Shown: positions 1 through 64,000 of the stretch, piece by piece | Layout of the letters: the number at the start of each line of letters is the position of its first letter | Numbering within the stretch: the stretch's first letter is position 1 | Source: Euglena gracilis | Lineage: Eukaryota | Direction: 5' to 3' | Length of the DNA: 64,000 nt | NCBI GenBank assembly: GCA_039621445.1 | Contig: CP154954.1 | Coordinates: 34,631,737-34,695,736 of the forward strand | The notes under the pieces: model-generated | What the model saw: only the letters and a program-made list of their open reading frames with translations | The model's database searches: none | Told to the model about the DNA's origin: nothing | Position numbers and translations under genes: made by a program

Positions 1-264
1 GCCAATGGACATCCTAGCTCTCTGGCAGGAAGGGGGCACGGGTTGGGTTCCCAATGGCAATGACACAGAAAACCTGCCAAAAGACGGCCGCGGGAGGGAT
101 ACACGCCCAATGCGGTCACGGCTATCGATGCAAGGCGGGGTCAAATAAACGGGAAAGATCCTTGAACCAGAGATTCACTCACCCCCTGGGGGGGGGGGAC
201 TTTTCCCCGGCCCTGAACCAACTCACCCACTTTTGTTTAAAACCTCCCCCCACCCACCCACGAC

Positions 265-554
265 CAGGCTGTTTTTTGCCAACCCCCGGGGGGGGGAGGG
301 GGAGGTCCGGAGTGCCTGTGAGTGCCTGCCCAGGCAGGCACTGCCCCCCCCCCGGGGGGGGGTTGGATTTCGGCCTGTGCCTAGGCATATTCCTTTGAAA
401 ATAGGCCATTTTTGGCTCCCCGGCGTTGTGCTAGGGCACTTTTGGCCGTGTGCCCCCCTCCCCCGGGGTCGGATTTGGAGTGCCTTGGAGTGCCTGCCCA
501 GGCAGGCACCCCCCGCCCCGGGGTGGGGTCGGCACCTGACTTAAATACAGCCTG
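265..554. mobile_element. MITE with CAGGCTGT...ACAGCCTG TIRs and 8-bp TSD (hAT-like), nested in another repeat
   Basis: The TIRs are flanked by CCCACGAC (257-264) and CCCATGAC (555-562), 7/8 identical. The body has GAGTGCCTGCCCAGGCAGG repeats, and a second family member lies at about 58652-58892. Confidence 0.75.
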
Positions 555-2060
555 CCCATGACCCCCCCCCCCCCAGGGGTCAACCACCCACTCACCCACC
601 CAAAATCAAGCCATAATTGGCCGAAAATGCTGATAAAATGTTTCCAGCCTGGCTTTTGGGCGGATAAAAACTGACCCCTGGCGCACCCCGGGGGGTGGGA
701 GTCCTGGCCACCCACTCTTGAAACCCCCGGCAGGCTTGTATGGGAATCTCAGAGGGGGGGGGGAGGGACCCCCCTTCCTACCTCCAGTTTTTCGGTCGCC
801 GAACTTCTCGCTGTTGAGTGCAAAACTTCGGCCCTTTTTTGAGTCAAAAATGAATTTTTCTGAAATTTCTCAAAAATGGCGGGGAGTTAAAAGAAATATC
901 CAGAGACTTAAATTGAAGCCCTTAAAATGCCCCATCTAACAGTATTTGATTTCTCCGCAACTCCCCGTCTAGCCCGAGTTATGAGCATTTTTCGACCAAT
1001 TTTGGCTGTTTTGCCAAAATTTCATACTGAGCGTCAAGCAGGCTGGTGCTCACCGACCGGGGGGGGGAGGGGGGGGGTGCTATGGGGTGCCTGCCCCTAG
1101 CAGGCGCACCGCCCTGAGGTGGGGGACCCAGAAAACTTTCATTGAAAATGGCCTTTTCTGGGCCCCGGTGCCTTTGGCGCTGGGCTCAGAGGGGGGGGGG
1201 TGCTTGCTATGGACAGGCTGGTGGGCACCCGACATGAAGCGTCAGAAGTTTTTTTTTTGCCCCTGCAGCTTCGAGCCAGTCTGAAAGAATTCAACGCCTC
1301 AATATCGACCGAAAATGCTATTCAGGGCACCTTTTGAGGCAAAAACCAAAATTCAGCCGGGCTATTTTTCTGCCAAAAAAAATGAAGCGAAAAAACCAAA
1401 AATAGATAAAAAAAGTATTTTTGTCGATTTTTGACCACTTTTGTCCCATCACCCAGCTTGGGTGTGCTGGCCCAACTTCATTTCAGCGGACCACAGGGGG
1501 TCTGGACCCCTACATGGGGGGGGTCAGACCCTCCTCCTTTCGAAACGGCAAGGTGCCAGGAAAATTTTCGGTTCTTTGGACGGCCAAAGAACCGGATATC
1601 AGGCCAACATTGTTGGAAAATCCCCAATTTTTCTTTGAAAATAAAATCCAAACATCCTCTTCTTCTTGAAAAATTTGAACTTTTTTCCCCATGCGGACGA
1701 ACACCAAAGCATCCAAAAAAGTGCAATGTGCTGAACAGCGAGCAATATTATGCATTTTCCGGCATGCAGCGCTGGAAAAAGTTTTTTGGCGTTTTTGAAA
1801 CCTGTCAACGAGGGGGGTCCAGACCCCGGCCAGGGCGTGGGGGCACCCTGGCACCCGCCTGGTCGGGGGGAGCCGAGTGGGGCAAGGGGCCGAAGGAGGT
1901 CTTGGAGGCCCAGGCTGGAGGCAGGCGGGCGGTCACTCATCCACCTCCAGGACCCCCCATGGCCTCAGGCAGCTGGCCATGCCGGACCCCTGGAGGGCAG
2001 CAGGGGGGATGGAGGGAATGGAATGGAACGGAACGGAACGGAACGGAACGGGAACCCAAC

Positions 2061-2141
2061 CAGCGTTGGGCCCACGAGGCTGAGAAGCACAGCAGGCAAA
2101 GCCAGTGAAGCTGCGGCGCTGAACGGATGCATGGCGGGCAT
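2061..2141 (-). CDS. Possible first exon of a downstream gene with a signal-peptide-like N-terminus (MPAMHPFSAAASLALPAVLLSLVGPTL)
   Basis: ATG at 2141 is followed by a hydrophobic stretch, a GT donor, a (GTTCC)n intron and a CAG acceptor near 1991. No recognisable homology. Confidence 0.3.
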
Positions 2142-2638
2142 CGCTGCTTGCTTCGACAGACTTGGCAGCCAGCTTTGGGGGCTGGGGAGCATTCTGGGTC
2201 ACGCCGTCTCAAAGCGCTGAGCAACGGGCGAAACCTGGAGGGCAGACAAGCGCCGAAGAATGGCACACCCAGAAGTCAAACAAGTCGTATGCTGAAAGCG
2301 TAAGGCAATTCGAAAAATGGGTGGTGCTGAGTTGAACCCTCGCGAGGGCCAAATACAGCGAAAACGACGCTAACTCTCAAAGCGCAAGCTAAACCTGCAA
2401 CACGTAACCTGTAATTTTGCGTGGAAGGGGTGCTGAGGGGGCCCTTCAGCATTGGGGGGGAGGGAATGGAATCGCAGCGGGAGGAGGACGGGCCAGCCAT
2501 GCGGCGCTGGCAATTCACAGGGAAGGGGAAGCGACGATTCGCCGGGGGCGGCTGAGCGATGCGCGGCGCAGGGGAAGAGAGGTCGACTCGTGGCGCGGCG
2601 GGCCGGGGCCCCGGGGGCTCGCGCCGCGGCCCGGGCGG

Positions 2639-3822
2639 TCAGGTGGGTGTGAGGTCCTCCAGCTGCCAGCTGACCCGCACACGGCCGGACACGAACCGCC
2701 GGTAGTCCGCGAAGCAGGCGGGGCGGAGGCGGATGTCCACCCAAACGTTGGACTTGCTCGTGGTGCACCCCGTGATGCCTGCCGGGGGGGGGGGGGGGCA
2801 GGCAGGCAGGGGGGGCAGGGGCAGGACCTTCACCGGCGCAATGGGCGGCTAATCGACGGGATGGAACGCCGGCATCCCGAAATGCGGCGTGTTGCATGTG
2901 AGTCCCGCTGAGCCCCAAAACTGGCCGCCTGCCGGAACTGGGTGAATGGCAACGCACACGGCAGCAGCGCGAGAGGGGGGGGGATGGAGGTGCACCGGTG
3001 GTTTGGAACTGCCCCTCCCCCAGGAAGTCGTCGGAGGACGACCGGTCCCAGTCCCACAGGAGGACCTGGACGTGCGTGTTGGGGCTGAACACCACGAACT
3101 GCATCGTCTGCGGAGGACCCCCGGACCGCCTCTCCCCCCACCCCGCCCCTCCCGGGGTTTCAGACAAACGTTGGGCCTCCCACAGAGAGCTCTGCCTTCG
3201 GACCCCAAGCCTGCCACCCTTCCACCCCCCAAAAAAGCTGCATAATTTGCTGAATAAACAAATCCATCGGATGGCTCCGTGGGCCAAACCACCCCAAAGA
3301 CAGACCCCTCTGCTGGGAGGGGCCTGTCTTTGGCGGGGCACACCTCCTCGAAGAGGGGGTGCATGTCCTTCAGCTTGGACTTGGTGGGGGCAGGGCGCCC
3401 ATGGGGCAACGCGGACGGACGCCACCGCCAGTGAGCAATCGGCGGCCAGGCAGCCCGGAGAAGCAGTCGCACAGAAGGGGCTATTTCATTCTGCAAAACA
3501 AGCCGGTGCTGAAAGCGGAAACACCAGCCAGATGCTCCCGCTGAGAGAGACCTCCGGGTTCTGAGGCGAAAATGCCACAAATATGTAGGGAGGAGGAAAA
3601 CATCACAATGCAAAAACTGGCCCCGCCCCAGGTGGGGTCGGCCGGCGCGCGGTATCGATTGAAATGGAGAGCCCACAAGTGAGAGGAGTGCCGGCCGGCC
3701 AGCGATGCGGCGCCGCCATGGCCCCCCCCCCCCCCACTCCCCCCCCAACGCCCCTCCACCCACTCAAACAACCTCCCACCCCCCCCCCCCCACCCATCCC
3801 CCCCCCCCCCCCCCCCCCCCCC

Positions 3823-3858
<36 letters not shown>

Positions 3859-3963
3859 GGCGGTCCATCTGCTGCCCGACCATCACCGCCACGTAGGGGT
3901 CCGTGGAGAAGTGGTCGGAGGCGCGGAAGCCGTGGGCGCAGTGGATGGTGACGAAGAGCCGGC
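2639..3963 (-). CDS. Exons of the C-terminal C2 domain of the MCTP-like gene
   Basis: C2 hallmark motifs DPYV and WDWD....DDFLG. The GT-AG intron 2779-2995 is in phase 1, and the TGA stop is at 2639-2641. Confidence 0.85.
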
Positions 3964-6900
3964 CTGGATGGCGAGGCTGTGGACGTTGCTGAAGGACGCC
4001 CCCCGGGGGGGGGTCCAGCTCAGAGGCTGGAAAAGGCTGCTGGCTGACCCCCCACAGTTTCAAAAAAAAGGTATTTTCCCACCTTGCTGATTGAATCATT
4101 CCAAGAAACGCCCAACTCTGCTCACTTCCGAGAACGATCTGAAATAGAGGATGAAATAATGTCCTCAAAAGCGGAGGATGGGTGCGTCGCTGCTGGAATG
4201 CTGCTGGGGGTGAGAGGGAAAAAAAGGGGCGGCAAGGTATTGGGGTCCTGGGCTGGAGCTGGGCCAGACCTGGGGTCCAACCGGGTGCCCAAAAATCGAA
4301 ATTGCAAAAATGCCCAAAAAATGCCAATTATGAAAAAAATGCTTTTTTTGACCCAAAACTGTCCTGGCCAACCGTTTTCCGGACCACATGCCCATTTTCG
4401 GCCCATTTTTGCCCTTCCAAAGGCGAAGAACACTGTTACCGCCGAGCCTGAAGGGCGGCTGGAAATAAATGATAAAAAAATAAACTCGCTGATGGGGGGT
4501 TGAAATAACATGCAATTACATGTGCACAGATGAGACGACCAGAATGTCGGGGAAAGAAATGCTGCTGCTATTGTTCCAGTGTGGCAGTGGGGTTGATGGT
4601 AGCACACCGACGTAAGGGTGCACTGACGGCGCAGACCGTAGCCGAACACCATCCATGTGAGACGCAAACGTGAAGCAGCGGAGGATGGGGTAGCGAATGA
4701 ATACTGCGAGGCGGAAGGGAGGATGGCCAGCGACTGAGGAAAAATGTTTGGGAAAAGAGGTTTTGTTGGAGTGAAACAAAATGCACACCAACACGGCTGT
4801 CAAACCAGTATTTTTTTTGAAAAAATACATGACTTCACCGAAAAGAAAACTTTAGCTGTGCCGTCAAATGCCCAGAAGGTTGGTCAGACCGCTGATGGAC
4901 AAATAGACCACCAGCAGGAAGTTCAGCATCACCCAGCCTGGCAGGACGAACGTGAGGAGGAAGCAGCCGGAAAAGAAGCCGAGGGCGAGGACGCTGGACC
5001 GCGGGTGCTGCCACGTGGCGAGGGACAGGAAGCGGTCGAAGACCCGCCAGTTCAGCCACGCGGTGCTGACCATGACCCTGAGTGGCAGGGATGTGGGGGA
5101 TGGGGGAGGCTTTGGAGGAGTGGGGGGGTCTGGTGCTGTGTGGATTGCGTGTGTCTCTGGTCAAATGTGCCCAGCGCCAGACCCTCGTGGGGTCCCACCC
5201 CGTGCCCTCCCATAGCACCCCCCCCCCTGTTCGGCATGTGCTGTACCCATGAAAATGACAATTGACACAAAGTGCCAAAAAAATATCTTGCAAATTTGGG
5301 TTGACTGTGAAAAGACAGCTTTCCAAGAGTCCTTCAATGGTCCCACAAGTTGGAACAAAGCCCGAAAAAAATGCAGAAAAATTGGCAAAAATCTCAAACA
5401 GAGCAAATCCTCACCCATTATTTTTCAGGTGTCAAATTGGCTCGTTTCAGATTTGTTTGTTGACAATGAAACATTTTCATTGACCATTTTTGGACACATC
5501 CACAGGGAAAAAAATGGGTCCATTTCAAAAAGTCAAAAAAAATCCCTAGAATCGGAATTATTTTTTGGGATACAGAAATCAGAATAATTTTGGGTGATAA
5601 TTGCATTGTCACACTCAAATTGGCTGAATTTAAGGCTTCCATGGGAGCGTATACTGGAACAGGCACTTCAAGGCACCAATATCTGACCCTCCTTCCTTGG
5701 GGAAGGGGTGTTCCTGGACACTCAGCCAAAGGCACTCAGCGCCTGAGGCCCAAAAAGAGGCATTTTTGGGCAATTTGGATGACCCCCAGGGGTGTCTGCC
5801 CGCCCAGACACCCCAGGGTACTCTGAAGCCCCCTCTCAAAATGATCGAATTTGGCCTCGAATTTTGCCAAACGTCGAGCCTTTCCTCAACTTTATTGGTT
5901 GGTGCAGTTCCTTGGAAAGTTCCTCTGAAAAAATAACGTGACTTGGAAAATCTACGGGCTAAGGCCAAAACTTGATCCATCAGCAACCAGGGTGCCATCC
6001 AAGCAACAGGTGGTCCCACTCCCTGTAGCTTAAAGGGAGGGTCAAGCCCTTTTTCCCAGTCCAGGCCCCTTAGCTTGTATTCGGTTTCCCATCCAACCAA
6101 TCGAAGGGCGGTTGGATGGCAACATATTTTCTGCTTGGGGGTGCAAAAAAAATTGGAGAATGGGTCCAAATTTTCGGTCAAACATTTATTTTTTGCATAA
6201 TTAAAAAATATGAATTTTCAGACAATATTGAAATCAAACACAATTCAGTGTTTTTTTTGGAAGTTTGTGGGGGATTCAATTTTTGAGGGGCTATTTTTTG
6301 GATCCTTGCTGGAAATCAGCAGGGCTGGAGAAGCCTTAACCTGAACAGGTAGTTGTTTAGGGCCATTAGTGCAATTGTGCAATTGCGCAAATGACAACCC
6401 TTTTTGAAAATCACCACTTGGCATTCAAAACAGGACAATTTAATTATGGTGCGGGCTGGGCGCCAGGACCCAGAGATGAAAACTAAGCTTTTGACAGTTA
6501 GGGTGCCCGGACCAAGTGTCCCCCGGAGCACACAGGGTCCACAGGCCAAACATACGTTTGGAGACTGCCAAACAGGCTGCCTCATCAACATAGCATGTTG
6601 CAGGAACAACTTTGAGCAGGTAAGACAGAGTCACATATGCCACATTTTGTTTTTCGAAAATTTGGTGGTCCATTTGCGCAATTGTCAAAGTGGTCCATTT
6701 GCTTTTGTGCAAATGGAACACTTTCACCAGCAAAAAAAAGGATTATTCGTGCAACTGCACAAGCACTTGATCCAAATGCATTTAAATAATTCAGCATATT
6801 ATATGTGCTTTATATCTAGGTATTATAGATGTTATATGTGTAATAAGGACATATTAAGGAAATACTTCAACATGCTTTAAATCTTAACTTGAAATTGGAC

Positions 6901-9900
6901 AAAAATGATGCCGCAGGGGCCCAAATCTAGTCATTGGTAGCTGAGCCGTGAAAACCATTTTTTTTGTGAAAATCACTTTTACCACTCAAACACCAACGTA
7001 AATGCCAAATAACAATTTTATTTCTGGAAAAAAAATATATTATACAAATTTATATTATTAATATTATATATATATATATATATTATATATAAAATATATA
7101 TTATAAATATTTGAAAACCACTCTTCACCCAATCTTTCAGTTGAGAAATGAAGCGCAATACATCGGCTGCGAATAGATGGTGTGGCCGACATAAAAAAAC
7201 TTTTGCATTCAGGGGGACGCACTATGCAATACCCTGACAAACTTTCATTGACCACCTAAGGTATTCTGCAGCACCTAGATTTTGTGGAGCTGTGTTCACT
7301 CTGCTCTTGTCTCAAAAGCGACTGTCAAGGTTCAAAAAAGTGAAATCTTTTTGGTCAACTCTTGGAATTGCACACAAACGGACCATTCATGTGAAACTGC
7401 CCTCCTTTCCCTGACTTCAAAACCCACCACCACCTGGCATTGGAAATTGCCACACAGAAATGCAGGGGGAGGAAGACCAGAGCTTTCGTGTATTTTTTGG
7501 GCTTCTCTTGCTTCTCGAGGATGAAACCAAGGGAAACAAAACCCAGTGCAATTTTACAGAGGGCCAAGGACGCGAAATGTTTGCCCGTCCCAGAGTTCAA
7601 AAACGGTCGTGTTCCACATGTCTAGGGGTAATGTGAAACCAGCCGGAAACAAAGCTGGACCAGAACCCCGGCAAATAAAAGGGACATTGGCCCAGTCGGG
7701 CAAATTCACCGGCATACAGCTCAAATGCGAGATCGGTCGCCAAGGCAGGGGGGGTCTTATTTCCTCAAGGGTCTCACAGTGCTGATCACCAAAAGAAAAC
7801 ACCACAATTCACGCGTTTTCAAAAAAAAGCATTTACGATGAAAATCATGAACATGCACCCCTCCTTGTGGACATCAATGATGTAGCTCCTGGGTGTGGAG
7901 CGGGACACACTTTCCCAGTTCCTGCTTGGTCTTCTTCGTCCTCTCCACCTTCATGTGGGATGGTTTACACACCTAAGAAGAGTCATCCAACGTTTGGCCC
8001 GAACAAAGCTCGCATTGCTCACAAAGCCCTGACCGCAATCCATAAAAATATTTCTTCAGAACGTTGCGGAGATTTGCGAACACACTGTGTTTTTTTCAAT
8101 TCTCCTCAATAGACTGTGTTGGCTCCTGGACTGAAAAGGAGAAAGCACCTTATAACTCTGTGTTGCTTGGGCTTGGAATGTGGGCGGGAAAATATTTTCA
8201 AAGGAGTGAACGACAATGAAATAATTTTCGGAAACAACAATCAAATAAGTTTTTTTTGGCAACCCTCGCGTCCACCAGACTATGCGCCACAAAGTGCAGC
8301 TGACCACTGGCCAGCCCAATTGGCTCTCAACCATAAACCCCCTCCAATGATACCCCCCCCCCTTACACCCCCTCCCCATTATAAACCCTGTCTCAGGCCG
8401 ACCACACGAAACCTTGACTATTAATAATAATAGCCCCCTGGGGAAAAATTACACATGCCGAGAACGATTTTTTTCAGCTGCAAAACCTCCCAAAAATGAT
8501 TTTTTGGCTATTTTTATGCGATTGACCATCAAAAAAAAATGGCATTTTGACAAAATTTGCCCAAAAATTGCCAATTTGGGGCATTTTGGGAGCATTTGGG
8601 GCATTTGGGGAGGCATTTGGGGAATTTGGGGGTCGGATTTTACCAAACCCCCCTTTCGGCTGACCAACCAAACAGATCCTGCAAACCATGGGGGTTTTGT
8701 AAGTGTGGGGGGGGGAGGTCACCTTCTCGGTCCAGAAATCCTGGTGGAGGTACCCGACCAGAAAGCTGCTGACGAACAGGGCGAAGAGGCCGGGCACCAT
8801 GGCAGGGACGCGCTGGTACCGTGGACCTTCCTCAGCCCAATTCCTTCCGCCGTTTGCCTTTTGGGCAGAAACCGCCCCACGGGAAGGGGCAGAGCAACCT
8901 CCGACCGCACAAGACACTGTGGTGCGGGTCGGAGGGGGACCCAGCCCGGACCCGAACGGTCCACACCCGCCCTCCCCCCTCCGCCGCACCGAGGACGGCC
9001 CAGCTCTGGCGCAGCCCTGGCCCCAGAGGTGGTAATGCCCCAGCACCCCGTTGACGCCCATCACTGCGGCGGGAGTGGAAGGGCACCCACCCACCCACCT
9101 CCAGGGAGGACGGTGTGACCCCCCCCAAAGAATAATTCACATTTGGGCGGAATTTCAAGACCCTCGGGCGTTTCATGTGGGTGGGGGGTCGAATTTGGTG
9201 CGGGATCCCGATTCTAAAATCCCAATTCCAAAATGGTCCCGAGTACATTCTTTGCTCAAACCCCACCAACATTCAGCACAAATCCAGCAGGGAACCATTT
9301 TGAGGCAAAAACGTCGAATTTATTGTAAAAAAAAAAGCGGCAGAATGAGACTGTTTAGGGATTTCCCCCATTCCATCTAAAAAGGATGGTTATATGTGGA
9401 CACCAAATTGTAACCCTCTATATATTACATATAGAGGTTGGTTATGTTGGGGGGATTACTGCCCGGCACATGGACATAAACTAGGCATACAAGAGCCAAC
9501 AAACCAACACACAATTGCAAAGCATGGGACAAAACCGAGCGACGCAGGGGTGGGAAATGGGAAATGGCAGAACTGGCGGGGTGGAAGCCGAGGAGGGCCC
9601 CCCACACCAGTGCCAAACACCAGCGCCGACCGCCGGGGGCTGTCGAACAGCAGCAGCCGGTTCCACGCCTCCAGCTTGGGGGCCAGGCCGGAGGACTCCG
9701 CCTTCAGCAGGATCCGGGCTCGGGCGGACCGCACCGCCAGCACCACGGCGTCCCGCCCAGCGCCCCCGCCGAGCCCGCCCCCCCCCCCCCCCCCGAGAGA
9801 GGTGAGAGGCGCTACGGCGCAGCCCGCAACCCCACCGTGGCTGCAAAAGGCTGGAATTGTTGGGTTATTTTTTGAAACGTTGACTTTTGGGCCCAAAGCT

Positions 9901-11537
9901 GCCATTGAAAATGTCAGGGGGAGGATTTTCTTTCGGTCTTCACCACTTGGGATTGCAGTCAGGTGGGGAGGGGTAGCCCCCAGGTCACCCGCCGCCTCTC
10001 CGAGGCCCCTGGGGTCCTCAAACCTCGGGGATTGTTGCCAAATCGGCACCACTGCTGGCAACGTTTTGGTTGTGGGCGTGCACAGGCTGTCGCTGTTGGA
10101 CTCTGTGGATGGCAAGGTTGCCATTCCGGATTGGAACAATTGAAAATAAAAGTTGGTCAGGTTGAGCCTTAGAACCTGGAATCATGCCCTGTACAGCAGG
10201 GGGGGGGAATGCAACTTGGCCCTTCAAATTATGCAAGTCAAAAATGCAAAAAAATGCAAAAAATGCTACTTGCATAAAACCCCTGACAAAAAGCTGGAAT
10301 ACAACAAAGCTTTGCTGCCTAACATCAATAAACATGTGCCGGGGTACTTGTCAATGATTCACAAAGAAAACCCCCTGGAAGACCGGCAAGCACTGACGCT
10401 TTGAAAATCAACACAAATGGCACCTGCATGTTCAGTCTAAGCAAATCGTCCCTCCAGGTCACCATTGAACATCAATAAAATGGACATTTACGAGAATTGA
10501 GAGCATATCTGATGCTAGGAATGCAGCACAAAGGTCATTTTTTGCATAAAATTTTTCGGGGCAAAATTTTTATGCAAAAAAATACAAAAAAATGAAATTT
10601 CGGAAAACCCTGATTATGCAAAAAAATGCAAATTATGCAAGTTGCATATCCCCCCCTTGCTGTAAAGCCGGCGATGGGCTCCTTTTGGTCCTAACATGCT
10701 CATCATAGACGTTGTTTTTTTTTTTTGCAGGGAGTGGCCAAGAAATTGAGTTTTTGCCTTTTTTTCAAAAAAACTGTGTCTTCGGGGATGAGCTCCCAAA
10801 CCCAACAGTAAAAAAATGGGCCACATTAATCATGTGTCAGAAGGGGGCTGGCCCCAATCCATTTCTGGGTAGATGATGTCCTGCACCGGCACCTGAGGCG
10901 AGGCGGGCGAGGCAGCGCTGAGCAAGGTGTGGCCTGGGATCCAGAAACGCCTGGGCTCGCTGTTAGACGACACCAGGGCGTGGGATTCAAAATCAGCAGA
11001 ATTCGAAAATTGAGTTGCGCGTTTTCAGCACATGAGTTTGATCAGAATCTCAAAACAGTTGACTGTGTGATTCTGGCTTGAGAAATACAAAAGCATTTAA
11101 TAATCTCAATCTTAATTTAATGAGACAGCCGAATTTGCACAATAGGAAAACAGAACAAATTCAAAAAAACAAAACAACCCACGTACTGCAGCAAAACTGA
11201 CCATTGCGACGTGAGGAATATTTGTTGCTTAGGGAGATTGCATCGAAAGAACAAAATCATTTGGGAAAATGAACATCTGAGCAGGAAAAAAACCATTGGT
11301 CTCGAGGTTGCATACTAGGTGTTCCCAAAGGTTCTTCTTCTCCACATCTCTGGGAGCAAAGAGCATAAAAGAAAACAATACTGTGAAAACTGGAAAAACC
11401 ACAAAGACAAAAGCCTCTTAAAGTAATGCACACACAAAAACATCAAAAATTGTTCAAAAAACAAAAAGATGCCTTCTTTCAACTAGAGTGAAGATTCAAA
11501 TCATGCAGAATAAATATACTCATACTGAACTGTTCGT

Positions 11538-11571
<34 letters not shown>

Positions 11572-14500
11572 ACCCACACCCACACCCACACCCACCCACA
11601 CCCACACCCACCCACCCACACCCACACCCACCCACCCACCCACCCACACACACACACACACACACCTGTTGTATGCCACAGAAAATCGAACTTTCAATAC
11701 CCCAACAGTTGCTGCTTCCCTGTCACTGAGAAAAAAAGCAAAGAAACGCTCCAACACACAAAAAACAAATACACCCAGCAGGGATTGGTGCTTTCTTTGG
11801 GACCCCCCCAAAAACGACCCAAAAGTGGCCATTTTTGGGCACTTTTTGGGCAAAAAAAAAAAAAACCAAAAAAAAAAAACGTGGCCAAAAAAAATGGCAA
11901 AAAACAAAATTTTCGGGCGCAAGGCCGGGAGGCAAAAAAAAAAAAAAAAATTGACCTTTTTTTGGGGCGGTCGGTCCGGACCCCCCTTGCAGGTTGGGGG
12001 GGCGGTTTCCGGGACCCCCCCCCCCCTTGGCGGGCCAGGGAGGGGAGGGGGGGGGGTGGGGGGGGACACCCCCCCCACCTAAACCATGTACGCCCTCCTT
12101 ATATCGAACCCTGGATTGGTGCTTATCCAGGGTTGGGTTTCTGAATTGTCCATGTTTTAGTTGTATTGTCTGCAGCTATCCATTTCAGGATGTGCACCAA
12201 TCTCTTGCATGCTTCAATGAGAGGCGCCATCCAGCAAGACAGGAAGCAGTCATTTTTGCAGCCTGTGTTGGGCATATTTTGAATAGAAAGTTCGAATTCG
12301 TTTAATTTTTAACTATTATGTATTATCCAGGTATTAATCCAGGGGAGGGGGTTCCGGACCTCTCCGATGCAGGGCTATTTTGGATGGTGTCCTTCCACAA
12401 ACCCTGACCCATCACCGTCAGGATTCAGACAATCCCAGCGGGTGGCACTCTGGGCATACAGGTGAGTTGTTGGTTCGGATCACTTAACTGTTGTATGCAA
12501 AACCAACCCAATATTTTCAATGTCTTCACAAGCCATCAAAAAGAAGGCAGTCAAATGTTTCTGACCGCAACGCCATCGTTGTGGGAATTTCCCCAGAATT
12601 GACCATTGAATCCCTTGTTCAGTGTAAACAAAAGAAGGAAAAATTATCATTTCTAACCTGGAGTTGCCGCTGAATGAGACGAAATTCAAACGGGGCATCC
12701 CATATTGCTTGCCGACCCCGGGGGAGGGTGGGTCACATTCAAAAAGCTGGCATGGGAAAAGGAACCCCCCCCCCAAGCCCAATGAACACTAAGGTGACAA
12801 CCTAGACGGTCCGAGCGGGGGGCGTTCATTGGACATGGGTGTTCACTAATTCTGTCACCTTCTCAGTGTAGCCTTGAAACGTGCATAAACAGTGCATGCC
12901 AGGGCAGAACGGGAAGGCATGGTGGGGGGGGGGTGGTCGACCCCCCACCCGGGAGGTGGGGGGGGGTCGACCCTCCACCCACCACAGCATTTTCACTGAT
13001 TTCGAGAAAACGAGGATGTTGGCCATAAAATTTTTTGATTTTTTTTTGAAAAATGAACCCAAAACACATGATTTTTTGATGGAAAAACACATTTTTTGTT
13101 ACAAAAAGACTCAAAAATAAAAGGTTAAAAATTGGTAGTTTTTAGGGGGGGGTGAAAAAAACGAAGGTCAAAAAAGTGGTCCAAATTTTGGCACAATCAA
13201 ATTTTACTGACATTTTTTCTTTGATTTTTTTTGGACTTTCAATGGCATTCTTTGTTTCAAAGAACTCTCAAAATCAAAGTTTTGAGAAAACGGTGAATTT
13301 TTGGAAGGTGTGAAAAAATGGGGTTTTGGGTGGTTTGCATGCAGGGGGTTGGGGGGGGGGAGGTGGTACCGTGATCTGAATCAGAATCTCTGGCATCCTC
13401 ACAACAGCAACAAAGGAATATTTCCTTGCCGACACAAAAAAAGTATATGGTGACAATCTAGACGGTCCGAACACCCCCTGTTCATTGGGCTTGAGGGGGG
13501 GGGGAGGTAGCTGGCTGGAATTTTGAACGGAACACTAGGGTTCTTTCGCTGTTTTCCCCAGGATAGAGACCCAGGGGACACCGTTCGTCTGGCAGTGTCA
13601 CCAAGGGCAGGTCAAGGTCGACAGGCGCCACATCGATGGAGGGCACCTGTACTCCCGTCATCAGCCCAACTTTGCCCGACTTGGCTGCGAGCGAAAAAGG
13701 AGACCAACGCCGAAGGGGGGGGGTCAAAACGCCATACACAGTGATATGCGCAATCTGGTTAAAGACCATTGCTACCACATCCAGGCACAGGTTGTATTGG
13801 AACACTGGAAATGGGATTCAGTGTTCACAGCGAAATTACCCAGAGCGGCTTCTTGGTTTTCAAATAAAAAAGACCATTCGTCCAGCACACGCCTCTCTAC
13901 CAGGTACCCATTGTTAGATTACTGGGTCCAGAGGGAACGGGGGGGGGGGGCAACAAAAGACATCAGACATGCCCTTTGGGGAAATACAAAGGCATACATG
14001 AAAGGGAAAAAGGGACGGAGGGAAAAAAGCATTTTAAAGAGGGTTGCAGAATGGAACAGATCAGGGCACTTTTATGGCATCAAAATGCAGGTCCTTTTGG
14101 ACTTGCCCAGAAATGTGAAATACAACTGCACAAACAAATTTAGCAAGCCAGCTTCACGGCCATACATCTCTTTAAGGATCCTGGAGGAGTGGCTTGGCCC
14201 TGGCTGAATCTGAACCAGGCCTTGGAATCGAACAGAACCAAGAAACTACATGAAAACCCTCCAAACCTTTATTCTTTATTTTACCACTTCTTTCAAATCT
14301 TTCTTCCTGCTGACCAAGCAAAAAGGGCTGGGTAAAAAAGCCAGCATCCCTCTGGGGCTGCACTGGGCCAAGGTCGGGGCTGGCTGCAACAGCCCCAGTG
14401 GGGGAGTCTCCAAAACCTTCAAGAGATGCATATGCAACTGTGCAAACAAATATAATTATCAGTTTGCACAGCTGTGCCACAAAAAAAGCAAGTCAGCTTG

Positions 14501-17500
14501 CGCTGCTGAACAATTCAATCTCGATTTTGCGCAATAACAATGGTGCGAAAAATGTTCGAGTCAACTAAGTGGTTTGTTTGCGCAGTTGTGCAAGCTCACT
14601 TAATGCTGTGCAGCTGAGTTGGGAAAACCAACTATTTCCAGTGGTGGCCATTATGTTGCCAGCAACAAAAGTGCTAGGGCACCAAACTGTTGCTGAAAGA
14701 CCCGGGGGGCATCAGCTAGCTGTTTTTTTTCCTAGCCACTAGATAAAAAAAACCACCTCCCCCCATTGTGGTCCTGGGGCCCTCCGACACCGGGGGGGGG
14801 TGAGGTCCACTGCGATTTGCACAAATCCAAATTGTGCTAGCTGCACTCCAGCCCCCCCCCCAATGGGGTACTGCGAACCCTAAAACAGAAGCTTTTATAG
14901 CACTTCAAAAACACAGACTCCTGAACTGAGAAATCCTTCTTGTTCAATCATCCTCACACCTCACCATCATCAAGCAGGCACATCTCACAACAAAAAAAGA
15001 CCTGGGAGGTTTTCTCTGGTCTTGGCACGCACGTCCGCAATTGCGCAAAAACTGTGCTCCAGCAAAAAAAAATACAATCAAATTGAATTAAATTGTCCTT
15101 TGTGAGAAACTGAGGACAATGAGCATGTTCTTCCTCTTGACAAAGAGTGCTCTAACCGCGGTCCCAATGAGAGCAGCTCTGCACCAGTCTGTAACCCCTG
15201 GTCCGCCATCACTTCCCCACACTTCCGAATCCTCCCTTCTGCCCCGAACTTAGCTTTCAAAATGGGGTCAGAAAACCATCTTCTGATCCAAATTTTCTGG
15301 TCCAGGTGTCCGGGCAGGAGAGGTGATTTCAGTGATTTCTTCTGCAGCGGTTTTGTCACTTCGCGAAAAAATATTGGAGAAAAAAGCATCATTTTTTCCA
15401 TGAGATTTTTGGGCACGCCAGAGGGTGCCAGCCTCTGGAAGAAAAATGATCTGAGCACTTGCCAATCAGCCCTTTTTTGGGGGGGAGTACGTGTTTTCAA
15501 TGATCCTCAGGCCGCGAACCATGATTTCTGCACATCGCTGAAAAGGTGCCATAGAAAAAAGTGTTCTCCCAGGGTTTAAAACACCAGCCAGCACCCCCAG
15601 CTGAAAACAAAAAAAGGAGGGGATGAACTTTTGCTGTTGTTCCATGAGAATTGAAGAAATTTTATTTCACTTGCGCAGTCAGAAACACTGAACAGCTTAA
15701 ATGAACCGCCCAAACCTTGACGCAACAGAATCATTCTTTGCCCAGGCTCGAGGACCCCGAGGGATACATTAGCTGGCCACTGGCTAGACCCCCACCCTGG
15801 GGAAAGGGGGTCCCAGGGATTCCCTGACTGGGGGGAAAACGGGGCTTTCAGTGTTCCAAAAGGTCCAAAAAAAAATGGCCAAAATGGGCATTTTTGGCAG
15901 GTATTTTGGGGTCCAAAAAATTCGAAGTGCCGGCCATCAGGGAAAAGCTTTCAAAAAGCTGCAGACCTACGCCTAGCAGCCTCCCCCGGGGTCCACTAGG
16001 ATTTCCACAACCAAATTTGGACTAGCTGCAGTCGACTCCCATGAGGGGTACTGCGAACCCTTAAACAGAATATTGCTAGCCCCCTCCTCCCTCAGCCCAG
16101 CACACTTAGGAGGTGGACGGTGATGTCGCACAAGCGGTCGGCCATATTGAACGTCACAGACCAGCCTTTGGGTCCCACCTCAGGGGCAGCCTTCGAGGCA
16201 GGGATGGAGACAGGCAGACAGGCAGACAGACAGACAGGCACACACACACACAGACACACACACACACACACACGCAGACAAACAGAGAGACACCTCACAT
16301 GCAGAAAAGAGGGATAAGGAGGGTTCACTGTATGGTGTGTCCTGAGATCAAGGAAATCGGGTTTCTGTTGTGGTGCAAACGCCGCCCATGCGAGTGGGAA
16401 AAACACCAAAAGCACAGAATGAACACAAACAATCAAACCGTGCGGTGAAAAAGTACCAAAGCTTCACACATGATGAAATACTACGAAAATATAGTTGCCT
16501 GCAGCTTGATGAAATTTCCGAGCAAATATAGAACTCCTTGATTCCTCCCGAGAGAATAGAACCTGGGTTTCTTTTTCATATTTGAGGGTGCTTTGCGGAA
16601 GAAAAGCGGGAAATTGTTGATGAAAGGTGGGTGGGACAATGCAGGTGCTCCCGGGGCGGACCTGAGCTCGGCCGGTGTCCACTGCGGTGCAGTGCACCAC
16701 CACCTTGGGGTAGCCAGTGGGCAGGGGCCCACCGCCAGGCCGCTGCCAGCCTGACTAGCACTGGCACGCAACTGGCATTGGCATTGACGTCAGCCATGGG
16801 TAAAAAAACAGACTTGCAGAGCATTCATACAATCGGGGAGATGCTGAGAACCCCGGCAGGCACGCCCCCTCTCCGCAGAACGGCGATGGGACTGTGCCCA
16901 GACCCCCATCCCAGACCAGCGCCGGCCTGGGGGATGCCCTCCACCGTGATGGTCGCGAACGGGTCCAACTCGTAATACTCCTGGGGAACCGCAACGGCAG
17001 ACCTGCCCAGAACTGAGCTCTGTGGTGTTCAATTATGACAGGGCCGCGATTGCAAACTTTTTGGGCATGTTGGCACTGGTTGGCTGACTTCAGTGGGACA
17101 ATCAGATTGGACCACAGGGTCATCAGACAAAGCTCCCTGTGAGAAGAAAAACTTCTGCGCTCCTATGAACCCCGGCCCTCACAGCAGCCGCCCCCGCGTT
17201 GTCTGAATGCAAGCCAACTGCAATCCAAGGCAACTACCTTCAGGATCTTGTCTGTCTCCGAGTCAAAATCGTGGCCAAAGAGACGGAAAAGTCCACGGGA
17301 TGCAGTGGAGGCAGCCGACTTCTGCACAGAGGGATGATCAACTGATCAACTGATCTGGCAGGGATGCAAACCAAAGCCGGCTGGTCAAGGTCTAACGATG
17401 CATCTGGTGAAATTTGTGTGTCGCTTGCTTGTATACTCTTGTTGGGGAAGGTTAGTTGGGGGGCCTTGTCCTTTGGGCTTTGATTATTATCTGAGGGATG

Positions 17501-20240
17501 CGGCCTGCATACAGGCATACATGCACAAATCTGCACAACTCGGCGAGAAAGAGACAGCACTCGGCAGGGAAAGCCACATGAATGGTTGGAAAAAAAAACC
17601 CTCCGCACAAACTGAGGTGAATACTATGTTTTTCACTTGACTGAGAAAAAAATGAGCCACTTTCTCATGTTTTGAGTGAATACTGTCAAAAGCGTCGACA
17701 TTTTTTTTATCAGACATGTCAAAAAGAGGGCAGACGGGTGAAGGGATTGAACACACCACAAGATAATGACGGACATGGTTTCCCCCATCCAACTGAGATG
17801 TAGAGCAAGCCAAGTTGCATTCCTGTGGACACAATTTTATTGATTCCCATCCCTGGGGAGTCCCTGAAATCCCCCTTCCCGCCGAGCAAAATATATTTAC
17901 GACCCCAAACATGCCACCAATTCTCAGGGCAGTAAGGGAAAGCTGTGGTCAACTTTCAAAGTTGCAAAGCTTCAAAATCATGGTTTGTGTGCATGGGAAA
18001 TGAATGCAAAATATGCATTCACATTGTTATTGGGGGTTCCCATCATGTTTCCCGGGATAGTTATTCGAGCGTGCTGACCGGATGAGTGTCTACGGGTGTG
18101 AAAAACATGCGGATGTCATAAAACCTGCAAGTTTTGAAGGGATCTGGATGGGTGCTCTGGGACCCCAAATGTGGGCACCCCCCCCCAGAAGCCGGATTTC
18201 TGGATTTCTTTTTAAGGGTCCAGAATTTTTAACTGGGAAGTGATGGCCAAACGGACTTCCAACTGGAAAGAAGAAAACCTGGGAACATTGAGGGACGCCT
18301 GCCAGCCCTTGCGATGCCTGCCAACCAGGGAACAGAGCAGCCAGCAAATCCTTCCCAGAAAGAGGGAACGCTTGGGTGGAGGTCGATGCGTCGTCCACCT
18401 GCCTCCCTTGCCTTCCATCGACTGACCCGGACGTTCGGCAGTCATCCATATTCGCATTGTCTAATGGAGTTAACAGATTTTTGGGGGATGTGTACTGCCA
18501 CCTTTTCAAGAAAGAAAAAAAAAGCGTGGCCGATGAGGATGGTGGTGGGGGTGGTTGTGGACCTCCTCTCCAGCAGACTTCATTTCAAGACCCCGGGGGG
18601 TTGGGGGGGTCCCCTCACCACCCACCCAGCCTGGCCTCCCCAGGCCCCTGGCCCCCCCTGGTCCCCCTGGGGACCAGGGCAGGTGGGGGGGTTGTACCCC
18701 CCTCTGGTCCAGCAGGGGGGGGGGGGAGTGTACAGTGGTGCGGTGCGGGTGATGGAATTTCGGCCCAGAGCAAAGCGCCGGGCCGAAATTTTTTGCCCCC
18801 CAAAACCGGCCAAAAGTGCCATTTGGGCATTTTCTGCGCAAAAATTTGCAAAAAAATGCCCAAGAATTTGGGGGGGGTCGGTCCGGACCCCCTGGCAGGT
18901 TGGGGGGCATGGTCCACACCAGGCTTCTTTTTAAGCCCCCCCCCCCCGGGCCCCACCCGCCGGGAGGTCTCGTCCAGGGTTCAATTTCAGAGGGTTTATG
19001 GGACACACAGAGAGGGGTCCAGACCAGGCTTCTTTTTAAGTCAGAAGACTGTCTGGGCCAGACCCTTTCAGTGGGGGTCCCGGGCCAGAGTCCCAGGAAT
19101 GGGTTTCGGTGCGGAACGCCGATAATTTTTTCGGAAATGCCGTCAGACGGCCCGATTTTTTTTGGGGGGGGGTCCCACGCTGGACTGACATCAGGCCATC
19201 AAAAGACATTTCCAAAATATTTTGGGGCTCCTCGCCCAATACCCACATCCGGGCCTCCAGCATGGGAAACCCCCACCCCAAGGGGGCCTGGCAAGGGGCA
19301 ATGGGGGCCTGCCCCCCGCCCACCTCTCCCAAGGGGGTCTTGTGAGTTAAAAAGAAGCCTGCTCCCCACAGAGTTGCCCCAGAGAGGTACCTGGGTCATC
19401 TCTGGGCTGCTTCGGGGGACGGGATGGGGCTGGTGGGGGTGGAGGAAGTGGGCCAGCCTTTCGCGATGGCCGGGGGCCGGCTCTGTGGACTGAACAAGGC
19501 AGGGGAAGGTGCTGCACGGACTTCAACAGAATACGAAGACAACTTGACCGGGGAGAGTGCAAAGCCCGTCTGCAGTCCATCAGGCAAAGATGCATTGGGC
19601 AAAAAGTTCTCCCCGCTAACAAGCTCCCGGCCTATTTTTGGAGTCAGTTGCTGAAAATCCCGAGGGGGTCTAACTTGGGGGGGGTATTCTTTGGATTTTG
19701 CTGAAATACCGGCTATATATATTTTTTATGGATTCGTTCAAAAACGTGCCGAAACAGTTTCAATACTGACAAAAAATCCACCGAAAAACGCCAACTTTTA
19801 CAGTGAAAAATCACTCATTTTGGGGGATTGTTTCACAGCGTCCAGGTATTTTTGCTGAAAATGGCAGTGGTCTCTTGTGAGGGGGTGGATTCACAATTTT
19901 GTCAAACAAGCGTAATTCACCCATCCACCAAGCTTGGAACGCAAATTGAGGTCATCAATTGGGCCAATTGAGCCAGCCGTAACACAAGGTGTACCAGAAG
20001 GAGCCCATTGCCCAAAAAGCAAACATTTTGGGTTCATACTTCCTCCTCCTCCTCAAATTCCCTCTCCGGCGCATTCCACCACAGCAGTGCTTTTGTAGCC
20101 GTGGGGGGCGGTTGGCTCCTTTGGGGGGGGGGGCTCCACACCGGTTGGCGGCGGTGCCACACGCCGCGGGGCCGGTGGCCCCTCCCGGCATCGGCGGCGG
20201 CGGCCATGCAGCCCGCCAAGTGCGCTGCCCTGCAACGGCC
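2639..20240 (-). CDS. Multi-exon MCTP-like protein: N-terminal C2 domain(s), PRT_C-like transmembrane region, C-terminal C2 domain
   Basis: Exons read by eye: ~19500-19545 LRILLKSVQHLP; ~16925-16981 ELDPFATITVEG; 16662-16750; ~16100-16160 VTFNMADRLCDITVHL; 9608-~9752 WNRLLLFDSPRRSALVF; ~9025-9063; 8723-~8827; 4890-5077 RFLSLATWQHPRSSVLALGFF; 4608-4703; ~3860-3963 RLFVTIHCAHGFRASDHFSTDPYV; 2996-3107 VLLWDWDRSSSDDFLGE; 2639-2778 with stop. Several GT-AG introns join in phase. The 5' end and some junctions are unresolved. Confidence 0.75.
4890..5077 (-). CDS. Transmembrane (PRT_C-like) exon of the MCTP-like gene
   Basis: CAG acceptor at 5078-5080 and GT donor at 4889. The W-x-x-P-R-S motif is followed by a long hydrophobic segment. 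Confidence 0.8.
10194..10662. mobile_element. Tc1/mariner-type MITE with TA TSD
   Basis: TA|CAGCAGGGGGGGGGAATGCAACTTG ... CAAGTTGCATATCCCCCCCTTGCTG|TA form imperfect ~25-bp TIRs. Confidence 0.75.
11538..11665. repeat. (CA)n/(CACCCA)n microsatellite
   Basis: Direct inspection. Confidence 0.95.
18920..19361. mobile_element. MITE with CAGGCTTCTTTTTAA TIRs
   Basis: Perfect 15-bp TIRs, with an extra internal left-end copy at 19025. Flanks GTCCACAC and CTCCCCAC are 6/8 identical. Confidence 0.65.
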
Positions 20241-22118
20241 ATGGGGTGGGAGGGGTTGGCAAAGATGGAATCGCCCCCCCCCCCACAAAAAGGGTTCCGG
20301 GTGGTACGGAGCAAACCGGCTCCCGGGCAGCACAAACTATTCAATTCAGTATTCGGCGGCAAAACCTCCGATACCGGATGGCGGAAATGCAGGTTCAAAA
20401 AGTCCATTGGCTGACCGAGCAGCCCTCTCCCCCAAAGAGTGGGTCCCACCAGGTGTTTTTTTTTTTTTTAAGCCAGAGATGACCCCCACCCCTCCGTTCC
20501 AGCCAGCAGCTCCCAGCAGGGCTACGGACCCCCCCCCCCCCACCTTGGGGGTCCTGAAATAAAGTTTGGACCTAAAGTTTGGACCGAAAAAAATTGCACC
20601 GAAATTTTTTGAAAAAAAAAGAGTCAGAAATGGCCAAAAATAGAATGGTTTTTAGGTTTTTTTGCTGAAAAAGCAAATCTGGCCGGATTTGGGCTTTTTG
20701 GCCTTTTCTTCCAGGAACCCGCCAGGTCCAGCTGCTTGCCAGCTGGATCCGCGCCCCTGGACCACCAACCTGTGGGGGCGGGCGCCTTAAAAAAACCCCC
20801 AAATTTTTTTTTTTAAAAAAAAACGCCTTAAATTTTTGCCAAAATGCCTTAAAACCCTCAAAAAACCATTCCGTGAAATTTTTCTCCAATTGAGCAAAAA
20901 ATATAAGAAAGCGCAAAATCTCTCTAAAATCAAGCCAAAAATGATTCCTGGCATTGCTGGAACCCAAAATTCGAAAAAAAAAGGATTTTCGATCTTTTTT
21001 ATTTTATTTTTTGGACCCCCGCGATGCTGGGATGGCCTTTCGACAGCCCTTGGAAAATAATACCTAAAAAAAACTTAAACGGCCTTAAAACCCTGAAACA
21101 AAAAGCCTTAAAGAGGCCTTAAAAAAGCCTTAAACATTTTGAAAATTTCGCCTTGAAAATATTGCGTGCCATCAACTTTTTCCACTCAGCACCATTTCCA
21201 GCTCGCCCAGGGACCCTCCAGCCAGGGGTCCTTCAGAAAACCCCTGGGTCCAACAGGTGTAACCCCCCCCCAAAAAAAACCTGGTGGGGCTCTTGCTCCT
21301 GGCAGTGGCCGAATACCTTGGCAGGAGGAGGGGCAAGGTTCCAGTAGCTTGGCACCCCCCCCCCCCCTTTTAAGGCAAAGCGCTGAAAGAAAGGCCCAAA
21401 TAACCTGTCAGGGGGGCAGTTGGTTCCAATGACCTGGCACCCCGCCAGGTCATTTGGGGGGGGTTACAGCATGCACAGGGACAGACAAAAAAACCCTGCA
21501 CTGCAAACGTGTTTAAAAAAAGCAGCCAGCAAGAAAAGGCAGACCGCTGCAAAGAAAAATGAAAATATTTCCTGATGGGCCCACTCTGGCTAGAGGAGAT
21601 GTGGGGCAGGTATATGGGGTGGCGCTGGGAACTGCAAGGCTTGCAATGTGTTTCGTGGAGCGCCAGATTCATTGCAACATGTTCTACATGTGGTGGAAAA
21701 CCAAATGGACAATTCATTTGCCTGAAAACCAGCAGCAGAGGTAACGAGGGGCAAAAAGGAACCACTCCCTCAACCTCAACCCTGGAATAAATGGACACTT
21801 TGATGAGGGCACATACCAAGCAGTGTGAGATTTTTGGGTTAAACGACGTTTCCAAATACAAAAAAGATACCATAAATATTAGCATTGCTGGAACACACTG
21901 TTGAAAGGAGCCTCAGAGGACTTAATGCGGTCGTGGGGAGGGGGGTTATGCCCAAAAGCTCATGCCCAAAAAGCTTATGCCCAAAAGCACATAATTTAGT
22001 CACGTGAGACGGAAGTAAAGAAATGTTGAGAACTTCTCAAAAGCCAGGACTTTGCGGCAGATCATTTAACAAGTGGTTGGCTTATTCCTTTGCACAAAAA
22101 TCACAATTTTTTTGTGTT

Positions 22119-22157
<39 letters not shown>

Positions 22158-22210
22158 TTAAAATAAGGCCCAATACATAGCGACCCGAGACCGCAGGGTG
22201 AAGTGCAAAG

Positions 22211-23030
22211 CCTGGCGTTGCTGAAGGACCCCTCCACCTCAGAGGCTGCAAAACTTGGGCTGGCTGGAAAAAGGTTGCTGGCTAACTGGACCCCCCCCCC
22301 CCAATAGGGGTCAGGGCTGGAACTGGGCCAAATCCAGGATCGAACCGGGTACCCAAAAAATCGAAATTGCAAAAATGTCCAAAAAATCTGCCAATTATGC
22401 AAAAAATCGATTTTTTTTGCCCCAAATTTGCCACCGCCGCCCTTTTCCGACCCATTTTTGCCATTTTTGCACCTGGCTGGAAAAAAAAAACTTGGCACGT
22501 CAATGTACGGGTACGGTTTCGCGGACTCTCTTTTTCCCAGGTGTCCGTACCTTGGGTTTTCCAACCACCATTTCTGTGGCTGCAGTAATTCCACAATTTT
22601 CAGAGCTTTTTTGCAAGTCTTTTTCCTTTTTCAAGGTTTCTGGGTCTTGTCGTCAGTGCAATGCTGAACTCTGTGCAAGGATCTCCACACACCACCGTGT
22701 GGAATTCACCGGTTTGAATTGTTTTTTGTAGTCCCAGTCCAGTACATCCACCTGGTAGTCTGCTTTCCACCTGGGGTCTGGGTCCACCGTCACCACCTCG
22801 AAACCCATTTTTTTCGGACACTGTGCCGACCCATTTCGTTCCACAGAAAAGGTTTTCCGCTGTGGCCCGTTCTGGTGTCGTCGTTTGCTGCCTCCTGCAG
22901 TTTTCTGATGTGTTTCTGTGATTTTTCTGTTCCCAAGTCGGTTTGTTGTTCACCACCCTCCCCCACGATGGGGGGGTCAGGACTAGAAAAAGGCTGCTGG
23001 CTGGCTGGACATCCCTGGGGGGAAGTCAAA
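22211..23030. mobile_element. Degenerate member of the CAGGGCGTTG MITE family interrupted by a ~470-bp insert
   Basis: 22213-22493 and 22967-23030 are colinear with the intact element at 47949-48379. Confidence 0.65.
22497..22870 (-). pseudogene. Frameshifted C5 cytosine DNA methyltransferase fragment
   Basis: Across about 3 frameshifts it reads LFCGTKWVG (motif I-like), EVVTVD..DVLDWDY, GDPCTEFS (catalytic PC, motif IV) and WWLENP (motif VI) in the correct order. Confidence 0.8.
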
Positions 23031-24030
23031 CTTCCGCCCTGCCAAAGACTGTAGAAAGTTAGGGTACCCTAGAGCAGGGGCCACCACAGCATAAAATACA
23101 CACAAAACTTTCAGAGTGCTCCAACAGTCCATTTCAACCTGGTAAACACACTCCTTTCACAGGGGGGAAAAACGCGGGGGATAGAAGCAGCAGGTTTCGT
23201 GCATTCTTGTAATTTCCCATTCCCAGGGTTTGTCCCGGAGGATTCCGCACGATATTTCTTTTTAAGAGGTCAAAAACATCAAAATTTGCATTTCCCCTGG
23301 GTTTCAACCCAGAAAATGTTTAAGATCCACACAAAGGGGGCCGACGTTCAATCAGCAGATCATCAACCCCTCAAAAGAAAACTTGTGTTGGTTGCTTTGA
23401 GCAAAGCAACACAACGCAAGAAGCATAAGCAGAACCCATCATCTCCATATCACCATGCAGTCTATTATTTCCCGACTTGTTTCTGAATATTCGTGCAATG
23501 ATCCCTTTGCCAATCTGCCAAATATCGGTTCCTCGCTCGAGTGTCAGTCAGGGTGAATACAATGATTATTGTAAAAGCGAGAGAATATACACAACAAGCT
23601 GCCAACTGAGGTAAGGTACAAAAAGGAAAATAAAAAATGTGAGCAAAGAAGACAAACAGTGCAAAAAAGAAACCGAAGGGAAAGTGCTGATCACAGCGGT
23701 GTTCATTGTACAAGCAGGGGTCCGTCAGAATATAAAATAACCTCCAAATGAATTTGGCTGAGAAATAAGAACAAGGACCCTCCCGCCTGCTCCACTCTGG
23801 AGGTCAAGAAAATGACGATGGCACTTAAAATCACAGAACCTGATGGAATTGAACCCACACCCAAACCACAAATTATATCCTGATGAAGAGTAGAGGGAAT
23901 TTCCGAGTTTGAAAATGCCCCCAAATAACACAAAACAACTTCAGTGAACAATGGATTTGGGGTTTGGGCACCAGTGTTTTTTTGGGCGATGCCATCCGGC
24001 GACGTTGGGAGACTGACCACTTGCCGACAC

Positions 24031-44225
<20,195 letters not shown>

Positions 44226-47200
44226 TCCGGGGACTTCGGCCGCACAATTCTCTGACCCGGTGTTTCCTGGTGGGCCGAAGACAAGCCAGAGGTTAAGGTG
44301 TTCCCGCCCCCCTCTCCTTCGCCTTGTGGGGCAGGTCTGCCTCCCCTGCCTGGCTTCACATCTGTCTTAACCTGCCCCGCCCCATGACCGTGCCCTCCTG
44401 ACTGGATTTTGGACCCCCCATCTTCATGTCGAACCGTGGCCATATGTGGACAGGTGGGGTGGTGTGGTGTGGACCCCTGCCAGAGGTGAGATTTTGGCCT
44501 TTTTTGGCCTTTTTTTTTTCGGCGCGAAGCGTCAAAATTTTTTGTACCCAAAAATTGAACTCCAAAAAGTGTCCCGTGGACCCCTGCCCTGGGGGGTTGG
44601 GGTACCCTGGGTCGCCCACCGTCCCCCCCCCCAAGAGAAAGGTGCTCCCATTCGCCCACGGGTGGGTGTCGCCACTGTGCTCTGATATGGGGGAATCCAA
44701 AAAAACCCAATCCAAATCCAAAATCCAAAAAAAACCAGCTGCTGCCTGGGTGGGCAGCAGCTACGTACTTAGCATGCTGAAATCTGACTAAAATCTTTGG
44801 GGCAAAGCGCAGGAAGGGAGATTTTGACCCCAGAAATTCCGACCTCAACTTCACTAATGAATCACAACAGCCTCCCTGATAAGCAGACTGTCCTTGACCC
44901 TGAAGCTCCTTCACCTCTTTGTCTGATTTGATAACATTGCATTGCTTCAAAGAAAATCAAGCTCAGAAGTCTGAGGTGACTTCTGCGGATCAGAAACTGC
45001 ACACATCCCTTGCTGGTGACCCGACCCACTTCGAACAGCCAAGCATTCGTCCTAAAATGGCTGCCCACAGAAACAGCTGAGAAAAAAAGATCTCAACTTT
45101 TCCTTTTGCATTCAAATGTGAATCAAATATCTTGTCGTGGTGCAAATGAATATAATTCACATATTTTCATCACTTCACCATTCAAAAAGTACCTTGCTTT
45201 CCCAGTTTTCATTCAACAAACCAGGCAATCTTTTCGTAGTCATCAACAGAATGTGCGTTATAGCAAGGCGGGATGGTGCCTGCACCATAACTGTTGCTGT
45301 GCCCTGAAACGTTCACAGCCGATTTGATGCCTGGATGGTTTTTTGCAGGGAGGGGGAAAGAAAGATACGACCAAATAACTCTACCTTTCCTCTTTGCAAG
45401 GACAACAACATTTAAGTTTGTATCCATCAGCATATGCGACGCATATCACGGCACTTCCTACCGAAAATGGGGCAGCTGTTCCTGCAGGCGACAAGAAAGG
45501 CATAAAAAAAGGGAAACGATCCTCGCAGGGGCGATGGTACAGGGGGCAGGCGTCGGATAAACTGCGGTTAGGGGCTCCAGTGCCCCAACCAAGCTCTCCA
45601 AAGAGGAGGCTTGGGCAGTGACCCCCCTTGGTTGGTATTTTTTTTCGTCCATCGGGAAGAGGTCTCCTGCTGCATCTGAGCCATGCTTGTGCTTACCGAC
45701 CGGGGGGGGTGCCCCTAGGGTCTGCTATAGGGTGTGCCTGCCCCCAGCAGGCACACCCCCTGGGGAAGGGGTCCGGGGGACCCAGAAAATTTCATTGAAA
45801 ATGGCCTTTTCCAGGCCCCCGGCGCCGGGGTCGGGGGGGTGCCTGCTAGGGGCAGGCACCCCCCCCAAAACCCTACCCCCTGGGGGGGGGGGAGGTCGGG
45901 TCGGCCACCTCCACGTACACAGACAAAAAGGGCCAGAGGCGAACAACAGTGCCAGGCCAGAAGAAGGGATAAAAGGCACCAAAAAAACAGCCACAGTGCA
46001 CACAGGGGGGGGGGTCGGGTCGGACGGGTGCTATAGGGTGCCTGCCCCCCCCCCCCCGTAGGGTAGGTACCCAACTAAGCACAAACCTGATCTGAGCAAT
46101 TATCCAAAAAACAACAACAAAATAAAACTAAAACTGAAAAAAATAATCAAACTCAAAAATCAAACAAAATAATGACAAAAATATGTTCTTTGGGTTCTCA
46201 GTCAAATTCTGCATCTAGAAATGCATTTCATTGTTTCAAGAATTTCCACTTGGCGGTTCTCTGGCTTATTGGCCCAGTGTAAATCCTACCCTCATGTCGA
46301 AAGACCCCAGATTGCTGGGCTAAGACTGGAAATTTTCTAGGCAGTTTGCAGCACCATCCCTCTAGGTGGGGGGGTGCTGCTGGCTTGGGCTGAAATTTTA
46401 CTGGAAAAGAGACGCATGATGGAGGGCGGTATTGGGCAACACCCATCCTGCCCAAGAGGCATTGATGAGGTCCTAAATGACTGACCTGAACAAAATAACA
46501 GAGCATTCAAACAGCCAATCCACAACCAACACCTGAGAAACAAACCACCCCTCCCCGAGCCTCCATCAGTCCTGGGCCGGGAGCGATGGCGGGGCCAGGG
46601 GAGTCTCCACAAGCCACGCAGGCTTTGATATGAACTGGACGATGCCAGAAGGACAGAAACACAACGCAGGGGGAGGACACCGCTTTGGCTTGAGTGGGCA
46701 ACCAAGGGCAACAGCACAAAGAGCAACAGACATATTTGCTACGGCCAAATGGTTTTCCCACCAGGAGTGTGCATATGTGCAAGTCTTCCTTTGGTTGTCC
46801 GGACTCCCCCGCGGTCAGGGGACCCAAACAGTACCCAAACTACCCAAACAGTCTGACGCCCGCGAGACCGACCTTTGGTCTGACACAAATTCTGTGCCTG
46901 ATTTAATTATTGATGTGGATAGTTGTGCATGTCCATATGCAGTTTGGGACCCGGTCAACTCCCTGGAACAGTTTCTGAACCTCCCCCCTGCCAACTCCCT
47001 GAAAGAGAGAAGGCTGATGCAAAGAGAGTGAGCTTTGCGGATTTAACGTTGACAAATTTTGACAGAAATTTCGTCCCAAAGGTGCCAAAGCTGCACTGTG
47101 TGATAACCATAAAAATGTCCTCCACATTAACAGAAATTTCCATGAATTGTTAGCATCCCAGGAAAATGACCAGCCACAACCCCACCTCTCGCTAATTCTT

Positions 47201-47948
47201 TCCTCGTCACTTCCGACGAATCCGCTCTGGAGGACGCTCTGTGAGGAGACTCACGCTTGATTTGCCTGCATGTGCTTGGAAAGTGGTTGCTTTTCTTCTC
47301 AAACCCAGGAAAGGAGGCCCCTTGTGGTGTGTGTCAGCACCCCGGATCGGTTGAAAACAGAGAGAAATGGTTGTCAAGGCACTGGCACTTCTTTGTGACG
47401 TTCCTTCCGCAAGGGGGGGGGGGCGTAATTGCTCAAGGCCCCCCATGCGTGTGATAACGCAAATTGCGTTGATTGGCACGTTACAACTGGGGTGTGCTAT
47501 GTGTGAACACAGCTGTTGCGGCCCTCCAAGGAGATCCTGCGCCTTAAAACTCATATGGGATCCACAAAGGCGAATGCGAGGGATGAAAGACGAGGATCAT
47601 CTCTCGTGTCATACCTCCCATTTCCTGGTTGTAGAAGGTGGGGCTGGACCCGCAACACTCCGCTGTCCGCAGACCTGAACCCATCCAATCACTTGTCCAA
47701 TCACATGACTGCCCTGAACTGAAATTTGGGGTATGATGACAACGTGGCAACGCCCAGCAGAGAAATTCAGATTTCCAGCAGACGAGACAATCTCCTAAAT
47801 GCTCTTGTGGGGACTCAGCAGTGGCGCACTCGAGGCCTATGTATTCTACAGTACACCACGTATATAACGGGGAGGGACACCACCCGGTCCTGGCAGGAAA
47901 CAGCCAGAACCACAACCCACGCAGGGGTCAGCCACGCACAGCCCCAAC

Positions 47949-48379
47949 CAGGGCGTTGTTTAAAGACCCCTGGGGGGTCCAGCTCAGAGGCTGGAAAATT
48001 GGGGCTGGTTGGATAAAGGTTGCTGGCTGACCCCCCCCCCCATGGGGGTCCCAGGCTGGAGTTGGGTCGAACCGGGCACCAAAAAATCGAATCACAAATG
48101 TGAAACTACCAATTTGTATGCCAAAAATAAATTTTTGACCCCCTAAAACGTCCTGGACAGCTGTTTCTGACCCATTTTTGCCCATTTTTGACCATCCCCT
48201 GAAAGCGAAAAATCCGCCACTGTCCAGCCAGTTTTTCCAGCCACCCTTCAGGTGGCTGGAAAAAAAAACTTCTTGATGGGGGGATCTGGGGTTGGAAAAC
48301 GACTGCTGGCTGGGAAAAGGCTGCTGGCTGGCTGGACCCACCCCTGGGGGGTGGTCAATTTTTCTTAAGCAACGCCCTG
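47949..48379. mobile_element. hAT-like MITE with CAGGGCGTTG TIRs and perfect 8-bp TSD
   Basis: GCCCCAAC|CAGGGCGTTG...CAACGCCCTG|GCCCCAAC. Partial copies lie at ~3985-4470, 22211-23030 and ~60200-60300. Confidence 0.9.
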
Positions 48380-48468
48380 GCCCCAACAGCCGCAGACAGC
48401 CACCCACAAGCCACAGCAGCCGGGTCACGGGTCACGGGGGCCACGACAGCCAACCAGGGGCGTCGGGG

Positions 48469-63228
<14,760 letters not shown>

Positions 63229-64000
63229 AAATTCAGGGCCGCATGAACGCGGGCGATTCGGACTCGACAATGGACCTCAATCTGCCAGCGCCTGTCCGTC
63301 TCAACCAGGGGTTTTTGTTAAGACCGGTCAGGGTGGGGGGAGGGGGTCCCCCCACCCACTCACCCCCTGGCCCCCCCGGGGGGGGGGGGGGCGGGGGACG
63401 CACAAAAAAATGGCCGAAAATCGCGAAGTGCTAAAAAAGCACCTTTTCAAAAATTTTCGGCGCCTTCGAAAAGCATCCCACCCCCCTCCAGGAGGACCCC
63501 CAGGGGGTGGGTGGGTCCCCCCTGACCCACTCACCCTCCCCCCCCTCTGGGGGTCCACGACTGAAAAAAATCCTGGTCCCAACCCCACCTGTGGCTTCCT
63601 CGTCCATTGTTGGGCCACCTCTGTGTGCACAGGCTCTCGGCAAGCATCCCCCACAACCACTCAACTCCAAACCATCTCAGGGGTGGGGCGGAACATTCTC
63701 CCTTCCAAAAGTGCTTTCTTTTGGGCCACTCAATCAATCCCATGGGTATCAACTGAGCCCACATACTCCGTCCACTTAACTGCCCAACAAACTCCCATAA
63801 GCCACGTCACTCACCCACAGACCGCTATGAGGCACTGCCAAGCACCTGTGGTCATCCAGAATCCCAGGCACGCCCAGCCATTCCATAGGTACTGGGAATA
63901 CCACCCCAGCGCTGGGACCACCCCGAAGCATTGGACCACTTTCCGCTTGACCATTGAACACCAGGGACAGGGGGGCATTGAATGTACTGAAAATCTGACG

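What the first reader, a model, noticed from the sequence alone, without database searches (positions are those of the whole stretch)
22497..22965. C5 DNA methyltransferase fragment lodged inside a MITE
Seen: an intron-less, frameshifted segment reads LFCGTKWVG...GFEVVTVD.DPRWKADYQVDVLDWDYKKQFKP.EFHTVVCGDPCTEFSIALTTRPRNL...IVELLQPQKWWLENPRYGHLGKR...PYIDV. It sits between AAAAAACTT and GATGGGGG, which are nearly adjacent in the intact MITE at ~48265-48280. Established: compact DNMTs of this style occur in large DNA viruses and in DNMT-carrying retrotransposons of dinoflagellates and some algae. Inference: this genome hosts or hosted a mobile element or virus encoding its own methyltransferase, or the MITE captured it Pack-style.
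Basis: partly seen in the sequence, partly recalled or inferred. Interest (0 to 1): 0.75.

Follow-up and report, generated by a model that had tools for sequence, protein, structure and literature searches.

The report
Dead retrotransposon methyltransferase fragment in MITE
A broken 470-base piece of a cytosine DNA methyltransferase gene, copied from a high-copy LTR retrotransposon that carries its own methylation enzymes, sits inside a small DNA transposon; the piece is dead junk, but it points to an unusual transposon family in this genome.

Summary
On the minus strand, 22496-22961 reads in five in-frame pieces separated by four frame breaks. These match consecutive positions 10-137 of 230 of a profile of compact C5 DNA methyltransferases, with motifs I, IV (PC) and VI (ENP); the C-terminal 40% is absent.

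The nearest relative, P0066 (84.9% identity, 129 of 152 residues), is one ORF reading Dam-like adenine methyltransferase, C5 DNMT, then aspartic protease. More distant clade members continue into RT, RNase H, integrase and chromodomain. The source is therefore a Ty3/gypsy-like LTR retrotransposon with two DNA methyltransferases. This is the kind named EpiLTR in a 2026 preprint. It is neither a virus nor a host gene.

The fragment lies exactly between bases that are 3 nt apart in an intact 431-bp element at 47949-48379, which has a CAGGG... TIR and a perfect 8-bp TSD (hAT-like MITE).

Public reads show the DNMT sequence at roughly 10^2-10^3 times the depth of unique flanks, in frame in other copies. 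Both junctions sit at single-copy depth. The fragment is thus a one-off capture, probably break-repair filler, and not an amplified Pack-MITE.

Verdict: real but non-functional; moderate-to-low interest.

The parts
22211..22493 (+). Left arm of MITE copy A. It starts CCTGGCGTTG (the degenerate counterpart of CAGGGCGTTG in copy B) and ends ...GGCTGGAAAAAAAAAACTT.
   Evidence: collinear with 47952-48212 and 48251-48271 of copy B, 86.9% over 237 ungapped columns.
22494..22495 (.). Two junction bases (GG) that match neither copy B of the MITE nor the retrotransposon family's continuation.
   Evidence: Also the loose end at 22496, where other family copies read on into ...DYCQ.
22496..22961 (-). 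Internal fragment of a retrotransposon polyprotein ORF, equal to P0066 residues 177-338: the linker plus the N-terminal ~60% of a compact C5 DNMT. It has four frame breaks (near 22885, 22815, 22711, 22607) and lacks 7 codons relative to P0066 (residues 212-218).
   Evidence: 129 of 152 aligned residues identical to P0066.
22886..22960 (-). In-frame piece 1: polyprotein linker (EGGEQ...KLQEAA), upstream of the DNMT domain.
   Evidence: 22 of 25 identical to P0066 residues 177-201.
22816..22884 (-). In-frame piece 2: end of the linker and motif I (LFCGTK, SAM-binding loop).
   Evidence: 17 of 22 identical to P0066 residues 202-230..
22713..22814 (-). In-frame piece 3: the stretch between motifs I and IV (GFEVVTVD...DVLDWDYKKQFK).
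   Evidence: 28 of 34 identical. E 4.4e-08.
22609..22710 (-). In-frame piece 4: motif IV with the catalytic Pro-Cys (GDPCTEFS).
   Evidence: 31 of 34 identical. E 3.9e-10 for this frame.
22496..22606 (-). In-frame piece 5: motif VI (LENP). It ends at ...PYIDV, where the fragment is cut off.
   Evidence: 31 of 37 identical. E 7.3e-08.
22962..22966 (.). About five junction bases (CCCAC) of uncertain origin, between the end of family homology and the MITE's GATGGGGG.
   Evidence: Also the loose end at 22961, where other copies continue upstream as ...HEYPPVEDEV.
22967..23041 (+). Right arm of MITE copy A (GATGGGGGGG...CCGCCCTG).
   Evidence: 88% over 75 columns with 48310-48399.
47949..48379 (+). 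Intact MITE copy B, 431 bp. Its TIRs are CAGGGCGTTGTTTAA / TTAAGCAACGCCCTG. It has no insert between ...AAAAACTT and GATGGGG (48269-48282).
   Evidence: I1: 16-nt arms, 94% complementary.
47941..47948 (.). Left copy of the 8-bp target-site duplication GCCCCAAC of copy B. The right copy is at 48380-48387.
   Evidence: Read directly.
4008..4357 (+). Partial copy of the same MITE family.
60200..60272 (+). Partial copy (left-arm piece) of the same MITE family.

Best explanation
The stretch is a dead, internal ~466-bp fragment of the coding region of a high-copy Ty3/gypsy-like LTR retrotransposon. That retrotransposon's polyprotein carries a Dam-like adenine methyltransferase and a compact C5 cytosine methyltransferase upstream of protease, RT, RNase H, integrase and chromodomain (EpiLTR-like). 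The fragment covers the linker and DNMT motifs I, IV and VI. It has four frame breaks and lacks the C-terminal 40% of the DNMT, so it cannot encode an enzyme.

It was inserted once, as a fragment, into the middle of an older hAT-like MITE. The most likely route is filler DNA: retrotransposon cDNA or an ectopic copy used as template while a double-strand break or an excision gap in the MITE was repaired. It has not been mobilised since.

Shown: identity, source family, truncation, frame breaks, exact position in the MITE, the family's high copy number, the single-copy junctions.

Inferred: the repair or template-switch route of capture, and that the parental family's DNMT is active.
For: Source family:
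- P0066 is 84.9% identical over all five in-frame pieces, including the non-DNMT linker. It is one ORF with Dam (31.9 bits, cut-off 28.1), DNA_methylase (22.6, cut-off 22) and a weak retroviral protease match.
- Of the 15 long relatives scanned, 14 of 15 matched at least one of these families. DNA_methylase reached its 22-bit cut-off in 6 and was below it in 7 others. P0117 reads DNMT, RVT_1, RT_RNaseH, rve (27.6 bits, below its 32.6 cut-off), Chromo. P0112 reads DNMT (21.8, just below cut-off), RVP (weak), RVT_1. P0133 reads DNMT, RVT_1, RNaseH. P0159 reads DNMT (below cut-off), rve, Chromo. P0125 has DNMT (below cut-off) and RVT_1. P0076, P0068 and P0144 have Dam above its cut-off (P0076 with DNMT 29.1). 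P0074 had no match in that scan.
- P0067, from the fragment's own 11-row clade, reads Dam (27, just below cut-off), DNMT (13.5, weak), protease (weak).
- In a 230-row tree the fragment pairs with P0066 (support 98). It lies in a 97-row clade (support 100) that holds all 15 of these long proteins and no viral or stand-alone row.

Isolated fragment:
- 12 long relatives searched against the window by tblastn hit only 22481-22932.

Position in the MITE.

Reads:
- Summed word depth in the DNMT part is 6.9e3 to 1.25e5 in X1, against about 70-170 in the unique flanks.
- In X12 it is about 900-6000 against 5-27. In X14 it is about 200-1575 against 4-7.
- Loose ends at 22609, 22707/22710 and 22813, and a 1-base length difference at 22881-22886, show that other copies depart at every frame break and read on as P0066 does.
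- Loose ends at 22496 and 22961 show that other copies continue beyond both ends of the fragment.
- Contigs that bridge the junctions have single-copy depth: X1 85.3 and 77.4; X12 5.5 and 9.0; X14 3.7 (right junction only).
Against: - No full-length DNA copy of the parental element could be fetched, because no genome is held. LTRs were therefore not seen, and RT, integrase and chromodomain are shown only for relatives at 35-46% identity to P0066. P0066's own contig ends in the protease.
- Summed contig depth is not a copy number.
- The capture route is inferred from anatomy alone: no TSD, no LTR ends, no poly-A, and 2 and ~5 unassigned bases at the junctions. No microhomology was evident.
- The single frames do not reach any Pfam family on their own.
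- The host organism was not identified.
Confidence: 0.8

Rival explanations
1. Pack-MITE / transduplication. On this view the hAT-like MITE acquired the DNMT piece and the chimera then spread as a mobile unit, possibly producing antisense or hairpin RNA against the retrotransposon.
For: A foreign coding fragment lies between the two ends of a TIR element. The MITE family is extremely abundant: arm depth is up to 8.5e5 in X1 against about 70-170 in the flanks. Other family members carry varied short fillers between their arms (table 5c).
Against: Contigs across both junctions have single-copy depth in X1 and X12, and across the right junction in X14. The bin 22490-22523 that holds the left junction has depth 155 in X1 against about 1e5 in the next bin. 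Copy A's ends are degenerate and its TSD is not recognisable. No RNA read lay cleanly on the locus.
Confidence: 0.08
2. A full-length retrotransposon inserted into the MITE, and later deletions removed everything except this piece.
For: Nested insertion of LTR elements into other repeats is common (general knowledge, recalled). The family is high-copy.
Against: The MITE sequence resumes immediately on both sides at positions only 3 nt apart in copy B. There is no duplicated target, no LTR remnant and no other part of the polyprotein within 64 kb. Two independent deletions would have had to end almost exactly at the original insertion point.
Confidence: 0.06
3. Remnant of an endogenised large DNA virus (or virus-like element) that carried a stand-alone compact DNMT.
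For: The DNMT module is homologous over about 200 columns to a ~225-aa family (hhalign probability 100, E 6.2e-62). In that family, 551 of 600 matched stretches in IMG/VR viral contigs encode a relative, and 3 of the 80 loci kept come from contigs named GVMAG. With a midpoint root, viral-contig rows are the nearest outside rows in the tree.
Against: The fragment also matches 40 residues of retrotransposon linker upstream of the DNMT (P0066 residues 177-216). It lies deep inside the 97-row clade whose long members carry RT, integrase, protease or Dam. No viral gene was found in the window: 122 of 161 long ORFs were scanned, and the only match was a weak DDE_3.
Confidence: 0.03
4. Assembly artefact, or homopolymer sequencing errors that create false frame breaks in an otherwise intact gene.
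For: Two of the four breaks lie at or next to A/T runs.
Against: Contigs from runs of different studies bridge the junctions. X12 covers both and X14 the right one, the latter with 0 differences over 260 bases. Whatever the frame breaks, the ORF is cut off at both ends by MITE sequence.
Confidence: 0.02

Closest known systems
EpiLTRs: LTR retrotransposons with DAM, DNMT and chromodomain, reported in Euglena gracilis and Cymbomonas tetramitiformis (Fernandez-Moreno et al., bioRxiv 10.64898/2026.05.21.726589; I read the outline, passages and section 8)
   Same: The nearest relative has Dam-like and C5 DNMT domains in one ORF followed by a retroviral-type protease. Clade members add RT, RNase H, integrase and chromodomain. 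In these relatives the DNMT lies upstream of the protease. It is not at the 3' end of pol, where the preprint places it in Cymbomonas. By elimination this resembles the 'structurally distinct' Euglena configuration.
   Different: The window holds only a broken 466-bp piece. All three domains were not seen together in one protein here: P0117 has DNMT and Chromo but no detected Dam, and P0066 has Dam and DNMT but ends before RT. The host organism is unidentified. The preprint's DNMT tree (sister to DNMT4) is in a supplement that I could not see, and I did not test it.
SymbioLINE-Dnmt, SymbioDIRS-Dnmt3 and KnitGypsy-Dnmt3 (de Mendoza et al. 2018, PMC5890265; I read section 6 and passages)
   Same: They share the general principle of a retrotransposon that encodes its own cytosine methyltransferase, present in hundreds of intron-less copies.
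   Different: Those use a Symbiodinium-specific DNMT in LINE ORF1, or Dnmt3 in DIRS or Gypsy pol. Here the module is a compact ~200-aa DNMT next to a Dam-like domain, upstream of the protease in a Ty3/gypsy-like element.
   Same: Motifs I, IV (PPCTEFS), VI (ENP), the YCxxG..Y[RK]KPTxIW block and the C-terminal part align throughout.
   Different: The window's fragment belongs to the retrotransposon-borne clade, not to the viral rows. Motif IV in it and in P0066 reads G[DV]PC instead of SPPC.
hAT-type MITEs, and Pack-MULE-like or filler-DNA capture (recalled: Ac/Ds TIR CAGGG..., 8-bp TSD; Jiang et al. 2004 for Pack-MULEs; Ty1 cDNA capture at breaks, Moore and Haber 1996, Teng et al. 1996)
   Same: Copy B has an 8-bp perfect TSD and a CAGGG-initial TIR, is 431 bp long and has no coding capacity. 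The family has a huge depth in reads. A foreign fragment sits between the ends of copy A.
   Different: No autonomous hAT partner was sought or seen. The captured piece comes from another transposon, not a host gene. There is no evidence that the chimera moved.

Membership tests
C5 cytosine DNA methyltransferase (Pfam PF00145) | Motif I, the SAM-binding loop (FxGxG-like) | tested here: met
   LFCGTK at 22816-22854, aligned to ELFaGTxS of the family profile.
C5 cytosine DNA methyltransferase (Pfam PF00145) | Motif IV with the catalytic Pro-Cys | tested here: met
   GDPCTEFS at 22609-22710. It aligns to SPPCTEFS of the profile. A profile of its closest relatives (A3, which does not contain the window's sequence) aligns to PPCQGFS of DNMT1 chains in the PDB over motifs IV-VI (best E 9.9e-05).
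C5 cytosine DNA methyltransferase (Pfam PF00145) | Motif VI (ENV-like) | tested here: met
   WWLENP at 22496-22606.
C5 cytosine DNA methyltransferase (Pfam PF00145) | Motifs VIII-X and the target-recognition part, i.e. a complete catalytic domain | tested here: not met
   The profile match stops at position 137 of 230. The ORF is cut at ...PYIDV by MITE sequence.
C5 cytosine DNA methyltransferase (Pfam PF00145) | Score above Pfam's gathering cut-off | tested here: inconclusive
   For the window's single frames, 0 of 3 hit. P0066, 85% identical, scores 22.6 against 22 over the same residues. P0133 scores 27.2 and P0076 29.1. The frame-joined reading was not sent to Pfam.
EpiLTR-type LTR retrotransposon (DAM + DNMT + chromodomain) | Dam-like adenine MTase and C5 DNMT in one ORF | tested here: met
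   Met for relatives, not for the window itself: P0066 and P0076 with both domains above their cut-offs. In P0068 Dam is above its cut-off and DNMT below it (16.7). In P0067 both are below cut-off (27 and 13.5).
EpiLTR-type LTR retrotransposon (DAM + DNMT + chromodomain) | Ty3/gypsy pol domains (protease, RT, RNase H, integrase) in the same ORF as the DNMT | tested here: met
   P0117, P0112, P0133, P0159 and P0125. All lie in the same 97-row clade as the fragment, at 35-43% identity to P0066.
EpiLTR-type LTR retrotransposon (DAM + DNMT + chromodomain) | Chromodomain after the integrase | tested here: inconclusive
   Present in P0117 and P0159. Not seen for the fragment's own subclade, whose members are truncated contigs.
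EpiLTR-type LTR retrotransposon (DAM + DNMT + chromodomain) | Long terminal repeats flanking the element | not testable with these tools
   No genome is held. The metagenome scan gave only 2 distant DNMT loci.
EpiLTR-type LTR retrotransposon (DAM + DNMT + chromodomain) | DNMT module in the clade that the preprint places as sister to DNMT4 | not tested
   No DNMT4 or published EpiLTR sequences were on hand, and the supplementary tree is closed.
hAT-like MITE | Terminal inverted repeats | tested here: met
   Copy B: 47949-47963 against 48365-48379, within the 16-nt, 94% complementary arms. Copy A's ends are degenerate.
hAT-like MITE | 8-bp target-site duplication | tested here: met
   Copy B: GCCCCAAC at 47941-47948 and at 48380-48387. 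Copy A is not recognisable: GTGCAAAG against CCAAAGAC, with CAAAG shared but out of register.
hAT-like MITE | Short, non-coding and high-copy | tested here: met
   431 bp. Arm depth in reads is up to 8.5e5 against about 70-170 in the flanks in X1. There are four loci in the window.
hAT-like MITE | A related autonomous hAT transposase element with the same ends | not tested
   No genome to search.
Pack-MITE / transduplicate | The chimeric element is mobilised (several copies with the same internal junctions) | tested here: not met
   Junction-bridging contigs have single-copy depth in X1, X12 and X14 (tables 2 and 8).
Stand-alone viral compact DNMT gene | The DNMT is a separate ~225-aa gene in a viral genome | tested here: not met
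   The fragment continues upstream into polyprotein linker shared with P0066. In the tree it lies inside the retrotransposon-borne clade.

The most novel reading that the evidence does not exclude
The C5 DNMT module of these dual-methyltransferase LTR retrotransposons was captured from the compact ~225-aa DNMT lineage of large DNA viruses. Support: the retrotransposon-borne clade attaches among IMG/VR viral-contig sequences, and the lineage is nearly absent from prokaryote genomes.

In addition, the window's unidentified host carries the family in hundreds to thousands of mostly in-frame copies. It could therefore be a major source of cytosine-methyltransferase activity in a genome that shows CpG depletion.

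If the host is neither Euglena nor Cymbomonas, this would also be a third lineage with such elements.
Probability: 0.3. Interest if true: 0.55.

Novelty: new member of a known kind. Interest (0 to 1): 0.3.

Why it matters
The fragment does nothing by itself. Its value is as a pointer. It shows that this genome carries a high-copy LTR retrotransposon family encoding both a Dam-like adenine methyltransferase and a compact cytosine methyltransferase. That class was first described only in a 2026 preprint.

It also links that DNMT module, by full-length homology and by tree position, to compact DNMTs of viral contigs.

In addition, it is a clean example of fragment capture inside a hAT-like MITE. 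The donor family and an insert-free sister MITE copy are both known (a reference for the family, not the pre-insertion allele of this locus), which makes it useful for studying how transposons pick up foreign DNA.

Tried and rejected
Searches that gave nothing:
- Pfam on the three raw frames: 0 hits.
- PDB phmmer with two short pieces and with P0003: 0 hits.
- Rfam: 0. tRNA scan: 0.
- Earlier findings of this scan, by place and by sequence: nothing.

Tools that were not available:
- Whole-genome search: no genome is held. Intact copies, LTRs and true copy number could therefore not be obtained.
- The listing of cluster members: database switched off. Names and accessions of relatives are unknown.

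Searches of limited use:
- Protein atlas with P0001 gave DNA_methylase-type clusters at 0.89, a lead only. With P0066 it was first unreachable, then gave no usable hit.
- The metagenome-contig scan with P0066 found only 2 distant DNMT loci, not its own contig.
With the smaller A4, 17 of 600 stretches encode relatives. Nine of these have matches of 95 residues or more, all in MAG contigs. The other eight match only residues 2-28, in Brachyspira.
- Neighbours of the DNMT in 6 viral loci: 51 of 52 ORFs were scanned. They showed other DNA methylases, endonuclease VII, GIY-YIG and glycosyltransferases, but no capsid or packaging hallmark. The virus type is therefore undetermined.

Expression:
- No RNA holder was listed for the stretch.
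- In RNA run X21 (about 5% of the run read), 62 reads were laid and 61 lay only partly. Those on the DNMT part had 7-12 differences. This says nothing either way about expression.

Ideas rejected:
- A C2-domain gene that I suspected at about 2900-4300 on the minus strand got no Pfam support at E<=0.001.
- I considered that the MITE might be part of the retrotransposon (an LTR or a non-autonomous derivative). I rejected this because copy B is a complete TIR+TSD unit without any DNMT sequence, and because the arms have about 10-fold higher read depth than the DNMT part.

Not attempted: structure prediction and complex prediction, because Pfam and profile evidence sufficed.
Full report
**Observation.**
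- None of the three frames alone reaches any Pfam family (0 of 3 at E<=10).
- A word-based search with the longest frame found three weak relatives. One of them, P0003, led to 64 proteins of a compact ~225-aa family; 15 of the 64 carry a precomputed PF00145 hit.
- I built a profile from 50 of these (A1) and ran it over all 2283 stop-to-stop pieces of the window's six frames.
- It hit exactly the three frames, at E 3.9e-10, 4.4e-08 and 7.3e-08. The next best piece had E 1.6.
- The matches cover consecutive profile positions 10-137 of 230.
- The fragment therefore holds motif I (LFCGTK), motif IV (GDPCTEFS) and motif VI (LENP), and stops at ...PYIDV. The C-terminal 40% of the enzyme is missing.

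**Where the fragment comes from.** A search among longer proteins returned P0066 (544 aa).
- Ungapped tblastn and piecewise alignment show five in-frame pieces of the window covering P0066 residues 177-338, with 129 of 152 residues identical (84.9%).
- There are four frame changes, near 22885, 22815, 22711 and 22607, and 7 codons are missing.
- The first ~40 matched residues are not DNMT. They are linker upstream of it.
- P0066 is a single ORF with Dam (PF05869, 31.9 bits, cut-off 28.1), DNA_methylase (PF00145, 22.6, cut-off 22, residues 216-318) and a weak retroviral protease match at its truncated end.
- An exhaustive phmmer search of 1.84 billion representatives with P0066 gave 4753 hits at E<=0.001.

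**Domain content of the long hits** (15 scanned; DNA_methylase at or above its 22-bit cut-off in 6, below it in 7):
- P0117 (2513 aa): DNMT, RVT_1, RT_RNaseH, rve (27.6 bits, below its 32.6 cut-off), Chromo.
- P0112: DNMT (21.8, just below cut-off), RVP (weak), RVT_1.
- P0133: DNMT, RVT_1, RNaseH.
- P0159: DNMT (below cut-off), rve, Chromo.
- P0125: DNMT (below cut-off), RVT_1.
- P0076, P0068 and P0144: Dam above its cut-off, with DNMT above cut-off only in P0076.
- P0074: no family matched in that scan.
- P0067, from the fragment's own subclade: Dam (27, just below cut-off), DNMT (13.5, weak), protease (weak).

The parental element is thus a Ty3/gypsy-like, chromovirus-like LTR retrotransposon that encodes two DNA methyltransferases upstream of its protease.

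**Tree.** I cut DNMT domains from every protein and locus fetched up to that point that matched at least 150 profile positions.
- This gave 230 different rows: 155 proteins, 74 locus ORFs and the window read-through with X at each break.
- The tree was made with FastTree and carries SH-like support only.
- The fragment pairs with P0066 (support 98). It sits in an 11-row clade (97) and in a 97-row clade (100).
- The 97-row clade consists only of P0066-type hits. It contains all 15 long proteins scanned.
- With a midpoint root, which is for drawing only, the next rows outward are DNMTs of IMG/VR viral contigs (supports 82-86). The ~225-aa stand-alone group A1 is further away.
- The retrotransposon-borne and stand-alone families are homologous over about 200 columns (hhalign probability 100, E 6.2e-62, 31% identity).

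**Spread of the compact family.**
- In IMG/VR, 551 of 600 pattern-matched stretches encode a relative. Three of the 80 loci kept lie on contigs named GVMAG.
- In one genome per prokaryote species, only 17 of 600 stretches do. Nine have matches of 95 residues or more, all on MAG contigs.
- The virus type of the nearest viral contigs could not be settled.
- A profile of the retrotransposon-borne DNMTs finds DNMT1 catalytic domains as the best solved structures, at E 9.9e-05 over motifs IV-VI.

**The host element.** Both flanks of the fragment are collinear with the element at 47949-48379.
- That copy is 431 bp long.
- Its ends are CAGGGCGTTGTTTAA / TTAAGCAACGCCCTG.
- It is flanked by a perfect 8-bp duplication, GCCCCAAC. 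This is the pattern of hAT-type MITEs (family features recalled).
- In that copy ...AAAAAAAAACTT and GATGGGGGG are separated by CTT only.
- In the copy at 22211-23041 the same strings are separated by 473 bases: GG, 466 bases of retrotransposon ORF in antisense orientation, and about 5 unassigned bases.
- There is no target duplication, no LTR end and no poly-A.
- tblastn with 12 long relatives finds no other part of the polyprotein anywhere in the 64 kb.
- The window is gene-poor. Of 161 ORFs of at least 110 aa, I scanned 122. I left out the ones over the finding itself and several overlapping or repetitive ones. Only a weak DDE_3 match appeared, at 30685-31098.

**Public reads**. Twenty runs hold part of the stretch. 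I laid three sets of DNA contigs and one RNA run.

| Run | Unique flanks | DNMT part | MITE arms |
|---|---|---|---|
| X1 | about 70-170 | 6.9e3 to 1.25e5 | up to 8.5e5 |
| X12 | 5-27 | about 900-6000 | – |
| X14 (labelled as another organism) | 4-7 | about 200-1575 | – |

- Values are summed word depth. The tool warns that this is not a copy number. The contrast still shows that the DNMT sequence is a high-copy repeat.
- Two bins are low in X1: 22490-22523, which holds the left junction (155), and 22830-22863, which holds this copy's private deletion (131).
- Contigs bridging the left junction have depth 85.3 in X1 and 5.5 in X12.
- Contigs bridging the right junction have depth 77.4 in X1, 9.0 in X12 and 3.7 in X14. 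The X14 contig has 0 differences over 260 bases.
- The chimera is therefore real and single-copy.
- At each frame break the family's contigs depart from the window: a 1-base length difference at 22881-22886, and loose ends at 22813, 22707/22710 and 22609.
- Translating those loose ends by eye gives the P0066 reading.
- Loose ends at 22496 and 22961 continue as ...DYCQ and ...HEYPPVEDEV, again as in P0066.
- Other copies are therefore longer, and in frame at these places.

**Mechanism.**
- Shown: a fragment-sized piece of an abundant retrotransposon lies between adjacent bases of a MITE, with a few untemplated bases at each junction.
- Inferred: it entered as filler during repair of a break or of a hAT excision gap. 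The template would have been retrotransposon cDNA or an ectopic copy.
- This route is known from Ty1 cDNA capture in yeast, from filler DNA at Ac/Ds footprints, and is thought to underlie Pack-MULE formation (all recalled, not checked in papers here).
- The fragment cannot make an enzyme.

**Comparison with what is known.**
- The preprint 10.64898/2026.05.21.726589 (outline, passages and section 8 read) describes EpiLTRs. These are LTR retrotransposons with DAM, DNMT and chromodomain, found in Euglena gracilis and Cymbomonas tetramitiformis. In Cymbomonas the DNMT is at the 3' end of pol; in Euglena the arrangement is different.
- The relatives found here match that description and, by elimination, the Euglena-like arrangement.
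- I did not identify the host. GC near 50% and CpG observed/expected 0.57 with TG and CA excess fit a CG-methylated genome but prove nothing about the taxon.
- The elements differ from SymbioLINE-Dnmt, SymbioDIRS-Dnmt3 and KnitGypsy-Dnmt3 of PMC5890265 (section 6 and passages read).
- Two paper searches were made. I did not search further for other descriptions of this family.

**Verdict.** The finding is real and correctly located. Its 'mobile element with its own methyltransferase' reading is right, and its viral and dinoflagellate leanings are not. The object itself is a dead one-off fragment. The family it betrays is of a recently described kind.

Noticed in passing
window 25900-27130: A block of more than 1 kb of (CA)n-like and related imperfect microsatellite. 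It has extreme strand asymmetry (GC skew -0.416 and AT skew 0.557 in the 26001-28000 bin) and gives long 'HTHTHT' pseudo-ORFs.
   Followed up: no
window 30685-31098 (+): Remnant of a Tc1/mariner-type DDE transposase (...[12 protein letters not shown]). The Pfam DDE_3 match scores 22.2 bits, below its cut-off of 28.6.
   Followed up: partly
window 22124-22155 and 21950-21990: A (CTG)n run and three tandem copies of an ATGCCCAAAAGC-like unit lie directly upstream of the MITE copy that holds the fragment.
   Followed up: no
window 31600-32300 and 53200-53480: Long tetranucleotide (TACA/TATG-type) microsatellites that give 'MYVCMYVC' and 'IHTYIHTY' pseudo-ORFs.
   Followed up: no
window 34840-35020: A homopolymer-like A/T-rich run of about 180 bases. 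It reads as poly-K on one strand and poly-F on the other.
   Followed up: no
window 22218-22421, 22966-23033 (MITE arms): The MITE family's arms reach summed read depths up to about 10^4 times the unique flanks. Many joints skip different internal parts and carry varied short fillers, so this is a very large, internally heterogeneous family.
   Followed up: partly
whole window: CpG observed/expected is 0.57, with TG and CA at 1.22-1.23 and TA at 0.57. The CpG deficit would fit long-term cytosine methylation.
   Followed up: partly
P0066, P0001 and window 22609-22710: Motif IV reads G[VD]PC in the fragment and its closest relatives, instead of the SPPC that is nearly invariant in the stand-alone family. 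Whether such enzymes are active is unknown.
   Followed up: no
L083-L091 (prokaryote MAG contigs): The few prokaryote-genome records with relatives of the compact DNMT matching 95 residues or more are all MAG contigs, several of them short. This may be binned viral DNA.
   Followed up: no
window 22480-22490: The A-run at the left junction differs in length between the window and contigs of X1 and X12, which have six more A (table 4).
   Followed up: no

What the first reader, a model, noticed from the sequence alone, without database searches (positions are those of the whole stretch)
47941..48387. CAG...CTG MITEs with 8-bp TSDs are ready-made nonconventional introns (3+5=8): a candidate intron-generating system
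Seen: unrelated MITEs at 265-554, 18920-19361, 27809-28484, 47949-48379 and 51568-51922 have CAG...CTG ends (the last begins CAT) and 8-bp TSDs. The nonconventional introns here remove 3 nt before CAG and 5 nt after CTG, which equals the element plus exactly one TSD length, so an exonic insertion would be spliced out with no scar. The transposase intron fits: the spliced target is ATTGAAAA, and its flanks are ATTGA|ATG (6/8) and ACTGA|AAA (7/8), so 5 of the 8 intronic flank positions still match the target. A MITE origin for these introns has been suggested generally; the exact TSD arithmetic and a TSD-bearing example are the inference here.
Basis: partly seen in the sequence, partly recalled or inferred. 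Interest (0 to 1): 0.85.

Follow-up and report, generated by a model that had tools for sequence, protein, structure and literature searches.

The report
Transposon shaped like a Euglena intron
This is a small, recently inserted, many-copy "cut-and-paste" transposon whose ends and 8-base insertion footprint match the published rule for Euglena's unusual introns, which makes the idea that such transposons seed those introns concrete and testable but does not prove it.

Summary
47949-48379 is a real 431-bp MITE. It has CAG...CTG inverted ends and a perfect 8-bp target-site duplication (GCCCCAAC), and DNA contigs show its family is high-copy. Across the seven, flank identity is 49 of 56 at length 8 and 29-40% at every other length from 4 to 12. 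Only CAG-ended inverted-repeat pairs are enriched for such flanks.

With its duplication, the element meets every part of the published, experimentally defined Euglena nonconventional-intron code (N3-CDG...CH'G-N5|purine plus a stem) in both orientations. Removal would therefore leave no scar.

The link to introns is still inference:
- RNA reads confirmed three nonconventional introns in the window.
- None is a MITE family member and none has CAG/CTG ends.
- Two fit the 3/5 spacing around other stems.
- Their flank identity is at chance level (6 of 16).
- The joint table was cut short, so I could not see whether this MITE is spliced.

A 2016 paper reports a recently gained intron with eight-nucleotide junction repeats, as the model predicts. 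MITE origin and "TSD-like" repeats are already in print. The 8 = 3+5 match and free-standing MITE families were not found in print.

The parts
47941..47948 (.). left copy of the 8-bp target-site duplication GCCCCAAC
   Evidence: identical to 48380-48387
47949..48379 (.). 431-bp MITE (non-autonomous, hAT-like DNA transposon), the target of the finding
   Evidence: It has TIRs and an 8/8 TSD. Relatives lie in the window at 22233-23029, 60200-60269 and 4008-4053. X7 DNA word depth is 12,670-17,985 in its bins against about 22-52 in single-copy bins. The ORF that runs through it has no Pfam family.
47949..47963 (+). left terminal inverted repeat, begins CAG
   Evidence: 10/10 exact, 14/15 against the right end
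48365..48379 (+). right terminal inverted repeat, ends CTG
   Evidence: In the RNA fold the two ends form a 16-bp terminal stem.
48380..48387 (.). right copy of the 8-bp target-site duplication GCCCCAAC
265..554 (.). MITE, CAG...CTG, TSD CCCACGAC/CCCATGAC (7/8)
18920..19361 (.). MITE, CAG...CTG, 15-bp exact TIR, TSD 6/8
20450..21246 (.). additional MITE candidate found here, CAG...CTG, TSD GGTCCCAC/GGTCCAAC (7/8), weaker TIR (10/14)
27809..28484 (.). MITE, CAG...CTG, 16-bp exact TIR, TSD 6/8; a second partial copy lies at 12900-13336
45682..46089 (.). additional MITE found here, CAT...CTG, perfect TSD ATCTGAGC; very high copy; lies inside an RNA-validated intron
   Evidence: (X7 loose end at 45682 in 21 contigs; bin word depth 138,562)
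51568..51922 (.). MITE, CAT...CTG, TSD 7/8
45599..46566 (.). RNA-validated nonconventional intron (968 nt, ends CA..AT, can slide by 2). It fits N3-GGAGGCT...AGCCTCC-N5|G if read on the minus strand.
   Evidence: (X21 75 reads, X22 53 reads, X24 0, DNA run X7 0)
28844..35128 (-). RNA-validated nonconventional intron (6285 nt). It fits N3-CACCGC...GCGGTG-N5|G on the minus strand and encloses the Tc1/mariner palindrome.
   Evidence: 15 X22 reads with a loose end at 35129; loose letters = 28814-28843
50436..50952 (.). RNA-supported jump over 517 nt including a (CA)n array. It is nonconventional and does not fit the N3/N5 stem geometry.
   Evidence: (11 and 14 reads; an X7 DNA contig runs unbroken through 50253-50690)
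   Evidence: DDE_3 E=0.0015, below cut-off; Sleeping Beauty transposase 5cr4, E=7.7e-4; the alignment ends at the exon end

Best explanation
Shown. 47949-48379 is a young copy (perfect 8-bp TSD) of a high-copy, non-coding, hAT-like MITE family in a euglenid-type nuclear genome. It sits in a MITE-rich, weakly transcribed stretch. At least seven elements in this window share the CAG(T)...CTG termini and an 8-bp TSD.

Inferred. The published Euglena nonconventional-splicing code cuts 3 nt before CDG and 5 nt after CH'G. It needs a stem behind those motifs and a purine as the first exon base. On that basis this element plus its duplication is already a competent nonconventional intron in either orientation. 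Excision would remove 431+8 nt and restore the original target exactly.

I think insertion of such MITEs into transcribed sequence is the main source of new nonconventional introns. After insertion the stem is kept by selection, while the TSD halves and the interior drift. Which came first is not decided here: a splicing system tuned to erase these MITEs, or MITE families selected for being erasable.
For: - Element anatomy and TSD.
- The TSD is exactly 8: 49/56 at length 8 against 29-40% at other lengths.
- TSD enrichment is limited to CAG-ended pairs: 6/73 against 0/73 in controls, and 43 against 63 of 4117 for other end types.
- Multi-copy family: X7 word depth is 12,670-17,985 over the element's bins against about 22-52 in single-copy bins, many variant joints lie inside the element, and relatives exist in the window.
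- Code compliance of the target in both orientations, and in 8 of 10 orientation cases for the five CAG...CTG elements.
- 16-bp terminal stem, MFE -181.9 kcal/mol, z = -3.27, 0 of 100 shuffles fold as well.
- Published sufficiency: fully synthetic 50-bp introns built only on CAG/CTG, 3- and 5-nt spacers, a purine and a 12-bp complement were spliced in E. gracilis (PMC12501133, section 10). A change of 1 nt in the donor spacer abolished splicing (section 8).
- Published eight-nucleotide direct repeats at the junctions of a strain-specific, recently gained intron (PMC4770533, section 7).
- Two of three RNA-validated introns here keep the N3-stem-N5|R geometry, with stems of 6 and 7 bp. The chance of such a stem at a fixed register is 0.002 and 0.0008.
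Against: - No intron in this window is a member of any MITE family. BLAST of the transposase intron found only its mirror copy and microsatellites.
- None of the three RNA-validated introns has CAG/CTG, and one has no terminal stem at all.
- Their flank identity is 6/16 (p=0.19).
- The one CAG...CTG 'intron' is supported by homology only. It lies in a frameshifted transposase fragment, so it may be just a nested insertion.
- Two of the seven MITEs begin CAT, which breaks the code at one end.
- CAG termini and 8-bp TSDs are what hAT elements have in many organisms (recalled), so part of the match could be coincidence.
- The authors of the 2016 paper read the 8-nt repeats as double-strand-break repair.
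- The published code also tolerates a 6-nt acceptor spacer, which would leave a 1-nt scar on a true 8-bp TSD.
Confidence: 0.6

Rival explanations
1. Ordinary hAT-type MITE and nothing more. The resemblance to the intron code is coincidence, and nonconventional introns arise in other ways, such as double-strand-break repair or conversion of conventional introns.
For: - CAG-type ends and 8-bp TSDs are generic hAT features (recalled).
- RNA-validated introns here lack CAG/CTG and have chance-level flank identity.
- The 2016 authors favoured break repair.
- 38.8% of E. agilis nonconventional introns do not show the code at all.
Against: - Three things coincide: the same terminal trinucleotides, a required terminal stem, and spacers that sum to exactly the TSD length.
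- The youngest intron on record has repeats of exactly eight nucleotides.
- Direct repeats flank 84.4% of E. agilis introns. I calculate about 44% for a repeat of 1 nt or more by chance; that figure comes from no tool.
Confidence: 0.22
2. The direction is reversed. The splicing system and its introns came first. MITE families that happen to carry, or evolved, CAG...CTG stems survive in gene-rich DNA because they are erased from RNA. In that case the MITEs mimic introns rather than found them.
For: - Several sequence-unrelated families share the same termini and layout, as expected under convergent selection.
- RNA-validated introns with non-CAG stems suggest the machinery reads a stem geometry that is more general than these MITEs.
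Against: - It does not explain why the spacers sum to 8 unless the machinery adapted to the TSD.
- In practice it still makes these MITEs an intron-generating system, so it differs from the best explanation only in history.
Confidence: 0.15
3. This is not a mobile element. The inverted ends and flanking repeats are a chance or structural feature of repetitive DNA.
For: The flanks are GC-rich and of low complexity in some elements.
Against: - An 8/8 TSD has a chance of 1.6e-5 per pair.
- The length-8 peak.
- The controls.
- Hundreds-fold DNA depth and variant copies.
Confidence: 0.02

Closest known systems
hAT-superfamily MITEs (non-autonomous Ac/Ds-like elements)
   Same: Short non-coding element, terminal inverted repeats beginning CAG, an 8-bp target-site duplication and high copy number. 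The TSDs end in C in 7/7 elements and have A at position 7 in 5/7. This resembles the hAT target consensus nTnnnnAn, which I recall and did not test.
   Different: No autonomous partner or hAT transposase was found or searched for here. The subterminal CCCCnGGGG motif shared by otherwise unrelated families is not a hAT hallmark that I know of.
Euglenid nonconventional introns (code 5'-N3CDG-/-CH'GN5-6|R; Nomura et al. 2025, PMC12501133; Milanowski et al. 2014 and 2016)
   Same: CAG at +4 to +6, CTG at -8 to -6, a stem behind both, a purine at the next exon base, and direct repeats at the junctions. The element with its TSD has all of these by sequence.
   Different: Removal of this element from RNA is not shown. 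It is not known to lie in an exon. The introns validated by RNA in this window use other stems.
Introner elements: MITE-derived spliceosomal introns in Micromonas, dinoflagellates and others (reviewed in PMC11282704)
   Same: A DNA transposon whose ends and TSD supply the splice signals, so that insertion into an exon creates an intron at once.
   Different: Here the excision pathway would be the non-spliceosomal, stem-dependent pathway, and the TSD supplies spacers of fixed length rather than GT/AG. No family of near-identical introns has been shown.

Membership tests
hAT-like MITE | terminal inverted repeats | tested here: met
   10/10 exact, 14/15
hAT-like MITE | 8-bp target-site duplication | tested here: met
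   8/8 for the target; 49/56 over 7 elements at length 8 only
hAT-like MITE | small and non-coding | tested here: met
   431 bp. The only long ORF through it (47928-48428, minus strand) has no Pfam family at E<=0.1.
hAT-like MITE | multi-copy family with variable insertion sites | tested here: met
   X7 word depth 12,670-17,985 against about 22-52 in single-copy bins, with variant joints and loose ends; relatives in the window.
hAT-like MITE | an autonomous element with a hAT transposase sharing the termini | not tested
   No genome is held. About 20 of the 85 long ORFs were scanned against Pfam and none gave a hAT domain.
hAT-like MITE | target consensus nTnnnnAn (recalled) | tested here: inconclusive
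   A at position 7 in 5/7, T at position 2 in 3/7, C at position 8 in 7/7
Euglenid nonconventional intron (published code) | N3 then CDG at the 5' end | tested here: met
   AAC CAG on the plus strand, GGC CAG on the minus strand
Euglenid nonconventional intron (published code) | CH'G then N5-6 at the 3' end, complementary to CDG | tested here: met
   CTG GCCCC (plus), CTG GTTGG (minus)
Euglenid nonconventional intron (published code) | purine as the first base of the downstream exon | tested here: met
   A (plus), G (minus)
Euglenid nonconventional intron (published code) | base pairing after CAG and before CTG | tested here: met
   16-bp terminal stem in both the MFE and the centroid structure
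Euglenid nonconventional intron (published code) | actually removed from RNA while present in DNA | tested here: inconclusive
   RNA depth over the element's bins is about 5-10x, but reads from other copies cannot be excluded. Only 15 of 302 joints were printed and none skips the element. An X7 DNA contig bridges the left junction (47256-47994).
Introner-like intron family | many introns that are near-identical copies of one element | tested here: not met
   none of the four introns examined matches a MITE family in the window. A genome-wide test was not possible.

The most novel reading that the evidence does not exclude
The nonconventional splicing pathway of euglenids, which handles most of their introns, is in effect an RNA-level eraser for hAT-like MITE insertions. 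Its cut sites (3 nt before and 5 nt after the terminal stem) are set so that exactly one 8-bp target-site duplication leaves with the element. Most nonconventional introns would then descend from such insertions. The endonuclease might even derive from, or have co-evolved with, the transposition machinery.
Probability: 0.4. Interest if true: 0.9.

Novelty: new variant of a known kind. Interest (0 to 1): 0.68.

Why it matters
The origin of euglenid nonconventional introns and the enzyme that removes them are both open questions. These introns make up 71.8% of introns in E. agilis (PMC12501133). A MITE source has been suggested since 2014, when no euglenid transposon was known (PMC3935182, passages read).

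This window supplies real, free-standing, young MITE copies with the right ends. It also gives a numerical reason why insertion would be harmless: 8 = 3+5. That turns the idea into experiments that existing knock-in tools can run, and into a simple genome-wide statistic.

It would also extend the 'introner' principle from the spliceosome to a second, unrelated splicing system.

Tried and rejected
- Whole genome: none is held, so the genome-wide flank test and the intron-versus-MITE clustering could not be run.
- The look-up of sequencing runs: no RNA holder listed. RNA raw-read runs were offered by species label, and I laid those.
- Read laying: I included one DNA contig run, and its repeat joints filled the table. 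15 of 302 joints, 24 of 1295 loose ends and 40 of 115 letter differences were printed.
- I left the transposase palindrome out of the laid stretch to avoid long simple repeats, so its intron has no RNA test.
- One RNA loose end, at 41469 (6 reads), matches nothing in the window.
- Metagenome scans with a 28-nt internal stretch of the target and with the 24-nt right end of the 45682 element: 0 hits each.
- Earlier findings of this scan: nothing for this genome, this sequence or these words. The eight items returned concern archaeal and bacterial elements and have no bearing here.
- Rfam at gathering score: 0 matches.
- Pfam: no family for the exon candidates or for the ORF through the MITE. The only weak hits were C2 (E=0.0021) and DDE_3 (E=0.0015), both below cut-off.
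- PDB search with transposase exon 2 alone: no transposase hit.
- A period-3 scan for exons gave only five short segments and was not used further.
- The first TIR scans were swamped by the 29690-31666 palindrome and by microsatellites. I excluded these.
- Supplements are closed. Two items that bear directly on the claim could not be seen: Table S3 of PMC4770533 (the sequence of the 8-nt repeats) and the SI figures of PMC12501133 (the distribution of sliding distances).

Full report
**The element**

Reading 47800-48520 and a script check show a 431-bp element at 47949-48379. Its ends are CAGGGCGTTG... and ...CAACGCCCTG. The first ten bases are a perfect inverted repeat, and 14 of the first 15 match. 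It is flanked on both sides by GCCCCAAC (47941-47948 and 48380-48387). An 8/8 match has a chance of about 1.6e-5 per pair at this window's composition.

The only long ORF through the element has no Pfam family. As RNA, the element with its flanks folds so that the two ends form a 16-bp terminal stem. The MFE is -181.9 kcal/mol and z is -3.27; none of 100 shuffles folds as well.

**The sibling elements and the controls**

I found two more:
- 45682-46089: CAT...CTG, with ATCTGAGC on both sides (sequence; the left boundary is supported by 21 DNA contigs that diverge there).
- 20450-21246: 7/8 flanks.

Over the seven elements, flank identity is 49 of 56 when the duplication is taken as 8 bp. It is 29-40% for every other length from 4 to 12.

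In a scan of all inverted-repeat pairs (at least 10/12 matching, 80-1600 bp apart, palindrome and simple repeats excluded), 6 of 73 CAG-started pairs have flanks of 6/8 or better, against 0 of 73 in two displaced controls. One of the six is an alternative left end for 18920-19361. For 4117 pairs with other ends, the real count (43) does not exceed the control count (63). So 8-bp duplications are a property of the CAG...CTG class specifically.

The families are unrelated at BLAST level but share a layout with a subterminal CCCCnGGGG motif. The duplications end in C in 7 of 7 elements and have A at position 7 in 5 of 7. This resembles the hAT target preference as I recall it.

**Copy number and age**

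I laid three RNA raw-read runs and one DNA contig run of the same coded organism on 35031-50690.
- The DNA run's word depth is 22-52 in unique bins.
- It is 12,670-17,985 in the two bins that hold the target and 138,562 in the bin that holds the 45682 element.
- Many variant joints and loose ends lie inside both elements.
- Relatives of the target lie at 22233-23029, 60200-60269 and 4008-4053.
- A DNA contig from a 2018 run bridges the target's left junction (47256-47994), so the insertion is not private to the assembly.

The perfect duplication argues for a recent insertion. No empty site was seen.

**Introns validated by RNA**

The reads revealed three nonconventional introns.
- 45599-46566 (968 nt, ends CA..AT). 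It is skipped by 75 reads in X21 and 53 in X22, by none in X24 and by none in the DNA run.
- 28844-35128 (6285 nt). A loose end at 35129 (15 reads) equals 28814-28843. This intron encloses the whole Tc1/mariner palindrome.
- 50436-50952. A loose end at 50435 (11 and 14 reads) equals 50953-50982, while a DNA contig runs unbroken through 50253-50690.

None of these has GT-AG ends and none has CAG/CTG. I tested every permitted slide on both strands.
- The 6285-nt intron fits N3-CACCGC...GCGGTG-N5|G on the minus strand. That is also the strand with an open frame across the junction.
- The 968-nt intron fits N3-GGAGGCT...AGCCTCC-N5|G on the minus strand. The libraries behave as unstranded (40 against 35 reads), so its strand is not settled.
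- The third intron has no terminal stem.

Stems of 6 and 7 bp at a fixed register have chances of about 0.002 and 0.0008. So the 3/5 geometry is real here even without CAG/CTG.

The 45682 MITE lies inside the 968-nt intron. It is a passenger there, not the intron itself.

**The transposase example**

Exon 1 aligns to the Sleeping Beauty transposase (5cr4, E=7.7e-4) up to ...SPDLNPI at its very last residue. It also matches Pfam DDE_3 weakly (E=0.0015, below cut-off).

Joining at ATTGA|AAACC gives ...NVIE-NLW.... This matches the Tc1/mariner motif as I recall it. Exon 2 alone finds nothing, and the frame breaks further on.

The intron reads ATG|CAGTCTTCTGG...CCAGAAGACTG|ACTGA, followed by an A. 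That is a perfect instance of the code with an 11-bp stem. Five of eight free positions match, but the chance of that is 0.028, for one example chosen after the fact. Because the host is a dead transposon, this may simply be a nested MITE-like insertion. That would still fit the model, but it is not evidence of splicing.

**Flank identity**

In the N3/N5 register, the 8 nt before the stem match the 8 nt after it as follows:
- 4/8 for the 6285-nt intron.
- 2/8 for the 968-nt intron.
- 5/8 for the transposase intron.

The RNA-validated pair gives 6/16 (p=0.19). All three give 11/24 (p=0.022, uncorrected). This window therefore neither shows nor excludes decayed duplications.

**What is in print**
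- Milanowski et al. 2014 (PMC3935182, passages read) proposed MITE-like insertions as the source. They noted direct repeats at most junctions and said no euglenid transposon was then known.
- Milanowski et al. 2016 (PMC4770533, passages and section 7 read) reported a nonconventional intron present in one E. agilis strain only, with eight-nucleotide direct repeats at its junctions. They read this as double-strand-break repair. This is what a fresh 8-bp TSD would look like.
- The 2024 review (PMC11282704, passages read) calls the ends TIRs with CAG/CTG at +4..6 and -8..-6, and calls the repeats 'TSD-like'. It holds no mention of 8 bp or of hAT.
- Nomura et al. 2025 (PMC12501133; abstract and sections 5, 7, 8, 10, 11 read) defined the code by knock-ins. 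They showed that synthetic introns built on it are spliced, found direct repeats at 84.4% of introns, and still call the origin unclear.
- A 2025 diplonemid paper repeats the MITE suggestion (PMC12621601, passages read).

Five full-text searches found no paper that describes actual MITE families with 8-bp duplications in a euglenid, or that equates the 3+5 spacers with a TSD. Supplements were closed, so I could not see the sequence of the 8-nt repeats or the published distribution of sliding distances.

**Verdict**

The observation at the given coordinates is solid and well beyond chance.

The causal link, that MITEs become introns, remains inferred:
- No intron here is a family member.
- No MITE here is shown to be spliced.
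- Flank identity in validated introns is at chance level.

I put about 0.6 on the link being real. I rate it as a new variant of the introner principle rather than a new kind of system, because the idea itself has been in the literature since 2014.

Noticed in passing
window 29690-31666: Near-perfect palindrome (arms 448 nt, 98%) made of two inverted copies of the 3' part of a Tc1/mariner-type transposase gene, each with the same 416-456-nt insert. The whole palindrome lies inside an RNA-validated 6.3-kb intron.
   Followed up: partly
window 28586-28843 and 35129-35160, minus strand: An open reading frame continues across the RNA-supported junction on the minus strand and may begin at an ATG just upstream of it. 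Pfam finds no family for the 86-residue exon. MITE 27809-28484 lies about 100 nt beyond the stop of this frame.
   Followed up: partly
window 45522-45598 and 46567-47031: The best-expressed transcript in the laid stretch (about 25x in X21). A 164-codon open frame on the plus strand ends at 47031 and has no Pfam family. Fragment ends pile up at 45522-45530. At 46645 about 60% of RNA reads, and the 2018 DNA run, read A instead of C.
   Followed up: no
window 12900-13336: Partial copy (87%) of the 27809 MITE with an intact left end but no right TIR. It is nevertheless flanked by GTGCATGC / TTGCATGC (7/8), as if a truncated copy had kept or regained its duplication.
   Followed up: no
window 34871-35018: 148-nt run of A (98% pure) just before the acceptor side of the 6.3-kb intron. 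It may be the tail of a retroposed sequence.
   Followed up: no
window 53508-57392: About 4 kb of 21-bp satellite (unit like GCACTATCTTACATTATCTTA) in several arrays, in the AT-richer part of the window.
   Followed up: no
window 48634-49013: More MITE-like pieces directly downstream of the target. One end resembles the 18920 element (CAGGCTTCTGTGTAAGG...) and a degenerate copy of the 27809 family lies within. The target sits in a nest of such elements.
   Followed up: no
window 3722-3856: 135-nt C-rich homopolymer-like run in the GC-richest part of the window (2-4 kb, 66% GC). A minus-strand ORF nearby gives a weak C2-domain hit (E=0.0021, below cut-off).
   Followed up: no
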